Assembly (NCBI GenBank): GCA_016933535.1
Contig: JAFGAS010000086.1
Coordinates: 74,392 to 138,391 of the forward strand
DNA: 64,000 nucleotides
Direction of reading: 5' to 3'
From: Candidatus Zymogenaceae bacterium
GTDB taxonomy: Bacteria; Desulfobacterota; Zymogenia; Zymogenales; Zymogenaceae
The position numbers and the translations under genes are program-made. Numbering within the stretch: the stretch's first letter is position 1; the number at the start of each line of letters is the position of its first letter. The notes beneath the pieces are model-generated. The model searched no databases, was not told the DNA's origin, and saw only the letters and a list, made by a program, of their open reading frames with translations. Below are positions 1-64,000 of this stretch, piece by piece.

Positions 1-37
1 CCCAGCGGTCTTTTCCTGAACGATAAATTTCCTACCG

Positions 38-1177
38 TTACCATTGTACGTTCTCCGTGATGATTTGCTCAAGCGCACCTCGTTTGCGTTCCATATCCGC
101 CAGAAGCCGAAACTGGGTTCGCGCCCGGTCGAGATTATGGCGGGGCCTTTCGGTCCTGAAATAGACGTCTCCCATGAGATAGTCCGTCAGAAATCTCACT
201 GCTGTCTCAAAGGTAATGACGAGGCAGGCCGTCACCAGCAGTTCGCGCTCCGACTGCGTGAGAGACGGCGGCCCGCCGCCGGGATTCGTACAAAACCCGC
301 CGACGAGCGCCTCAAATATCTTGAGATTGATCTGGATAGTGTCAAGATCGGTTTCGTCCTCAGAGCGTTCGCAGACGGAGCTCCGGACAAGATCACCGAA
401 ATCAAAGAGTAATGACCCCGGCATGACCGTGTCCAGGTCGATAACACACAGGGCCTTCGGGCCTTGTTTGCAATCATCGTCAAAGACGACATTGTTTATT
501 TTCGTGTCATTGTGGGTCACCCTCAGCGGGATATGACCTCTTTGTAGCGGTTCGGTGATTGCGCCGCATAAATCCTCCCACGCAAGGGCCGATTCAATCT
601 CCCGAGAAGCATCGTGCGTCCTTTTATGGGAATCACCGGCAATCGCCTCACGCAGACGAGCGAAGCGAACGGGGGTATTATGGAAATCTTCGATGGTTAC
701 ATGCAGGTTACGCACATTCAGCTTACCGAGATGATCGCCAAAGCGCCGAAAGGCGGCGGCCGCTTCCCGCGCTATTAAGAGGCCTTCTTTGTCGGGAGGC
801 ACCTGATTATACGTGATCCCCTCGACATAATGATAGCATCTCCAATAGGCGCCGTCATCGTCTTTATAGTACGATTCTCCTGCCCTGGTCTGCACGAGCG
901 CGAGCGGGCGAAGATCACAATCTCCCCTCTCGCCCCCGGCTTTTTTCTCGATCGCCTCGGTAACGATCCTGATATTATGCATAATAAGGTCCGGGCGGGG
1001 AAAGACGACGGAATTTATACGCTGCAGGGTGTACCGCTCCACTTCTTTGCCGGCCTGGACCGCGGCGATAAAGGTATCGTTGATATGCCCGGCCTTGCAC
1101 GGTATGATATCAACGACATCGCCGGCCAGCTCGAATACATCGAGAATACTACAGAGTCGTTGGATCATTTCATTCAT
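38..1177 (-). CDS. APH/choline-kinase-fold phosphotransferase, N-acetylhexosamine 1-kinase (NahK/AmgK-like)
   Basis: Motifs GHINDTF, LQRIN, FHNTP, RVTHNDTKINN, VIDLDTVMPG, RFLTDYLMGDVYF. Start moved to ATG 1177, which overlaps the upstream TGA (ATGA coupling). Confidence 0.8.
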   Translation of the reverse strand: MNEMIQRLCSILDVFELAGDVVDIIPCKAGHINDTFIAAVQAGKEVERYTLQRINSVVFPRPDLIMHNIRIVTEAIEKKAGGERGDCDLRPLALVQTRAGESYYKDDDGAYWRCYHYVEGITYNQVPPDKEGLLIAREAAAAFRRFGDHLGKLNVRNLHVTIEDFHNTPVRFARLREAIAGDSHKRTHDASREIESALAWEDLCGAITEPLQRGHIPLRVTHNDTKINNVVFDDDCKQGPKALCVIDLDTVMPGSLLFDFGDLVRSSVCERSEDETDLDTIQINLKIFEALVGGFCTNPGGGPPSLTQSERELLVTACLVITFETAVRFLTDYLMGDVYFRTERPRHNLDRARTQFRLLADMERKRGALEQIITENVQW

Positions 1178-2067
1178 TCGGTAAGTTTCTGAGGGTACGC
1201 CCCCGCCTTGATCATCCGGGATATCTCGGTCGTCACGACCTCTCTGTCTTCGGGATGGGTCATCCCGAACCATCGGTCGATTGTAGTGATCACCTTTACC
1301 CGGGCGATTCCTTCCGTAATGAGCGTTTTGACCGCTTCCGGAATCAAGAATTCGGCCTTCGGATCGTCCTTGACGCTATCGCGGAACGACCGATAGAGGG
1401 CACCGAGATGTTCGAAGAGGTTCGGGGAGAAGCCCCAGATGTTCATGGAGACAAACGATTCGGGATCAAGCTCAATAAACCCATCATCCCGATCGATCCC
1501 GATTCGTCCGTCCTTGATCTCGATACCGCTCGTCTCGGTGATATCGCGCAGCCATCCGTCATGAACTTCACAGACTCCCCTCGTTACTCCGCCGTGAGGG
1601 CTTACGGTATTCTTGAGCCGATATCCGATCATGGCAAACGTTCTTTCATCGTAATCCGGAGATACCAGGAATGAATTGAGCGATTCGATCGCGTTCCTGC
1701 CGTAATAGTCGTCGGCGTTCACAACCCCAAAGGGGACGTCGATAAGTCCGCTCGTGGCAAGGACCGCGTGACCCGTCCCCCAGGGCTTCTTTCGGCCCTC
1801 GGGCAGGTCCGTCACGTCCTGATGGGCATATGCGGCCGAGAGCCCCGCCGGCATATGGCGTACGATCCGATCGACGAATTCCGATTCAAATTCCTTTCGG
1901 ATAACAAATACCACCCGTGAAAAACCCGCCCGGGCCGCATCGTATAGGGTATAGTGGATCAGAAGTTCCCCGTTCGGCCCGACGGGGTCAAGTTGCTTGA
2001 GTCCCCCGTATCGGCTCCCCATTCCCGCCGCCATGATCACGATCGCCGTCTGGATGCTTCTTTTCAT
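1174..2067 (-). CDS. Sugar-phosphate nucleotidyltransferase (NTP_transferase family)
   Basis: MAAGMGSRYGGLKQ signature, KPWGTGHAV, VNADDYYG, VSMNIWGF. Start set at ATG 2067. Confidence 0.85.
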   Translation of the reverse strand: MKRSIQTAIVIMAAGMGSRYGGLKQLDPVGPNGELLIHYTLYDAARAGFSRVVFVIRKEFESEFVDRIVRHMPAGLSAAYAHQDVTDLPEGRKKPWGTGHAVLATSGLIDVPFGVVNADDYYGRNAIESLNSFLVSPDYDERTFAMIGYRLKNTVSPHGGVTRGVCEVHDGWLRDITETSGIEIKDGRIGIDRDDGFIELDPESFVSMNIWGFSPNLFEHLGALYRSFRDSVKDDPKAEFLIPEAVKTLITEGIARVKVITTIDRWFGMTHPEDREVVTTEISRMIKAGAYPQKLTE

Positions 2068-2134
2068 CTTTAAAACACCATAAATAAAGATTTCTATATT
2101 ACCCAACCGACAGGTTGAGGTCAAGGGCAATCGC

Positions 2135-3004
2135 TCATTTCAGAAATAATCCCACAGCGGCGATTACTATTACGACGGTTATGATTCTCAACAATACCGT
2201 CTGGTTTATCGTATGGACCTTTCCCGCCGCCCATCGTGCGGTATACGCCCCCGAAACCGCCATGACGATACCGGCGATATAGTTCACGTAACCGATGGAA
2301 TAGGGGACGTGTTGTGACGCCGAGAGCCCCGCAATTATCTGAACGGCCACCCCGACTACCGTACAAACCGTCATCAGACATGTGGAGTAGCAGATCGCCT
2401 CGATCATGGAAAAACCGACGAGGATAATGCCGAGAGGGATGGTTATCGCCCCCCCTCCAATGCCGAAGAAGCTTGCAACAAATCCCGAAATAATACCGAT
2501 AATTCCACAAAGGACAACTGCCTGTAACGGGTATCGCCGTTCATTTACCGGGCATTCGATCGGCCCGGTATCTTCCAACACCTCTCGTCGGCCTTTCGTA
2601 CCCGAGCGCGACGCCTGAATAAATCGGATCGCCGTTATGATCAGGAATACGCCCAGGAGTTTCTTGAAGAGGGGACTTGCCGTCATCGCGGACATCGTTC
2701 CCCCCGCCACCGCTCCCAATATCCCCGAGAGTACCATAACGATAAGGATACGGTGATGGATGATGTTTTTTTTCAGGTGAACCAGTGAGCTTGATGCGGC
2801 ATTGAAGATAATGACGAAAAGGCTCGTCCCCACCGCCGTATGCACCGAGGCGCTTTCCGGGTAGCCGAGCAGCGTAAAGAGATAGATAAGGATCGGGACG
2901 GTGACAACGCCGCCCCCTCCCCCCAGAAAACCGGTACTCATACCGGCGATCGCACCCACGATCAGGTAGACGGTGATAAGCCCCGGAAACGTAAGGTCAA
3001 ACAT
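2135..3004 (-). CDS. Sulfite exporter TauE/SafE (TSUP) family membrane protein
   Basis: Duplicated G-F-L/F-G-G/I-GGG motifs, AVGTSL, about 8 hydrophobic helices. Confidence 0.85.
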   Translation of the reverse strand: MFDLTFPGLITVYLIVGAIAGMSTGFLGGGGGVVTVPILIYLFTLLGYPESASVHTAVGTSLFVIIFNAASSSLVHLKKNIIHHRILIVMVLSGILGAVAGGTMSAMTASPLFKKLLGVFLIITAIRFIQASRSGTKGRREVLEDTGPIECPVNERRYPLQAVVLCGIIGIISGFVASFFGIGGGAITIPLGIILVGFSMIEAICYSTCLMTVCTVVGVAVQIIAGLSASQHVPYSIGYVNYIAGIVMAVSGAYTARWAAGKVHTINQTVLLRIITVVIVIAAVGLFLK

Positions 3005-3173
3005 GATATACGGGTATGTACTGTGTCGGCCCTAACATTCCACGGCCGTTCTCGTCTCGTTTAGGCCTGATGCCCTAAGCCTGTATGAGCGCCTGTGACA
3101 GCCCGAGATTCTTCTCCCCGGAAGCTTTCGGTCCTTTTCGGCCTCCAACAGACCGCCGTTTCTCCGATATGTC

Positions 3174-3695
3174 CTAAAATGCCTTTGACTCCGATATAAA
3201 TTCCAGTATCTCATCTTCCATCTCGGAGAAAAACGTCGTCTTAATTTCTTCTTTGGATGGGAAATATTTCGTTGTTTTCAGTTTGCCATTCTTGGATACG
3301 ATCTCGTCTAATGTACGGTTGTCGACAAACGACGCGGTATAGACCATGAAGGCGGCATCCTTTGCCAGCCCGAATGTGGTGCGTGCCACCAGGCGATCGT
3401 TTCTGCGGGCCAGCTCAAGATCATCTATAGTGATAGTAAGAAGCATATCGGCCCGGTCCTGTGATGTGGATATTGCAAAGCCCATCCCGTTCATACGGGA
3501 TTGAAGGTCCTCGACGACACGGGTCCTCTCATCATGGGTGACCGGAAAGACCGGATCGTAGACAAAGTCGATAAAGACGGTCCTATATTTCACCGGGGTA
3601 ACGGGCGGTGGTGCATAGACCTGCGGTCCGGATTTGCAGCTCGATATGCTTACCATGATAAAAAGTACCGACAGCACTATAATAATCCTCTTCAT
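3174..3695 (-). CDS. Hypothetical lipoprotein
   Basis: MKR + hydrophobic stretch + lipobox ISSC; GGGGGA SD upstream. Confidence 0.7.
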   Translation of the reverse strand: MKRIIIVLSVLFIMVSISSCKSGPQVYAPPPVTPVKYRTVFIDFVYDPVFPVTHDERTRVVEDLQSRMNGMGFAISTSQDRADMLLTITIDDLELARRNDRLVARTTFGLAKDAAFMVYTASFVDNRTLDEIVSKNGKLKTTKYFPSKEEIKTTFFSEMEDEILEFISESKAF

Positions 3696-3788
3696 GATCC
3701 CCCCGTTTCACTGTTGTTTCTAACTTGGAAATGTCTCTGTATATTAAAGGCACGTCTACCGGGTAACGTAAAAATCAGTTTTACAGCC

Positions 3789-4841
3789 CTATTGCATTGG
3801 CTCGGTGTAGAGCGTCATATAGCTGAACGCGTAAGTCCCGTCGGGTAACCGATCCACGCAGAAATCTACCCTGTTTACCCGAATCTCGAAGTAATTCAGA
3901 TCCCACGGTTCGGTCACGATGCAATACCCGATGAGATTGCCGACTTCATCGATCCGCGGGGAGACCTCCTTGATTTCCCATGATGTATCCCACGAACCGG
4001 AGAGCCACTCCTGTCGATCGACCTCCCGGTCACCGAGCCTTACTACCCAATCCGTATGGGCTACCCAGACTTCAAAGACTCCCGGAACGGCAAGCTTCGA
4101 TACGAGAGAGAGGTCCCTCTTTTCAAGGGCCGCCCTGACCTTTTTCATGGGCTCAATCGGATCGCTGAAGAGAGGAGCAGACCGGTAACATTCCATAAAC
4201 ACCATATAGGGCTGAAGAAGCTCCCGCGCCGTGATAAAATCCACCTCCGGCTTTATATCCGGATACGTCTCCATGACATAGGAATACGCCTTGTGCGCCT
4301 CGTCAAATCGTTGGAGATAAACCAGCGCCTCGATTCGGCCGGAAAACGAGGCAAGCAGGTCACCGGAAAGCCGGGCGCTTCCGCCGATATCCTCCCTCGA
4401 GAAGTTATGCTCAATCTGGTCGATGATGAGAGCCGAAAGATTCTCCATATCCTCCAGTTTGCGAGACTCCCTTAATCGTTCCAACTTACCGATTTCTCCA
4501 GACAGCGACGGCACGTCACTATAGGAGGTTTCAGCCTTCGGGTCTTTGGTGTCCAGCACCGTGTCGAACACCCATCCCTCGATCCCCCGGTATCTGACGA
4601 GGCACCAGTGCCCCTTGATCCCTAGGGCTGTTTCGGGATCCTTCAGACAGAGAACGACCAGGACCGCTTCACCCTCAGAGATACCGATAATCTTCTTGGC
4701 GTTGAAATCGGGCCGCTCCTTTAATTGGACTCCATCGGCCCCGATAACCGCCTTGACGTTTGCTTCGGCACCCACGGCCGAGGGGAAAACCGCCAACAGT
4801 AGAAGGCAGCAGGCAGCAATCGCCGGCAAACGATGATTCAT
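3789..4841 (-). CDS. Secreted SH3b-domain protein
   Basis: Signal peptide from ATG 4841; SH3b-like GVQLKERP...WCLVRYRGIEGWVF, followed by a helical (TPR-like) region. Confidence 0.65.
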   Translation of the reverse strand: MNHRLPAIAACCLLLLAVFPSAVGAEANVKAVIGADGVQLKERPDFNAKKIIGISEGEAVLVVLCLKDPETALGIKGHWCLVRYRGIEGWVFDTVLDTKDPKAETSYSDVPSLSGEIGKLERLRESRKLEDMENLSALIIDQIEHNFSREDIGGSARLSGDLLASFSGRIEALVYLQRFDEAHKAYSYVMETYPDIKPEVDFITARELLQPYMVFMECYRSAPLFSDPIEPMKKVRAALEKRDLSLVSKLAVPGVFEVWVAHTDWVVRLGDREVDRQEWLSGSWDTSWEIKEVSPRIDEVGNLIGYCIVTEPWDLNYFEIRVNRVDFCVDRLPDGTYAFSYMTLYTEPMQ

Positions 4842-4845
4842 GGTT

Positions 4846-6240
4846 TTACCCTTTCTCCCCTGCGGAACGCTTGGCTTCCAGCGCTCCCATAATTTTCTTT
4901 TCCGGATAAAGAAGAAACATGACAATCCCGATAATGCACACGGCCGCCACCACCGGGCCGGAGAGCCTCACCCCCATCGGTTGGGCCACGTCTTTCCCGT
5001 ACGATGAGAGGAGAAACGCGAAGATGAGCGCTGAGATGCCGAGATTTATCTTCTGGAGCAGACCCTGCGCGCCGAAGAACATCGCCTCCCGGTTCGTTTT
5101 GGTCTGGATCGAGTCATACTCGGCAATGTCGGAGATCATCGCGTTGGGGATCAGCAGGAGGGCCGAAACGGGAATACCCAGGATCGCGAATATCACAAAC
5201 GGCTGATAAGCTACCGGGATAACCAGGGCGTCGGTGCCCAGCCAGTAGAGGGCGCAGCTGGCCAGCCCAAAGATTAGCAGACTGATGACCATGATCGTTT
5301 TTTTGGCAATATATCGGCCCGCCAGGTTGATGATTGGGAAAAAAACGAGGGCGACTCCGAAAACTGCGCCGAAGACGACGCTCGCGAAGGCCTCGTCTTT
5401 GTTCAGCAGGACCCTCACATAGTAGGCCGCACCCATGGAGACGATATTGAGGCCGAACCAGAAGGTTATCGTTCCGAAGAGGTAGGAAAGAAACGCCCCG
5501 CTCCTCAGGGTCAGCCTCAGCGACTCGAAGAGACCCACCTCGGTGGGAGTGGATTTGGAATAGCGCTTCTCGTCGATCGGGATGACGGCAATATAGCAAA
5601 ATATGAGGCCGAGGATCCCGAGGCAGACGACGGTGGCCTGCAGGGAGGTGGTCTTGGAAAGACCCATGCCCCCGATTATATCCCACAGGATGTACCCCCC
5701 GATCATTACGATAATGATCCCCAGTAATGATAGAACCGCCTGGATGGTAACCAGATTTATCCGTTCCTTGTTGCTGTGGGTCAATTCTGGGATGAGCGCA
5801 AGCAAAGGAACGACGTAAACGGTAAACGAGAAGAGAAGCACGCCGAGCATGACGGCCAGAAAAATCGTGTTGCCGATGCCGGGTTCGCTAAACGGCGGGA
5901 AAAAGAGAAAGACCGCCGCCGCCATGAGCGGAAGTCCCCCGAAGATCATCAGAGATCTTCTCCTGCCTAACCGTGACTTGCTCCGGTCGCTCCAGGATGC
6001 CACGAGGGGATCGGCAACCGAATCGACGATCCGGCCGAAGACCGTGACCAAACCCACGGCCGTAAATATTCCCCAAAACGTAACGTTGGGAATAAGCTCG
6101 CGCATTCCCGATTCGGCGGGTGGAAGATAAAAATAAAACATAAAGGTGACCCAGATTCGATCGGCGATCGTGTAGCCGACGACGCCGCTCGAGTAGAGCA
6201 ATTTCCCCCAGAGGGGGAACGTTTCCACCTGTCTTTTCAT
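4846..6240 (-). CDS. MFS transporter, glycoside-pentoside-hexuronide (MelB/GPH) family
   Basis: DSVADPLVASWSDRSKSRLGRRR, ALIPELT...ER, REAMFFG; 12 TM helices. Confidence 0.85.
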   Translation of the reverse strand: MKRQVETFPLWGKLLYSSGVVGYTIADRIWVTFMFYFYLPPAESGMRELIPNVTFWGIFTAVGLVTVFGRIVDSVADPLVASWSDRSKSRLGRRRSLMIFGGLPLMAAAVFLFFPPFSEPGIGNTIFLAVMLGVLLFSFTVYVVPLLALIPELTHSNKERINLVTIQAVLSLLGIIIVMIGGYILWDIIGGMGLSKTTSLQATVVCLGILGLIFCYIAVIPIDEKRYSKSTPTEVGLFESLRLTLRSGAFLSYLFGTITFWFGLNIVSMGAAYYVRVLLNKDEAFASVVFGAVFGVALVFFPIINLAGRYIAKKTIMVISLLIFGLASCALYWLGTDALVIPVAYQPFVIFAILGIPVSALLLIPNAMISDIAEYDSIQTKTNREAMFFGAQGLLQKINLGISALIFAFLLSSYGKDVAQPMGVRLSGPVVAAVCIIGIVMFLLYPEKKIMGALEAKRSAGEKG

Positions 6241-6270
6241 ATTGATTATTCCTTTTGGATATGTTTTTTC

Positions 6271-6299
6271 AGGCTAAACCATAAGACCGGATTTGTCAA
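6271..6299 (-). promoter_or_regulatory. sigma70-type promoter for the MFS operon
   Basis: TTGACA-17 nt-TAGCCT on the minus strand, about 30 nt upstream of ATG 6240. Confidence 0.5.
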
Positions 6300-6633
6300 T
6301 ATTTTTCATCCACTTGGGCTTGTTGCCGGAATCTTGAATGGGATACCTTTACGTAAAGTCCCATCTGAACTTCCCTTATGAATAGCCATTGTTCTTGTGC
6401 CTCTGTCGTTGGATCCTTCGTTTTCCGCCAAAGAGACAAAAAGGGTATAAAGGAATGTAATGACCCTGTTTCTCAAGTCCCTTCATGCTACTGCGTCTCG
6501 GTGTCCACTCGGGTTGTCGGGTCGGTAAAGGACCGGGCATTACCGCACCGACACGAAGGCCCAATGAAGACACTCCCTTCTCTGTGACCGTACAAAAGAA
6601 ACGATGCCTTCGCCGTTTGGGAGGCGGCCCCTC

Positions 6634-6663
6634 TTGACGCGGCCGTTATCGGTGTGATATTGT
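6634..6663 (+). promoter_or_regulatory. sigma70-type promoter for cysS
   Basis: TTGACG-18 nt-TATTGT with an extended TG. Confidence 0.4.
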
Positions 6664-6699
6664 TTCAAGTCAACAACACCATTTATCATTGAGGTTCCC

Positions 6700-8163
6700 A
6701 TGTCCCTGCTCATCCACAACTCACTGTCCGGCAAAAAAGAGGAATTTGTCCCCCTTGTCCCCGGAACCGTCAGCATGTATGTCTGCGGGATCACCGCCTA
6801 TGACTACTCCCACATCGGCCACGCACGGGCATACGTAGCCTTTGACGTAATCTATCGATACCTGAAATACCGGGGGTACGACGTCACCTATGTCCGCAAT
6901 TTCACGGACATCGACGATAAGATCATCAAGCGGGCTAACGAGTCGGGTCGCGATACCAGGGACCTTTCCGAGGAGTTCATTCAGAAATACCACGAGGATA
7001 TGGACGCCCTCGGGATACTCCGCCCAAACGTGGAACCCAAGGCCACCGAAACGATCGGTGAGATGATAGACCTCATCTCCCGCCTCTTCGAGAAGGGGTA
7101 TGCATACAAGGCAGGCGACGACGTGGCGTTTTCCGTGAAGAAATTTTCCGGCTACGGCAAGCTGTCGGGCAAGAAGATCGACGAACTGGAGTCGGGCGCC
7201 CGGGTCGAGGTGGACGACAAGAAGCAGGACCCCTTCGATTTCATTCTCTGGAAGGCCGCCAAACCCGGTGAGCCCGCCTGGGAAAGCCCCTGGGGAAAGG
7301 GCCGTCCCGGCTGGCATATCGAGTGTTCGGCCATGAGCGGCAGCATCCTGGGCGACACCATCGACATCCACGGCGGCGGCAAGGACCTCATCTTCCCCCA
7401 CCACGAAAACGAGATTGCCCAGTCGGAGGCCGCCACCGGCAAGCCTTTCGTGCGCTATTTTATCCATAACGGATTTGTCAACATCGACTCAGAAAAGATG
7501 AGCAAGTCCACCGGTAAGTTTTTCACCGTCCGGGATATCAGGAATCAATACCACCCCGAGGTGATCCGCGTGTTCCTCCTTTCCGTTCACTACCGCAGCC
7601 CGGTAGACTTCTCCGAGAAAAACCTCAGGGATTCCGGAGAGGCCCTCAACCGGCTCTATTCCACCAAGGCCCGAATATTCGAAACGGAAAGCAATGCCGC
7701 CGAAAACCGACAGGGCGGCTCCGCCCCAAAGGAGATCGAGGACGCCGTATCGGCCTTCACCGAGGGGTTTGCCGAGGCCATGGACGACGACTTCAACACG
7801 GCCCTCGCGCTGGGCAAACTCTTTGACCTTTCGCACCTGTTCAACCGGTTTCTCGATGGACAGAAAGATGTCCCCGAAAACGAGCGTGTATCTCTGGTTG
7901 CCGCGTGGGAGACAATCAGCGGCGCGCTGGACGTCCTGGGCATACTGAGCCGCGATCCCGACACCTACTTCTCGGAGGTAAAAGGCCTCAGGCTCACCGA
8001 TTCGGCGCTCGACGCCGGGGATATCGAGCGGCTCATCGCCGAGCGTAACGCCGCCCGAAAGGCCAAGGACTTCGCGAGGGCCGATTCTATTCGCGAAGAG
8101 CTGACCGAAAAAGGCGTTATCCTGGAAGACGGCCCGGACGGCACGACCTGGAAGATGAAATAG
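6700..8163 (+). CDS. cysS: Cysteine--tRNA ligase
   Basis: [45 protein letters not shown]; GAGG SD. Confidence 0.98.
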
Positions 8164-8401
8164 CCCGAAACGGGAGGCTTTTGGGAAGGCTGTTTTCCGT
8201 CCGATATATCACCCGGACGGCGCCCCCGGTCATGGGAAGGGATCACCGGCAACAGGAAGCAATCCCTGACAGCGTTAATAGATAGTCAAGGGTTTATGAC
8301 AGTCCTTACAGACCAGTAATGACGTTTCCGTAACCTCACGGACCTCGGGAAAACTCCCGAGTCTCTCTGTTCCTTAAAACTCCTTTTTAGGATCATGTTA
8401 C

Positions 8402-9178
8402 ATGTCTTCACAAATAGTCATCCGTGAAAACCGCGGCCCCGTTTCCTGGGTCATCTTCAACCGGCCCGAGGTCTACAATGCCTTCAACCTCGATCTCGCC
8501 CGGGAGGCGTTTTCGGCCCTTTGCCGATCCATCGAAGACCCCCAGACCCGGGTCGTCGTCCTCACGGGGGCAGGAAAGGCCTTCTCGGTTGGGGCGGACG
8601 TCCTTGACGTCGGCGCATCCGACGACCCGCCCCGAATCATCGGGGAACTGGCCACCATCGCACATCGCGCGATCACCGAGGTCAGGCAGTCGCCCAAGCC
8701 GGTGATCGCGGCGATAAACCGCCTTGCCGCCGGATACGGTATGGCCCTGGCGCTGGCGTCCGATATCAGGATCGCCACCGAGCGCCTGAGGCTCCGCTAC
8801 GCCTACTCGACCATCGGGCTCACCGGCGACGGCGGCATCAACTGGAGCCTCCCCCGGCTCGCGGGGACGTCCCGGGCTCTGGAGGTGGCGCTCCTTGCCG
8901 AGGACATCCACGAAAAGGAGGCCGAACGACTGGGGATTATCACGAAGTTCGTTCCCGAAGATCAGCTCGTCGAACAGGCCCAGGCGATAGCCGAACGGAT
9001 AGCGGCGCTGCCGCCGAAGACCGCCTCGGCCATAAAACGTATGATCTACGGCTCGGCAGACAGCGACCTCTTGGTCCATCTTGCCGCCGAGCACGCCGCC
9101 CTGACGGATGCGGCATCAACCCCGGAGTTTTCCGAGCTCCTGAAAATACTCATAGATCAGTTTTCCCCCAAGACATAG
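8402..9178 (+). CDS. Enoyl-CoA hydratase/isomerase family protein (PaaG-like)
   Basis: NRPEVYNA, VVVLTGAGKAFSVGAD, PKPVIAAIN..AAGYG, IGLTGDGG (PaaG-type Asp). Confidence 0.85.
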   Translation: MSSQIVIRENRGPVSWVIFNRPEVYNAFNLDLAREAFSALCRSIEDPQTRVVVLTGAGKAFSVGADVLDVGASDDPPRIIGELATIAHRAITEVRQSPKPVIAAINRLAAGYGMALALASDIRIATERLRLRYAYSTIGLTGDGGINWSLPRLAGTSRALEVALLAEDIHEKEAERLGIITKFVPEDQLVEQAQAIAERIAALPPKTASAIKRMIYGSADSDLLVHLAAEHAALTDAASTPEFSELLKILIDQFSPKT

Positions 9179-9332
9179 ACGCCGGCGGACCGAAAAATAT
9201 CGCTGTACGGCCCTGCCCGTCTGTCGTCCGACTCTTTTCGGTCCGCACGATACGTCCCCGTTTCGTGCGTGAGCCTTTAATAATCCGGGCGACCATGTTA
9301 AAATAGTGAGATAACTTCTTTACGGATATGTT

Positions 9333-11324
9333 ATGCCCCAGTTCGATATGGTCACCGATTTTATCCCCAGGGGGGATCAACCCGGAGCCATCGCGGAGCT
9401 CACCGAGGGAGTGCTCCGGGGAGACGCGCACCAGGTGCTGCTGGGCGTCACCGGTTCCGGCAAGACCTTCACCATGGCCAACGTCATCAAGAACACGGGT
9501 CTGCCGAGCCTCATTATTGCCCCCAACAAGACACTGGCCGCCCAGCTATACTCCGAGTTCAAGGCACTGTTTCCAAACAACGCCGTGGAATATTTCGTCA
9601 GCTATTACGACTATTACCAGCCGGAGGCCTACATCCCCCGCACCGATACCTTCATCGAGAAAGATACGGCCATCAACGAAGAAATCGATAAAATGCGCCA
9701 CTCCGCCACCCACTCCCTTCTCTCCCGGGATGACGTCATTATCATCGCCTCGGTCTCCTGCATCTACGGCCTGGGCTCTCCGGACGCCTATGCCAATATG
9801 GTTGTTCGGCTCGCCGTGGGTGAGACCTTCTTTCGGGATGAACTGCTGCTCTCGCTGGTCGAGAGCAAGTATGACCGAAACGATATCGATTTTTCCCGGG
9901 GAACATTCCGCGTCCGGGGAGATACCATCGAGATCTTTCCCGCCTATGAAGACGACCGCGCCGTCCGCATACAGTACGACGGAGACAAGGTGGAAAAGAT
10001 CAGCTATATCGATCCCCTCAGAGGCCTTGTTATCGAGACCCTCCCGGAGGTGAGCCTTTTTCCCGGCAGTCACTACGTCACGCCCCGGGAGCTGATACTC
10101 AAGGCCATTGAGACGATCCAGGAGGAGCTTTCCCTCCGCCTTGCCTTATTCCGGGAAAACAACAAGCTCGTGGAGGCCCAGCGCATCGAAGAGCGCACCA
10201 ATTTCGACCTCGAAATGATGCGGGAGATCGGCTACTGCCAGGGGATCGAGAACTACTCCCGGCACCTGACCGGGAGAAAACCGGGACAGCCCCCGCCGAC
10301 GCTGCTGGATTACTACCCGAAAAACTGGCTTGTCTTTATCGATGAAAGTCACATCACCGTTCCCCAAATCGGCGGGATGTTTCGCGGCGATCGATCCCGC
10401 AAGGATACGCTCGTCCAGTACGGGTTCCGCCTTCCCTCGGCGCTCGACAACCGTCCACTGACCTTTGAAGAATTCGAGGGGACGGTGCACCAGACGATCT
10501 ACGTATCGGCCACCCCTGCCGACTACGAGCTCAATAAGGCCGGCGGCGTCGTGGCCGAGCAGGTCATCCGTCCCACGGGGCTCATGGACCCGAGGGTTGA
10601 GGTGAGGCCGGCCACCCACCAGGTGGATGACCTCTTTGACGAGATCAAGAAGCGGGTGGCGCGCGGGGATCGGGTCCTCGTGACAACGCTGACCAAACGG
10701 ATGGCCGAGGAATTGACGGCCTATTACACCAACCTGGGCCTGCGGACGCGCTATCTCCACTCCGAGGTGGACACGCTGGAACGGGTGGCGATCATCCGGG
10801 ACCTGAGGCTGGGGAAGTTCGACGTGTTGGTCGGCATCAACCTCCTCCGCGAGGGGCTGGACATCCCGGAAGTGTCTCTGGTGGCGATTCTGGACGCCGA
10901 CAAGGAGGGATTTCTGCGGTCCGGCCGATCTCTTATTCAGACCAGCGGGCGGGCCGCCCGCAATATAGACGGGACGGTCATCATGTACGCGGACGTCGTC
11001 ACCCGGTCGATGGATATCGCCATCGCCGAAGCCAACCGCCGAAGAAAAATCCAGAATCAATTCAACATAGACAACAACATCACGCCCGAGACAATCAAGA
11101 AGGAGATCAGCGAGATACTGACCTCGATCTACGAACAGGATTATTACACGGTCCAGAAGGATGAAAGGGAAGAACTGAAGTTCAAGTCCCAGCACGAGGT
11201 GAAGCGACATATCGATAAGCTCAAAAAACAGATGCGCAAGGCCGCCCACGACCTCGACTTTGAGTTAGCGGCCGAGATACGGGACAGGATACTGGAGGTC
11301 GAAAAGATGGAGATGATGGCGTAA
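9333..11324 (+). CDS. uvrB: Excinuclease ABC subunit B
   Basis: [27 protein letters not shown] beta-hairpin, DESH, C-terminal UVR domain. Confidence 0.98.
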
Positions 11325-11435
11325 TCTCCGAGGCCTTACGGAGTACCGTACGAACGTCTTAACGATAACCGTTGACCAAACCCAGCGTCCTTCTCTTAAG
11401 GCACGTAAATTCAATCGGCCCGGATCAAATGGAAA

Positions 11436-11455
11436 CGGCCCCTTTCTTGGGGCCG
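11436..11455. terminator. GC hairpin between convergent genes (possible terminator)
   Basis: CGGCCCC-TTTCTT-GGGGCCG; no clear U-tract. Confidence 0.35.
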
Positions 11456-11485
11456 CCTGATATTGATTCTCTCCTCATCCGAAAC

Positions 11486-12706
11486 CTATCCCGTCAGCAC
11501 CTCCGGCGATACGATCCGAATTGTGCAGTCTCCCACCGGATAGGTCGAACACGAGTGGATGAACCCGTATTCTTTATCTACCCGGCGGCGCGCGTCGTTT
11601 TCCGGGTCGATAAATACCTCCCCAGAGATCAGCTCTGCCCGGCAGATCCCGCACTGGCCCGACCGGCAGCGGGAGTCCGCGGCGATCCCGGCGCGCTCCA
11701 GCGCCACGAGGATCGGCTCCTCGGCACGGGCGGGGACCGTCTTCTGACCCCGGTCCAGGTAAACGACCAGTGCATATTCCCTGCCCGTTGCCTTCTTTGG
11801 GAACGCGGGGTGCGCCCCGATGACGCGGTTGGGGCCCGATACCTCCCACCGAATCCTCCGCCGAGGGATGGTGAGCTTTTGGGCCTCGCTATTGAAAAAG
11901 GCGTAGAGGGCCTGCGGCCCGCAAACAAAAAAGCTCTTGTCGGAGATATCGCCGATTTCTTTTTTGATCAGCCCCTCGTCGATAAAACCCGTGGCGCATT
12001 TTTCGGTGCCGTCCGGCTCGCTCACCACGTAGCAGACCCTCAGTCGGTCGGGCGCGACTCCGGCCAACCGTATGAGCTCCTTTTCAAAAAGGGCCTCGTC
12101 CATCGTCCTGACACCGTAGAGTATCACGAGCCTCGCCTCCATGTCCCCGTGGATAATCTCCCGTGCCATGGAGAGAAACGGCGTGATGCCCGAGCCCCCG
12201 GCGATCGCCACGATATCTCCCGCGTCTCTCAGCGGCTCATGGTAGAATTCTCCGTGGGGGCCGGAGGCCGATACCCGCGTCGCCTTTTGCCAGGTCGAGA
12301 AGATATGCGGGGAAACCAATCCGTCGGACTGCCTCTTTACGGTGATCTCGTAGTATCCACCTGTCGCCAGCAGTGCCTCGTAGGGTGCCGACGAGATCGA
12401 GTAGGGACGACTCACACATGCCCCCCCCCACGTCCCCTTGATGGAGAGATATTGTCCCGCCCGAAACGGGGGCAGCCGATCGCCCTTGCCGCCCGTCGGC
12501 ACGAGCCGAAACGTCCGGCCGTCCGGGCCGTGCTCAAACACATCGGATACGACCAGATCCAAAGCCGGGGGATGAAGGATGGAAACCGTGCGTCTGACCG
12601 GGTCGTCGGTATCGATAAAAGGACGGGCCGCCGCCTTCTTTAAGGCACGTTGAGCCAGGGCCCTCACCGTCCCGACTGTACCTACAGTAAACTCAAAGAA
12701 ATTCAT
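11486..12706 (-). CDS. FAD/NAD(P)H-binding ferredoxin reductase with C-terminal 2Fe-2S domain (PDR/PaaE-type)
   Basis: FRAGQY, RPYSISS, GLVS, AGGSGITPF, FVCGP; CRSGQCGIC...C plant-type ferredoxin motif. Confidence 0.88.
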   Translation of the reverse strand: MNFFEFTVGTVGTVRALAQRALKKAAARPFIDTDDPVRRTVSILHPPALDLVVSDVFEHGPDGRTFRLVPTGGKGDRLPPFRAGQYLSIKGTWGGACVSRPYSISSAPYEALLATGGYYEITVKRQSDGLVSPHIFSTWQKATRVSASGPHGEFYHEPLRDAGDIVAIAGGSGITPFLSMAREIIHGDMEARLVILYGVRTMDEALFEKELIRLAGVAPDRLRVCYVVSEPDGTEKCATGFIDEGLIKKEIGDISDKSFFVCGPQALYAFFNSEAQKLTIPRRRIRWEVSGPNRVIGAHPAFPKKATGREYALVVYLDRGQKTVPARAEEPILVALERAGIAADSRCRSGQCGICRAELISGEVFIDPENDARRRVDKEYGFIHSCSTYPVGDCTIRIVSPEVLTG

Positions 12707-12721
12707 TACGGACAGTCCCCC

Positions 12722-14293
12722 TTATTCCGTGAATCGCGATTTTCTTTTCATCTTGCCCATTATCGTCAGCGCCGAGAGCCTTCCGGTGCTGATGGCCGCC
12801 GAGTAGCCCTGCACCAGCAGCCCGTGCCCGCCCACGAATTCGAGCCCCTTGATATACCCTTCCAGGGGCAGCGACAGCGCCCGGGGGATCACCGAATCCC
12901 ACACGTCGTGTTCGTAGCCGTAGACGACCCCCTTGTGGGATCCGGTATATCGGCAGAATGTCTGGGGGGCGGCCGACTCGATCTCTTCCATGTGGTCAAA
13001 AAGACTGGTGCCGATCGTTCGCTCGACGTGGCCAACCGCTGCGCGGGCAAACCGCCGTTTAGTCTCGAAATAGTCATCGGGCGAAACCTGTCCCCATACA
13101 TCGGCTCCATAGGACTGATTGAGGATCAGCTCGCACGTGCCCGGAGGCGATACCCCGGGCACGACGTGGTTGGGACAGAGGGCCGACGTGGCGATATGAG
13201 GAACCAGCATGTCCCCAATATCGTATGCCTTCTGCGTATCCATGTCCGGACCCAAGTAATATTCGTGGTGCGTCAGACCCAATTCATGGGCCGGACGGTC
13301 AAGCCCCATATAGACGACGAAAAGGCTGATGCCGTTCTTTCGGGCGGCGGTGAGTCTTTTAGCCGCCCGCGGCACCGCGTGAGCCGGATGGATGAGCCGT
13401 CCGTACACGGTGGTCGGCGATGCGTTGGAGATCACCCAATCGGCCCTGATGCGGCGTCCCCCGTTCGTTTGGACCCCAATGATTTTACCCCGGTCAACCA
13501 GGATCTTTTCGACCCGCGTGCTATAGTAGGTCCTGCCGCCCAGCTCCCTGATCTTTTTGTCCAGGGCCGTAGAAATCTGAAACGAATTGATCGGCGGGTA
13601 ATAGCATCCCCTGGTCAAAACGGAATTGATGGCGGTAGCCCAAATGGTAAAGGACATCCGGTCAAACGGGATGCCGATATAGGGCCAAAAAACGCCGAGG
13701 ATAGACACAGCCTTCGGGGGTATATGAAACCGATCCGTAACCTCCTTGGCGGTATAGCCCGCCGTGGCCAGGAGGCTCTTGTGGTTTTTCAGAAGAACCA
13801 TCGGATCGGGATTTCCGTCGGCCTCGGCGATGTAGTCGATGGCGCGCCCGATCTCAAGGCACAGGTTCATGTATTGCCTCAGCGCTTTGAAGCTGCCCGG
13901 GACCTCTGAGGCCACCACGTCGATGAATCCGTCCATGTCAAACGGAACGTCGACGTCTATTTCCTCATCAGAAAGGATCAGGTGATACCCCTGGTCCACC
14001 CGAATCATCGGGAGGCCCAGATTGAGCTCGTCCTCGAAGAATTTACGCACGAATCCCTTGTTCTCGGCAGGACCATAGTCCGTCAGGATATGCAGCGACG
14101 CCTCGAACTCAAATCGCCCCCGACGAAACGACGTGGCAAACCCCCCGGGCATGTTGTTCTGCTCCAGCAGCGTGACACCGACCCCTTCCCGGGCGAGCTT
14201 GGCCGCCGCCGACAACCCCCCCATGCCGGAGCCCATAACAACAACATCGGTGGACTCATCGAACGAAGAATGAGAAACTCCATCGTGATTCAC
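12722..14293 (-). CDS. Phytoene desaturase / retinol-saturase family FAD oxidoreductase
   Basis: DVVVMGSGMGGL Rossmann motif, LEQNNMPGGFATSFRRGRFEFEASLH, PQTFCRYT...GVVYG, GLEFVG. Confidence 0.82.
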   Translation of the reverse strand: MNHDGVSHSSFDESTDVVVMGSGMGGLSAAAKLAREGVGVTLLEQNNMPGGFATSFRRGRFEFEASLHILTDYGPAENKGFVRKFFEDELNLGLPMIRVDQGYHLILSDEEIDVDVPFDMDGFIDVVASEVPGSFKALRQYMNLCLEIGRAIDYIAEADGNPDPMVLLKNHKSLLATAGYTAKEVTDRFHIPPKAVSILGVFWPYIGIPFDRMSFTIWATAINSVLTRGCYYPPINSFQISTALDKKIRELGGRTYYSTRVEKILVDRGKIIGVQTNGGRRIRADWVISNASPTTVYGRLIHPAHAVPRAAKRLTAARKNGISLFVVYMGLDRPAHELGLTHHEYYLGPDMDTQKAYDIGDMLVPHIATSALCPNHVVPGVSPPGTCELILNQSYGADVWGQVSPDDYFETKRRFARAAVGHVERTIGTSLFDHMEEIESAAPQTFCRYTGSHKGVVYGYEHDVWDSVIPRALSLPLEGYIKGLEFVGGHGLLVQGYSAAISTGRLSALTIMGKMKRKSRFTE

Positions 14294-14362
14294 CGGATAC
14301 TCCCTGTTAGATAATTGATGGTGGAAGATCGATGTGCCTTTTGCGAGGGTCGGGTTTCTCTG

Positions 14363-15181
14363 TCACCGTCGGAAGATATTCCTGAGTGTTCGGTTCGTCT
14401 TGTCTTTCAGGACATTCCCCGTGCTCTTCAATTTTTCGACGGCAGTTTCGCCCTTATCCTGAAGATACTCCAGGCGGCGCTCCAATATCTTCTTTGTGCG
14501 TTTTCCCTTAAAATCCAGGTTGCGCAGTATCTTTACCCTGTTATCGTCCACCCACCGGGCGGGCCTTTCGGGGAGCCTGCCCGCGATGAGCCGGATACCT
14601 TCCCCTTTTGCAACGAGGATGGGCGCAAGTCCCTTCCTGACGATATCCTTGGGCCTGAGCTCGACGCTTCCGTCCGAACAGAGGACATCCGTCTCTCCGG
14701 CCCCCTTATCATGAGAGACGACAAAATCCGTACCACGTACTCCCACCGTTGCATTTTCCGTTTCGATAATAAATGCCGACTCCGTGTTGAGAAAAGGCGC
14801 CACGACGGCGCGTATCTTCCCGTAGGCGAGGTTCAGGACGTTTGACGACCTTTTCGTTACCTCGATGTATCCCGCCTCTCTGACGACAACGCGGCTTTCC
14901 GGCCCAATCTTTACAACGCTTTCATCCGGAAGCACAAGCTCCACCGATCCATCCTTGCCGGTATCTATTCTATCACCCGCCCCAACGATTCCTTCTGACG
15001 TGAGGGCTACCGACGCATTCCGTCCGGCCGGCGTAAGGACGGCCTCGCCTTGGACGTATGCTACCGTAACGGCTGTCGAGGTCTCCTCTATCCCGAAGCC
15101 AATTCCGACAATCGTAAGCGGTAGCAGAATGGAACAGGTGATGGCCGCCAAGGAGATTGGGATAATTCGCATTGGTTTCAC
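14363..15181 (-). CDS. FecR-domain exported protein
   Basis: N-terminal hydrophobic segment; GDRIDTGKDGSVELVLPDESVVKIGPES and ATVGVRGTDF. Confidence 0.8.
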   Translation of the reverse strand: MKPMRIIPISLAAITCSILLPLTIVGIGFGIEETSTAVTVAYVQGEAVLTPAGRNASVALTSEGIVGAGDRIDTGKDGSVELVLPDESVVKIGPESRVVVREAGYIEVTKRSSNVLNLAYGKIRAVVAPFLNTESAFIIETENATVGVRGTDFVVSHDKGAGETDVLCSDGSVELRPKDIVRKGLAPILVAKGEGIRLIAGRLPERPARWVDDNRVKILRNLDFKGKRTKKILERRLEYLQDKGETAVEKLKSTGNVLKDKTNRTLRNIFRR

Positions 15182-15364
15182 GACATTACTCCGACGAGAA
15201 TAACCGAATCAGAGTATATCACAGGAAAAAACGCTTTTTCCATAAATTTCTGTAATAATTGACAGGATCTTTTTCCCCCGGTACCTAACAATCCATGCTC
15301 GTTGCTTTTTTTTTGCTGAACGGCTATAATTCCAAAAGTATTTACTTTGAGGCCCCGCACCGTT

Positions 15365-17179
15365 ATGACCAACACCGAGTTGACCAAAAAGCTCGAAAAT
15401 CTTCCCAACGCCCCCGGCGTCTATCTTATGAAAAATCGGGCTGGAAAGGTGATCTATGTCGGAAAGGCGGTCGAGCTCAAGAAACGTGTGGGCTCGTATT
15501 TCGCCGACGTCCCAAAAGACCCGAAGACAACCCTCCTCGTTAAGGAAATCGTCGATATCGACATCATCGTTACCGACACCGAGGTGGAGGCCCTCCTCAC
15601 CGAGAACACCCTCATCAAAGAATACCGTCCAAAATTCAACGTGAACTTGAAGGACGACAAGAACTACCTGTCGCTCCGGATCGATCCCACCGACGAATTT
15701 CCTCATTTTACGCTGGTTCGCTCGACAAAGCGGGACGGCGCCCTTTACTTCGGCCCCTTCACCGACACCGGGGCCGTCCGGCAGAGCTACAAGTGGCTCT
15801 CCGCCACGTTCGGGATCAGACGGTGCAGTGATCACAAGTTCGCTAACAGAAGCCGGCCCTGCATCTATTATGAGATCGGCCAATGCTCCGCCCCCTGTGT
15901 GGAATATATCTCCCGGGATGACTATCACAAGAACCTCGATCAGGCCATCATGTTCCTCAGGGGAAGAGATGAGGCCCTCATCGGGGACCTTACCGACCGG
16001 ATGGCCTCCCTTTCGGACGAGATGCGTTTTGAAGAGGCCGCAATCCTTCGCGACAGGATTTCCTCCATCAATAAGATGGTAGCCGTCCAGAAGGTCGTCA
16101 GCGCCGACGATATCGATCGGGACATCATCGGGCTATCCCGTGAGGGGACAAGCCTGGGCATATCGGTTCTCTTTGTACGCGGCGGCAGGCTCATGGGCGG
16201 CCGGTACCAGCTCTTCACCAACGTTCTGGACGAGGACCCCGCCGCCGTCCAAAGTTTCATCGAGCAATACTACCACGCCAAGGAATACGTCCCGCCCCAA
16301 ATCCTGCTTCCCGTTGATATTCCCGAAGCCGGCCTCGTCGGTCGGTGGCTCTCACGAGAGGCACCGGTCAAACTCTCCGTCCCGAAGCGCGGCGTCCTCA
16401 AAGACCTCGTGGTAATGGCCGCACGAAACGCCGAGTCCTCTTTCCAGGCGTACAAAAGGACCCGCGAGAGCCGGGATGAATCCCTGGCTTCTCTGGCCGC
16501 GCGGTTGGGGCTGGCCGCACCTCCACGGCGGATGGAGTGTTTTGACATATCCAACATATCGGGAACCAATGCCGTCGGTTCTATGGCCGTTTTCATAGAC
16601 GGAGAGCCCCATACAAGAGAGTACCGCCGTTTCAGGATAAGGGGGATTACCGGCATAGATGACTATGCCATGATGAATGAGGTATTCGGTCGAAGGATGA
16701 AGTCACTGTCGACGGAAAACCGCCCCGACCTGCTACTCATCGACGGGGGGAAGGGACATCTGGCTATCGCCCATGCGGTGCTCAAAGACCTCGGAATCAC
16801 CGATATCCCGTTGTTTGCCATCGCCAAGGAAAAAGAAAACAAGTCTGAACTCGACCGGGTCTATCCGGTCGGGAGGAAAAACCCCCTTATCATCAAGGGA
16901 AATTCGTCGGCCCTTTTTCTGCTCATGCGGCTCCGGGACGAGGCGCATCGTTTTGCCGTGGAGTATCACAAGAAACTGCGTCAGAAGCGGGGAGTGGCGT
17001 CCGCCCTTGATGAGATACCGGGCATCGGACCGAAAAGGAAACGAGCCCTGCTGGCGCATTTCTCCCGCATATCGGACATTAAGGATGCCGATATCCGGGA
17101 ACTGACGCGGGTTTCCGGTATTACCGAACCGATTGCCAAAGCTATCTGTGAATATATCTCTTCGCGTATAAAGAAGTAG
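15365..17179 (+). CDS. uvrC: Excinuclease ABC subunit C
   Basis: PGVYLMK..VIYVGKA GIY-YIG domain, ECFDISN, LIDGGKG, RDEAHRFA, HhH IPGIGPKR. Confidence 0.97.
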   Translation: MTNTELTKKLENLPNAPGVYLMKNRAGKVIYVGKAVELKKRVGSYFADVPKDPKTTLLVKEIVDIDIIVTDTEVEALLTENTLIKEYRPKFNVNLKDDKNYLSLRIDPTDEFPHFTLVRSTKRDGALYFGPFTDTGAVRQSYKWLSATFGIRRCSDHKFANRSRPCIYYEIGQCSAPCVEYISRDDYHKNLDQAIMFLRGRDEALIGDLTDRMASLSDEMRFEEAAILRDRISSINKMVAVQKVVSADDIDRDIIGLSREGTSLGISVLFVRGGRLMGGRYQLFTNVLDEDPAAVQSFIEQYYHAKEYVPPQILLPVDIPEAGLVGRWLSREAPVKLSVPKRGVLKDLVVMAARNAESSFQAYKRTRESRDESLASLAARLGLAAPPRRMECFDISNISGTNAVGSMAVFIDGEPHTREYRRFRIRGITGIDDYAMMNEVFGRRMKSLSTENRPDLLLIDGGKGHLAIAHAVLKDLGITDIPLFAIAKEKENKSELDRVYPVGRKNPLIIKGNSSALFLLMRLRDEAHRFAVEYHKKLRQKRGVASALDEIPGIGPKRKRALLAHFSRISDIKDADIRELTRVSGITEPIAKAICEYISSRIKK

Positions 17180-17286
17180 GTTATAATTACCGGGCTACCC
17201 CGTTATTTTGATATTGATTTACACTATAAAGTGATCTATTATTCCCTACTACATTTTTATTCTGTATCATATGGAGGCTTTTATAT

Positions 17287-19179
17287 ATGACTACCACTAA
17301 TGTAACATTAAAGGATATCCTTGAGAACTCCGCCGCCCGGTTCGGCGATAAGGCCGCCCTCTTGAAAAAGTCCGCAAACCAATGGCAGGCCATTACATAC
17401 AATGAACTCCTGGGGATGGTCAAAGACTTCGGAACGAGCCTGATCAACATGGGAATGGCAAAGGGCGATCGGATCGCCCTGTTGACCCACAACTGCCCCG
17501 AATGGGTTATTTCATACTACGCGATTGTCACCAACAACGGAATTGCCGTGCCCATAGATAAGGAGCTTAAGCCCCAGGAGATTCGTCACATCCTTGAAGA
17601 CAGCGGAGCCAAGATCATTATTGTTACCAAGGAGTACCTGGGAAAAATCGAAGAGATATGCGAATCGATTCCCGATCTCAAGGATATCATTTTGATTACC
17701 GATACCTCAAGGGACATCTCCATGCCCAAAGACCTCAAAGAAGAGATGCGCGGCATAGAGAAGGCCTGGCTCACCATGGTCCGGAAGATCAAACAGGAGC
17801 ACGAATCGGAGATAAAGGAGATCGAGAAACTATGGCTCGGATTTGAAGAAAAGCTCAAGAGTCTCAAGGTAAAAAAAGACGGCCTCATTATCGAAAAACA
17901 GAATCAGTTCCTCGAGTTCTCCCAGGGCATCGCTTGCGCAACGACCGATGCCCCGGATGTCGTCTATTTCGACGACTTGTTCGGCAACAGGGACTTAATC
18001 GAGCGTACGATGAACTACGACGACGTCATCGCCGTCCTCTACACCTCGGGCACCACCGGCAAATCCAAAGGCGTTATGCTCACCAACAAGAACATCGTAA
18101 CCAACTTCATCGGCGTCAAACATCTCATGCAGTTGGACGATTCCATCCGGGTTCTCTCGGTGCTTCCCATCAACCACGTCTACGAATCGACCTGCGGCGT
18201 GCTGGCGCCGCTCTTTCTCGGCGGGACCGTGGCATTTGCCGAATCACTCCTCAAGGTCGCCCAGAACCTCAACGAGATCAAGCCCAATTTCTTCCTGGGC
18301 GTACCGGCACTCTATCAGGCTCTCTTCACACGCATGTCGGCCAAGATCAATTCAAGCATGGCCGGCCGGATTATGAACACAAATCCCGTTACCAGGACGC
18401 TGATCACCTCAAAAATTAGAAAGGAACTCGGCGGTAATATCAGCTTTATTTCCGGCGGGGCCTCCCTTGACCCGGCGCTCCAGAAGGGCCTGCGAAACCT
18501 GGGGCTCAACATCTACAACGGATACGGAATCACCGAGACCGCACCGCTGGTCGCCGTCAACAGCAAGGTCGGGGGGGACCGCCTCGGATCGGTCGGCAAG
18601 GTCATGCCGGACGTTGAGATTAAGATCGTCAACCCCAACGAAGACGGCATCGGCGAGATATGGATCAAGGGCCCTAACGTAATGAAGGGCTACTACAACA
18701 ATCCTGAGGCCACGGCCGAGGTGCTGACCGATGGTTGGTACCACTCCGGCGATCTTGGCTACATAGATAAGGACAATTTCCTGTTTGTCATGGGACGGGT
18801 GAAGAACCTCATTGTCACGGGTAACGGGAAGAACATATATCCCGAGGAGGTGGAGGCGGAGCTCGTCAGAAGCCCCTATATAGAAGAGGCGATGATCTAC
18901 GCCCATAAACCCGGAACGACCGACGAAGAGGTCCGCGCGGTGGTATATCTCAACCAGGACGCCCTTGACGTCTATGCCAAGGAACAGGACCTCAAGGAGC
19001 TCTCAAAAAAGGACGTATATAGTCTCATCCGTGCGGAAATCAAGAAATTCAGCGCCAACCTTGCCGACTACAAGCGGGTCAGGGAGTTTATGATCAGGGA
19101 CGAAGAGTTCCCCAAAACCTCCACCCGAAAAATCAAGCGCTACGCTGTGGACGAGGTAATTTCCGTCAATCATAATTAG
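17287..19179 (+). CDS. Long-chain fatty acid--CoA ligase (AMP-binding)
   Basis: YTSGTTGKSKGVML, GYGITET, GWYHSGDLG, GRVKNLIV..GKNIYPEE; GGAGG SD. Confidence 0.9.
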   Translation: MTTTNVTLKDILENSAARFGDKAALLKKSANQWQAITYNELLGMVKDFGTSLINMGMAKGDRIALLTHNCPEWVISYYAIVTNNGIAVPIDKELKPQEIRHILEDSGAKIIIVTKEYLGKIEEICESIPDLKDIILITDTSRDISMPKDLKEEMRGIEKAWLTMVRKIKQEHESEIKEIEKLWLGFEEKLKSLKVKKDGLIIEKQNQFLEFSQGIACATTDAPDVVYFDDLFGNRDLIERTMNYDDVIAVLYTSGTTGKSKGVMLTNKNIVTNFIGVKHLMQLDDSIRVLSVLPINHVYESTCGVLAPLFLGGTVAFAESLLKVAQNLNEIKPNFFLGVPALYQALFTRMSAKINSSMAGRIMNTNPVTRTLITSKIRKELGGNISFISGGASLDPALQKGLRNLGLNIYNGYGITETAPLVAVNSKVGGDRLGSVGKVMPDVEIKIVNPNEDGIGEIWIKGPNVMKGYYNNPEATAEVLTDGWYHSGDLGYIDKDNFLFVMGRVKNLIVTGNGKNIYPEEVEAELVRSPYIEEAMIYAHKPGTTDEEVRAVVYLNQDALDVYAKEQDLKELSKKDVYSLIRAEIKKFSANLADYKRVREFMIRDEEFPKTSTRKIKRYAVDEVISVNHN

Positions 19180-21633
19180 ATGCGACACCCCCTCCCCCTC
19201 ATCACCCTGGCCCTCATGGCGGGGATCGGGCTGGGGGTGTACCTGCATATACCGGTCGAGATTCCCCTTCTCCTGGCGCTGGTATCATTGATCCTCGTTC
19301 TTGCCTTCGGGAACGCGCGTTTTTTCTTCCCTATCTCCATTGCCCTCTTCTTCTTTCTCGGGACGGCACTCGTCACATCCGCGCTTCAACCTGGGAATGA
19401 CGCCGATTCCATCTCGGACTATTCCTCCAGAAAGAACCTCGCTATCTCCGGGACGGTTGCCCGGGCCCCTCGAATAGAGACGGACGCCACCAGAATCGTC
19501 CTTTCCGACCTGATGGTCAAGGCCCGGGGCGCGTGGCGTCCCGTGGGGGGAAAGCTGCAGCTTACGGTCGGCGAGCGGATATCCAACGTATCGTACGGTG
19601 ATACACTTTTTTTTGTCGGCACCGTCAAAAAGCCGAGGAACTTCAATAATCCCGGCGGATTTGACTATGAGTTTTCCCTTTTACGCGCCGGGATATCGGC
19701 GACCTCCTTCGTTGACGGGACAAGCCGCCTTCTCATCAGGAATGTAAAGCCATCCTCTCCGATGGGCCTCATAGAGCGCACCAGGGACACCGTTCGGGAC
19801 TTCTACGATGTCCGTTTTCCCACCCCTGAGGGAGCTATCATCAAGGCGCTTGTCCTCGGGGAGCGGGGCGACGTTCCCGAAGAGCTCCTTTCCGCGTACT
19901 ATCGCACGGGGGTCGGCCATGTGCTGGCCATATCGGGGTCCAACGTTGGGATCGTCTTTATCTTTACCTACCTCTTCTTCTATGCCGTCCTCGTACGGTT
20001 AGGGCCCTTTCCCCTCAGACATTTGGTCAGAAAATGGGCCTCGGTTGTCTCTTTTGCGCCCGTGATCGTCTACACGTTCCTGGCGGGCGTTGAGATCACC
20101 GTCGTTCGGGCGACCCTGATGATATCGGTCTTTATCCTGGCCGTCCTCATCGAGAGGGAACAACAGGTCTTCAATACCCTGGTCCTGGCCGCCTTCGTTA
20201 TTCTCATGCTCCTGCCCGCCTCGCTGTTTGATCCCTCTTTTCAGCTCTCGTTTATTGCAGTTGCCTCGATCATTGTCATTTACCCTCCCCTCGTTGAACC
20301 GCTCAAAAAACGCTTCTTCCCCATCGATGGGGTAAGTCCGCCCCTTTCCAATCGGCTCACCTTTCGTCTGCTCCAGTTTACTCTTGTCTCCTGTGCGGCA
20401 ATCATCGGGATACTTCCCGTCTCGGCCTACTATTTCCATCGGGTAACCCCGTTAGCCCTCCCGCTCAACTTTGTCGTCGTGCCGCTTCTGGGTCCCGTGG
20501 CAACGACGCTCGGGCTTCTCTCCGTCCCATTTATCGCGGCGGCCCCGCCGATAGCCTCGTTCTTGGGCCTTTTGGCCGCGTGGGCGATATCTCTCTCCGA
20601 TACTGCCGTTGTCTGGACGGACGCCCTGTTGCCAAATGGGATTGTTGTATTCGGCCCGACGATATTCGAGATGATCCTCTACTATGGATTGATCTTCTCG
20701 GTATTTCTCTATTTCAAGAAAAGGCGATTGGCCGTAATCCTGGCCGTTCTGTTGTCGTTGACCGCCCTGGCGGATGTTTCTTTTACGGCGTGGCATCGGT
20801 ACCACCCGAAAAGACTCGAGGCGACGTTTCTTTCCGTCGGCAACGGTGACTCATGCGTTATAAAGCTGCCCGGCGGCGACATTATGGTTGTCGACGGCGG
20901 GGGACTCCCCGGGAGCAGCTTTGACACCGGCCGATATATCGTAGCGCCTTTCCTTTCCAGAGAAAGAATCGGCCGCATCGACTATATGGTGCTGTCCCAT
21001 CCCCAGAGAGACCATGTGGGCGGACTTATTTACCTTATGAACAATTTCCGGGTCGGGGAGCTTTGGGTCACCAGCGACGCCTTCCTTGCCGAAGAAGCCG
21101 TCCCGCTCATTGTGTCGGCGTTATCTCTTGGAACGCCTGTCATTACAATTGATTCTTCGACTCCGCGGCGAACGATCGGGACGACAATCATTCGCTTTCT
21201 CGGTCCGGGTCTCCCGTCGGCCGGCGAACCCCGCGATTTAAATAACCGGTCCCTCGTCTTTCGTCTTGACTACGGCCGCTTTTCCCTTCTCATGACCGGT
21301 GACATTGAGCGCGAAGGTTTCGCCCGCATTCAGGCCGACCGATTGGATGTCTCGGCCGTGGTTCTCAAGGCACCCCATCACGGATCGCCGTCGTCAAATT
21401 CACTTACCTTTCTTGAGGCGGTAAATCCCCGGGCGGCCATTATATCCTGCGGCTACGAGAATCCCTTCGGGTTTCCGGGAAAGAAATCGCTGACGGGTCT
21501 TCGGGAGGTCGGCGCCGACGTCTTCAGGACAGACCTCGACGGAGCGGTAACGGTAACCACCGACGGCGGATATATCGAAATAGAATCAATGGGGGGCAGG
21601 CGGTTATATGAATATATCCCCGGTGAACCGTAA
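19180..21633 (+). CDS. comEC: DNA uptake competence protein ComEC/Rec2
   Basis: OB-fold region with NPGGFDY, competence domain HVLAISG, SFQLSF, metallo-beta-lactamase domain VGNGD, SHPQRDH, KAPHHGS, RTDLDG. Confidence 0.92.
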   Translation: MRHPLPLITLALMAGIGLGVYLHIPVEIPLLLALVSLILVLAFGNARFFFPISIALFFFLGTALVTSALQPGNDADSISDYSSRKNLAISGTVARAPRIETDATRIVLSDLMVKARGAWRPVGGKLQLTVGERISNVSYGDTLFFVGTVKKPRNFNNPGGFDYEFSLLRAGISATSFVDGTSRLLIRNVKPSSPMGLIERTRDTVRDFYDVRFPTPEGAIIKALVLGERGDVPEELLSAYYRTGVGHVLAISGSNVGIVFIFTYLFFYAVLVRLGPFPLRHLVRKWASVVSFAPVIVYTFLAGVEITVVRATLMISVFILAVLIEREQQVFNTLVLAAFVILMLLPASLFDPSFQLSFIAVASIIVIYPPLVEPLKKRFFPIDGVSPPLSNRLTFRLLQFTLVSCAAIIGILPVSAYYFHRVTPLALPLNFVVVPLLGPVATTLGLLSVPFIAAAPPIASFLGLLAAWAISLSDTAVVWTDALLPNGIVVFGPTIFEMILYYGLIFSVFLYFKKRRLAVILAVLLSLTALADVSFTAWHRYHPKRLEATFLSVGNGDSCVIKLPGGDIMVVDGGGLPGSSFDTGRYIVAPFLSRERIGRIDYMVLSHPQRDHVGGLIYLMNNFRVGELWVTSDAFLAEEAVPLIVSALSLGTPVITIDSSTPRRTIGTTIIRFLGPGLPSAGEPRDLNNRSLVFRLDYGRFSLLMTGDIEREGFARIQADRLDVSAVVLKAPHHGSPSSNSLTFLEAVNPRAAIISCGYENPFGFPGKKSLTGLREVGADVFRTDLDGAVTVTTDGGYIEIESMGGRRLYEYIPGEP

Positions 21634-21698
21634 AACCGAGCTACAATTTCTCGCCGATAGACGGCCGGCCGATACACCCTCACCCCGGATCATCGGGA

Positions 21699-23222
21699 TC
21701 ATAGATTTTGGATCTTCTTGCCGATATGGTCGCGCCCCAGGAAATAGTTTATCCACGATGAGGTACGCCATAGCGCCCAGTCGCAGGGGGCAACGATGTC
21801 CTCACTGAAGGTCGGTTCGGCTCCCTTCCGGGCGAGCCGCCCGTAGGCCCGAACCCAAACGCACTCCCGCGTACCCGGATAGACTTCGCACCAGCCGTCG
21901 GTTGACCCCCCGCAGGGCCCGTTTCGCTCTTCCTTCGGGCACTGTGACATGGGGCAGAGGTAAGCGACATCAAAGAGGGAGCAGTCGCCGCAGTTTCGAC
22001 ACTCAAACAGTATCACCTTGATAACATTCTCGATGAAGGCAAATATCCCGGTGAGAATGCGTGAGGAATCGACCAGCCGCGCTGCCAGCCGCATGAGGCC
22101 GTACACCGGGCTTTTTGGCTCGAAAAAGACGGCGTGAATCATCCGTGAAAAGAGATAGGAAGGCGGTCGAAACGAGCTTCCTCTTCGCGCCGACGTCACG
22201 ACGGAGTTCAAACCGCCGTCCTTTTGTTTCTCGAAGAGGTAGTATCCCGCCTCCTGGGGATAGTCGAACTCGGGTACATACCGTTCCCAGTCGTCGGCAA
22301 TCTCTTGTCCCCGCTCGATGATCTCGACGACGGTATCTGCGTCTATCCCGTGCCCGCCGATGTGTACCCCGGCGCATCCCATCCCCCTGGCAATTGCGTA
22401 CTGCTTGGCGGCCCGCATGATCCTGGCCCCCTTCCCCTTATCCGGGGCCGCCCGTTCCGACTCGATCTGTCCGAGCAGCTTTTTTGTCACGACACAGCCC
22501 GGGAGGTTTCCCGCATTCATAGTTCTGGCAGCAGGATACGTCAGGACAAATATATTGGCAAGTACCGGGACATCCAACTTCTTTATCGAAAGCAGGGTCA
22601 TAAGCTCATGGAGCTTCCTCGCGTCGTATCCGACCTGAGTAACGACAAAACCGGCACCGGCCCGAATCTTTTTCATGAGCTTCTCGTACTGGCCGACGAG
22701 TTCGGCTTGCGTTTTCTTGAATGGCGAAACGGCCGCCCCGCAGAAGAAATCCGTTGGGGCCAGTGTCATCGTCTTTCCCATGAAGTCATAGGCAAGCCCC
22801 TCATTCATTCGGCCTATCAGTGACAGCAGGTGGATCGGATCGAAGTCAAATACCGGCTTTGCTGTCCCGAAACCACCGGCCGTCGGGTAGTCGCCCGAAA
22901 GGACGAGGAGGTTTTTTACCCCGTTTCGAAACAATCCGTATAAAAGGCTCTCAAGCTCGTTCCTGTTCTTGTCCCTGCAGGCGACATGGACCAAAGGATC
23001 GATGCCCATCTTCATTATTTCCACCGCGGCGAACTCCACCGCCAGGGCGGGAGTCCCTCCCGGATTGTCGGTGATCCCGATACCGTGGATTTTCTTTGAC
23101 CGCGCGGCCTTCTCGGCGTTTCTTATCACCTCGTCCTGCTGTCGTTCCGAAAATCCCCTTCCGGGGACAAGCTCCCAGTTTACGCAGAAGGTCTCCTTGT
23201 CGCGCAGCGCTTTTCTGAACAT
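21699..23222 (-). CDS. metF: Methylenetetrahydrofolate reductase with fused C-terminal MTHFR_C (MetV-like) Cys-rich domain
   Basis: ITDNPGG, HVACRDKNR, LSGDYP, KKIRAGAGFVVTQ; C-terminal CRNCGDC..CPMSQCPK..RNGPCGG..CEV..CVW. Confidence 0.85.
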   Translation of the reverse strand: MFRKALRDKETFCVNWELVPGRGFSERQQDEVIRNAEKAARSKKIHGIGITDNPGGTPALAVEFAAVEIMKMGIDPLVHVACRDKNRNELESLLYGLFRNGVKNLLVLSGDYPTAGGFGTAKPVFDFDPIHLLSLIGRMNEGLAYDFMGKTMTLAPTDFFCGAAVSPFKKTQAELVGQYEKLMKKIRAGAGFVVTQVGYDARKLHELMTLLSIKKLDVPVLANIFVLTYPAARTMNAGNLPGCVVTKKLLGQIESERAAPDKGKGARIMRAAKQYAIARGMGCAGVHIGGHGIDADTVVEIIERGQEIADDWERYVPEFDYPQEAGYYLFEKQKDGGLNSVVTSARRGSSFRPPSYLFSRMIHAVFFEPKSPVYGLMRLAARLVDSSRILTGIFAFIENVIKVILFECRNCGDCSLFDVAYLCPMSQCPKEERNGPCGGSTDGWCEVYPGTRECVWVRAYGRLARKGAEPTFSEDIVAPCDWALWRTSSWINYFLGRDHIGKKIQNL

Positions 23223-23279
23223 ATCGTGTCCCTCCGCCTCTTGCCGTCTTTATCTTTTGGCCCGGGCGTGCATATTGGA

Positions 23280-23810
23280 TTAGCTGATTATTCGATCTCC
23301 CCGAAAGCAAACACCCTCTATCTGAAGCAGGAGCCGCTTCAGCGCAACCCCCCCCTCCGTAGAAAAGCCAACCATCCTACCGTCGCCCCCCACAACCCGA
23401 TGGCACGGTATAAACGGCGGCAGTGGATTTCTCGACATCGCCCCCCCGACCGCCCTGGCCGCCCCCGGGCTCCCCACCCGACGCGCCGCCTCCCCGTAGG
23501 TTATGACAGTGCCCCTTCCGACATCTATGAGAACGGCGTAGACCCGCCGGTCAAAGGGTGAACAGCCCGTCAAGTCCAACACCACCGCCGAGAGATCTAC
23601 CGGTTCCCCCCGATAGTAGGCCGACAGAAGCCTCACCGCCTCATCGGGTGGGCGGGTTAATCGGTTGAACGCAGTTTCGGGGATGATGAGGTTTCTCTCG
23701 GCCGATTCCCGTTGACTCACGGGGAGGACTGAGCGGATCAATCCGTCGGGCGTAGCCGCCAGCCCCACCCAACCCCGGTCCGTTTCAAATACGGCGTACG
23801 GCACACTCAT
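23280..23810 (-). CDS. ogt: Methylated-DNA--protein-cysteine methyltransferase
   Basis: [20 protein letters not shown], active-site PCHRV. Confidence 0.92.
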
Positions 23811-25387
23811 AAGGGCTCCCCCTCGTTCCTGAATCTCCTGATAAAGGGACCGACGATGGCCCCGAGTTCGCGTGATCCAAGCAGGCGCGTTGTCACCAGA
23901 TATATAAACAGCGAGCCGAGTATGGCCGCCGTCAGAACGACGGCCTTTTCCGTTGTTCGCCCCGTCGTGTCCCAGCTAATCAACGACGCGATCCACCACG
24001 CCGCCGCCGCCATGGTGAGGCATCCAACCCCCATTCTCAATATCGACAGAAAGAGCCGTTTCAGGCCGAGCCTCCCCATGACACGCCGAAATACCATTAA
24101 AAGCAACACGGCATTCAACACCGCGTCCAGCGAAACCGCCAGGGCCAATCCGCAGTGGGCCAACGGCACCACCAGGATGACCGACAGCAGTATATTGACG
24201 ATAATGGCCACGACCCCGATCGATACGGGCGTCGCCGTGTCCTTGAGGGCATAAAATCCGTTGGAGAGCACCCGTATCGATGCAACAAACGGAAGACCGA
24301 TTGAGAAAAATACGAGGGCGTTGGCCGTCATGACGACCGAGTTGAAGTCAAACTCACCGCGAAAGAAAAGGGCGCTGATAATCGGAACCGCGAGGATTGC
24401 CAGACCCAGCGCCGCGGGAATTGTTATATAGAGCGTCATGGAAAGTGCGTCGATGAAAGTTCGCTTCAGGTCATCGATACGGTTCTCGGCGGCCATCCTG
24501 CTCATCGTGGGCAGGACCGCCGTTCCCAGGGCGACGGCAAATATCCCGAGGGGGAACTGGTCAAGCCGGTCGGCATAATAGAGGTATGAAACACTGCCCG
24601 ACGGCAGGAACGACGCCAGAAGCCTGACCACCACGACGTTTACCTGATAGATAGAGGCCCCGAAAATGGCCGGGACCATCAGCTTGAGAATCGTTTTGAC
24701 CCTGGGATGGGAAAAATTAAAATCGGGCTTAAATGTTACCCCTTTTTTTATCAGGAACGGTACTTGGAGCGCCAGCATCAGAATCCCGCCGATGACGACG
24801 CCGATCGCAAGGCTCAAAACCGGTACGTTGAGCAGTGGACCGATTACGAGCATCGAAAGGATCATTGCCAGGTTAAAAAGCATGGGCGATGCAGACGGGG
24901 CAAAGAAGTGGCCCATGCTGTTGAGCACGCCCATTGCCAGTGCCGCCAGGGAAATAAGGAGCATATAGGGAAACATCACGCGTGCCAGCAGAACCGTCAA
25001 CTCCCATTTTGGTGCGTTCGCGCGGAAACCGGCGGCAAACAGCGTGAGGATCTCGGGCGAGAACAGAATTCCCGCCAGCACCGCCACCGTCAGGACGATC
25101 GCCATGAATGTCATGGTGATACGGGCGACCCGGACGGCCTCCTCCTTTCCTTCATGGATGAGGGTTTCGGTATAGACCGGGATGACGGCCACCGTCATGG
25201 TCCCTTCGGCAAAGAGCCTGCGCAGGAGGTTGGGAATAGTAAAGGCGACAAAAAACGCATCGGCGGCATCGGTGGCGCCGAAGAAGAAAGCCGTAACCAT
25301 GTCCCGAATAAAACCAAGGATACGGCTTCCGAGCGTGCCCAGACCCACAACACCGGCCGCCTTTACCATCTGAGAATTTTCAGACAT
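23807..25387 (-). CDS. murJ: Lipid II flippase MurJ (MviN)
   Basis: [41 protein letters not shown]. Confidence 0.96.
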
Positions 25388-25400
25388 GCTAATAATTTCC

Positions 25401-25429
25401 TTGACAATGGCATGGAAGTAACGTATATT
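25401..25429 (+). promoter_or_regulatory. sigma70 promoter for rpsT
   Basis: TTGACA-17 nt-TATATT. Confidence 0.6.
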
Positions 25430-25465
25430 TTCACAATTAAATTACGACTTCGGAGGTAATCAGAT

Positions 25466-25735
25466 TTGGCAAATCACCGCTCGGCCATAAAACGGATGAT
25501 TCAGGGTGAGAAGCGCCGCGCTAGGAATCGGCACGTCAAGAGCACCGTTAAGACCCACATAAAGAGCTACCTTAAAACCGTTGAAGAGAAAAATCCCGAA
25601 ACCGTCAAGGAAACCCTGAAACGGACCATTATAACCATCGACAAGGCGGCATCCAAAGGCGTCATCCACAAGCGAAATGCCTCCCGAAAGATCTCCCGAC
25701 TCACTCGGAAGTATAACGCCCTGTCCGCATCATAG
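25466..25735 (+). CDS. rpsT: 30S ribosomal protein S20
   Basis: MANHRSAIKR..., DKAASKGVIHKRNASRKISRL; TTG start with GGAGG SD. Confidence 0.97.
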   Translation: MANHRSAIKRMIQGEKRRARNRHVKSTVKTHIKSYLKTVEEKNPETVKETLKRTIITIDKAASKGVIHKRNASRKISRLTRKYNALSAS

Positions 25736-26771
25736 TGGTGATATCCAGGGCCATCTTGTCCATCACCACTCCGCCCTTCCCCCATCGGGATTTCAGCAGC
25801 CTGTCCGTCTTATAGAATTCTCGGAATACCCCCCGAAATACCCCATGCGGTATACGGCGCGCCTGTGCCGTATATTCAGCCAATCTGAACGCGGGAATCT
25901 TGAGCTCCCGCGATATCTTTGCCTCGTTCTCGTCACGATCGACCATCATCTTCAAAGACCACAGCCGCATAAAGTGCCACCGAATGATCGATAGGATCTG
26001 CGTGGGCTCCGCGCCCTCTCCTATCACCTCGCGGAGCATCACCACCGAGGCCGCCGAATCGCCCCGTGATAGGGCGTCGGTAAGCTCAAAGACGGTATGC
26101 ACGCGAAGATACGGAAGAATCTCCTCGACTACCGAAAGAGTAGCCCGTTTCTCCGATCCCAGGAATATCACGATTTTCTCGACCTCCATGGCAATGGCCG
26201 AAAGGTCCTGTCCGATGAAATCGACGATCGCGTCCAGCGCTTCGCGATCGATCTCCTTGCCCTCGTTTCCCAATCTTCTGGTTACCCATTCCCGGATATC
26301 ATTCTCCCTAGCCCTGGCAAAGACGGCCACGGCGGTAACCTTGACAAGATCAGAAAGGCGGTCTGCGGGCGGTGCGGCGATTCCCGAGGGTCCCTTCCCC
26401 TTGCCGATACCGCGGGCCGTCACGATCATCACTGTCTTGGATGAAGGGTTCTGCGCGTAGGCGGCAACCGCCTGCACCTCTTTATCTTTGAGCCTTTCCG
26501 CACCGCGGACGATAACGACCTTTTTGGCCCCTCCCATAGGGACCGTCATGGCAGCGTTCATGATATCGGTTATGGCGTCGTCGCCGGCGTAGAAAACCTC
26601 GCATAACAGATCGCCGAAGATCCCACCCCCCGCGAGCGCGGCCGCCGCCAGACGATCCTCGTATTCGCGGACAAGAAAATCATTTTCTCCATAAAAAAAA
26701 TAGACGGGATAAAGCTTCCCGTCTTTAATGTCCCGATCGAGATCCCTGGCGGAGGCATAGTATCGAGTCAT
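25701..26771 (-). CDS. holA: DNA polymerase III delta subunit
   Basis: PVYFFYGENDFL, PMGGAKKVVIV, EVEKI, VFELTDAL; leuS-lptE-holA synteny. Confidence 0.88.
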   Translation of the reverse strand: MTRYYASARDLDRDIKDGKLYPVYFFYGENDFLVREYEDRLAAAALAGGGIFGDLLCEVFYAGDDAITDIMNAAMTVPMGGAKKVVIVRGAERLKDKEVQAVAAYAQNPSSKTVMIVTARGIGKGKGPSGIAAPPADRLSDLVKVTAVAVFARARENDIREWVTRRLGNEGKEIDREALDAIVDFIGQDLSAIAMEVEKIVIFLGSEKRATLSVVEEILPYLRVHTVFELTDALSRGDSAASVVMLREVIGEGAEPTQILSIIRWHFMRLWSLKMMVDRDENEAKISRELKIPAFRLAEYTAQARRIPHGVFRGVFREFYKTDRLLKSRWGKGGVVMDKMALDITTMMRTGRYTSE

Positions 26772-26777
26772 CTATAG

Positions 26778-27299
26778 TTAGTACCCAAGTATGAGCCGAT
26801 CATGGAACTCGACTGCGAGTTTTTGGGCGAGGTCTTCCAGCGCGATCTCTTTGTAACTGTCCAGTATGCCGGCGCCTGTTCCGATACGGTAATCCTCGGT
26901 ATAAGCAAGATCCGACACTTCCCAGACAACATCGCCGCCTTTAACGAGCTTGGCTCCCGCGTGTACCGTAATCGTTACGAGGACCGCCCGGTCTTCCTCG
27001 TTATAGATACGGTTGAAATAGTCGACCGACTTGATAGTCCCGATCAGCTCGGCATCCGCGCTCTCTTTCTTCGCCGGTACCAGCGCACCCGATTTCATAA
27101 ATTCCCTTACCAGTGCATTGGTCATAATTACTCCCAGGCTCGGCTCATCAGTCTGGTTTTCGAAAGCGGGGATATAGACCTTTTTGATATCGGGTCCTAG
27201 CTGCTTCTTCACGTTCACAAAGGTATAACCGCACCCGGTTAGCGAGAGGATAATTAAGAGCGTGATGCCGATCGGCGCCACTTTTTTTATGATGTTCAT
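26778..27299 (-). CDS. lptE: LPS assembly lipoprotein LptE family
   Basis: Lipobox LTGC-GY, KVYIPAFENQT; lies between leuS and holA. Confidence 0.8.
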   Translation of the reverse strand: MNIIKKVAPIGITLLIILSLTGCGYTFVNVKKQLGPDIKKVYIPAFENQTDEPSLGVIMTNALVREFMKSGALVPAKKESADAELIGTIKSVDYFNRIYNEEDRAVLVTITVHAGAKLVKGGDVVWEVSDLAYTEDYRIGTGAGILDSYKEIALEDLAQKLAVEFHDRLILGY

Positions 27300-27417
27300 A
27301 ACATAACCCCATACCGTCTTACGGCGACGGCTAATCGTGCCAGAAACAAACCCACCCGTGACATCCCGGAAACACGGTCATAACCGCGCACTCCTGCCCC
27401 GTTATCTTTCCTCATCG

Positions 27418-29919
27418 TTACTGGATCACCACGATATTGACCAGTTTCTTTGGAACCACGATTACGTTCTTGATCTCTTTTCCCGTTATGTACCCCGTTA
27501 CCTTTTCGTCGGAAATGGCCCGCTCTCTGATCTCCTCGTCGGAGGCGTCGGCTCCCACAGAGAGCCTGCCCCTCACCTTACCGTTTACCTGCACGACGAT
27601 AGTGATCTCATCGGACTTCGCAAGCTCCTCATCCCACACAGGCCACGGTACGGTGACGATCGACGGCTTCTGGCCGAGGACGCCCCACAGCTCTTCGGCG
27701 ATATGCGGAACCGCCGGGGAAAGGAGCAATACGGCTTTCATACCGGCGTCCCTAAAGACCGCCGCATCGGCCGGCCCGACATCTTTGCCCTGCCCGACAA
27801 AGGCGTACATCTCGTTGAGGAGTTCCATCACCGCGGCGATGGCGGTGTTGAAGTGAAATCGCTCCTCTATATCCTCGGTAACCTTCTTGACGGTTTGATG
27901 GGTCTTCCTTCTCAGATCTACGCCCCGCTGCGTGATTGCCGATCCATCTCCTGGAAAGCCCTTCCCTTTTTTGATAACGTCCATGTTATCGACGATAATT
28001 CTCCACAGGCGATTGAGAAACCTGAAAGACCCGTCGATACCCTGGTCGCTCCACTCGAGCTCTTTCTCTGGCGGGGATGCAAAGAGCATGAAAAGCCTCG
28101 TCGTGTCGGCGCCGTATTTCTTTATCATGTCATCGGGGTCTATGACGTTTCCCTTTGACTTGCTCATTTTGGCGCCGTCCTTGATTACCATCCCCTGGGT
28201 AAGGAGCCGGGTGAACGGCTCCCGGTATTTCACCAGGCCGAATCTCTCCATGACGCGGCTGTAAAAGCGCGAGTAGAGCAAGTGCAGAATCGCGTGTTCT
28301 ATCCCTCCGATATACTGATCGACGGGCAGCCAGTAGTCCACCCGTTTCCCGTCAACCATCCCCCCGTCATAATCCGGACAGGAGTATCTGGCGTAGTACC
28401 AAGACGATTCCACGAAGGTATCCATGGTGTCGGTCTCACGGCGGGCCGGACCCGCGCAGCTCGGGCAGGTCGTTTTCACGAACGGCTCGTGGGACACGAG
28501 CGGAGAGCCGCCTTCTCCCGTAACCGTGACGTCCAGCGGCAGCAGTACCGGCAGTTGTTCCGGGGGCACGGGCACCACGCCGCAGCGATCACAATAGACG
28601 ATCGGAATGGGCGCGCCCCAGTAGCGCTGACGGGAGATCCCCCAGTCGCGCAATCGATAATTGACTGTCCTATTGCCCAGGTGCTTTTTCTCCAGGTCGT
28701 CGATAATCGCGTCCATCGCCGCACGGTTGTTCATACCATTAAAAGCCCCTGAATTGACCAGGACGCCGTCCTCGACATAGGCCTCGGTCATCTCGTCGGC
28801 GCTAAGGTTTGATGATTCAGGCGAGATGACCACGATGATGGGAAGGCCGTATTTCTTGGCGAATTCAAAGTCGCGTTGGTCGTGAGCGGGCACCGCCATG
28901 ACCGCCCCCGTGCCGTATTCCATGAGGGCGAAATTAGCGGCAAAGACCGGCATCTCGTGGCCGGTAAAGGGGTTCTTACAGTAGGCGCCTACGAAAACCC
29001 CCTCTTTCTCGTAATCCTCCGACGAGCGTTTGATCCTGTCGGTCTTGAGCATCCGCTCGACAAAGCCGTCGACTTCCTTTTCCTGGGACGTGCCCCTCGA
29101 AAGCTCGATCGTGAGGGGATGCTCCGGGGCAAGCACCATAAAGGTCGCCCCGAATACGGTGTCCTGCCGGGTCGTGAAGACCGGTATGGATCCGTCCCCC
29201 TCGGCGAGCGGGAATTCTATACGGGCGCCGTAACTCTTGCCGATCCAGTTCTTCTGCATGGTCAGCACCCGCTCGGGCCAGCCGGGGAGCTTTTCGAGAT
29301 AGTCCAGGAGGTCTTCTGCAAACTCCGTGATCTTAAAAAACCAGCCGTTGATCTCTCGAGGAACCACTTCACGGTCGCATCTCCAGCACCGTCCCGCGAT
29401 GACCTGTTCGTTGGCCAACACCGTCTGGCATTCATCGCACCAGTTGACAAAAGACTTTTTCTGATACGCGAGCCCCCCCTCATACATCTTGAGGAAGAGC
29501 CACTGTTCCCATCGGTAGTATTCGGGATCACAGGTGGCCAGTTCCCGCTCCCAGTCATACGAGAAGCCCATCGCCTTGAGCTGCTTTTTCATGTAGTCGA
29601 TGTTTTCGTAGGTGAACGTCGCCGGATGAACGCCTCTTTGTATGGCGGCGTTTTCCGCCGGCATGCCGAAGGCGTCCCACCCCATCGGGTGCAGGACGTT
29701 GAACCCCCGCATCATTTTGTACCGCGCTACCAGGTCCGTAATGCTGTAGTTACGGACGTGCCCCATGTGTATCCTGCCGGAGGGATAGGGAAACATCTCC
29801 AGGACGTAGTATTTTTCTCTATCCTGGTCCTCGACGGACTTGAATGTCTTATTGTCTTCCCAAAATTTCTGCCACCTCGATTCAACGGCGGCCGGGTTGT
29901 ACTTTCCCTGAGCGGTCAT
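27418..29919 (-). CDS. leuS: Leucine--tRNA ligase
   Basis: [42 protein letters not shown]. Confidence 0.98.
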
Positions 29920-30082
29920 CGTCGGTCTCTTTTCGTTATCGGGTCATTATCATTATGAGCCGGAGTGATATCACCACCTATTATTAACATATTTAGGTAT
30001 CATATTTGTTTCGGATTTGCAAGACTAATAGTAACCGGCCCGTTGTGAGTATCCCGTTTTTCCAAAATACGGCCGTGGTCTG

Positions 30083-30091
30083 TGGTACAAT
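30083..30091 (+). promoter_or_regulatory. Extended -10 promoter (probable leaderless mRNA)
   Basis: TGG-TACAAT, 6 nt before ATG 30098; no SD. Confidence 0.5.
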
Positions 30092-30097
30092 ACCCGC

Positions 30098-32419
30098 ATG
30101 ACAAGGACCGAACCGACACGACAGGCATACATGGCCGCGATAGCAGTGGGAGGAGCTTCCATCGCCGGCCAGATCATCCTCATGCGGGAGATAATGATTC
30201 TCTTTTACGGCAACGAGCTTTCGGCAGGCATCTGTCTCTTCTCGTGGTTGTTCTGGACGGCATCCGGCAGTTTTTTCGGCACCATCGTTACCCGAAAAAG
30301 AGCCGTTGGAATACGAATTCTCCCGGCGCTGCTTCTGGCCGAATCCCTCCTGCTGCCGGCCACCGTTGTCGCCTGCCGCATCGCAAAAACGATCATCGGG
30401 ATATCCCAGGGGGAGATCATCGGAATCGGCCTGATAACGGCTATTGCGGGGGTCGTGCTGCTGCCCTTCTGTTTCTTCTCGGGATTTCTCTTTCCCCTGC
30501 TCATACGAACCGATCCGGCAGGCCCTCGAATCGACGGCGACGCCCCGGCCCGTATCTATCTCTTTGAATCCATCGGCTCATCGGTCTTCGGAATTATCAC
30601 CAGCCTTATCCTCATTCGGTATTTTGACGCGTTGACAATCTCGTTTTTCATCGGTGCCGTCGCCGGCTCGTCGGCGCTTATCATCTCACTTGTGGGCAGG
30701 CGCCGCACCCTGGTCTTCGTATCGGCGGTCATCGTCTCCCTTTTCGTCCTGCAGCCCGCCTTTTCGTTTCCTGATATCGGTGGGATCACCCGGCGTCTTC
30801 AGTGGAAAGGCTTTACGGTGGTCGAGTCGGCCGATTCTGTCTACGGGAACCTCACCGTAACCCGCTCTGGGAGCCAGACCACCTTTTACGACAGCGGAGT
30901 TCTCTCGTTCACCTATCCGGACGTGATGAGCAGCGAACTGGCCGTGATCTATCCCCTTCTTCTCCACCCTAGGCCAGTGCGGGTGCTGCTGATGGGGGGC
31001 GGAATTTCCTCGACCGTTTCCGAGATACTCAAACACCCTTCAGTTGCCGAGATCGACTACGTGGAGTTGGACCCGACACTTATCGACCTTGGCGTCAGAC
31101 ACCTCCCCCCGGAGGCAACACGCCCGCTGTCCGACGCCCGGGTTCGCGTTATCCACACGGACGGGCGCCTCTTCGTAAAAGAGGCGCGTGACCATTACGA
31201 CGTGATCATCGTCAACATGGCCGATCCCGTCAACGCCCGTATCAACCGCTACTTCACCCGGGAATTTTTCCAGGAAGTAAAGGGCATCCTTGCCTCCGGC
31301 GGGGTTTTCTCGATCTCGGTGGGCTCTTCCGAAGAGATCATCAGCCCCGTGCTCGCCTCCTTCCTCGGGAGCGTCTCCCGGACGATAGCGGCGGTCTTTC
31401 CCTTTACTGCGGTCGTTCCCGGCCAGACGGCCTTTTTCGTGGCGTCCGACCTCGCGTCCCGGATGGATATTGACCCCCAAGTCCTTATCTCCCGTATGAA
31501 TGACCGCGGGGTCGTCAACAGCTACGTTACCGAATACTATCTCCTCTATCAACTGAACGACGACCGCATCGGATATATCCGCCGTGCGATTGAAGGTACG
31601 AGAACCGCCGGGATCAATACCGACCTTTCTCCCACGGTGTACTACTACGACATGGTGCTGAGGAGCTATTCACTCTCACCCGGCCTGAAGATTGTCCTTT
31701 CCGATCTCGCCGGGTCACGGCCGAATCTCCCTGCGGCGGCCCTCGTCGTTTGCACGATCCTCTACGGCGGCTTTATCGCAGTCTGCCGCAGGAAAGGGGT
31801 TTCGCTGCCCGCCGTCACCCTGGTCCCCGCGGCGTTGGCCTCGGGATTTTCCGAGATCGCGCTTACCGTCGTCATCATCATAGCCTTTCAGACTTTCTAC
31901 GGCTACGTCTATTTCAGCCTCGGCCTGATCGTCTCGGCCTTCATGATCGGTCTTGCGGCCGGGACGGCCGCCGCCCGAGCGTGGGCCAAGGGCCTCCGTC
32001 GGCCCTGGCGGGCCCTCGTTATCGTTCAAGTCCTCTACGGCGTCTACTGCCTTTGCCTCGTGGGGGTTCTCGTCTTCTTCTCGACGTATGGATCCGGAGG
32101 GCCGCCCTGGGCATTTAGCGCGGCCTTCTCTTTGTTGAACATGTTATGCGGGATGCTTGCCGCCTTTCACTATGTCACCGCGGTGCGCTCCCTCACTTCG
32201 TCGGGCATACCCCCCAGCGCGGGTGGGTGGGTCTATGGGGCAAATCTTGCCGGCGCGGCCGCCGGCGCCCTGTTGGCATCGGTGGTCATGATCCCGATAT
32301 GGGGATTGGTTACGACAGTGCTGTTGGTCTCGGCGGTAGACCTGTGCGCGGCGGGAGTTGCCGGAATCGGGGCGGGATATTTAAGCGGTAAAACGGGCCG
32401 TGCTATCCAGGCCGGGTAA
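30098..32419 (+). CDS. Fused MFS-like / spermidine-synthase-fold membrane protein (14 TM, degenerate catalytic residues)
   Basis: 7 TM + SAM-fold domain (RVLLMGGG, YVELDP, DGRLFV, YDVIIVN..DP, FTREFF) + 7 TM. Confidence 0.85.
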   Translation: MTRTEPTRQAYMAAIAVGGASIAGQIILMREIMILFYGNELSAGICLFSWLFWTASGSFFGTIVTRKRAVGIRILPALLLAESLLLPATVVACRIAKTIIGISQGEIIGIGLITAIAGVVLLPFCFFSGFLFPLLIRTDPAGPRIDGDAPARIYLFESIGSSVFGIITSLILIRYFDALTISFFIGAVAGSSALIISLVGRRRTLVFVSAVIVSLFVLQPAFSFPDIGGITRRLQWKGFTVVESADSVYGNLTVTRSGSQTTFYDSGVLSFTYPDVMSSELAVIYPLLLHPRPVRVLLMGGGISSTVSEILKHPSVAEIDYVELDPTLIDLGVRHLPPEATRPLSDARVRVIHTDGRLFVKEARDHYDVIIVNMADPVNARINRYFTREFFQEVKGILASGGVFSISVGSSEEIISPVLASFLGSVSRTIAAVFPFTAVVPGQTAFFVASDLASRMDIDPQVLISRMNDRGVVNSYVTEYYLLYQLNDDRIGYIRRAIEGTRTAGINTDLSPTVYYYDMVLRSYSLSPGLKIVLSDLAGSRPNLPAAALVVCTILYGGFIAVCRRKGVSLPAVTLVPAALASGFSEIALTVVIIIAFQTFYGYVYFSLGLIVSAFMIGLAAGTAAARAWAKGLRRPWRALVIVQVLYGVYCLCLVGVLVFFSTYGSGGPPWAFSAAFSLLNMLCGMLAAFHYVTAVRSLTSSGIPPSAGGWVYGANLAGAAAGALLASVVMIPIWGLVTTVLLVSAVDLCAAGVAGIGAGYLSGKTGRAIQAG

Positions 32420-32446
32420 TATGGTCGAAGAATAGATCGTTTGCTC

Positions 32447-33664
32447 TCAGGCCCCCTTCGGAACCTCCCATATCCCCGCGATCGGGTACCCGCAGAAGGC
32501 GCATTTTCCCTTCTTGATCTTCACCTCTCCCACGAAGTAGCCCATCCGAAAGATAAGCATCCTGCCGCACTTCGGACAGTAGGTGGACTCGTACTTATGG
32601 CCCGGGACATTGCCGATATAGACGTATTCAAGGCCGACCCTCTTTGCCGCAGCAAAGGCCGCCTCCAGCGTCTCCACCGGCGTGTTCGGGAGGTTGGTGA
32701 GCCGATACATCGGGGTAAACCGTGAGAAATGGAGCGGTGTTTCTTTGCCGACCGCATCCCTGATCCATTCGCACATCTTGGTAATCGTTGCGATGTCGTC
32801 GTTTCTCGTGGGAACGACGAGGTTGGTGATCTCTACGTGAACCCCCGCCTTTTTGTACCCTTTGATGGAATCGAGCACGGGGGCAAGCCTCCCCTCGGTC
32901 ATAGACGAATAGTAGCCTTCGGTGAACCCCTTGAGGTCTATGTTGGCCGCCGTCAGGTACCTTGCGAGCTCCTTTCTGGGCCCGGGATTGATAAAGCCGT
33001 TTGAGTGCATGACGTTGATGAGCCCGGCCTTCTTGACGGCCCTGGCGCAGTCCAGCATATATTCGAAAAAGATCGTCGGCTCCACGTAGGTATAGGCGAC
33101 ACTGGCCGACCGGTAGGCTTTCGCCTCGTTGACGAGGGCCGCAGGCCACAGGCGGTAGTTGGCGGTGTTTTCCGGCCGGGCCTGGGAGATGTCGTAGTTC
33201 TGGCAGAACTTGCAGGTGAGGTTGCAGCCGGCGGTGGCGATGGAATATGAGGTAGTCCCCGGAAGGACGTGGAAAAACGGTTTCTTTTCGATCGGGTCGA
33301 CGTGGACGGCACAGGGATTGCCCCACACGAGGCTGTAGTATTTCCCCTTTCGGTTTTCCCTGACCTCGCAGTAGCCCCGCCTCCCGTCGCCCACCACGCA
33401 CCCCCGGGGGCACAGCAGGCACTTTACCATGCCGCCGGAAAGCGGCGTGTAGAACGGCGACTCCTTCGGCACCATGTATCCCAGCTCGGGATACCCGATC
33501 TTTAGCTCTTCCCCGGTAGTCGTGATCGGCTCGGCACAGGCAGACAGGGGCAGCCCCGCTGCGCAGAGGCCCAGCGCCCCCAGCGACACCCCGGCCAGGA
33601 AGTCCCTCCGGGATAGGGCCTCCCGGACGCCCTGTTGTCCCGCGTCCTTTCCCTTTCCACCCAC
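32447..33664 (-). CDS. amrS: AmmeMemoRadiSam system radical SAM enzyme with Tat signal
   Basis: CLLCPRGC..C, DPIEKKPFFH, GCNLTCKFCQN (CxxxCxxC), TYVEP, NIDLKGF, PLHFSRF, YVYIGNVPG, CPKC..CAFC; N-terminal SRRDFL; GTG start with GGAGG SD. Confidence 0.92.
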   Translation of the reverse strand: MGGKGKDAGQQGVREALSRRDFLAGVSLGALGLCAAGLPLSACAEPITTTGEELKIGYPELGYMVPKESPFYTPLSGGMVKCLLCPRGCVVGDGRRGYCEVRENRKGKYYSLVWGNPCAVHVDPIEKKPFFHVLPGTTSYSIATAGCNLTCKFCQNYDISQARPENTANYRLWPAALVNEAKAYRSASVAYTYVEPTIFFEYMLDCARAVKKAGLINVMHSNGFINPGPRKELARYLTAANIDLKGFTEGYYSSMTEGRLAPVLDSIKGYKKAGVHVEITNLVVPTRNDDIATITKMCEWIRDAVGKETPLHFSRFTPMYRLTNLPNTPVETLEAAFAAAKRVGLEYVYIGNVPGHKYESTYCPKCGRMLIFRMGYFVGEVKIKKGKCAFCGYPIAGIWEVPKGA

Positions 33665-33668
33665 GGCA

Positions 33669-35183
33669 CTATTCCTCCGAGAATACGTCGGCGGTAAACA
33701 CGGAGAGCCGGGCGTCTTCCTTTTTCCAGTCGCCCGGCATCAGTCCGGCCTTGTAGCAGATTTTTTCGAGATACTCGTCCAGGTCCCATCCCTGCTCTAC
33801 CGGCACCTGGGGAAGGAAGAGGCCCGACCGGCCTCCCCTGCGGATCACCAGGCCATGTTTCCCGATGACGATCTCATCGACGCTCTTGATCGGTTTGAGT
33901 TCCGAGAGCACCGATATCTCGATATCTATCTCCTTGAGCTCTTCCTTCGTCACCGGGTCGAGATAGAATCGAAGGTCGTAGACGGCCCCGAGGGCGGCCA
34001 GCGATATCGTTTCAAACAGGGGATAGACCGGCTCGATATAGCCTACGCAGCCCCGGAGCTCCCCCCCGTTGGTGAGGGTAACGAAGGCGGCACCGGGCCT
34101 TGAAAGGGCGGCCGAATTATTCGTAAAGTCAGGGATGTCTTTTCCCGACAGCTCGCACTCGATGGTTTTTCTCGCGATAGCGAGGAGCTTTTTCTTGTCG
34201 GCTGCCGTCAATCTCGTCCCGGGATCGTCCCCCATTCCCGCCGGCGGCCCTCCCCTCCCGTATACCACCGCCGAGATATATCCGACGACGGCCCCGGTTG
34301 TCCCGGTCTCAGTCCCGCTGTCGTCATACTTTGTCACCACGACCCTCGTCGAACCGAGGGCCCTTGCCGCCATAAGCGCCGTCACCACCGGTCCCCCCCC
34401 GCACGCCTCGGTCTTGCGGGTAATAAGGGCGTCGTAAAGCCCCTCGGGATCGTTCTTTTCAAGGAAGTTTCTGAAGACACCGTCGAGTTCCCGGCCTTCT
34501 TTGCGCGAGTGATAGTGCGACAGATCCGAGGAGGCGACGATCAGCACCTTTTTTCCGCCCACCGATTCCGAGATCGCCCGGGCCAGCTCCTCACACGAGG
34601 CCATGCTGACGCTGCCCATAACGACGGGAACGATCGCAAAATCACCGAGGACGACCTGGAGAAAGGGGATTTCTACCTCAACGGAGTGCTCAGGCAGATG
34701 GGGGAGCGGGTTTTTCGTGATATGCTCGCCGCTTTTTACGATCGAGTCGATCATATCGGCGTCGAGTATGACGTCGCCCAGCGGGGTACGGTACGGACCG
34801 TCTGCGTAGAGGGCCGCACCGTCGAATGAATAGTGATGGCTCGGCCCGATAATGATGACGGTGTCATAGGCCGTCCCGGCCAGCGCCTTGAATCCGGCGG
34901 CCGCCGTCTTGCCGGAATAGATATACCCGGCATGGGGAGCTATGACCGCGATCGACCGGCCCCCAACCGTTACGGCCGGCGCCTCGGCGAGGAATTGTTC
35001 GATCATCGCCCGCAAATCATTCGCATCGTCGGGATAAAAAGCCCCGGCCACTGCCGGAGGCCGGACCTTGGACTTATTGTCTGGTATATCCTGTGCGCAT
35101 GCAGATACAGCAAGGAAAATCAAGGTATAGTAAAATGCTAGGAAAAAGATTAGAATGCGTCCCCTGCAATAGGTTTCCTTCAT
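33669..35183 (-). CDS. amrB: AmmeMemoRadiSam protein B (Memo)-protein A (AMMECR1) fusion with signal peptide
   Basis: Memo motifs: RPPAVAGAFYP, APHAGYIYSG, GPSHH, EHSVEV, SSDLSHY, ACGGGP, VVGY. AMMECR1 motifs: AFVTL..LRGCVG, EISVLS, GLFLPQV, KAG. Start ATG 35183 with GAGGA SD. Confidence 0.92.
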   Translation of the reverse strand: MKETYCRGRILIFFLAFYYTLIFLAVSACAQDIPDNKSKVRPPAVAGAFYPDDANDLRAMIEQFLAEAPAVTVGGRSIAVIAPHAGYIYSGKTAAAGFKALAGTAYDTVIIIGPSHHYSFDGAALYADGPYRTPLGDVILDADMIDSIVKSGEHITKNPLPHLPEHSVEVEIPFLQVVLGDFAIVPVVMGSVSMASCEELARAISESVGGKKVLIVASSDLSHYHSRKEGRELDGVFRNFLEKNDPEGLYDALITRKTEACGGGPVVTALMAARALGSTRVVVTKYDDSGTETGTTGAVVGYISAVVYGRGGPPAGMGDDPGTRLTAADKKKLLAIARKTIECELSGKDIPDFTNNSAALSRPGAAFVTLTNGGELRGCVGYIEPVYPLFETISLAALGAVYDLRFYLDPVTKEELKEIDIEISVLSELKPIKSVDEIVIGKHGLVIRRGGRSGLFLPQVPVEQGWDLDEYLEKICYKAGLMPGDWKKEDARLSVFTADVFSEE

Positions 35184-35191
35184 TCTTTTCC

Positions 35192-35773
35192 TCAAATTAT
35201 TATACTATCTATACAACTCCTAAGCTCAGGACAAATAGTAGATAAAATACTGTAAAAGAGCTTTAAGGAACTTACTACAATAATAATCCACCATATAGGA
35301 CGTAAATACTTAAATATATTATCGTTAAATATAGTCGATATCGTATTTCCAGATCCTTTACTTTTTACCATTTTTCTGAATTCTGTATAGTATCTCTTCT
35401 CACATGGTAATCCGTTTTCTTCCCTTCTAATATTCTCTGCAAAAAAAGCAAGTCCTTCGCTTCGTTCACTAAAGATCACTTCCATAGAATTCATTATTTT
35501 ATTGTTACTACAGTATATAATTACTATTATTAAGTAGTAAATAACAAATTCTATCCACTCCTTAATCCCTGTCGTTTTATTTTCAAGTAAACTCGTGAAT
35601 AGTAGAATAGCTATTGCTACGAATATAGACTCTAAGGTAATAAAAATCCCTCGATATGACTGCAAAACGGAGTCATGCCAAAATACAGCCTGGTATAGAT
35701 GATTCAGATAATCCTGTTTATCTTCATTATTTTTGCCGTTTTTATCATTGGGCATTCCCTTATTATTTTTCAT
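35192..35773 (-). CDS. AT-rich hypothetical membrane protein (about 3 TM)
   Basis: 193-codon ORF in strongly AT-rich DNA; three hydrophobic segments. Confidence 0.7.
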   Translation of the reverse strand: MKNNKGMPNDKNGKNNEDKQDYLNHLYQAVFWHDSVLQSYRGIFITLESIFVAIAILLFTSLLENKTTGIKEWIEFVIYYLIIVIIYCSNNKIMNSMEVIFSERSEGLAFFAENIRREENGLPCEKRYYTEFRKMVKSKGSGNTISTIFNDNIFKYLRPIWWIIIVVSSLKLFYSILSTICPELRSCIDSIII

Positions 35774-35832
35774 GAACTATCTCGTCCCACCATATTTGCT
35801 ACTCTCAATTACTTTTGTAATCAGTATTACTT

Positions 35833-36051
35833 TTAATGACAACTGCCGCAATTTTTCGACGTACAGCCTCCGCAGCTGCCCCCCGATGACGATGAGACGA
35901 ACTTATCGCCGCTCTTGACGCCGCAGACCGACATCATCTTGTTTACCTGCGTGGAGGCACACTTCGGGCAGGAAACCTCGGCGGCGCGAGACATTACCAG
36001 TTCCTCAAATTCATTTCCACAGCCGCCGCATACGAATTCAAAAATCGGCAT
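35833..36051 (-). CDS. FmdB family zinc-ribbon protein
   Basis: MPIFEFVCGGCG..FEEL..CPKC; C-terminal CGGC...CGSC. Confidence 0.88.
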   Translation of the reverse strand: MPIFEFVCGGCGNEFEELVMSRAAEVSCPKCASTQVNKMMSVCGVKSGDKFVSSSSGGSCGGCTSKNCGSCH

Positions 36052-36054
36052 ATG

Positions 36055-36642
36055 CTATCTCCTGACCCAGGAGCCGTCGCCCCGCTGAATCCACCAGCCG
36101 GGGCCCGCCTGATTCTGCCAGCTGTCGGCAAAGAGCCTCTCGATCTGGGCAATCGTATCGGCCCCCAGGCCGTTGGCCGATGCGATCTCCTGGTAAAGAC
36201 GTCTGCGGTCGCCGTTGTCCGCGTCTACCAGACCGCGCATCATTCCGATTGCACCGACGTCCAGTCCGCCCTGGTTCCTGACCTCCAGGTATCCCCGATT
36301 GGTTATCCCGACGTTGCCGCCGTTATAATAGGGCATGAGTTGCGGGAACCGGCCCTCCATGGAGGAACGAATCGCCCGGATGGGCGGCGTGGATATATTG
36401 ATGTCGACTTGCGCCCAGGCGGTGTCCACAAACAATCCGGCCAGCGTAAACGGAACGGCCAGGTGTCCCTCGGGTTTGGTATCCGTGGCCGGCTCCGTTC
36501 CCTTCTTGTAGACGTCGTCGACGATTTCATCGGCCGCCTTTCGCACCGCTTCGGCCGGGAAATATATATTAACCGTAACGCATGCCCCGATAAGCAGCAT
36601 TATCGTCAAAAGTACGGGAACTACTTTTCTCATCATGGCCAA
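36055..36642 (-). CDS. YdbL/DUF1318 family lipoprotein (YnbE-like N-terminus)
   Basis: Lipobox IGAC-VTVNIYFP; GNVGITNRGYL, ADNGDRRRLYQEIA, GWWIQRGDGSW. Confidence 0.8.
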   Translation of the reverse strand: MAMMRKVVPVLLTIMLLIGACVTVNIYFPAEAVRKAADEIVDDVYKKGTEPATDTKPEGHLAVPFTLAGLFVDTAWAQVDINISTPPIRAIRSSMEGRFPQLMPYYNGGNVGITNRGYLEVRNQGGLDVGAIGMMRGLVDADNGDRRRLYQEIASANGLGADTIAQIERLFADSWQNQAGPGWWIQRGDGSWVRR

Positions 36643-36681
36643 CTCCTCCTCTGTGGCTCCTATTCGCCGCCTTGTCGGCGC

Positions 36682-39315
36682 CTACTTCGTTTCAATCTTG
36701 ATATTATTGGTGTTTTTCACGTTGATCCGTTCAAGCCGCCGCATCATGTCGTTAAACCGTATGCGGTTATTGGGGTTCTGATTGATCACGTTGATGCCGG
36801 TAATTCCGCTGCGCTTGATGAAATATTCCGTATCCCCCTCGTGAATGGTCCCCCTGAGCGTAAAATAGTCGTCCTTGAGCTCGAGGTGAATACCGATCTG
36901 CGAATAATTATAGTCATGGACGAACCGGTTAAGGCCGCTCTTGAGTACGCCCGAAAAGAGGTTCGATCCCGATCCGAGGATAGTGAGCTTATCGACAAAC
37001 TCGACGCTGACTCGTTTTTCTTGTCCCCGTTTATCGACCGTCCGGACATCGAAGACGAATCGTTCCGCCCCCCCGTAGGAGAATATCAGGTCGGAAATCC
37101 GTCCCTGGGCAATCCCGGTGACCCTGCCCACGTCGATCGTTTGGGTCAAGGCGCCCAAATCGAGGCCCGTAAATGCAACGTCACACCCGAGCCTCCTGCC
37201 GGCATCATAGATGTTCTGACCCCAGATATTTTCGATGTTTACCTCACCTTTGAATATTTTAGCAGTAAGGTTGCCCGAAGTAAACAGCTTTTTTTCCTCA
37301 ATCCTGACCTCGGAGATATCCCCGGACAGCTCTCCCTTAAGATCGAGCGCCTTCTCCTTCGTAAAGATCCCGGCAATATCGATTCCATCAACGTGTAAGG
37401 ACAGGCTTATTGTCCTGTTTTCATTGAAGATATCGCCCGCCTTAAATCCCCCGACCGTTACCGTACCGCCGGATGCCGAAAGCACCACGTCTTGCCCGAA
37501 CGTGACGGCGTTTCCCGCCAGGGCTGGAGATACGGTTATGCCCCCGATCTCGACTCCGCCTACGACGGCGCGTGAAAAGGCGATCTTCCCGAAATCTCCG
37601 GGCACAAAACGGTGGCCGGTACCGCTTTTCGGGCCGCCGGAAAGGTCAAGCGAAAAGGGCATGGACACCGATATCCCCTCGATCCTCGTGTCTATATCCG
37701 GGAAATCGAGAGACGAGCCGGCCACGGTTATATGACCGGAGACCCGCGGCGCGGACAGATTTCCCTTTATCGTACCCCTGCAATCCATCAAACCGGCTAT
37801 GGTGCCCCCGTAGATCCACGCGACGCGGTTGTTGAAGTAATTCCGAAAGAAGATATCAAAGACACTGCCCATGTCTACGGCCTTTAGACGATACGAAAGG
37901 TCTCCACTCGTATCGGTCGTGTCGAAATCGACATCTCCCGAAACCCCCGCCGTAAGGACCGAGGGGACTAAAATCTCACACGCGAGGCCCTTCACGTCCC
38001 CATCGTCGTTAATCCTACCTGAGGCCCCCATTGAGATACGCTCATTTTTAAAATCTATAAAGAAGCCCCAAAGCAGGAGGCCGAAATCATGCGCGTCCAG
38101 ACTCCCGTCAAACAATAATCCCCTCTTTATATCGTCCCTGAATTGAATCCGCGCGGTTGCCGAGATCCCCTCCCCAATGAAAACGGCGTCGGGGGACGAA
38201 AATCCGGCATTTATCAGATCGACCTCCAGGTTGCCCGCGATGCTTCCGTCGTCGGTATCGACCGTTCCCATCGTCAGGATACCATGCGACCGACCCTTTA
38301 TCTCCCACCCCGCGAGAAAATCGGGCAGGTGGTCCCCGAGGCGCTTGAGGTTTTCGGTTGACAGCCTCAGGGATTCCGAGCCTGACGTCATCTTCCACCT
38401 CCCATTCTCCTCGACTGCCAGGTCAAGGGACACGTCTCCGAAAACGGGAACCGAGAGCACCACGTCACTCAACATGAGTGTTCCGCGGCTCTCATTTTTC
38501 ATCGAGCCGGTGGCGCTGACGTTATCGAGCCCTATTCCGCCCCCATCCTCGGTTATGGAAAGGCCGCTGATCGCGGCGTCCGTCGCCTCAACGGAGTCGG
38601 GGTCCAGCCGGATGCGCGCGTCGAGCTGTTCTCCCGAAAAGAGGTACTCTCCGATTCGATAGCCCGATCCTTCCGTCGTGATGTCGCCCCGTGCCGAAAT
38701 GTCCGGATAGGTACCGGAGATATGCATCAGCGCGCTAAACGGCCCGCCAAGTATTACTCCGTCCTCCATCCCCTCCGTCCTTGCCGAACCCGCGATCGTG
38801 AGGGTTGCCCCAACGATACCGCGCTCGTAGCTCATGTCCACGTCCAGGAACGCGTACAGCCGTGCACCGTCGATCACGACAAATTCGCCGTCAACAACGA
38901 CGATATCCATTTCCATGATTCTTCGGACGATCTGCTGTCCGTTTTCACCCCCCCCGGGTGAGATATCCAGGGATACCGAGGGGGCGTGAACCGTGACCTT
39001 CTTTATTGCAAGGGGAGGGTTGATACCGAGGCCCAACTCGAGGGTGGCCGCACCGGATGAGAAGACGGTCGAGCCGATGACCAGATACATCGCCTCTACA
39101 GTGATCCGGCCGGGAGACACCATGTGTATTCCCGTCAATGACACCCGGTAGCCGACGGTTCGTTCCACGACGCGTCTGACGGCATCACTGATCAGCTCGT
39201 TACCGAAATAGTAGTAGAAGACCGCGATTATCGTTACCGACGCTAAAAAAACGGTCAGACAAAAGACCCAGATTATCCGGGCGGCGCCGGTTCCTTTCTT
39301 TAACTTCTTGGACAT
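36682..39315 (-). CDS. YdbH/AsmA-like intermembrane bridge protein
   Basis: Single N-terminal TM, long beta-rich Gly-rich body, conserved-looking C-terminus (YNYSQIG..FTLRG..INVINQNP..IRFNDM); upstream of a ydbL-like gene. Confidence 0.7.
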   Translation of the reverse strand: MSKKLKKGTGAARIIWVFCLTVFLASVTIIAVFYYYFGNELISDAVRRVVERTVGYRVSLTGIHMVSPGRITVEAMYLVIGSTVFSSGAATLELGLGINPPLAIKKVTVHAPSVSLDISPGGGENGQQIVRRIMEMDIVVVDGEFVVIDGARLYAFLDVDMSYERGIVGATLTIAGSARTEGMEDGVILGGPFSALMHISGTYPDISARGDITTEGSGYRIGEYLFSGEQLDARIRLDPDSVEATDAAISGLSITEDGGGIGLDNVSATGSMKNESRGTLMLSDVVLSVPVFGDVSLDLAVEENGRWKMTSGSESLRLSTENLKRLGDHLPDFLAGWEIKGRSHGILTMGTVDTDDGSIAGNLEVDLINAGFSSPDAVFIGEGISATARIQFRDDIKRGLLFDGSLDAHDFGLLLWGFFIDFKNERISMGASGRINDDGDVKGLACEILVPSVLTAGVSGDVDFDTTDTSGDLSYRLKAVDMGSVFDIFFRNYFNNRVAWIYGGTIAGLMDCRGTIKGNLSAPRVSGHITVAGSSLDFPDIDTRIEGISVSMPFSLDLSGGPKSGTGHRFVPGDFGKIAFSRAVVGGVEIGGITVSPALAGNAVTFGQDVVLSASGGTVTVGGFKAGDIFNENRTISLSLHVDGIDIAGIFTKEKALDLKGELSGDISEVRIEEKKLFTSGNLTAKIFKGEVNIENIWGQNIYDAGRRLGCDVAFTGLDLGALTQTIDVGRVTGIAQGRISDLIFSYGGAERFVFDVRTVDKRGQEKRVSVEFVDKLTILGSGSNLFSGVLKSGLNRFVHDYNYSQIGIHLELKDDYFTLRGTIHEGDTEYFIKRSGITGINVINQNPNNRIRFNDMMRRLERINVKNTNNIKIETK

Positions 39316-39390
39316 ACTCCCTTTTTTCCCCTCTTGACAGCCCGTTATAGAACCCCAGATATCAAGAAAAGCGACCTTTGCACCGTTTCA

Positions 39391-39406
39391 TGTGACGAAA
39401 ATCACA
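39391..39406. promoter_or_regulatory. CRP/FNR-family (HcpR-like) or Rex-type operator
   Basis: Perfect TGTGA-N6-TCACA in a divergent intergenic region. Confidence 0.5.
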
Positions 39407-39487
39407 GCATAATTGGTATTTTCGGCGTATAGTTATTTCACGTGAATCATGGGAAATGTTGTAGTCAACAGCATATGGGGAAAGGCC

Positions 39488-39751
39488 ATGAAGAAGATGA
39501 TCATGATTATAGTCCTTCTCGCGCTTACCACGTCACTGCTTGGCTGTATCGGTTACGGTGTCATAACCCGAGGTGGATACGTGGTCTATCTGAAGGACGG
39601 CTCCGAATTCCATAATGTCCTGTGGTACAAAAGCAGGACCGAAGGAGTTGCCCTGTCGGAGCATCCGACCGGAACAGTCATGTTCCTGACCCAGGATTAC
39701 GGCCTCGTTGAGGTCCCGTGGGCAAACGTGGAACGAATCCAGACCGAATAA
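39488..39751 (+). CDS. Small hypothetical lipoprotein
   Basis: MKK + hydrophobic stretch + lipobox LLGC; VYLKDG...VEVPWANVERI (Sm/SH3-like beta pattern). Confidence 0.7.
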   Translation: MKKMIMIIVLLALTTSLLGCIGYGVITRGGYVVYLKDGSEFHNVLWYKSRTEGVALSEHPTGTVMFLTQDYGLVEVPWANVERIQTE

Positions 39752-39843
39752 TGGGCTTCGGTCAAATACAATTATCGCTCATACTCATCCGGAAAACCGA
39801 CGGATCTCCGGGTTTATCTGAAGCCATGCTTGCGGCGCCGCCC

Positions 39844-41601
39844 TTACGGCGGCGTCGCTGTAATAACGCCCGAGACGAATCTCTCGTCGATAGTATCTCG
39901 ATCGGTAATACGCATCATATCATTAACAAAATCCGTAACGGTCGCGTTTACAAACTTCATAGATGCGGCTTGAACCTTCTCGTCTTTGCTCTCGGGCATC
40001 CGTTGTATGAACGCCTCCACCTCCTGAATAACCCCGTCGGTAATTCCGGGGCTCTCTTTGAGCATATCGTAGAATCGGGCCAGGTCTTCCGTGGACAGTG
40101 GGGCGACCTCCCATATCCCAGAGACACACGCCCTTACGCACGCCGTCATGAACAGATGTTCAAGCCCCCAGTCATGAGTCTTGGCGTTTTTCATCAGCCA
40201 TGGCCCGATATCTTCGGGAATATCGATGATCTCGTAGATGAGGTGTACCCGGGCCGAAAGTTGGGCCATGAAGTCGGCGGATTCCTTCAGATCGGCGGTT
40301 GACCTGAAATTTCGGTAGTCCGCCCGGCCGCCGGTAAGGCCCTCATAGAAAATAGGGTTTCTTTCCAGGAGTCCGGCTACGACATTACGGGTATAATCTC
40401 CCCAGAAAACCGGATCGATGATAGTGGAAAGCTCCGTAATGAGAGCCTCGTTTTTCTTTCTCTCAGCCAGCGCCAGCGTGTAACCCAGCCGAAACAGCTG
40501 TACCAGATAGACTTCCCTGATTATTCGTTTCCCCTCGTCATGGCGCTCCCCCGCCAGATACTCGAGCCCGAGGTTGATATAGTCCCCGGCCATTTGCGCC
40601 GATGCGACCAGTTCCTCCACGTCCGATAGATCCAAACCGGAGGCCGCCACGACTTTATGCACCAGGTATGAGAGCTCCCAGAAGACCTGGGCGGTATCAT
40701 CATCGTCGGCCGCCTCGCCCATAAGGTCTTCGAAAAACCCGCCGGTTTTCTTTGGTATAAGCCAGTAGTGGGGTGGTAATTGTCCGGCCTGCCCGTCGTC
40801 AATATAAATGATCTTTGACGATATCGAGCGGATCTCCTCGACGATTTTTTCCGGGTCTTCAAAAAGGAATAGTTCTCTGCTCTCTTTGAGCTCCGGGAAT
40901 CCGATCATCGACATCCGGGAGGATCTGAGCTGGTATGCGTCCTCTTCCATTGGAGAAGGGAGTTCACCCATAATCCCCTCCATGATGACCCGGTAGTAGT
41001 CCGGCTCGTATTCGAAAAACTGCATGAGGAGATTGGATACAAGATCGAAATCTATTTCTTCATCCGTCGGTTTGAAATAGTAGAGATTATCGAAGCTGAA
41101 CCATCCGCCGTCGGAAAACTCGAGGGGGTCCTGGTCGAGATTCCTGGATGTGACCTCGATAATCGCCTTAAAAAAGAGTATCAGCAGCGGCTCGTCGAGC
41201 ATAAAGAGGCTCTTCGTAAGGACCCGCCCTCCTCCTTCCGACAGGATCTGGAGCCACTCCATGAACTTTCCGAAGTCAATCCTGTCCCGTTTCCAGATAT
41301 CCATGTCCAGGAGCTGGACGATCTTATCGGGGGCGGTCATTTCGAGTATAACGGCCGCATCCACACCCCACGACTCCTTTACCGTAAGGTATATTTCCTG
41401 GGGCGAGAGCTTCTTTAGGATTTTTACCGGATCGGGAGACGAAATAATGAGATGGGCCTTCGTCCGGATAGGCGATCTCTGGATCAGCCGGAGACGGTCT
41501 TCAAACGTGAGGGCCGTGAGTTCCCCTTCCGTAAGGCGTTCCCCCGCAAGGGTCCGGTCAAGGAGATTTCTGAGCCCATAGATCGGCATCAGGTCGTTCA
41601 T
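39844..41601 (-). CDS. DUF6178-like conserved deltaproteobacterial protein
   Basis: PQEIYLTVKESWGVDA, LDMDIWKRD, EEDAYQLRSSRM..GFP, INLGLEYL, LFRLGY pattern; recognised from memory. Confidence 0.7.
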   Translation of the reverse strand: MNDLMPIYGLRNLLDRTLAGERLTEGELTALTFEDRLRLIQRSPIRTKAHLIISSPDPVKILKKLSPQEIYLTVKESWGVDAAVILEMTAPDKIVQLLDMDIWKRDRIDFGKFMEWLQILSEGGGRVLTKSLFMLDEPLLILFFKAIIEVTSRNLDQDPLEFSDGGWFSFDNLYYFKPTDEEIDFDLVSNLLMQFFEYEPDYYRVIMEGIMGELPSPMEEDAYQLRSSRMSMIGFPELKESRELFLFEDPEKIVEEIRSISSKIIYIDDGQAGQLPPHYWLIPKKTGGFFEDLMGEAADDDDTAQVFWELSYLVHKVVAASGLDLSDVEELVASAQMAGDYINLGLEYLAGERHDEGKRIIREVYLVQLFRLGYTLALAERKKNEALITELSTIIDPVFWGDYTRNVVAGLLERNPIFYEGLTGGRADYRNFRSTADLKESADFMAQLSARVHLIYEIIDIPEDIGPWLMKNAKTHDWGLEHLFMTACVRACVSGIWEVAPLSTEDLARFYDMLKESPGITDGVIQEVEAFIQRMPESKDEKVQAASMKFVNATVTDFVNDMMRITDRDTIDERFVSGVITATPP

Positions 41602-41607
41602 TTTCCA

Positions 41608-41616
41608 ATTCTACCA
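41608..41616 (-). promoter_or_regulatory. Extended -10 promoter (probable leaderless mRNA)
   Basis: TGG-TAGAAT, 6 nt before ATG 41601. Confidence 0.45.
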
Positions 41617-41708
41617 GAGAATTTCCGAAAAAGGAAGTTAATCGTTTACTTCTCGATCTAAATCCAGTAGTATGCGGGGCATCTTACCCCCTTATAGGTG
41701 ATAGTCGC

Positions 41709-43076
41709 ATGAATACCGGGAAAGATGCGATTCACGAGAAGCTCCCATTTTATCGCAAGGTCCTGTACGGTGTGGGAGATTCCACAAACAGCCTCCTTTT
41801 TACCGTCACCGCCTTTTTCTATCTCTTCTTCCTCACCGATGTGGCGGGCATCGCGCCGGCGCTTGCCGGCTGGGTGCTGCTGGCCGGAAAGGCGTGGGAC
41901 GCCGTAACCGATCCGATGATGGGCTTCATTTCCGACCATACGAAGTCCCGATGGGGCCGCAGGCGCCCCTACTTCCTGGCCTGTGTCCCGGCGGCGGCCC
42001 TTTTCTACCTGATCTGGGTCGCTTACCCAATTCAAAACCAGATGCTCCTTTTTCTGACCTACGTGGGATTGAATCTCCTTTTCTGGACCTCATTTACCAT
42101 GATGGCCATACCCTATTCCGCGCTGATGCCGGAGCTTTCTCTCGATTACGACGACCGCACCTCGCTGGTCTCCGTCCGCATGGCCTTTTCCATCGTCTTC
42201 GGACTTCTGGCGGCCGTTGTCCCTATGGCGATCGTATCACTCTACCCCGACCGAAAGATCGGATTTGCCATGATGGCGCTCTTCGTTGGGGCCTTCGGTA
42301 TACTCCCCTATATCGTCAGCTTTTTCGGCACAAAAGAGCGGCCGGAGTATCAGCAGAAGGCTTCGCTGCCGTTCTTCTCCTCGCTCAGGGAAACGATGAA
42401 AAACCGGTCATACGTGGTGGCAATGGTCGTATTTCTTTTGAGCTGGGTATGCGTGGATGTGATCGGTGCGGTCTTCATCTATTTTATCATCTATTGGATG
42501 GGACTAACGGAGAACGATGTGTCGATCCTGTTGGGCATCATCTTTGTCACCGCGGTCCTTGTGCTGCCCTTCTGGGTCCTGGTCTCCAAATGGGTCGGCA
42601 AGAAGGCGGCTTATGTCATCGGAATGTCCTTTTGGGCGGTTGTCATGAGCCTGGCCTTTCTCCTGCATCCGGGCATTAACAACTGGTTTCTCTACCTCTT
42701 TTGTTTTCTTGCCGGTTTCGGCGTCTCCACGGCCCACGTGCTTCCCTGGTCGATGATTATCGACTGTATCGACATCGATGAGTACCGCACGGGGGCGCGC
42801 CGGGAGGGAATGTACACCGGCTTTACCCTCTTCGCCCAGAAACTGGCCTCATCGGTGGCCCTCCTGCTCGTGGGGGGATTCTTGGGCTGGGCGGGTTACG
42901 TGGCCAATACGGTGCAAAAAGAGAGCGCGCTGGTTGCCATCCGTGTGCTCCTCGGGCCCATCCCCGCCGTCCTGCTCATTCTATCGATCGTATGCGCCCT
43001 CTTCTACCCGATTACCAAGGCGGGCCACGAGAAGATCAGAGAGGAATTGGACAGGCGGCAGCAGGCGGCCCGGTAA
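41709..43076 (+). CDS. MFS transporter, GPH (MelB) family
   Basis: WDAVTDPMMGFISDHTKSRWGRRRPY, PYSALMPELS..YDDRT, RREGMY. Confidence 0.9.
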   Translation: MNTGKDAIHEKLPFYRKVLYGVGDSTNSLLFTVTAFFYLFFLTDVAGIAPALAGWVLLAGKAWDAVTDPMMGFISDHTKSRWGRRRPYFLACVPAAALFYLIWVAYPIQNQMLLFLTYVGLNLLFWTSFTMMAIPYSALMPELSLDYDDRTSLVSVRMAFSIVFGLLAAVVPMAIVSLYPDRKIGFAMMALFVGAFGILPYIVSFFGTKERPEYQQKASLPFFSSLRETMKNRSYVVAMVVFLLSWVCVDVIGAVFIYFIIYWMGLTENDVSILLGIIFVTAVLVLPFWVLVSKWVGKKAAYVIGMSFWAVVMSLAFLLHPGINNWFLYLFCFLAGFGVSTAHVLPWSMIIDCIDIDEYRTGARREGMYTGFTLFAQKLASSVALLLVGGFLGWAGYVANTVQKESALVAIRVLLGPIPAVLLILSIVCALFYPITKAGHEKIREELDRRQQAAR

Positions 43077-43188
43077 CGCCGACCCGACACATTGATATGA
43101 CATGCATGGCCCCGTTCTGCCGGCAGACCGGGGCCCCGAGCTTCCGCGGATGTTTGGCCGCGCATCCGGGCACTCGATCGGTCCGAAG

Positions 43189-43425
43189 ATGCCGTTTGCC
43201 GTAGCTAAATTTCAGATATCCAAGGAAGATCTCTATTCCATCATCGAGGTGAAAACCTTTCCCGACCTGGCGGCGGCAGAGGAATACTATGCCTCACACG
43301 GTTATGGGGACAAGTTTGGCGGCACCTGGCAGGAGCGGTGGGAATATCGCGTCGTCGAGGTGACCGACGGCCTCTATTACCTTCCCGGCGGTGGCCGGGT
43401 CTGGACGGTCCTCGACCGCGAATGA
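43189..43425 (+). CDS. Small hypothetical protein (start uncertain)
   Basis: Protein-like composition from MPFAVAKF onward; fills the gap between convergent genes; no SD visible. Confidence 0.5.
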   Translation: MPFAVAKFQISKEDLYSIIEVKTFPDLAAAEEYYASHGYGDKFGGTWQERWEYRVVEVTDGLYYLPGGGRVWTVLDRE

Positions 43426-43463
43426 TATTTCCGCCGCCGGCCGACGTATCGGGGAACCGCCTC

Positions 43464-44396
43464 CTATCGGCCCGATTCGATCCTTTCTTTCGGCCCTTCC
43501 TCCGGTATCGATGGTTCGCACGCCTTCTCTTCCCGCCATTGTTTTGCCCTGAACTCCGAGAAGATGATGCCCGCGAGGATCAAGGCCGCCCCGATGTAGC
43601 CGCGGCCCCTGAGCACCTCGCCGCCCCACCAGTACGCAAATACCGCCGCGAAGACCGGCTCCATCGTAAAGATGACCGCCGCCCTTGTGGGGGACGTGTA
43701 CTGCTGGGCCCAGGTCTGGACGGTGAAGTTGAACGCGGTCGCGAAGATCGCCAGAAACACGATAGCGACAATCACGTATCCCGACAGCGCATGGGGCGCT
43801 TTGCCCACCGTAACCGCCGATACCCCCGCCCAGGCCGTCATCGCCACCATCTGGGCGATCGCCACGAGGTACACGTCATGCTTGACCGCGTACCACCCCG
43901 TTAGGATCACGTGGAAGGCCACGCTTACCGAGCATGCGATAACCCAGACGTCTCCCCGGTTGATTGAAAAATCGTCTCCGACCGTCAGCAGGAAGAGCCC
44001 CGCCGCGCTGATTACCGCGCCGATCGTGGCTGTCGCCGCCGGCATTTTCCTAAAAAAAACCGCCAGGATGAACGGGACAAGGATCACGTGCAACCCGGTG
44101 ATAAACCCGGCGTTGGAGGCCGACGTGTAAGTAAGACCGATCGTCTGAAGCACAAAGGCCGAGAAGAGGACGGAGCCGAGTATGAATCCGTCCCGGAAGG
44201 AGCGAAAGGTAAACCTTTTTAGCCGTCCGGCAAAGACGACCAGCAGGATCGCGGTGGCAAGCGCAAATCGCAGGAAAAGGAACCAATAGAGGTCAAGCTC
44301 CATAATGGCCGTCTTGACCATAATGAAAGACATTCCCCAGAAGAGGCAAATGAGGACGAGCATCAGGTCGGCGATGACGCCTTTTCTGGTCGCCAT
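43464..44396 (-). CDS. DMT/EamA family transporter
   Basis: WGMSF, LRFALA, QTIGLTYTSASNAGFITGL, PTRAAVIFTMEPVFA. Confidence 0.9.
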   Translation of the reverse strand: MATRKGVIADLMLVLICLFWGMSFIMVKTAIMELDLYWFLFLRFALATAILLVVFAGRLKRFTFRSFRDGFILGSVLFSAFVLQTIGLTYTSASNAGFITGLHVILVPFILAVFFRKMPAATATIGAVISAAGLFLLTVGDDFSINRGDVWVIACSVSVAFHVILTGWYAVKHDVYLVAIAQMVAMTAWAGVSAVTVGKAPHALSGYVIVAIVFLAIFATAFNFTVQTWAQQYTSPTRAAVIFTMEPVFAAVFAYWWGGEVLRGRGYIGAALILAGIIFSEFRAKQWREEKACEPSIPEEGPKERIESGR

Positions 44397-44418
44397 GGGA
44401 ACCCTCGAGATAATGGGT

Positions 44419-44445
44419 AAAAGAAAGGGGCATTTCTCATGCCCC
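44419..44445 (-). terminator. Intrinsic terminator after ahcY
   Basis: Minus strand: GGGGCAT-GAGAA-ATGCCCC followed by TTTCTTTT. Confidence 0.7.
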
Positions 44446-44492
44446 GTAGTCTATCGATCTTCTCGTACTGTAATAGCGCTTACGGCCGTCGA

Positions 44493-45818
<1,326 letters not shown>

Positions 45819-45895
45819 CTATCTTCCTTTCCGCCGCCTGCCGACAACCCGATTTTTCTTTTTTCGGGCATTGTTGGGCGATGGAAACGGACTCC

Positions 45896-47065
45896 CTACA
45901 CTCCGGCCGCTTTCTTGAGCCGTTTGGCCATATCGGTTACTTCCCAGTTAAAGCCCTTCTCTTCCCTGCCGAAGTGGCCGTAGGCGGCCGTCCTCGTATA
46001 TATCGGGTTGAGCAGGTCGAGCCGTTCAATTATGGCCGACGGGCGAAAATCAAACTCCTCTTGAATGATCCGGGCAATCTGATCCGGCGGAATGACGCTG
46101 GTCCCTCCGGTGTTAATCATAAGGGAAACCGGCTCGGCCTTCCCGATCGCATAGGCGACCTGAACCTCGCAACGTTCTGCAAGACCCGCTGCTACGACGT
46201 TTTTGGCAACGTAGCGCGCCATGTAGGAACCGGAGCGGTCGACTTTTGAGGGATCTTTGCCCGAAAAACATCCGCCCCCGTGGCTCCCCTGGCCTCCGTA
46301 GGTATCCACGATGATCTTGCGTCCGGTCACACCGCAGTCGCCCTGGGGGCCGCCGATAACAAAACGTCCGGTTTCGTTGACGTAGAATTTTGTCTTTTTA
46401 TCGAGGAGGCTGTCCGGCATGACCGTCCTAATGACCTCCTCAATGATCGATTCCTTGAGCTTCTGGTACTTCACATCGGGATTATGCTGGGCGGCCACGA
46501 CGACTGCGTCCACCCTCACGGGCTTGTTATTGACATACTGGACCGTCACCTGGGACTTTCCGTCGGGGCGAAGAAACGGCAGTATGCCCTTTTTCCGAAC
46601 TTCGGCAAGTCTCCTGCATACCTTGTGGGCGAACATGATGCTCATCGGCATCAGCTCGGGAGTATCGTCACAGGCATATCCGAACATCAACCCTTGGTCA
46701 CCGGCGCCCTGCTCTTTGTGGAGACCCTGGCCGGGGGTTACTCCCTGAGAAATATCGGGAGACTGTTTGTCGATGGAAGTCAACACGGCGCAGGTCTCCC
46801 AATCAAATCCCATCGTGGCGTCGGTATATCCTATGTCTTTTATGGTGTTACGGACAATCTGCGGCATATCCACCCAGGTGTCGGTGGTGATTTCCCCGGC
46901 TATGATGGCAAATCCGGTGGATACAAGGGTCTCGCACGCAACCCGCCCTTTTTTGTCTTCGGCGATTATCGCGTCGAGAATTGCATCGGAGATCTGATCG
47001 GCCACCTTGTCGGGATGGCCTTCGGTTACCGATTCCGATGTGAAGAGAAAGTCAGTCATTGACAT
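45896..47065 (-). CDS. metK: S-adenosylmethionine synthetase
   Basis: [35 protein letters not shown]. Confidence 0.98.
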
Positions 47066-47141
47066 AATGGGTACCTCCAGTCTGCAATGGTTCCTGCTGT
47101 ATGAGAAATTTGATACGTTCTATTTTAATTTTAACCTTTTA

Positions 47142-47170
47142 TATATATCTTCACATCAGGAAAAAGTCAA
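47142..47170 (-). promoter_or_regulatory. sigma70 promoter for metK-ahcY
   Basis: TTGACT-17 nt-TATATA in an AT-rich spacer. Confidence 0.5.
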
Positions 47171-47194
47171 GTGAAATTAGGCACGTCGCAAAGA

Positions 47195-48970
47195 CTAGTG
47201 CGTGATGTTATTGTTTGAGAAGATAGTGGGAAATCTATCTCTCAATTCGAGGAATACATATCGGTCTATTTCCCTGGCAGTGGCGAATGTGAGGATCTCG
47301 TCTGTAATCGTCCTGCAGTCTTTATACGAGATTTCTCTGAGAATCTTCTTTACTCTGAGGATCGACATGGCATTCATCGACAGTTCGTCCAATCCGATTC
47401 CCACCAGTATCGGAAGATAGAGTGGCTCGCCCGCCATTTCTCCGCACATGCCAACCTTTATGCCCCGTTCATGAGCCGCATGTACCACCCCCCCGATCAT
47501 TCGGAGCACCGCCGGATGAAGCGGCTCGTAGAGATAGTTCACGTGTTCATTAACGCGGTCTATGGCCAGGGAATACTGGATCAGGTCGTTGGTGCCAATG
47601 GAAAAAAAATCGACCTCTTTTGCCAGCAGGTCTGCGATAATCATCGCCGACGGGACTTCCATCATAGTTCCGATCTCGATATTCTCGTCAAACGGAACGC
47701 CCCGACCGATCAGGTCATCTTTGGCCTCTTCGAGAATCATCTTGGTCAGACGTATCTCCTCTATACCGGAAATCATCGGGAACATTATCTTAACCGGCCC
47801 GTATGCGCTCGCACGCAGTATCGCCCGAAGCTGATCCTTGAAGATATCTACTTCCTTGAGGCAAAACCGTATGGCCCTCAGTCCCATCGCCGGGTTCATT
47901 TCCTGTGCGAGGTCTATCGGGGAGAGAAAACGGTCTCCGCCGAGGTCAAACGTCCTGATTATAGTGACCTTCGGCTTCATGTTTTCCACGACATATTTGT
48001 ATACCTCGAAGTGTTCATCCTCCGTCGGGAGACTCTTTCGATTGAGATAAATGAATTCCGTTCTATACAGACCGATACCTTCCGCCCCGTGCTCCTTGAT
48101 GGACTTTATTTCATGGGGCATCTCGATATTGGCCATAAGTGACATCCGGTAGCCGTCGGTAGTAACGGCAGCAAGCTCGGTTATGGAAAGCAGTTCACGT
48201 TCTTCATCCTGGTATCGCTTGAGCAGTTCCTCGTATTCAATGCGCACCTCGGACGAGGGATTGATGATAACCTGTCCCGTGGTTCCGTTGACGATGATAC
48301 AGTCTCCGTTCTTTACCATGGCACTGACCGTCTCCAGACCCACCACCGACGGTATTTCTAGGGAACGCGCCATAATAGCGGTATGCGAGGTCCGCCCGCC
48401 TATATCGGTGACAAACCCCTTGATGACTTTGCGGTCTATCTGAGCCGTATCGGCTGGCGACAGGTCGTGGGCCACTACGATCACATCCTCGGTGATACCC
48501 GTGATGCTCTCCTGACGCTTTCCAACAAGGTTCCTCATGATTCTCTCGACCACGTAGTCTACATCGGCCATACGTTCGGAGAGATATTCGTCGTCGAGCT
48601 CCTTAAAGAACTGGCTTATTTTTTCGTGTTGAATCTTAAGCGCCCACTCGGCGTTAACCTGATCGTCCCGGATGATTTTTTCCGTATCGTCGACAATCAT
48701 TCGGTCTTGCAGAATGAGGAAGTGGGCATCAATTATATGCTTGAATTCGTCGAAATGATCGCCGCGAATTTTATCGGAGACTTCCGTCAATTGCTTCTTT
48801 GAGTGCTCGATGGCCCGCCTGAATCGCTTGATCTCGGGAGTTATGCCGCTTTTACCGACGCTATTCAGGCTGTAGGTGACCTTTGCCCGATCGATGAGAT
48901 ATACCTTGCCGATCACGATGCCGGACGATACCCCGATTCCCGTAAGACGTGTCTCTTCTTTAGGAGACAT
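47195..48970 (-). CDS. ptsI: PTS enzyme I
   Basis: GGRTSHTAIMARSL (phospho-His), GIGLYRTEF, NPAMGLRAIR, DFFSIGTNDL, GMCGEMAG; no N-terminal GAF domain. Confidence 0.95.
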   Translation of the reverse strand: MSPKEETRLTGIGVSSGIVIGKVYLIDRAKVTYSLNSVGKSGITPEIKRFRRAIEHSKKQLTEVSDKIRGDHFDEFKHIIDAHFLILQDRMIVDDTEKIIRDDQVNAEWALKIQHEKISQFFKELDDEYLSERMADVDYVVERIMRNLVGKRQESITGITEDVIVVAHDLSPADTAQIDRKVIKGFVTDIGGRTSHTAIMARSLEIPSVVGLETVSAMVKNGDCIIVNGTTGQVIINPSSEVRIEYEELLKRYQDEERELLSITELAAVTTDGYRMSLMANIEMPHEIKSIKEHGAEGIGLYRTEFIYLNRKSLPTEDEHFEVYKYVVENMKPKVTIIRTFDLGGDRFLSPIDLAQEMNPAMGLRAIRFCLKEVDIFKDQLRAILRASAYGPVKIMFPMISGIEEIRLTKMILEEAKDDLIGRGVPFDENIEIGTMMEVPSAMIIADLLAKEVDFFSIGTNDLIQYSLAIDRVNEHVNYLYEPLHPAVLRMIGGVVHAAHERGIKVGMCGEMAGEPLYLPILVGIGLDELSMNAMSILRVKKILREISYKDCRTITDEILTFATAREIDRYVFLELRDRFPTIFSNNNITH

Positions 48971-49237
48971 CTATTCTTCTCCAAACTTGCTACTAATCAA
49001 TTTACCCAATTCCGTCACCGCCTTTCTGGCGTCCGGTCCCTGCGCCGTCACCGTAATGGCGCTTCCCTGGGTTGCCCCGAGCATAAGAATACCCATGATA
49101 CTCTTGCCGTTGACTTCCACTCCGTCCTTGATGACCGTAACCTGTGACTGAAAAGAACTTGCCGCTTTTATGAAGAGGACGGCGGCCCGGGCGTGCAACC
49201 CGAGTTTATTGACGATCTGAAACTCCTCCGAATACAT
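48971..49237 (-). CDS. ptsH: Phosphocarrier protein HPr
   Basis: NKLGLHARAA (His15) and NGKSIMG (Ser46); start set at ATG 49237. Confidence 0.93.
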   Translation of the reverse strand: MYSEEFQIVNKLGLHARAAVLFIKAASSFQSQVTVIKDGVEVNGKSIMGILMLGATQGSAITVTAQGPDARKAVTELGKLISSKFGEE

Positions 49238-49306
49238 AGTAAGGGAATTCCCATTTAGTTTAGAATCTAATTCTTGCATGTCTGCAACTAATCTTAATCC
49301 ATGTAA

Positions 49307-50044
49307 CTACGACAACCAGCATATCAGCAGGACTATAAGTGAAAAAGCATATATCTGGGTGAGTATACCCACTCCCTTTTTTATCAGCAGCCCGACAATA
49401 AATATCGTTACAACAGGCACTACTCTCAGCCATGCGGACTCTCCCGAAACCATCGGCAACGGTAAGAAGAAGGCAAGGCTGGCCGCCAGGAGGCCCAACA
49501 GGACGATGGTAATTCTTTTTAAACGGATCGAGAGATTGGGGATCTCCATACGTTTGACATATCTCATCAAATCCATTCTTCCCCGAATACCGTGCATGAA
49601 TCCCATACCGCGTACCCAGAGGTGAACGGTATTATAGAGCACGAGAAATATCACGGGCGAAAGCACGCTACCCCAAACGGCCGCTATAATGGCCGTAATC
49701 GAGAAAAGGGGCTTGAATGTCGACCAGAAAAGGGAGTCTCCGAGGGCCGCAAACGGATTGGAGAGCGTATCCTTTATCTCCCTGATCTCATTTCCGGCCT
49801 CCGCGCCCCGCTGCAGCTGGGCGGATGCCGCCGCCCCGATAATTGCCGACGCAAAATAGGGATGGCTGTTGAAGTAGGTGAGATGATCGGTCAGAAGTCC
49901 TATACGCTCCTTCTTGGTGCGGCTCACCGCTTCTATAACGGGTGCCATCCCAAAGGCAAATCCGATGTTCTGCATTCCTTCAAAATTCCAGCAGCCCTGG
50001 ATGAGAAAGCTTCTCATAAAGACCCTGGCAAGAAGTGATCTCAT
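49307..50044 (-). CDS. PTS mannose/fructose/sorbose family IID
   Basis: QGCWNFEGMQNIGF, FNSHPY, PFAALGDSLFW; ATGA overlap with the IIC stop. Confidence 0.9.
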   Translation of the reverse strand: MRSLLARVFMRSFLIQGCWNFEGMQNIGFAFGMAPVIEAVSRTKKERIGLLTDHLTYFNSHPYFASAIIGAAASAQLQRGAEAGNEIREIKDTLSNPFAALGDSLFWSTFKPLFSITAIIAAVWGSVLSPVIFLVLYNTVHLWVRGMGFMHGIRGRMDLMRYVKRMEIPNLSIRLKRITIVLLGLLAASLAFFLPLPMVSGESAWLRVVPVVTIFIVGLLIKKGVGILTQIYAFSLIVLLICWLS

Positions 50045-50751
50045 CGGATTCCTCCCGATAAAGAGATCATCAGGACAAAGGTCAAGAGATAGGTAATTCC
50101 GAATGTGAGAAAACCTTTTTGTCTGCCGAGCACCGCCCCACATCCGAAAAACGGCAGCGACCAGAAGATCCAGATAAGGGCGGTCAGGACGGTTCGGGGC
50201 AGGCGCGGATACAATAGGTACGTCGCGGCAAGGGCACAGAGGACGCCGATGCCGGTAAACAGCGTAAAGAGTATAAAGAAAGACGCGAGTCCGGCTGAAT
50301 TTTGCCGCTGGACTCCCCGGATTTCTCCATTCTTTGCGGCCGCTTTTGCCCGGGTCAGAAAGATGCCGTTTATCTTCCTGGCTCCCGAGTCGAGCACCCT
50401 GCCAACCTCCGACAGTGGAAGTGAGACGAGTACCGCCAGTCCCAGCAGCGAGGCGTCCATCGTCCCCAGGAGCCTTCCGGTTATAATGCCTGCCGCCGGT
50501 GCCGCAACGGCCACGATCGTATCGTCGGGGGGCAGCGCCGTACCCAGCGGCTGAGTCCCGAGCCACAGGAGTTCCAACACCATTCCGATTATGAGGCCGG
50601 TTTTCACATCGCCCAGTATCAAACCCGTTACGGTAGATGAGATAAGCGGCCGCGAAACGAGAAACTGGAGGGCGGCGGTTCTGTCGAGGTGCAGCAGCCC
50701 ACCGACGACCGATAGTATCACCACCGTCCAGGCAAGGTTTCCCATATCCAT
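50041..50751 (-). CDS. PTS mannose family IIC
   Basis: SRPLI..GLILGD..GLIIG..LELLWLG..PLGTALPPD. Confidence 0.88.
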   Translation of the reverse strand: MDMGNLAWTVVILSVVGGLLHLDRTAALQFLVSRPLISSTVTGLILGDVKTGLIIGMVLELLWLGTQPLGTALPPDDTIVAVAAPAAGIITGRLLGTMDASLLGLAVLVSLPLSEVGRVLDSGARKINGIFLTRAKAAAKNGEIRGVQRQNSAGLASFFILFTLFTGIGVLCALAATYLLYPRLPRTVLTALIWIFWSLPFFGCGAVLGRQKGFLTFGITYLLTFVLMISLSGGIR

Positions 50752-51242
50752 TATCCGTACCGCACCTTCTTGAAGATGTTCTTCAGCTCTAATCTTCGCT
50801 CCCCGGGTACTGAGCGGGTATCGATGGATACTCCTTTATTTGAAAGCTCTTCAATCTCCGTGGTATCGTCAAGGCCCACACAGAGATTCGAGCTTACCTG
50901 GACCTTTCCCTCGCAAAAGTGCATATTACCGAGATTGAGAGAATCGTATCTAAAACCGTTATCAAAAGCGCTCTTGGCATCCCGGATCGAGGAAAACAGA
51001 ACGATAAGTCTCTTTGTTGGGAACCCTCCGTTCTTGTATTTTATGGCGGCTTCCTTTATAGAACTGAAGTCGATCTCGATACTGCTCGGGACGGCCATTT
51101 CCATCACGGATCGCTTGAGGAGATTCTTCTGGACCTCGTTGTCAACCACCATCAGGGCCTCGGCTTTGGTATAGGGGATCCATGCCTCGAGGATCTGACC
51201 ATGGACGAGGCGGCTGTCAACCCGGACGAGGACGATGCACAT
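50751..51242 (-). CDS. PTS mannose family IIB
   Basis: RVDSRLVHGQI (phospho-His), LNLGNM. Confidence 0.92.
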   Translation of the reverse strand: MCIVLVRVDSRLVHGQILEAWIPYTKAEALMVVDNEVQKNLLKRSVMEMAVPSSIEIDFSSIKEAAIKYKNGGFPTKRLIVLFSSIRDAKSAFDNGFRYDSLNLGNMHFCEGKVQVSSNLCVGLDDTTEIEELSNKGVSIDTRSVPGERRLELKNIFKKVRYG

Positions 51243-51244
51243 GA

Positions 51245-51646
51245 TTACCCCTTTTTACTGAGAAACTCGGTGGCGACATTTATATTATTCCTTCCGGACT
51301 CCTTGGCCTTGATCGCCAGTTCCTTGAGGGGCGTCTCGCCCCGTTGCGCCGTTACCTTGATGAGCATCGGAAGATTCGCCCCTGATACCACTTCTACCTG
51401 CGGACTCAGGAATGTCAGCGCAAGGTTCGAGGGAGTGCCTCCAAACATATCGGTTAGAATAATGACACCGTTACCGCTGTTGACCTCCTTCACGGCGCTC
51501 TGGATCTCTTTTCGGAGGATCTCCACGTCTTTTTTCGGATCCAGCGAAAGCGCTCGGGACGCCGGAATCTTTCCGACAATGAGCTCGGCGGTTTTGAGGA
51601 GCTCGGAGGCAAGGTTCAAATGAGACACAATGACTATCCCCACCAT
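51245..51646 (-). CDS. PTS mannose family IIA
   Basis: IVIVSH, LTDMFGGTPSN, GANLPML. Confidence 0.92.
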   Translation of the reverse strand: MVGIVIVSHLNLASELLKTAELIVGKIPASRALSLDPKKDVEILRKEIQSAVKEVNSGNGVIILTDMFGGTPSNLALTFLSPQVEVVSGANLPMLIKVTAQRGETPLKELAIKAKESGRNNINVATEFLSKKG

Positions 51647-51663
51647 CTATTTGTCACCTTCAA

Positions 51664-52521
51664 TCATGATTTTGTAATATCCCGATGATTTATCTTGATG
51701 TTATACACACCGTCCTCGGCAACGCTCCGGGCCAATTGTTCGGCGATCACCACCGAGCGATGCATTCCGCCCGTACATCCTATCGCCACCGTTAAATATG
51801 ATTTGCCCTCTTTGACATAGTTTGGCAGCAGGAAATGCATCAATTGCACAAATCGTGAAAGAAACTCCTTTGTCTCTTCCTTTTCGAGGACGAACTCCTT
51901 GATCTTTGGATCGAGGCCGGAAAGGGATTTCAGGTCCTCAACAAAATAGGGATTTGGCAGAAACCTGACATCCATCACAATATCGGCGTCCGACGGCGCG
52001 CCGTAGCGGTATCCGAACGAAACGATCGTCAGGTTGAGCCTCTTTTCCGGTAGCGACCCCCTGAAGTAGTCAAAAATGACCTCCCGTAACTGATGGGGAT
52101 TGAGATTGGAGGTGTCAATGACTCGATGTGCCGTGTTCTTGAGCTCACCGAGGAGCCCCCGCTCCGCCTCGATCCCCGCATCGAGGTCTTCACCCCCGAT
52201 GGGATGGAGCCTGCGGGTTTCCTTATACCTCCTGATCAGCGCCCCGTCATCGGCATCCAGGAATATAATCCGATAATCTTCTCCCCGTCGTTTAAGTTTT
52301 TTCAATACGGCGGGAAGCTCGGAGAAGAACATCTTTTCCCGCATATCCATCACCACGGCCACTTTGTTGATATCCCATCTCGACTGTGAAGTAAGCTCCA
52401 GCACCTTGGGCAGGAGTACCACCGGGAGGTTATCGATACAGAAATATCCGATATCCTCAAGGGCCTTAATTGCCGTGCTCTTGCCCGAACCGGATAGTCC
52501 GGTAATGATAACAAGTCTGAT
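51664..52521 (-). CDS. rapZ: RNase adapter / P-loop NTPase RapZ (YvcJ), apparent ATC start
   Basis: In-frame (I)RLVIITGLSGSGKS..LEDIGYFCIDNLP upstream of the ORF-track start; SFGYRYG, DVRFLPNPY, IGCTGGMHRSV, HRD. Confidence 0.93.
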   Translation of the reverse strand: MRLVIITGLSGSGKSTAIKALEDIGYFCIDNLPVVLLPKVLELTSQSRWDINKVAVVMDMREKMFFSELPAVLKKLKRRGEDYRIIFLDADDGALIRRYKETRRLHPIGGEDLDAGIEAERGLLGELKNTAHRVIDTSNLNPHQLREVIFDYFRGSLPEKRLNLTIVSFGYRYGAPSDADIVMDVRFLPNPYFVEDLKSLSGLDPKIKEFVLEKEETKEFLSRFVQLMHFLLPNYVKEGKSYLTVAIGCTGGMHRSVVIAEQLARSVAEDGVYNIKINHRDITKS

Positions 52522-52535
52522 GGTCTCTCTCCTTA

Positions 52536-53033
52536 CTACCGGGGGATACCGATAAGTTTTGCGATTCTCCCGCTTGTCCTGGACCCCCCGAGTATAACGT
52601 CGCTCACGACACAGAGCAGGCCGCGAGCATCAATGTCACTTCCGATTCGGATCTCCGGTATTTCCCGGCCCAACAGAGCAATGACGCTGACGGCAGGAGT
52701 ATCGGCCCTCCGAATCTTGCCCTGACGTCTCACCAGGCTCACTACCAGGTCAATAGTGACCTCATCGAGCACAAATGGCCGGCCGAGCGCCGCAGACACA
52801 TCGATGATTCCCACGCCCCTGATCTCGATGAGTCCCTTGAGGCGATTGGGCGCACGTCCCCGCAAGCCGTCAGGTCCGACAAAGATCTCCACCACGTCAT
52901 CGGCGACGAGTTGAGCGCCCTCATATAAAAGAGAAAGGGCGAGGCGGCTCTTGCCCGATCCGCTCTCCCCCATCAATACTATTCCCCTGGTCATCATTTT
53001 CACCAGGGTGGCGTGAATCGTTTTTTGTTTCAC
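52536..53033 (-). CDS. hprK: HPr kinase/phosphorylase, C-terminal kinase domain only
   Basis: IHATLV, GESGSGKS Walker A, LVADD, LIEIRGVGII. Confidence 0.85.
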   Translation of the reverse strand: MKQKTIHATLVKMMTRGIVLMGESGSGKSRLALSLLYEGAQLVADDVVEIFVGPDGLRGRAPNRLKGLIEIRGVGIIDVSAALGRPFVLDEVTIDLVVSLVRRQGKIRRADTPAVSVIALLGREIPEIRIGSDIDARGLLCVVSDVILGGSRTSGRIAKLIGIPR

Positions 53034-53066
53034 GAAATATTCGGAAATAATGTCTTCAGGATACTC

Positions 53067-53525
53067 CTAGAACTTCTCATCCTCCTCCTGAAGCACCTTA
53101 TAGACTTCCTGGGTAGTCCTGGATTCCAGGAGTCTCTCCCTGAATTCGGTATCTTTGAGGAGACGTGAAATCCTTGCCAGCGCCTTGAGGTGCATCCCCG
53201 CAGTATTTTCTGGCGCCATCAACAGAAAAAAGAGGTGGGCGGGCTTACCGTCGATCGAATCGAAGTTAACCCCCTTGGCCGATCTTCCAAACGAAGCCAC
53301 CAGTTTTTTCAGTCCACGCAGTTTACCGTGGGGAATCGCGATGCCGTCGCCGATGCCGGTGCTCCCGAGTTTTTCGCGTTCTTCGAGCACCGGTACGAGC
53401 ACGTTGACATCCAATCCCTCTTTCTTCGCAACCATATCGGCCAATTCCCCGAGAACTTCCCGCTTATCGTGGCCATTCAGGTCCGCATTAATGAGATCGA
53501 TATCTATAATATCCATGATCTTCAT
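53067..53525 (-). CDS. ptsN: PTS IIA nitrogen-regulatory protein
   Basis: EREKLGSTGIGDGIAIPHG, HLKALARISR; in the rpoN operon. Confidence 0.9.
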   Translation of the reverse strand: MKIMDIIDIDLINADLNGHDKREVLGELADMVAKKEGLDVNVLVPVLEEREKLGSTGIGDGIAIPHGKLRGLKKLVASFGRSAKGVNFDSIDGKPAHLFFLLMAPENTAGMHLKALARISRLLKDTEFRERLLESRTTQEVYKVLQEEDEKF

Positions 53526-53547
53526 GGATTACCCCCGCCCTGAAGCA

Positions 53548-54105
53548 TCAGATGCTTGTATTTTTGGGAATTATATGGCCGAAGTTATTGTCTTTTCTTC
53601 GATAGATCACATTCATTTCTCCGGTATCGGCATTGATAAAGACTATAAATTCGGATTTCGACATATCAAGCTGCATGGCCGCCTCATCTACGGTCATCGG
53701 CTTGGAATCCAGAGTCTTGGTGATGATCGAGGATTCCTCACCTTCCTGACTATAAGTATCTTCGCGTTTAATCGGGATCGGTTCGGTGATTTCCGCGGGA
53801 ATCCTGATATTGTCGGCCTTATGGCTTACCAGACGCTCCTTATGCTTCTTGATCTGCTTTTCGATCTTTTCCATGACCATATCAATGGCCGAATACATAT
53901 TTTCAGTCGACTCCCTACCCTTGATGGTCGTCTTTTCGGCATTTATGACGACTTCGGCAATCTGGCGATGCTTTTCAACCGAAAGCACGACCGATGCATC
54001 AACGGGGTTGTACACGTATTTATTGAGTCTGCCGATTTTATCCTCGGCATACTTCTTGAGCGCGTCGGAATTATCCATATGTCTGAACGTAACGGACACC
54101 CGCAT
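53548..54105 (-). CDS. hpf: Ribosome hibernation promoting factor (long HPF)
   Basis: VTFRHM, MYSAID, KPMTVDEAAMQL, NVIYRRKD; ATG 54105 with GGAGG SD. Confidence 0.93.
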   Translation of the reverse strand: MRVSVTFRHMDNSDALKKYAEDKIGRLNKYVYNPVDASVVLSVEKHRQIAEVVINAEKTTIKGRESTENMYSAIDMVMEKIEKQIKKHKERLVSHKADNIRIPAEITEPIPIKREDTYSQEGEESSIITKTLDSKPMTVDEAAMQLDMSKSEFIVFINADTGEMNVIYRRKDNNFGHIIPKNTSI

Positions 54106-54133
54106 GTAAACACCTCCTGTAATGTTATATCCG

Positions 54134-55513
54134 TTATATCCTCTTGCGTGAGCTTGATGAGAGAATACCCAGCATTTCCCGATACTTAGCAACGGTCCTT
54201 CTGGCTACCGTTATACCCTCCCGCCCGAGGGCCTGCGTAATCTTCTGGTCACTAACCGGCTTTTTTTCATCTTCATGAGCGATGATTTCCCTGATTCTCT
54301 CTTTAACGCTCTCCACCGATTTATCTTCCCCGTTTGCAAAGTATATCCTGCCCGTGAAAAAATACTTGAGCTCGAAGACACCCCGGGGTGTATGAATGTA
54401 TTTTCCGTTTGTAACCCTGCTCACCGTTGATTCGTGTACTCCCACATCCTCGGCAACCTCTCTCAAAACCATCGGCTTCAGGAAACCGACTCCCTTGTCG
54501 AGGAAACCCTTCTGGTGCTCCACGATGCTGCACGCAACTCGATAGAGAGTCCTTTGACGCTGTTGAATGCTCTTAATGAGCCACGTCGCCGATTTTATTC
54601 GGTCTTTAATGAAATCCTTCGTTGCGACAGGGACGTTTCGCGTCCCGGTGAGTATGCTCCGATAGAAAGAGCTGACCCTCAGGCGCGGCAGACCGTTGTC
54701 ATTGAGCGTGATCACGTACTCATTGCCGACTTTATGGACGTAGACGTCGGGAATAATATACTGTGGCTCGTAATCCACATACAGCCGTCCCGGTTTCGGG
54801 TCAAAGCCGGTGATAATCTCGACAGCCTTGGTGACTTCCGCAACGGATACCCCGATCTTCTTGGCAATTGCTGAGTAGTTCCTTTTTTCCAGATCTCGCA
54901 GGTGATCCTCAATTATCGAATGCACCGTCGGTGTATCCAGATCATAGTGCCGGGCCTGTATGAGAAGACACTCCGAAAGGCTTCGAGACGCCACTCCAAC
55001 CGGGTCAAAAAGCTGTATCTTCTCAAGCACTCCCTCGACTGCCGCGGTAGCGCATCCCATCTTCTCGGCTATCTCTTTCACAGATACCATCAGGTATCCG
55101 TCGTCACCGAGGTTTCCGGCAATAATCGCTCCGATTTCCGCATCGGATTCGCACATACTGCTCATCTTGACCTGCCAGATGACGTGATCCATCAGAGACG
55201 TCTTTTCGAGGCATACATTTTCGATGAAGTGCTGTTTTTCGTCCGAATCCTTAAATCCACTAACAGAGTAGGCTCCGTCATATCCCGACGAATAGGGGTC
55301 ATCCCCGATAATTCGATCCAGAACGGCATCACTCGCTTCAGGCTCGCTATCTTCCCCCGCCTCTTCGAGCATCGGGTTTTCCATCAATTCCTGGTTGATG
55401 TGCTCCACCAGTTCGAGCCGGGTCAACTGCAGGAGCTTAATGGCCTGCTGTAACTGAGGCGTCAGCACCAGCTTCTGGGTTAGCTTGAGCTCCTGTTTGA
55501 GTTCCTGAATCAT
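54134..55513 (-). CDS. rpoN: RNA polymerase sigma-54
   Basis: TPQLQQAIKLLQL, HESTVSR, RpoN box ARRTVAKYRE. Confidence 0.97.
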   Translation of the reverse strand: MIQELKQELKLTQKLVLTPQLQQAIKLLQLTRLELVEHINQELMENPMLEEAGEDSEPEASDAVLDRIIGDDPYSSGYDGAYSVSGFKDSDEKQHFIENVCLEKTSLMDHVIWQVKMSSMCESDAEIGAIIAGNLGDDGYLMVSVKEIAEKMGCATAAVEGVLEKIQLFDPVGVASRSLSECLLIQARHYDLDTPTVHSIIEDHLRDLEKRNYSAIAKKIGVSVAEVTKAVEIITGFDPKPGRLYVDYEPQYIIPDVYVHKVGNEYVITLNDNGLPRLRVSSFYRSILTGTRNVPVATKDFIKDRIKSATWLIKSIQQRQRTLYRVACSIVEHQKGFLDKGVGFLKPMVLREVAEDVGVHESTVSRVTNGKYIHTPRGVFELKYFFTGRIYFANGEDKSVESVKERIREIIAHEDEKKPVSDQKITQALGREGITVARRTVAKYREMLGILSSSSRKRI

Positions 55514-55768
55514 GGTGCGCCGCTATTCTCGAGACTTTCCGGTCTGAAGCGGCCGTTCTGTTACCGCCCCATCCCATCATTGTCCTATCGGCCTTTTCTC
55601 CCCTTTCCGTGTTCTTTCGTATCGATGATAACCACCCGATCTTCTTGCATCCCCGATCGGCTCTGCTCATCCCCCATCCTCATTACCGTAGCGTTTTCGG
55701 ATGTCTTATTGCTCCATTTTTATGTCTTTATATGTACCTTATTATTTAAGCACTTTGAGGGACTGGTG

Positions 55769-56512
55769 TCAATAGCTATTTGGTCGTAACGGCCCCACCA
55801 TACTACTGACCTCATCGGTATATGTTCCCTGACCCTTCCATATATAGAGCGGCGGAAGTACGGTAAGCTGCGTGCCTCCTCTGAGCCGGGCCTCAACCAT
55901 TACCAATTGTGCCCCCTCTCCCTGTCGCGCGTGAATAAACCGTACACGCTTGGCCTCAAAATCACCGGCGCGCAACGACATCATGATATCGGCCGTCCGC
56001 CACGCGGGGTAAATCAGGAAGAGCTTACCCCCCGGCTTGAGGGCGGACCCGGCCGCATGTACGACATCCGAAAGGCCCGCCATCGTCTCATGCCGGGCGA
56101 CGGTTCGCTCGTCATCGAGATTTAACCGGCCTGTTCCAACAGGTCGGTATGGTGGATTGGACACCGCCGTGTCAAAGGACATTGTTTCCGGGAAATATTC
56201 TATTCGCCGGAAATCACCGAGGATGTTCTTTATCCTGTCTCCCAGCTCGTTTTCCCGGCAGTTCTCCTGGGCAAACCGAAACAGACGTTCCTGTATTTCT
56301 ATACCCCACACGGCGCAATCGGGATATCGCGCGCAGAGCAACAGGCCGATGATCCCGACCCCGGAACCAAGATCAATGACCTTCTCGCGTTTTTTAAGGA
56401 TTACAAAAGACGACAACAGGAACGAATCGATGCTGTAGCGGTATCCTTTCCGGGGCTGGTGAATAACAAGGGAACGGGGATAGAGATCACCCGATGTATC
56501 GACCTCAAACAT
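55769..56512 (-). CDS. tRNA1(Val) m6A37 methyltransferase family (TrmN6/YfiC-like)
   Basis: QPRKGYRYSIDSFLL, DLGSGVG, NPPY, ARHE. Confidence 0.85.
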   Translation of the reverse strand: MFEVDTSGDLYPRSLVIHQPRKGYRYSIDSFLLSSFVILKKREKVIDLGSGVGIIGLLLCARYPDCAVWGIEIQERLFRFAQENCRENELGDRIKNILGDFRRIEYFPETMSFDTAVSNPPYRPVGTGRLNLDDERTVARHETMAGLSDVVHAAGSALKPGGKLFLIYPAWRTADIMMSLRAGDFEAKRVRFIHARQGEGAQLVMVEARLRGGTQLTVLPPLYIWKGQGTYTDEVSSMVGPLRPNSY

Positions 56513-56519
56513 TGTATTA

Positions 56520-57806
56520 TCAGGTGATCAGTCGATAAAAAACAAGTCCCGAGGCCGGCTTGGGGTAGAAATAGGTGCTCTTCTGGGGCATTCGCTCGCC
56601 TGCCAGGGAGGCGGCCTTTACCTCCTCAATCTTCGTCGCATTTACCAGAAACGCTATCGACGTTCCCCCGACTACCCGACCCAGCGCCTCCCGGGCGTCC
56701 TGAGAGTAGCCGATCTTCGGATCCACTATCGAGAGGAGACCCCGAATCAGGACGTCGTGGAGGACCGACACGTCCAGCTGCCTGATCTCGTCCTTCATGC
56801 CGGCGGGAAAGAATCGCGCGGTCTTATCACGGTTCGCGTCCGACAGCAGGAAATAGCGATCACCTCCCGGAAAGAATCCGAAGCTCCCCTTCCCTTTCTC
56901 TTCGAGCGCACGGATGAGGCGGCGCGCGCCTTCCTTATCATTTCCGAACGCCTGCACGGAAAATACCTCCGACAGTATCGGCAGCACCGCTTTAGGCTCG
57001 ATCGGCCGCTCGGTCTGGATTATCCGGTGACATGGAAGGATCGTTATCGCCTCTCCCTCCATGAGCGTGAAATAAACGGCCATGTACCGGTGGTCGTCAC
57101 CGGGGACTCCCTCTCTTTCGAGTTCGTCCCGGTAGGCCAGCATCGTCTCATAACGATGGTGTCCGTCGGCAACAAAGACCTTTTTGTCGCGCATGGCCGC
57201 GATAAGGCCCTCGTTGACTGCAGCATCGCCGCACCGGGTCAGGATGTGCTCCACTCCATCCCGGTCTTTATACCGTGTCACCTCCGGCGACGAAATGACG
57301 CTCTGGACAATCCGGCTCGTTTCGCCCTTTGGATCGGAGTAGAGAGAAAATATGGTGCTGAACTGACATCCCGTGGCGCGCACGAGGTTGAGACGATCGG
57401 CCTTCGGCCCCGCGTAGGTATGTTCATGGGGGAAAACGTTCTTCTTTCCCCACTCCTCGAGTTCCAGCAGCGCCAGGAACCCGTCCCTCCTCTTTGTCTT
57501 GCCATCGGGGCCGCGATATACCTCTGAGTAGCCATAGATCGACGGCGAGTCGTCGGGTACCAGCACCCCGTCCCGCGTCCAGTTTTCCAGGAAATCCCGT
57601 GCGCGAGTATAGCGGTTGTTTTCGTTCGTATCATCGGGGAATTGTTTTCCGAGCAGGAGTCGTATGACGTTAAACGGGTTCTGATCGTAATAGGACTCCT
57701 GGTCCTCCGGCGAAATGACGTCGTACGGAGGCGTCATAAGGTTTTCCGCGTAAGCCAGGAGCCGCTCGTTATAGCGAACGGAACAAAAGGCCTTGATAAC
57801 CGCCAC
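56520..57806 (-). CDS. DUF1015 family protein
   Basis: PPYDVIS, PHEHT..PKADRL, VADGHHRYET, MPQKSTYFYPK. Confidence 0.88.
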   Translation of the reverse strand: MAVIKAFCSVRYNERLLAYAENLMTPPYDVISPEDQESYYDQNPFNVIRLLLGKQFPDDTNENNRYTRARDFLENWTRDGVLVPDDSPSIYGYSEVYRGPDGKTKRRDGFLALLELEEWGKKNVFPHEHTYAGPKADRLNLVRATGCQFSTIFSLYSDPKGETSRIVQSVISSPEVTRYKDRDGVEHILTRCGDAAVNEGLIAAMRDKKVFVADGHHRYETMLAYRDELEREGVPGDDHRYMAVYFTLMEGEAITILPCHRIIQTERPIEPKAVLPILSEVFSVQAFGNDKEGARRLIRALEEKGKGSFGFFPGGDRYFLLSDANRDKTARFFPAGMKDEIRQLDVSVLHDVLIRGLLSIVDPKIGYSQDAREALGRVVGGTSIAFLVNATKIEEVKAASLAGERMPQKSTYFYPKPASGLVFYRLIT

Positions 57807-57901
57807 GGCGTTTACCCCAAAATAGGCAAAGAGAAAAAGCTATAGATAATTCCCCGAAAAGTCAAGTAAAAACGCGGCCCGGTGTCCGGTTCGCCCGCGC
57901 C

Positions 57902-58864
57902 TTATGAGCCGGCCAGGTCCCCAACCGCCGGGTATCCCGCGACCGACGTTGCGCTCAAGACGGCGTCCAGCACTGCTTCCTCCACGGCCAGCGCCGCCAG
58001 CGCCCCGCACACGCTTACGTCGACGAACTCCTTCCCCCCCGCCGATACGGCAAAAAGCGAATCGCCGTCCAGCATCGAGTGGGAAGGGATAATCGTGCGG
58101 GCCAGGCCGTCGTGCGCCATCCGGGCGATCCTTCCCAGATCCACTTTCGAATAATTTCCCGATACCGCCACCACCCCCACCACGGTAGCCGACCCCGGCG
58201 GCATAAACGGATAGGTTATCTCCCGAATGATTTTCCTCGGGCCGACGAATGATTTTTTGCTCTTATCCAGCGTCCCGGCGACGACATCTCCCGTTTTCGG
58301 ATCAATCACGTCCCCCAGGGCGTTAACGACGATAAGCGCCCCGACAGAGATGCCTCCCGCACCCGTTACCAGGGCGGAACCGATCCCGGATTTTACCGAG
58401 TATTCCATGCCGTAGAGCTTGCCCACCGTCGCACCCGTCCCCGCACCAACGCACCCCCGCTGGGTATTTCTATCCGCCGAGGCGCACGCCTCGTAGCCGT
58501 CGTCAGCACTCGGTGTCACCTCGCCCTTGCTCAACGGCAGGTCGAAGATGACCGCCGCCGGAACGATCGGCACATTCAGGTATCCGGTCGGCACTCCCCG
58601 GCCCATCTCGCGCATCCTCTTCATCACGCCCGTGGCGGCGTCAAGCCCGAAGGCGCTGCCGCCCGAAAGCACGATGGCGTCGGCCGTCTCCACAAGATTG
58701 AGCGGATTAAAGACGTCCGTTTCCCGCGTCCCCGGCGCACCCCCTCGCACGTCCACGCCGCAGCGCATCGCTTGGGAAAAGACGAGCACCGTCACCCCGG
58801 TGAGATCTTTCGCGTGGGTAACGTGGCCGACGGAAATTCCCGGAATATCGACGATGTGGCCCAT
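57902..58864 (-). CDS. P1/S58 (DmpA-like) peptidase
   Basis: DVRGGAPGTRET, LSGGSAFGL, GAGTGA, VNALGD, DGD. Confidence 0.88.
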   Translation of the reverse strand: MGHIVDIPGISVGHVTHAKDLTGVTVLVFSQAMRCGVDVRGGAPGTRETDVFNPLNLVETADAIVLSGGSAFGLDAATGVMKRMREMGRGVPTGYLNVPIVPAAVIFDLPLSKGEVTPSADDGYEACASADRNTQRGCVGAGTGATVGKLYGMEYSVKSGIGSALVTGAGGISVGALIVVNALGDVIDPKTGDVVAGTLDKSKKSFVGPRKIIREITYPFMPPGSATVVGVVAVSGNYSKVDLGRIARMAHDGLARTIIPSHSMLDGDSLFAVSAGGKEFVDVSVCGALAALAVEEAVLDAVLSATSVAGYPAVGDLAGS

Positions 58865-59015
58865 ATGACTCCCCCAGGTAATGGTTTAATTGACTTCGTC
58901 CCGACCGCAAATCCCCGCACGCACGACACAGCCGGACTCGCAATGGGCGCGTTCTCAACCCAACTCTGACCCGTTCATACCCATCCCAAGCGTTATCGGC
59001 ACCCGCGGGCGCTGT

Positions 59016-60341
59016 TTATTGTTTAGGCCGGCTGTCGACAACCCTCACCGCCTTGCCTTCTCCGGCCGGTAGTGTGCCCGCGGGGACCACAGTGACCCGC
59101 GGCGTGATCAGCAGCTCCGACTTGAGATCCGCGACGATCCTCTTTTCGAGCGCGCGGGCCGCGCCGCCGTCGGCGGCAAAGAGGGCGGAGTCCCCCTCGA
59201 CCCGGACCGTCATCCGGTCAATATGGTCCACCGTGTCCAGATCTATGAGAAAATTGTTCCCTACGCCGTCTGTCCGCATCAGCACCCGCTCCACCTGAAC
59301 GGGAAAGATATTGACCCCCTTGATAATAAGCATGTCGTCGGTCCTGCCGGTTATTCGGCTGATGCGACGGTGTGTCCGCCCGCAGGGGCACGGGTCGGCC
59401 AGGAGCCTCACCCGGTCACGTGTCCGGTAGCGGATAATCGGCATGGCCTGACGGTCCAGCGTCGTCAGCACAAGCTCGCCCTCGACCCCCGGCTCGACGG
59501 CCGTGAGGGTTTTGGGGTCGATCACCTCGACGAGATAGCGGTCCTCCCAGATATGCATCCCGTTTTTCTCGGGACATTCAAACGCCACTCCCGGGCCGCA
59601 CATCTCGGAAAGCCCATAGGAATTGAACGCGTCTACACCGTAAAACTCCTCGATCTTTTTTCGGGACTCCTCCGAATGGGGCTCGGCGCCGACGTATGCG
59701 CGGGCAAGCTTTGTGTCCCGCCGTGGGTCCACCCCCTCCTCGGCAAATATCGAGGCCAGGTGCAGCGCGTAGCTTGGGATAATGTGGACCGCCGTGGTGC
59801 TGTATTGTTTCATCAGCATGATCTGGCGTTTTGAGTTGCCCGCGCCCGCGGGAATAACGAGCGCCCCCACCCGCTCGGCGCCGTAATGAAACCCGAGGCC
59901 GCCGGTAAAGAGGCCGTAGCCCATCATGTTCTGAAATACGTCGGTATCCCGAAAGCCGGTCATGAACAGGCATCGGGCCAAGAGGTCGGTCCATTGGTCG
60001 ATATCATATTTCGTGTGAAAGACCACGACCGGCCTTCCCGTGGTGCCCGATGAAGAGTGCATGCGCACGACCTGCTTCATCGGCACCGAGAGGAAGTCGG
60101 CCGGCTCGTGTTTCCTCAGGTCATCCTTGTCGATAAACGGGAATTTATCGATATCCGTGGGCCGCGTGACCGACGCCTCCGACAGCCCCGAATCACCCAA
60201 TAACTTCCGATAAAAAGGAGCGCGCAGGGCGCGCCCGACGGTGGCCTTGAGATGCGTTACCGTGTGCGATTCGAGCCGGCCGGACCCGATCGTTTCCATG
60301 TCCTTGTTCCAGAATTCCACAGGCGTCCTCCTGCCGTCCAT
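59016..60341 (-). CDS. paaK: Phenylacetate--CoA ligase family protein
   Basis: HSSSGTTG, GYGLFTGGLG, GAEP, YGLSE..GPGV, RYRTRD, GRTDDMLIIKGVN. Confidence 0.85.
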   Translation of the reverse strand: MDGRRTPVEFWNKDMETIGSGRLESHTVTHLKATVGRALRAPFYRKLLGDSGLSEASVTRPTDIDKFPFIDKDDLRKHEPADFLSVPMKQVVRMHSSSGTTGRPVVVFHTKYDIDQWTDLLARCLFMTGFRDTDVFQNMMGYGLFTGGLGFHYGAERVGALVIPAGAGNSKRQIMLMKQYSTTAVHIIPSYALHLASIFAEEGVDPRRDTKLARAYVGAEPHSEESRKKIEEFYGVDAFNSYGLSEMCGPGVAFECPEKNGMHIWEDRYLVEVIDPKTLTAVEPGVEGELVLTTLDRQAMPIIRYRTRDRVRLLADPCPCGRTHRRISRITGRTDDMLIIKGVNIFPVQVERVLMRTDGVGNNFLIDLDTVDHIDRMTVRVEGDSALFAADGGAARALEKRIVADLKSELLITPRVTVVPAGTLPAGEGKAVRVVDSRPKQ

Positions 60342-60470
60342 ACCTTAAGATATTTTATTTATCACATCCCGGCATCCAAGTCAAAGAGATAAGAGCCGGT
60401 CGATTGGTAAAGGGAACAAAGACCGTATCCCCTAATAGACCATTGGGTATGGGTATAGATGCAAGAAGAA

Positions 60471-60486
60471 AAAGGGGGTAACCCAT
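60471..60486 (+). repeat. Copy 1 of a 16-bp repeat, AAAGGGGGTAACCCAT
   Basis: 15/16 identical to 61357-61372. Confidence 0.55.
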
Positions 60487-60555
60487 GAGGAGGCGCCGCG
60501 TCAGGGGAAACCGATCAAGAATAATTTTAAGATACTACCCCACTATCGCTTGGCC

Positions 60556-60584
60556 TTGACATCCCTGCGAGCCTGACATATAAG
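60556..60584 (+). promoter_or_regulatory. sigma70 promoter
   Basis: TTGACA-17 nt-TATAAG upstream of 60622. Confidence 0.6.
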
Positions 60585-60621
60585 TGTATATCATTATTGT
60601 GTAATTACTGGGAGGTGGGCC

Positions 60622-61326
60622 ATGTTGAAATCCTTGTTCTTTGTGTTCGTCGCATTCGCCCTCACGAGCGTCTATATTCAAACCGCGGACCTGGAGATAA
60701 AGCAGATCTCGTCGCCTTTAATGGCCGGGCTCGTGGCGATTTGCGCCGTCGTCGGGCTCGTCAAAGGACGGATCAAGGCCGGGGAAGGCATTGTATTTAT
60801 TACGGCATGGGCACTGGCGGCCTGCGGGGACGCGTTTTTCGAGATGTCGCGGCTTTCGGCAACACCGGAGGATGCAGGCAAATTCTTTGTGACGGCGGTC
60901 GCCATCTTTCTGATGGCCTACCTTATCTTTGGCGTCAGTTTCAATATTTACGCCGCGAAGACCGGACCGAGAACGTGGATGGTGGTAACGGCAGTTGCAG
61001 TATCCGTTATAATGGGCGTCCTCGCCTATAAGTCGCTACTGGTTCCACCCGGACAGGGCGCCCTGATCGTTGTCTATTCAACACAAGCGATAATACTGTT
61101 ATGCGGCGGACTTCTCTGCCTCATGTCGGGGAGATTTCATTTCGGCTGCATAGGCATTCTCCTTTTCTTTTCCGACTGGCTCGTGGGTCTGAGGGCCTTC
61201 GGAAACCCCGATATTGTGCCCCTTTTCGTGACGGAACACGTGCTCATACTCATCCTTGTTACCTACTACATCCCCATGATGGCGAGCATCGATTACTCTT
61301 TCAAGTTAGGCAGTTCAGAGAAATAG
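60622..61326 (+). CDS. YhhN/lysoplasmalogenase-like membrane protein
   Basis: About 8 TM; ACGDAFF, FLMAYL, LFFSDWL, TYY; GGAGG SD. Confidence 0.6.
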   Translation: MLKSLFFVFVAFALTSVYIQTADLEIKQISSPLMAGLVAICAVVGLVKGRIKAGEGIVFITAWALAACGDAFFEMSRLSATPEDAGKFFVTAVAIFLMAYLIFGVSFNIYAAKTGPRTWMVVTAVAVSVIMGVLAYKSLLVPPGQGALIVVYSTQAIILLCGGLLCLMSGRFHFGCIGILLFFSDWLVGLRAFGNPDIVPLFVTEHVLILILVTYYIPMMASIDYSFKLGSSEK

Positions 61327-61356
61327 AGATCACATCTTCAAACTTGAATAACTTAC

Positions 61357-61372
61357 AAAGGGGGTCACCCAT
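61357..61372 (+). repeat. Copy 2 of the 16-bp repeat, AAAGGGGGTCACCCAT
   Basis: 15/16 identical to 60471-60486. Confidence 0.55.
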
Positions 61373-61581
61373 TACGAGACACCGGAATAGAATACCTCGG
61401 CGCATGGTTTCATGTCATCAATCCTGGGAGGAGGCGGGAAGACGTCTTTACCGATCGGCCGGATAAAGACTTATCCTTATTGATATCCCGATAACTCCTG
61501 TTCCTGATCTGCGTTTTTGAGATCACTTCCATGAGCCAATACGCCTTCAAGGAGCTCCAATCGCCCGACTGCGCCCCTTGA
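61371..61581 (+). pseudogene. Decayed REP-associated tyrosine transposase (RAYT, IS200-like Y1) 5' remnant
   Basis: The frame from 61387 reads IEYLGAWFHVINPGRRREDVFTD..D, then a TAA, then MSQY..LQSPD. This matches the RAYT N-terminus RIEYPGAWYHVMNRG.RR..IF.D..D...MSNHYHLLVQTP. No valid start; HUH motif lost. Confidence 0.7.
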
Positions 61582-61654
61582 GGCAAATACGGTTCTACAC
61601 GCACTAAATTTATTGAAAAAAGGATCTGTAATCCATAAAAACCCCCGAATATTA

Positions 61655-61682
61655 TTGACAAAATCAATATTTCGCCTATAAT
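61655..61682 (+). promoter_or_regulatory. Consensus sigma70 promoter for yqeY-mutS2
   Basis: TTGACA-16 nt-TATAAT. Confidence 0.7.
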
Positions 61683-61714
61683 AAGTAAATTTAAGTGATC
61701 CATTAGAGGAAACC

Positions 61715-62170
61715 ATGCCTTCTCTCAAGGACAGACTGGATACCGACCTCAAGGAGGCCCAAAAGGCCAGAGATACGATCCGCGTCAGCGTCATACGAAT
61801 GCTCAAGACCGCTATAAAAAACCGAGAGGTTGAGAAGATCGGGGAGCTGACAGAACAGGAACTCCTTCAGGCCGTCAACTCACAAATCAAGGCCCGCCTG
61901 GAGGCCGTCGAGGGGTTTAGGAAAGGGGGCCGTGAGGAGGCCGCGAAAAAAGAAGAGGCCGAAATGGTGATCCTGAAGGCCTATCTTCCCGAGCAGCTTA
62001 CTAAAGAGGAAATCGAGTCCCTTATCGATAAGGCAATAGCCGAGACCGGCGCCGCCGGCCCCAGAGACATGGGCAAGGTCATGAAGGCGCTTATGTCCGA
62101 TGTTACCGGAAAGGCCGACGGAAAGCTCGTCAGCGAGTTGGTAAAAGAGAAACTATCCTCAGTGTCATAA
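61715..62170 (+). CDS. GatB/YqeY domain protein
   Basis: LKDRL..DLKEAQKARD, IRMLKTAI, YLPEQL, DMGKVMKAL, GKADGK. Confidence 0.92.
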   Translation: MPSLKDRLDTDLKEAQKARDTIRVSVIRMLKTAIKNREVEKIGELTEQELLQAVNSQIKARLEAVEGFRKGGREEAAKKEEAEMVILKAYLPEQLTKEEIESLIDKAIAETGAAGPRDMGKVMKALMSDVTGKADGKLVSELVKEKLSSVS

Positions 62171-62279
62171 AGTTGTGACATATATTTTCTCAGAACTTCT
62201 CGACAACAAAGGGGCGTAACCGTCGCCGGACAAATACAAAGGGGGGCATTTCCCGCCGCCCATTCCCAAGAAAGTGCAG

Positions 62280-64000
62280 ATGGACAAGCGCACGCTTGAG
62301 GTTCTGGAATATCCGAAAATCCTAAAGATCCTCGCGGACTTTGCATCGACCATTCCGGGAAGCGAGGACTGCCTCGATCTTTTTCCGGAAACAAATTCCG
62401 CGGGTGTCTCCAGAATCCAGACGATCGTTAAAGAGATCAGGGAGATTAGCGCCGTCGAGGGGAAACTCCCGTTCGGCGGGATCTGCGCGATCGACCACCT
62501 CCTCTCCCAGCTCGCGGTGCAGGGCGCGCATCTTTCCTCCCACGAAATTCTCGATATCGCCGGAAACCTGTCCGGCCAGCGGATACTGAAATCATTGCTG
62601 GCCACCTTGTCCGAACGATACCCGAATGCCGCCGGCCTCGTCTCTTCTATCGTGTCCATGAAGGGGCTCGAGTCCCAGATAGAATCGGCTGTAGGCCCCC
62701 AGGGAGAGATCCTCGACGGCGCCAGCGACCACCTCAGAGAGATTAGAAAGCGCGTTAGAAGCGCCCGTGACGAGCTCAACAGGACGCTCCTTACCGTTAT
62801 GGGATCGTCGTCGACCAAGGAGGCCCTACAGGAACCTATCGTAACCCAGAGAAACGGACGTTATGTCCTGCCGATCAAGGCGGAATATAAGGGGAAGATC
62901 CAGGGGATTGTCCACGATCGTTCCCAATCGAGCCAGACCCTGTTCATCGAGCCGATCTCCGTTATGGAGAAAAACAACGAGCTCTCATCCTTTACGAAAG
63001 AAGAAAAGGATGAAGAGCTCAGGGTCCTGAAGCGGATCTCGGCAGAGATCGCGCTGGAGAGAGATACCATCGCTCAGAACCACCGCGCCGTCATCGAGAT
63101 CGATACCCTGGCGGCACGCGCTTTGTTCGGCGAGGCCCTAAACGGGGTCTCGGCCGAGATCGACGATTCCGGGAAGGTCTCGTTTATCGAGGCCCGGCAC
63201 CCGCTGTTGCTCCACAGCGGTTACAAAAACGGCTCACACGAATTTTCCAGCCACGCCATCCCGATCGATATTGCCATCGGCGGAGACAAGAAGCTGGTCG
63301 TCCTATCCGGTGCCAATACCGGCGGCAAGACCGCCGCCCTCAAAACCCTCGGCCTGCTCTCCCTGATGTTCATGACGGGCATCCCGATTCCGGTGGCCGA
63401 GGGAAGCAGGGCGGTCGTTTTCTCGGATCTTTTTGCCGATATCGGCGACGAGCAGGACATAGAGGGCAAGCTTTCCACCTTCTCGGCCAAGGTGGAACGG
63501 CTCAAATATATCCTCTCGCAGGCAGGTCCCGGCTCTCTGGTCCTCATTGACGAGATCATGTCGGCCACCGACCCCGACCAGGGGAGTGCTTTGGCCATGG
63601 CGTCGATGGATTATTTATTGAGTAAAAATGCAACTATTCTCATCACGACGCATCTAAACACTTTGAAGACATATGCCCTGAATCGAGCTGACTCGGTTAA
63701 CGTGTCGGTTACCTTTGACGAGATGAGCCGTACCCCTCTTTACATCCTTCATTACGGAACGCCGGGGGGAAGCAATGCAATTGCCGTCGCACAGTCTCTC
63801 TCTCTTCCTCCCGAGGTTATCTCCCGCGCGAAGGAAAACCTCTCTGACGAATCGAGAAAACTCACGAGCCTTATCACCAAGCTCGAACGTGATCGAAGAA
63901 TCGTTCAGACCCAGCGGAGGGCCGTCGAAACCCTCAGGAAGGATCATCAATCCCTTACCAAAGAGCTAGCCGGATTGGTTGAGACAATCAATGCGAAGCG
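62280..64000 (+). CDS. mutS2: Endonuclease MutS2 (5' part; runs off the window)
   Basis: Not in the ORF track because there is no stop. MDKRTLEVLEYPKIL, RNGRYVLPIK, GIVHDRSQSSQTLFIEP, ARHPLL, SGANTGGKT, DIGDEQ, LSTFS, TTH, GTPGGSNA. Confidence 0.93.
   Translation, partial: MDKRTLEVLEYPKILKILADFASTIPGSEDCLDLFPETNSAGVSRIQTIVKEIREISAVEGKLPFGGICAIDHLLSQLAVQGAHLSSHEILDIAGNLSGQRILKSLLATLSERYPNAAGLVSSIVSMKGLESQIESAVGPQGEILDGASDHLREIRKRVRSARDELNRTLLTVMGSSSTKEALQEPIVTQRNGRYVLPIKAEYKGKIQGIVHDRSQSSQTLFIEPISVMEKNNELSSFTKEEKDEELRVLKRISAEIALERDTIAQNHRAVIEIDTLAARALFGEALNGVSAEIDDSGKVSFIEARHPLLLHSGYKNGSHEFSSHAIPIDIAIGGDKKLVVLSGANTGGKTAALKTLGLLSLMFMTGIPIPVAEGSRAVVFSDLFADIGDEQDIEGKLSTFSAKVERLKYILSQAGPGSLVLIDEIMSATDPDQGSALAMASMDYLLSKNATILITTHLNTLKTYALNRADSVNVSVTFDEMSRTPLYILHYGTPGGSNAIAVAQSLSLPPEVISRAKENLSDESRKLTSLITKLERDRRIVQTQRRAVETLRKDHQSLTKELAGLVETINAK

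Follow-up and report, generated by a model that had tools for sequence, protein, structure and literature searches.

A candidate envelope-type AmmeMemoRadiSam system linked to a 14-helix membrane protein with an outward-facing SpeE-like domain

AmmeMemoRadiSam is a widespread, uncharacterised three-part enzyme system. In the 64,000-nt window (the whole stretch of DNA that was analysed), the locus at 30098-35183 encodes a signal-bearing AmrS, a signal-bearing AmrB-AmrA fusion (AmrB-A) and a 14-TM protein with a SpeE-like domain. Sequence comparison marks the locus as a genuine envelope-type form of AmmeMemoRadiSam, conserved and additional to the ordinary cytoplasmic copies, and its export signals and outward SAM-binding-type domain suggest radical SAM chemistry outside the cytoplasm. 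AmrS, AmrB-A and the membrane protein probably form an extracytoplasmic functional unit. A sequence-only reading had proposed such a unit, and conserved signals, linkage in 43/80 loci and joint absence from a sister genus bear it out. As a whole that reading was partly supported, and the locus features it described are real and recur well beyond the source genome. These features are more than chance, since the signals, the fusion and the SpeE-like neighbour recur across phyla and not beside signal-less controls.

The features are as follows; coordinates are positions within the window, and the open reading frame at the end of the locus extends to 35195.

30098..32419, plus strand: 773-aa membrane protein, MFS-like 12-TM core with inserted TM7, SpeE-fold domain and TM8 (ORF; Pfam Spermine_synth; AlphaFold2)
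30110..30688, plus strand: TM1-TM6, residues 5-197, first 6-TM half (AlphaFold2 helices; hhalign)
30704..30760, plus strand: TM7, residues 203-221, running from inside to outside (K+R bias; AlphaFold2)
30776..31717, plus strand: SpeE-fold domain, residues 227-540, predicted to face outward (structure and sequence matches; K+R bias)
31727..31792, plus strand: TM8, residues 544-565, predicted to bring the chain back inside (K+R bias; AlphaFold2)
31805..32413, plus strand: TM9-TM14, residues 570-772, second 6-TM half (AlphaFold2; hhalign)
32420..32446, no strand: 27-nt gap separating the convergent stop codons (ORF coordinates)
32447..33664, minus strand: amrS, AmmeMemoRadiSam radical SAM enzyme of 405 aa, envelope-type clade (TIGR04337; tree)
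33533..33664, minus strand: AmrS signal, residues 1-44 (sequence; TIGR01409)
33203..33226, minus strand: radical SAM cluster motif C147-x3-C151-x2-C154 of AmrS (invariant in alignment)
33669..35195, minus strand: amrB fused to amrA, with Memo at residues 47-310 and AMMECR1 at residues 339-505 (Pfam; NCBIfam)
35094..35195, minus strand: AmrB-A Sec-type/lipobox signal, residues 1-34 (sequence)

The membrane-protein gene converges on amrS and the fused amrB-amrA, with stop codons flanking the 27-nt gap as described earlier, and is therefore not co-transcribed with the amr genes in the window; same-genus and same-family genomes (L091, L097, L099) share this gene order. The first ATG of the amrB-amrA frame, at 35183, was the end coordinate given by the earlier reading and is the likely start. 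No electron donor is encoded within the window.

All three Amr families scored above their cut-offs. AmrS matched Pfam Radical_SAM and TIGR04337 (356 bits, cut-off 220), and its cluster cysteines C147, C151 and C154 are invariant in 39/39 aligned AmrS; AmrB-A matched Pfam Memo and AMMECR1, TIGR04336 (267 bits) and TIGR04335 (160 bits). Signals ending in S-A-C-A, as noted before, are present in both sequences. The AmrS N-terminus reads ...LSRRDFLAGVSLGALGLCAAGLPLSACA, followed by EP, and has S18-R19-R20-D-F-L first, then an h-region, then L40-S41-A42-C43-A44. At 16.9 bits it barely clears the cut-off (16.7) of the TAT signal model TIGR01409, and the RR motif is kept in the same-genus and same-family copies. 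The AmrB-A N-terminus, MKETYCRGRILIFFLAFYYTLIFLAVSACA followed by QD, ends its signal in V30-S31-A32-C33-A34. We take both signal ends to match the lipobox consensus L/V-S-A-C.

The 80 closest AmrS loci, from at least 13 named phyla, served as relatives, and signals were called by regular expression, hydropathy and inspection by eye. By eye, 58 AmrS have Tat-type signals, 18 Sec-type and four none, so that 76/80 bear a signal; the regular expression on the same sequences gave 57, 16 and 7. Canonical S/T-R-R-x-F-L motifs occur across phyla in 58/80, and the Sec-type signals are mostly from Omnitrophota. Among the 31 related loci having an AmrB match, AmrB-A is fused in 27, and its N-terminus appears signal-like by eye in 30, as it does in 4/4 same-genus or same-family copies. 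The conservation of signals in orthologues, which had been proposed as a check, was thus observed for both proteins. Sec would export AmrS unfolded and cluster-free. The idea that Tat delivers cluster-loaded AmrS is complicated by the Sec-type signals, by eight signal-less but linked AmrS and by the failure to find TatC in the source assembly (89% complete). TatC was found in 20/20 relatives.

The SpeE-like gene lies in 43/80 AmrS loci, 27 co-directional and 16 convergent. The linkage takes three gene orders, and in some co-directional loci stop and start codons overlap. With at least 5 kb of flank on each side, 26/46 loci contain the gene, and 13/46 have neither it nor AmrB-A nearby. It was found beside none of ten signal-less control AmrS. 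The earlier reading had asked whether Tat-bearing AmrS, and not signal-less AmrS, accompanies signal-bearing AmrB/A and the 14-TM SpeE-like gene. Eight signal-less AmrS do adjoin exported AmrB-A and/or the SpeE-like protein: four from the 80 relatives (L031, L047, L051, L075) and L118, L119, L132 and L133. The SpeE-like proteins beside signal-less AmrS have the same outward topology, with TM7 and TM8 kept, and a Tat-bearing partner was not evident in 6/8 of the eight loci. Redox genes occur in the AmrS neighbourhoods of other lineages: DsbD_2 (14 loci), a Tat-signal DUF362 protein (20) and a Fer4_5 polyferredoxin (10).

The source genome has three AmrS copies, and only the window copy carries a signal. 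Signal-less AmrB and AmrA are separate, on other contigs, and these ordinary amr genes have no link to any SpeE-like gene. The sister genus g2 (3 genomes, 88-99% complete) lacks the SpeE-like gene, its best AmrS matches are just 38-41% identical, and its AmrB and AmrA are separate; the three envelope components are jointly absent from this genus, which retains the cytoplasmic set. The family's other genera have the envelope module. Across 301 genomes of the phylum, the SpeE-like gene adjoins 18/79 long-frame AmrS versus 3/71 short-frame AmrS among the 150 matches listed, and at the genome level the SpeE-like protein co-occurs with long-frame AmrS (62/72 genomes versus 22/51, likewise among the matches listed). 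Only 10/29 SpeE-like loci of the phylum have an AmrS within 1.5 kb. In the AmrS tree, a quick search with moderate support and an arbitrary root, all 91 signal-bearing rows, window AmrS included, fall inside one group of 99 rows with an SH-aLRT of 91. Outside this group are eleven rows that are signal-less and unlinked, and the signal state changes twice.

The 14 TM helices claimed earlier were obtained from both the family hydropathy profile and the AlphaFold2 model (mean pLDDT 89.3, pTM 0.90). TM1-6 and TM9-14 are homologous halves (hhalign probability 98.8%, E 5.7e-17, 182 columns) that share one orientation. Neither half matched Pfam, even at E 10; a structure search of the Atlas with residues 566-773 returned MFS transporter models (TM 0.68-0.71, 182-191 aligned residues), which are flagged as leads only. 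By positive-inside counting, alternate loops carry on average 15.5 versus 2.4 K+R, a bias seen in 39/39 homologues that places the N-terminus, the C-terminus and the inter-half loop inside. In all 39 the SpeE-like domain is on the side opposite the K/R-rich loops. Together with the model, this would place the domain outside the cytoplasm, in agreement with the outward SAM-binding-type fold predicted before.

Pfam Spermine_synth covers residues 282-448 (92 bits). The closest solved structures to the domain are Thermus SpeE 1uir/3anx (sequence match E 3e-23); Foldseek gave E 9e-14 and TM 0.76 by target, and TM scores to aminopropyltransferase folds were 0.74-0.78, normalised by target length. 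The nucleoside-binding residues are retained, and G300, E323, D325 and D355 each show at least 90% conservation. GGGIS stands in place of GGG[D/E]G, and D-x-x-D has Asn for its first Asp; the two acids replaced serve aminopropyl transfer in SpeE. P377, N383, R384 and T387 form a new invariant motif. All NCBIfam spermidine synthase equivalogs scored below cut-off (133 vs 472 and 112 vs 260 bits), and AdoMet decarboxylase PF02675 was found in 0/10 genomes of the family. On these counts the domain is not an ordinary SpeE.

Complex prediction, also among the proposed checks, set AmrS on the SpeE-like domain with an ipSAE of 0.76 in three runs, compared with 0.01 for the best control. The ipSAE mark was reached by 58/80 solved complexes versus 2/110 mismatched pairs, a calibration that is only rough because the docking alignments were our own. 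At least 83% of contacts recur between runs, and the partner's pLDDT is 91. The predicted interface takes in AmrS residues 155-168, which follow immediately on the cluster motif; residues of the nucleoside pocket in the SpeE-like domain are not listed in it. Interface conservation is only slightly raised (0.71 vs 0.64 overall), as are clade-specific positions (0.19 vs 0.11). The modelling supports docking of AmrS on the SpeE-like domain.

We favour, by a little, an envelope arrangement with the following mechanism as the best explanation. AmrS would be exported folded, with its [4Fe-4S] cluster, via Tat, and in the source genus is probably lipid-anchored; the AmrB-AmrA fusion would leave via Sec as a lipoprotein. 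Both would act on the outside of the cytoplasmic membrane with the dedicated 14-TM protein, whose TM7/TM8 hairpin in the central loop would display the SpeE-fold adenosyl-binding domain outside, where AmrS would dock. The MFS-like core may move SAM to this domain, or take 5'-deoxyadenosine or methionine back. Lacking the residues for aminopropyl transfer and SAM-carboxylate exclusion, the domain could present or exchange an adenosyl compound at AmrS, and AmrB-A may bind and process the substrate, which is presumably a lipid or glycan of the envelope. The specific role of the membrane protein, SAM supply or removal of adenosyl by-products, is put forward tentatively.

Alternatively, though we think it unlikely, the membrane protein could itself be a working transferase whose SpeE-fold domain moves a methyl, aminocarboxypropyl or similar group of an adenosyl donor onto an envelope molecule; the MFS-like core would flip or present this molecule, AmrS and AmrB-A would modify it further, and AmrS, rather than being supplied by the membrane protein, may carry SAM through Tat as a bound cofactor and regenerate it. 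The aminopropyltransferase-type fold and the strong conservation of the nucleoside-binding residues and of P377/N383/R384/T387, as in an active site, agree with this, as does a predicted AmrS interface that avoids the pocket; an own function is further suggested by the 19/29 SpeE-like genes of the phylum that stand without an adjacent AmrS. However, the acids that deprotonate the amine in SpeE are replaced, the 62/72 versus 22/51 co-occurrence with long-frame AmrS (among the matches listed) ties the two proteins together at the genome level, and docking sets the active-site face of AmrS on the domain. Such a transferase would still need a donor outside, so the supply problem remains.

Less probable again is that AmrS is a PFL-activase-like activase or maturase that modifies a protein, either AmrB-A or the SpeE-like domain itself. 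Its nearest characterised families are glycyl-radical activases (PflA, 49.7 bits; YjjW activase; NrdG). Activases bind protein substrates at the face next to the cluster motif, and the predicted complex sets the SpeE-like domain over this very face of AmrS. Where AmrS is signal-less, the modification would occur in the cytoplasm before Sec export, as with anaerobic sulfatase maturases and as reported for the rSAM-matured periplasmic HxsA (PMC13128918); the eight signal-less AmrS linked to exported partners would fit. Yet the signals on 76/80 AmrS would be needless for a cytoplasmic maturase, a protein radical would be lost during Sec export, the invariant columns of AmrB-A and the SpeE-like domain showed no glycyl-radical-type motif, and cytoplasmic AmmeMemoRadiSam systems do without a SpeE-like partner. 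That the N-terminal segments do not serve export at all, being mis-called starts or membrane tethers of cytoplasmic enzymes in a meaningless SpeE-like neighbourhood, is very improbable: the 0.2-bit TIGR01409 margin, the TatC not found in the source assembly and the convergent genes, not a single operon, are outweighed by S/T-R-R-x-F-L in 58/80 relatives across phyla, AmrB signals in 30/31 loci, linkage in three gene orders with some stop/start overlaps (controls 0/10), the joint absence in the sister genus, TatC in 20/20 relatives, the 39/39 topology bias and docking at 0.76 versus 0.01.

The envelope arrangement can be compared with several known systems. Tat-exported Fe-S proteins include hydrogenase small subunits and DMSO reductase subunits, and AmrS resembles them in joining a twin-arginine signal to a protein whose folding around an Fe-S cluster must precede export; unlike them, exported AmrS would also need SAM and a low-potential electron donor outside. 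We know of no radical SAM enzyme that is a Tat substrate, and a literature search found none described as such. anSME is a cytoplasmic radical SAM maturase of exported proteins. In the HXS system, the periplasmic effector HxsA is reported to be matured by a radical SAM enzyme that is cytoplasmic (PMC13128918). Both tie radical SAM chemistry to a periplasmic end product, and by analogy their cytoplasmic-maturase model may fit the eight signal-less AmrS beside exported AmrB-A; the enzyme stays in the cytoplasm there, whereas 76/80 AmrS relatives carry export signals here.

For the membrane protein, the likeness to MFS transporters, in which the N-terminus, the C-terminus and the inter-half loop are inside, consists of the two same-orientation homologous 6-TM halves and the MFS-model structural neighbours. 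Spermidine synthases/polyamine aminopropyltransferases (PF01564, including the membrane-anchored PRK03612 type) share the fold and the nucleoside-binding residues, but the window domain is predicted to face outward, has GGGIS and Asn in D-x-x-D, misses the equivalog cut-offs and comes from a family with no AdoMet decarboxylase found. Against the fused MFS/spermidine synthase model NF037959 the window protein scored 37.7 (cut-off 40) over the SpeE part only, and its SpeE-fold domain is not appended but sits between the two halves, carried by an inserted TM hairpin. With AmmeMemoRadiSam itself (TIGR04335 AmrA, TIGR04336 AmrB, TIGR04337 AmrS) the locus shares the adjacency of the three families and the invariant cysteine motif; it differs in the Tat signal on AmrS, in the fusion of AmrB and AmrA behind a Sec/lipobox signal, and in having the 14-TM SpeE-like protein as a conserved extra partner.

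Four open reading frames are considered here:

30098-32419, + strand: SpeE-like membrane protein, 773 aa
32447-33664, - strand: amrS, 405 aa
33669-35195, - strand: amrB-amrA fusion (amrBA), 508 aa from a TTG start codon; the first ATG is at 35183
35192-35773, - strand: orf193, 193 aa with about three hydrophobic segments; its stop codon overlaps the TTG start of amrBA

In the window sequence, the genes on the plus and minus strands are convergent, with stop codons 27 nt apart, and amrBA ends 4 nt before the start of amrS. AmrS matched the NCBIfam model TIGR04337 with 356.3 bits (cut-off 220) and the Pfam Radical_SAM domain PF04055 with 65.9 bits, and its CxxxCxxC motif (C147, C151 and C154) was invariant in all 39 aligned sequences. 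The amrBA product carries both the Memo and the AMMECR1 domain of Pfam; its AmrB part matched TIGR04336 (266.7 bits, cut-off 26) and its AmrA part, encoded in the same open reading frame, TIGR04335 (160.1 bits, cut-off 99). The genome has three AmrS genes, and the two besides the window copy start straight at the conserved core, without a signal. Signal-less AmrB and signal-less AmrA are encoded as separate genes on two more contigs. The window genes are a second AmmeMemoRadiSam set, distinct from the ordinary one. In a promoter and terminator scan of positions 29800-36100, the number of hits was close to that expected from shuffled sequence, and none marked a useful site.

The N-terminus of AmrS contains S-R-R-D-F-L (motif SRRDFLAG), followed by a hydrophobic stretch and L-S-A-C-A; it barely passed the TAT signal model TIGR01409 (16.9 bits, cut-off 16.7). 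At the start of AmrB-A, a basic n-region is followed by 17 hydrophobic residues and then V-S-A-C-A. The sequence-only reading had described these two proteins as exported enzymes next to a 14-TM protein, and its description of the genes was right in every point that could be checked. The lipobox consensus at the end of a signal is [LVI][ASTVI][GAS]C, and both LSAC of AmrS and VSAC of AmrB-A match it. Both signals are present in the copies from the same genus and family. Among these, the lipobox cysteine is found in two of three AmrS copies (present in L097 and L099, absent in L091) and in three of four AmrB-A copies; in other phyla it is not general in either protein.

A scan with one genome per species gave at least 600 relatives of the window AmrS, and the best 80 were fetched. 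Their N-termini were classed by eye, with RR or KR followed by F/L-L/I as the Tat type: 58 were of the Tat type, 18 of the Sec type (13 of them from Omnitrophota) and 4 signal-less. A crude regular expression had given 57, 16 and 7, and was replaced by the classes assigned by eye for seven loci (L026, L036, L047, L039, L053, L072 and L077). Of the 80 loci, 31 had an AmrB match. AmrB shares a single reading frame with AmrA in 27 of these, and a signal-like N-terminus, several times with a lipobox, precedes the conserved AmrB start in 30; the remaining one is cut by a contig end. A search for TatC (PF00902) gave no match in the assembly from which the window comes (86 contigs, 89% complete), although all 20 relatives searched, including all three of the genus, had one; the assembly is the most likely cause of this gap.

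A quick maximum-likelihood tree was calculated from 110 AmrS cores (root arbitrary, support moderate); L060, L076 and L117 had been removed by a length and stop codon filter, and L090 as a duplicate of the window. All 91 signal-bearing AmrS rows fell inside a single group of 99 rows (SH-aLRT 91), and the signal state needs two changes on this tree. Outside the group were 11 signal-less, unlinked rows, including both other copies of this genome. The group is completed by eight signal-less AmrS rows (L031, L047, L051, L075, L118, L119, L132 and L133; signal-less lineages belong to Nitrospirota) beside an exported AmrB-A and/or the SpeE-like gene: a signal-bearing AmrB-A fusion adjoins them, and six of the eight loci encode an outward SpeE-like protein, with the same topology as elsewhere. 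Five of the eight group together (SH-aLRT 97) as a basal branch of what we call the envelope clade, the AmrS clade that holds the signal-bearing forms. Export of the signal-less AmrS together with a Tat-bearing partner was considered and not adopted, as the only candidates in the eight loci, those of L118 and L132, were weak. These signal-less forms beside exported partners leave room for AmrS acting from the cytoplasmic side or modifying its partners before export. A rival and less probable explanation is that AmrS is a protein maturase.

A homologue of the SpeE-like gene was found in 43 of the 80 related AmrS loci, from at least 13 named phyla. It was located co-directionally downstream of amrS in 20 loci, co-directionally upstream in 7 and convergently in 16. 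The smallest gaps between the matched regions of the two genes were 6-9 nt, and their open reading frame coordinates overlap in L048, L059 and L074. Of 46 loci flanked by 5 kb or more on each side, 26 had the SpeE-like gene. As a control, we used ten AmrS loci of the same phylum picked for short open frames, all signal-less, and found no SpeE-like gene within 6 kb of any of them. Across the 301 genomes of the phylum set, a full-length SpeE-like homologue was present within 5 kb of 18 of 79 long-frame AmrS versus 3 of 71 short-frame AmrS, counts that are incomplete because they rest on 150 of 482 AmrS matches and on the SpeE-like matches listed. Viewed from the other side, just 10 of 29 SpeE-like loci had an AmrS within 1.5 kb, showing that the adjacency is frequent and not obligatory. 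The SpeE-like protein itself is common, with full-length matches in at least 117 of the 301 genomes among the matches listed. Some SpeE-like matches lie inside much longer frames of 1032-1309 aa (G148:C44:9835-12063, G267:C15:56142-58370, G239:C76:10396-12642 and G248:C8:30397-32520), which suggests extended or fused forms.

Within the family of the window, no SpeE-like gene was found in the three genomes (88-99% complete) of the sister genus g2; their best AmrS matches reached just 38-41% identity, and their AmrB and AmrA are not fused. The module of SpeE-like gene, signal-bearing amrS and signal-bearing amrBA is present in the remaining genera of the family. A copy from the same genus (G157:C1:462458-467205) has broken frames: amrS is split in two, amrBA is split in three, and the SpeE-like match starts at profile position 93. 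Either the module has decayed as a whole or the 5-contig long-read assembly contains indel errors, and we draw nothing from this copy.

Further genes recur near related AmrS. A DsbD_2/CcdA-like membrane protein is encoded in 14 related loci; in those of the 18 relatives with Sec-type AmrS (L026-L066, Omnitrophota and others), its gene often, indeed usually, lies between amrS and the SpeE-like gene (e.g. L034:7914-11953). DUF362 proteins, several with twin-arginine signals, were found in 20 related loci, secreted DUF6599 proteins in 12 and Fer4_5 polyferredoxin membrane proteins in 10; the last three kinds of neighbour recur in L045-L082 (Acidobacteriota, Aminicenantota and others), for example at L078:4480-7842. 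Together with the DsbD_2 protein they could form a route of reducing power or electrons to the outside. A Sec-type signal on an Fe-S enzyme would require cluster insertion outside the cytoplasm, a process that, to our knowledge, is not known to occur. None of the DsbD_2, DUF362, DUF6599 and polyferredoxin genes is present in the window. The same genome has a DUF362-like gene and a polyferredoxin gene together on contig C10 (about 98981-100903), not near the window, and this pair cannot be tied to the locus as redox partners of the module.

The adjoining orf193 was rejected as a fourth component: its product matched no Pfam or NCBIfam model, and no homologue was found by tblastn in the 80 loci, nor upstream of amrBA in four genomes of the same genus or family. 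It is probably a lineage-specific insertion. The GC content is 0.50 across 34001-36000, the stretch of orf193, versus 0.55-0.60 around it. The flanks (26778-29919 and 36055-39315) consist of envelope or housekeeping genes, with LptE (PF04390) and leucyl-tRNA synthetase on one side and, on the other, a DUF1318 lipoprotein-like gene and an 877-aa membrane-anchored protein without a Pfam match. No link of these flanking genes to the module was seen in other genomes.

The hydropathy profile of the membrane protein family has 7 + 7 peaks. Likewise, AlphaFold2 with 39 homologues predicted seven helices, a mixed alpha/beta domain (227-540) and again seven helices, with a mean pLDDT of 89.3 and a pTM of 0.90. 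Lysine and arginine residues in alternate loops average 15.5 versus 2.4, with the same bias in 39 of 39 sequences; this places the SpeE-like domain outside, with both termini and the loop that follows TM6 on the inside. TM1-6 are homologous to TM9-14 (hhalign probability 98.8%, E 5.7e-17, residues 6-196 versus 571-755). The Atlas structure neighbours of residues 566-773 were MFS models (TM 0.68-0.71), which fell under the bar and serve as leads only. Neither TM half alone matched any Pfam family up to an E value of 10, and no MFS sequence model was matched, as NF037959 reached 37.7 (cut-off 40) on the SpeE part alone. With the whole AlphaFold2 model as query, the PDB chains found by Foldseek were all of SpeE or methyltransferases, which is uninformative on the TM core. 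Helix count, topology, internal repeat and MFS-like neighbours together point to an MFS-like core of 12 TM helices, and the protein is best described as one in which the hairpin of TM7 and TM8 in the central loop displays a SpeE-fold domain on the outer face. No tblastn match to the C-terminal TM half was found in L132 or L133.

For the prediction of a complex, we combined the outward domain (224-543) with mature AmrS (62-405), with 39 aligned homologues each. The pair scored 0.76 in three runs, and the best control 0.01. Of 80 solved complexes, 58 reached the docking mark, as did 2 of 110 mismatched pairs; these counts hold only roughly since our own alignments were used. At least 83% of the contacts were common to the runs, and the pLDDT of the partner was 91. 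Since we know of no solved complex of the AmrS and SpeE-like families, template recall is unlikely. In the predicted complex, the AmrS interface includes residues 155-168, beside the cluster motif, and on the SpeE-like side the nucleoside pocket is not among the listed interface residues. Conservation at the predicted interface is slightly raised and differs little between the envelope clade and cytoplasmic AmrS; we do not count it as support.

The most economical account of the three proteins is that they form an envelope-type AmmeMemoRadiSam module, which we consider quite probable. Less probably, the membrane protein is a transferase in its own right that works on an envelope molecule. Least probable is the reading that the signals are unused and the neighbourhood meaningless, which has to be set against the many related loci in which signals and membrane partner recur.

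As for the role of the membrane protein, we tentatively propose that its MFS-like core and outward adenosyl-binding domain might feed SAM to AmrS or clear the by-products. This would fit the loss of aminopropyl-transfer residues, the failure to find a source of decarboxylated SAM (dcSAM) and the predicted docking. In the extracytoplasmic pathway as a whole, which is conceivable and still rather doubtful, the MFS-like protein would export SAM or recycle its adenosyl products, the SpeE-fold domain would pass the cofactor to the docked, Tat-exported AmrS, and the Memo-AMMECR1 lipoprotein would process an envelope substrate.

Memo and AMMECR1, whose conservation extends from bacteria to humans, are tied to human disease. 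We know of no biochemical function for either protein and of no substrate for the bacterial three-gene system. An article by Burroughs and co-workers in J Biol Chem, whose abstract reportedly extends the gene contexts of Memo, may anticipate or overlap part of our finding. In full-text literature, we found no account of exported AmrS, of periplasmic radical SAM enzymes or of the SpeE-like partner. PMC7159879 names Burroughs et al. 2019 as the source that describes Memo-AMMECR1 systems. In the clade studied here, the system would have moved to the envelope and gained a specific membrane partner, which would limit its candidate substrates to what can be reached at the membrane surface and open the question of function to routine genetics, fractionation and binding assays. 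Were AmrS active outside the cytoplasm, radical SAM chemistry could not be regarded as exclusively cytoplasmic, and the periplasm of anaerobes would have to offer SAM and electrons, together with Fe-S clusters in the Sec-type lineages. The pathway, if true, would be the first extracytoplasmic one based on radical SAM chemistry and would offer a first handle on the substrate class of the AmmeMemoRadiSam, Memo and AMMECR1 families; the SpeE-fold/MFS-like protein would gain its first functional context.

The outward domain matched Spermine_synth (PF01564, residues 282-448) with 92.2 bits (Pfam cut-off 22.9) and missed the equivalog cut-offs of NF002956 (132.8 versus 472), NF002010 (111.8 versus 260) and TIGR00417 (95.2 versus 249.6). 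AdoMet decarboxylase, searched for as PF02675, was found in none of ten genomes of the family, including this one, and six of the ten have the SpeE-like membrane gene. The domain resembles Thermus SpeE, and in its family E323/D325, D355 and the glycine loop are retained to at least 90%. By contrast, GGG[D/E]G of SpeE is GGGIS in the window, with isoleucine in place of the acid, and GGGxxG in the consensus of the membrane protein family. The first aspartate of D-x-x-D is replaced by asparagine (N-M-A-D in the window, N-L-P-x-P in the family), and N383-R384 is a new invariant pair. In SpeE, the acids at the replaced sites bind the amine of dcSAM, exclude the carboxylate of SAM and deprotonate the acceptor amine. 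The outward domain therefore differs from ordinary spermidine synthases, and we infer that, in place of the dcSAM used by SpeE, it would bind another adenosyl compound.

Follow-up and report, generated by a model that had tools for sequence, protein, structure and literature searches.

A conserved twin-arginine signal on the radical SAM enzyme of an AmmeMemoRadiSam locus in a Candidatus Zymogenaceae bacterium

The window, meaning the whole 64,000-nucleotide stretch of Candidatus Zymogenaceae DNA that was analyzed, contains all three components of the AmmeMemoRadiSam system (Table 1). The models of the canonical system (TIGR04337, TIGR04336, and TIGR04335) each scored above their cut-offs, and the genes are adjacent, with a fusion of the Memo-like and AMMECR1-like components (amrB-amrA) lying directly upstream of amrS at a stop-to-start gap of 4 nt. 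Within the fusion protein, TIGR04336 matched residues 45–311 and TIGR04335 residues 336–505, and the Pfam models Memo and AMMECR1 were also matched. The amrS product, AmrS, begins MGGKGKDAGQQGVREALSRRDFLAGVSLGALGLCAAGLPLSACAEP and matched Pfam PF04055 as well as NCBIfam TIGR04337, the latter at 356.3 bits (cut-off 220) over residues 71–403. As the TIGR04337 match begins only at residue 71, the first ~70 residues form an extension ahead of the Cys-rich N-terminus. The locus further differs from the canonical system in that the fused B and A components sit behind a Sec/lipoprotein signal, and in a fourth linked gene that encodes a membrane protein with a spermidine-synthase-like domain. A scan of positions 32000–36800 for promoters and terminators yielded nothing useful. 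To our knowledge, the function of the AmmeMemoRadiSam system is uncharacterized. Burroughs et al. are said to have analyzed Memo-AMMECR1-radical SAM contexts (J Biol Chem, 2019), and may mention signals.

Table 1. Features of the amrS locus, in window coordinates.
Feature	Positions	Strand	Basis
773-aa, 14-helix membrane protein, convergent neighbor ("fused MFS/spermidine synthase" in NCBI names)	30098..32419	plus	PF01564
Spermidine-synthase-like domain, residues 226–541, predicted outward-facing, predicted AmrS binder	30773..31720	plus	
amrS, AmmeMemoRadiSam-system radical SAM enzyme, 405 aa, GTG start	32447..33664	minus	ORF, TIGR04337, PF04055
C-terminal motif C363-x2-C366...C388-x2-C391	32492..32578	minus	invariant in alignment A1
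Radical SAM cluster motif C147-x3-C151-x2-C154	33203..33226	minus	invariant in alignment A1
N-terminal Cys motif C82-x2-C85-x3-C89...C99, auxiliary metal site	33368..33421	minus	invariant in alignment A1
Met64, alternative internal start, aligned with start of signal-less AmrS	33473..33475	minus	homolog alignment
Low-confidence linker, residues 44–58, joining signal and folded enzyme	33491..33535	minus	AF2 pLDDT
Lipobox L40-S41-A42-C43; alternative signal peptidase I site A42-C43-A44	33536..33547	minus	translation
h-region, residues 24–40 (AGVSLGALGLCAAGLPL)	33545..33595	minus	predicted helix 19–36
Twin-arginine motif S18-R-R-D-F-L23	33596..33613	minus	translation; homolog alignment
amrB-amrA fusion (Memo-like + AMMECR1-like), 508 aa from TTG or 504 aa from ATG at Met5	33669..35195	minus	TIGR04336, TIGR04335
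Shine-Dalgarno GGAGG, 9 nt ahead of GTG, within end of upstream gene	33674..33678	minus	
Sec-type/lipoprotein signal of AmrB-AmrA, residues 1–33, lipobox V-S-A-C33	35097..35195	minus	

The CX3CX2C motif of canonical AmrS is intact here, as are its Cys motifs at both termini. Canonical AmrS proteins are ~325–350 aa long and carry no signal, whereas this one bears a 70-aa Tat-type extension. The same genome encodes two AmrS paralogs of the canonical kind (331 and 352 aa), along with a 267-aa Memo and a 186-aa AMMECR1 protein, all signal-less, and the signal-bearing set is clustered. The AF2 model of AmrS has a mean pLDDT of 91.6, and its best match among solved folds was the PFL activase 3cb8 (E 3.2e-14, TM-score 0.83 over the target, 19% identity); PFL activase was also the sole match in a sequence search of the PDB. 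Although PFL activase (3cb8, 3c8f) and the other glycyl-radical activases thus offer the nearest fold, AmrS scored far below the cut-offs of their HMMs (TIGR02493, 49.7 against 231.75; TIGR02494, 29.6 against 174.35), and differs from them in its extra Cys-rich N- and C-terminal parts, its export signal, and the absence of a glycyl-radical enzyme partner.

The original prediction, made from the DNA alone, placed the amrS start at a GTG preceded by a GGAGG Shine-Dalgarno and read a twin-arginine motif and L40-S41-A42-C43 ahead of the normal AmrS N-terminus. Our translation agrees on each point: the GTG occupies 33664–33662, 4 nt beyond the TAG stop of the upstream gene, the interval 33533–33664 corresponds to codons 1–44, and the characteristic cysteines follow the signal. 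A start downstream of the twin arginines, at the Met of GYMVPK, would have removed the motif. Upstream of this Met64 there is only GGGA, 3 nt away, and no good Shine-Dalgarno; the 13 closest homologs share Met at this position, which more distant ones fill with Ile or Leu. Comparison of codons 1–44 with three same-family orthologs gave 11–13 synonymous-only changes and 17–23 amino-acid changes, which indicates that this frame is read as protein. Shine-Dalgarno strength, the Ile/Leu residues in distant homologs, and the protein-level conservation upstream together led us to reject Met64 as the main start, though it may serve as a minor internal one.

We then compared the extension with known signals. 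Tat signals follow the consensus S/T-R-R-x-F-L-K, which S18-R-R-D-F-L-A of AmrS fits, following a polar n-region. In alignment A1 (73 AmrS rows), conservation reaches at least 90% at both R20 and F22. The best 11-residue hydropathy of the AmrS h-region is 1.99 (family mean 1.85, n = 118), and the Sec-type signals of the partner AmrB-AmrA family average 2.92 (n = 99). AF2 pLDDT drops below 50 at residues 38–51, with a confident fold from about residue 55. Genome-wide, 46 of 8,185 open frames pass a loose filter for RR plus a hydrophobic stretch. Among the 120 nearest AmrS homologs (54–89% identity), 117 have [RK]R-x-F/L-L and a hydrophobic stretch at the same place, as RR in 90 cases and KR in 27, which bears out the expected conservation among close homologs. 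The signal also reaches beyond these: Tat-type signals were found on AmrS at 52 of 80 related loci, and signal-bearing loci come from Desulfobacterota, Acidobacteriota, Zixibacteria, Verrucomicrobia, Ignavibacteria, and others. A signal-bearing AmrS also occurs in the genomes of at least 11 of 20 relatives, and the related loci include two from cultured carriers, Desulfoferrobacter suflitae (L017) and Dethiosulfatarculus sandiegensis (L025). At the level of sequence, the RR motif is not a chance occurrence.

The remaining loci were of two kinds. AmrS has a Sec-type signal at 19 of the 80, and these signals do not fit insertion of the cluster in the cytoplasm. No signal was present at nine, where AmrB is still a lipoprotein in six cases (five of them Thermodesulfovibrionales- or Nitrospirae-type) and an outward-type membrane partner adjoins the signal-less AmrS in four (L028, L041, L042, and L062). 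In L041 and L060, no other gene bearing a Tat signal, with whose product the signal-less AmrS could hitch-hike, was seen upstream of it.

Tat exports folded, cofactor-loaded proteins. The AmrB-AmrA partner is cofactor-free, and among 120 homologs of it, a hydrophobic N-terminal extension is present in 99, none of which shows the Tat consensus; AmrB has a signal at 29 of the 30 loci with a readable N-terminus. The signals divide between AmrS and its partner as cofactor content predicts. The [NiFe] hydrogenase small subunit is a Tat-exported iron-sulfur protein, and Tat-dependent lipoproteins exist; AmrS has the same signal architecture as these, and its signal is comparable to those of the hydrogenase small subunit and a Tat-plus-lipobox sulfatase in the same genome. 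We know of no radical SAM enzyme among the known classes of Tat cargo.

The genome itself appears to use Tat, as it encodes two TatA/B proteins and RR signals on a NiFe hydrogenase small subunit, a molybdopterin oxidoreductase, a Rieske protein, a DUF362 protein, and four sulfatases. Searches of the 89%-complete assembly with TIGR00945, PF00902, and tblastn using a same-family TatC (E up to 10) did not find tatC, and neither tatA/B gene has tatC next to it downstream. All 20 relatives have TatC, and the 13-kb tatC neighborhood of two same-genus genomes (G003 and G001) has no counterpart in this assembly; because of this missing stretch, we consider the absence of tatC likely to be an assembly gap.

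Whether the exported protein would be lipid-anchored is a separate question. Lipoboxes follow [LVI][ASTVI][GAS]C, which L-S-A-C43 fits at the end of the h-region, and the genome encodes lipoprotein machinery (PF01790, Lgt, twice; PF01252, LspA, once). Of the 16 closest homologs, 14 retain the Cys, which was not seen in the 104 more distant ones, save for a doubtful regex match inside the h-region of P0080; these distant proteins have A-x-A sites without Cys, such as PSPASA-Q. AmrS could accordingly leave by Tat and be cut by signal peptidase I after A42-C43-A44, giving a soluble periplasmic enzyme, or keep an uncleaved signal anchor. The distant exported homologs would suit that outcome, including P0013 and P0016 with A-R-A-E and T-R-A-E at the place of the Cys43 site, and A-C-A-E itself also obeys the −3/−1 rule. 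Against it stand the lipobox fit with its Cys in the closest homologs, the V-S-A-C of the partner, the presence of LspA and Lgt, and the joint loss of the Cys in G005 (L125), where Tyr replaces it in both AmrS and AmrB-AmrA. As the Cys is held only in the closest clade, with A-x-A further out, a lipid anchor is likely here and not a family trait; at Cys43 itself we consider it the likelier outcome, with plain cleavage after A-C-A not far behind. Export of AmrS in a non-lipidated form, which belongs within the export reading and does not compete with it, is on its own unlikely. The lipobox claimed originally thus stood for the closest clade and not for the wider family.

We next placed AmrS in a FastTree phylogeny of 157 rows. 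One group of 67 (support 90) contained all 44 Tat-type rows and 10 of 12 fusion rows, and the other side of the tree held 85 signal-less rows, including both paralogs from this genome, together with two Memo-AMMECR1-AmrS fusions, P0145 (with a Sec-type signal) and P0146 (with its N-terminus cut). The CX3CX2C cluster motif is retained in 66 of the 67 rows of the signal-bearing group; the N-terminal Cys motif is present in 59 of the 67 and in 88 of the 90 other rows. All AmrS-FMN_bind fusions in this group retain the D-x-[IV]-[ST]-G-A-T motif, and in P0132 and P0147 no membrane helix separates the FMN domain from AmrS. Judging by their sequences, the fusions in the group point outward. Meheust et al. 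reportedly described, in 2021, extracytoplasmic electron-transfer modules built of ApbE-flavinylated FMN_bind domains with NapH/NosR-like and DsbD-like membrane parts; members of the signal-bearing group are fused to exactly such modules, with the flavinylation motif intact. A literature search found no description of a link between flavinylated FMN modules and radical SAM enzymes. No fusion of AmrS to an FMN or membrane electron module is present in the window, and the whole genome encodes one FMN_bind protein and one ApbE, both outside it.

The convergent neighbor of amrS provides a further candidate partner, and this membrane protein with a spermidine-synthase-like domain adjoins AmrS at 42 of the 80 loci. 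Its AF2 model (pLDDT 88.7) has 7 helices before the domain and 6–7 after it. The topology, derived from hydropathy and charge counts, predicts that the domain faces outward: the far-side loops that flank it are K/R-rich, with GRRR and CRRK here and mean K+R counts of 2.8 and 3.1 across 72 homologs. An inverted topology was not seen in loci with signal-less AmrS, where the flanking loops are K/R-rich too. The best solved fold for the domain was 1uir (TM-score 0.76 over the target). It shares the spermidine synthase fold and PF01564 with membrane-bound aminopropyltransferases and proteins annotated as "fused MFS/spermidine synthase" (NF037959, PRK03612), but unlike these it lies between two 7-helix halves and is predicted outward, and all curated SpeE models scored below their cut-offs, with NF037959 at 37.7 bits (cut-off 40). 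The motifs GGGDGG and D-S-x-D-P of SpeE are replaced by GGG[IVL][SG][SG] and N/H-L-P-D-P, respectively, and the nucleoside-binding residues G301, G302, D320, E323, D346, and D355 are invariant. When mature AmrS was modeled with the domain, the complex gave an ipSAE of 0.72 (runs 0.67, 0.72, and 0.75), a mark reached by 116 of 157 solved complexes as opposed to 2 of 215 mismatched pairs, counts that hold only roughly for self-made alignments. The best of three controls gave 0.00, at least 77% of contacts were shared, and partner pLDDT was at least 81. The models thus predict that AmrS binds the outward domain, with a predicted interface at AmrS residues 318–332.

A second membrane protein, an EamA transporter encoded downstream of metK-ahcY, was considered as a carrier of SAM for exported AmrS and rejected. 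All nine family relatives conserve the ahcY-EamA pair, including three (G007–G009) whose AmrS matches were all signal-less, and EamA therefore has no specific tie to exported AmrS.

We infer from these data the following route. AmrS would be made with a cleavable twin-arginine signal, fold and gain its [4Fe-4S] cluster or clusters in the cytoplasm, and then cross the inner membrane via Tat. In this lineage, Cys43 would probably then receive a lipid that anchors the enzyme to the outer side of that membrane. Once outside, AmrS may join the Sec-exported lipoprotein AmrB-AmrA and is predicted to dock, by its active-site face, on the spermidine-synthase-like domain of the 14-helix membrane protein, a candidate supplier or holder of a SAM-type nucleoside. 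The fused flavinylated FMN domains or NapH/DsbD-like modules of other lineages would be candidate electron sources. We consider export of AmrS, whether lipid-anchored or cut by signal peptidase I, fairly likely. The original prediction of a membrane-anchored periplasmic enzyme gains support from the signal, the partners' signals, the FMN fusions, and the outward domain, with export still at one remove from these observations and the anchor not family-wide. If AmrS is exported, radical SAM chemistry, so far regarded as strictly intracellular, probably takes place on the outer side of the inner membrane.

A more complete pathway can be drawn, in which AmrS, exported by Tat and lipid-tethered, docks on the outward SAM-type domain of the transporter-like 7+7-helix protein that would carry SAM or a SAM-derived nucleoside across the membrane, takes electrons from periplasmic low-potential carriers (elsewhere from fused FMN or NapH/DsbD-like modules), and acts with the exported Memo-AMMECR1 lipoprotein on an envelope substrate; we advance this combination tentatively, as a possibility somewhat short of even. 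The chemistry of radical SAM enzymes depends on an oxygen-sensitive cluster, on SAM, and on a low-potential electron, and all three are generally regarded as available in the cytoplasm alone. We know of no source of SAM or low-potential electrons outside it, and beside amrS none is encoded apart from the candidate membrane partner.

The SAM-dependent step could instead precede export, with AmrS reacting on itself or on bound cargo in the cytoplasm, or leaving with SAM and a reduced cluster already in place for one turnover; the exported protein would then be a product carrier or one-shot activase and not a turnover enzyme. SAM and flavodoxin- or ferredoxin-type reductants are known only from the cytoplasm, Tat would carry such a loaded protein, and PFL activase, the best fold, acts on a protein partner. 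The AmrB-AmrA partner, however, reaches the outside unfolded through Sec, so that a protein-on-protein step with it must take place outside; moreover, the outward domain keeps its nucleoside-binding residues invariant, and the outward FMN domains fused to some AmrS proteins suggest that electrons are continuously available. We regard a step completed before export as improbable.

It is likewise improbable that AmrS stays in the cytoplasm, with the RR motif a relic or a membrane-targeting or chaperone-binding peptide, or with translation from Met64: the missing tatC, the alignment of Met64 with signal-less starts, the otherwise cytoplasmic record of radical SAM enzymes, and relatives with the same partners and no signal are outweighed by signal features, both consensus and physicochemical, conserved across phyla in a frame under protein-level selection, by the strong Shine-Dalgarno at GTG alone, by the residues at the Met64 position in distant homologs, by the Sec signal of the partner and the TatC of relatives, and by the two signal-less AmrS paralogs that the genome already holds.

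The original expectation that such an enzyme would be very rare did not survive: signal-bearing AmrS forms a large clade across many phyla, and appears rare only in print. In a literature search that covered mainly abstracts, together with text from PMC10924467 and PMC7159879, we found no description of a Tat-signal or extracytoplasmic radical SAM enzyme, or of the localization of the AmmeMemoRadiSam system. A phylum-spanning clade with conserved export signals challenges the view that this chemistry belongs to the cytoplasm only, and should its members indeed act outside the cytoplasm, both SAM and reductant have to be accessible in that compartment. If the outer-face pathway is real, it would mark the first case of radical SAM chemistry outside the cytoplasm, as well as the first dedicated route of SAM delivery to the periplasm. 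Human homologs of Memo and AMMECR1 are linked to disease. The finding narrows the search for the function of both proteins, as their substrate in this clade should be a component of the envelope or membrane.

Score, motifs, and neighbors all place AmrS firmly within the AmmeMemoRadiSam radical SAM family. It matched TIGR04337 at 356 bits (cut-off, 220), with the match beginning only at residue 71. The first 70 residues run from a polar Lys/Gly-rich n-region through S18-RRDFL, AGVSLGALGLCAAGLPL, and L-S-A-C43 to A-E-P and a short linker. In the AlphaFold model (mean pLDDT 91.6), residues 1–13 are disordered, 19–36 form an isolated helix, 38–51 have low confidence, and a confident fold starts at about residue 55; among solved folds, pyruvate formate-lyase activase (3cb8) is the closest. 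The original prediction of a Tat-type N-terminal signal on this radical SAM enzyme is confirmed, and its coordinates and residues were exact.

Features of the AmrS locus and related genes. G000 is the assembly holding the window; G005 is a relative's genome. Positions without a genome label are those of the window.
Feature	Position	Strand	Remark
amrS, 405 aa	32447..33664	minus	ORF, GTG start
amrB-amrA, Memo-like/AMMECR1-like fusion	33669..35195	minus	directly upstream of amrS
Membrane protein, 773 aa	30098..32419		convergent to amrS; fourth linked gene
ORF, 193 aa	35192..35773	minus
metK, ahcY, EamA/DMT-family transporter	43464..47065	minus	in a row
Dispersed signal-less set (two AmrS, Memo, AMMECR1)	G000:C85:187040-187996, G000:C47:19795-20832, G000:C26:100005-100787, G000:C54:35289-35786
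Sulfatase with lipobox	G000:C48:48227-49909
Molybdopterin oxidoreductase, 185-aa frame	G000:C85:332987-333544
L125, AmrS locus of a same-family relative	G005:C7:60394-64596

A start downstream of the RR motif was considered at Met64, which aligns with the start of signal-less AmrS. Its codon lacks a good Shine-Dalgarno sequence, and more distant homologs have Ile or Leu there, so this test did not refute the prediction. The GTG has GGAGG 9 nt before it and the upstream gene's stop 4 nt before it. Against three same-family orthologs, codons 1–44 show 11–13 synonymous-only and 17–23 amino-acid changes, from which we read the long frame as protein.

Conservation of the RR motif, on which the prediction also depended, did not refute it: 117 of the 120 nearest homologs (54–89% identity) keep [RK]R-x-F/L-L in the same place with a hydrophobic, uncharged segment after it, as RR in 90 and KR in 27 (typically T-K-R-E-F-L-K). 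At 80 related loci in public genomes, N-termini were classed, with a script for some and visual inspection for others, as Tat-type (52), Sec-type (19), or none (9). Tat-type AmrS occurs in records titled Desulfobacterota or "delta proteobacterium," Acidobacteria, Zixibacteria, Verrucomicrobia, Kiritimatiellae, Ignavibacteria, Bacteroidota, Latescibacterota, Aminicenantes, and others. The Sec-type loci, mostly with Omnitrophota titles (e.g., L005, L006, L035, L044, L047, L049, L057, L059, L061, and L065), have a short K-rich n-region, a very hydrophobic h-region, and no RR. Such signals are odd for an Fe-S enzyme and difficult to reconcile with a cluster inserted ahead of export. The nine signal-less loci also fit the export reading poorly: six keep AmrB as a lipoprotein (L028, L041, L042, L060, L069, and L077; Thermodesulfovibrionales- or Nitrospirae-type titles in five), and no separate Tat-signal gene was seen upstream of AmrS at two of the nine.

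We then placed 157 AmrS core domains in a FastTree phylogeny, comprising 139 of 150 cluster representatives (11 had <270 aligned residues), 15 picked near homologs, and the genome's own three copies. One group of 67 sequences (SH-like support 90, not starred) held all 44 Tat-type sequences, 10 of 12 fusion or long sequences, 3 Sec-type sequences, and 10 that the script called signal-less, although several of these plainly carry RR or are truncated. Of the 67, 66 have an intact radical SAM motif. On the other side lay 85 signal-less sequences, including both own paralogs. Two Memo-AMMECR1-AmrS fusions also fell there: P0145, which has a Sec-type signal, and P0146, whose N-terminus is cut. Some of the fusion proteins (P0122, P0131, P0132, P0147, P0150, P0135, P0151, P0145, and P0138) combine Memo, AMMECR1, and AmrS in a single polypeptide, preceded by a signal or membrane helix. 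Within the signal-bearing group, fusions link AmrS to FMN_bind, NapH/NosR-like Fer4_5 membrane parts, or DsbD_2 domains, and the flavinylation motif D-x-[IV]-[ST]-G-A-T is intact in all five fused FMN_bind domains. FMN_bind-type domains are flavinylated outside the cytoplasm, and P0132 and P0147 have no membrane helix between this domain and AmrS, which places AmrS outside. The FMN_bind fusions suggest an electron route to AmrS in those lineages.

The genome (2.94 Mb, 89% complete) encodes three AmrS-family proteins, of which the one in the window alone bears a signal; its two paralogs (331 and 352 aa) have ordinary AmrS starts. A Memo (267 aa) and an AMMECR1 (186 aa) encoded elsewhere also lack signals, so both versions of the system coexist in one genome. 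Tat is in use here: there are two TatA/B genes, and RR signals occur on a NiFe hydrogenase small subunit, a molybdopterin oxidoreductase, a Rieske protein, a DUF362 protein, an amidohydrolase, and four sulfatases. No tatC was found in this 89% complete assembly; all 20 relatives have it, and since nothing here corresponds to the 13 kb around tatC in two same-genus genomes, we attribute its absence to a probable assembly gap. The genome also encodes LspA and Lgt. One sulfatase combines a Tat motif with a lipobox (…LFAGCAS) and is a second candidate Tat lipoprotein. The molybdopterin oxidoreductase frame with a Tat signal is only 185 aa long, and the stop that ends it may be a selenocysteine codon. 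About 10 kb from amrS, an EamA transporter follows genes for SAM synthetase (metK) and SAH hydrolase (ahcY), and all 9 family relatives retain the pairing of ahcY with EamA. By family only, the transporter is a candidate SAM/SAH carrier; as a SAM source for exported AmrS it was set aside, having no specific link.

The AmrB-AmrA partner has its own N-terminal signal, ending V-S-A-C33. A hydrophobic N-terminal extension occurs in 99 of 120 homologs of the fusion; 16 lack any extension and 5 have one of another kind. The Tat consensus was found in 0 of the 99. Their h-regions are also more hydrophobic (2.92 ± 0.37 versus 1.85 ± 0.31 for AmrS), a contrast expected if an Fe-S protein uses Tat and its cofactor-free partner Sec. 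The AmrB signal is present at 29 of 30 related loci with a readable N-terminus, the exception (L076) being frameshifted. Overlapping the amrB-amrA TTG start by 4 nt is an ORF that matches nothing in Pfam or NCBIfam and is predicted to encode membrane helices. It lies in a 29–37% GC island (window 35000–35800; ~58–60% nearby) and looks like a foreign insertion heading the operon.

The end of the AmrS signal can be read as a lipobox (L-S-A-C43) or as a signal peptidase I site (A-C-A-E). By regex search, with P0005 and P0012 read by eye, 14 of the 16 closest homologs (≥67% identity) retain Cys43, the exceptions being P0013 (Y-A-R-A-E) and P0016 (V-C-T-R-A-E), and close AmrB-AmrA homologs also have P-[AS]-C. 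At L125, Tyr replaces the lipobox Cys in both AmrS and AmrB-AmrA (…PSYARAEE and …PSYLRGEE), a single but suggestive joint change. No lipobox Cys was seen in 104 more distant AmrS homologs, which mostly have A-x-A ends. Given export, we lean toward a lipid anchor at Cys43; the proposed lipoprotein is thus probable in the closest clade but does not extend to the distant homologs.

When all ORFs of the 80 loci were clustered, homologs of the membrane protein adjoined AmrS at 42, in either orientation, including four of the nine signal-less loci (L028, L041, and L042 among them), where outward-type loops are kept. Its model (pLDDT 88.7) has 7 helices, a 316-residue domain with a spermidine synthase fold, and 6–7 further helices. 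The short far-side loops of the two flanking helices are K/R-rich (GRRR and CRRK here; mean K+R 2.8 and 3.1 in 72 homologs, with few acidic residues), and the remaining loops alternate as expected for N-in/C-in, so the domain is predicted to face outward. G301, G302, D320, E323, D346, and D355 are invariant. Whereas aminopropyltransferases have GGGDGG at the corresponding position, this family has GGG[IVL][SG][SG]. Complex prediction of mature AmrS (45–405) with the outward domain gave an ipSAE of 0.72 (runs 0.67, 0.72, and 0.75). Among solved complexes, 116 of 157 reach this mark, compared with 2 of 215 mismatched pairs, a rough guide as our own alignments were used here. Controls reached 0.00 (best of 3), at least 77% of contacts were common to the runs, and partner pLDDT was at least 81. 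The modeled AmrS interface includes 155–168, directly after the cluster motif, and 318–332, and the model supports predicted binding of AmrS to this domain.

Literature searches found no Tat-signal or extracytoplasmic radical SAM enzyme. Predicted export of AmrS is well supported by these comparisons, with its lipid anchor probable for this clade only. Relative to the described AmmeMemoRadiSam form, the system here has export signals on all parts and a fourth, membrane-embedded partner.
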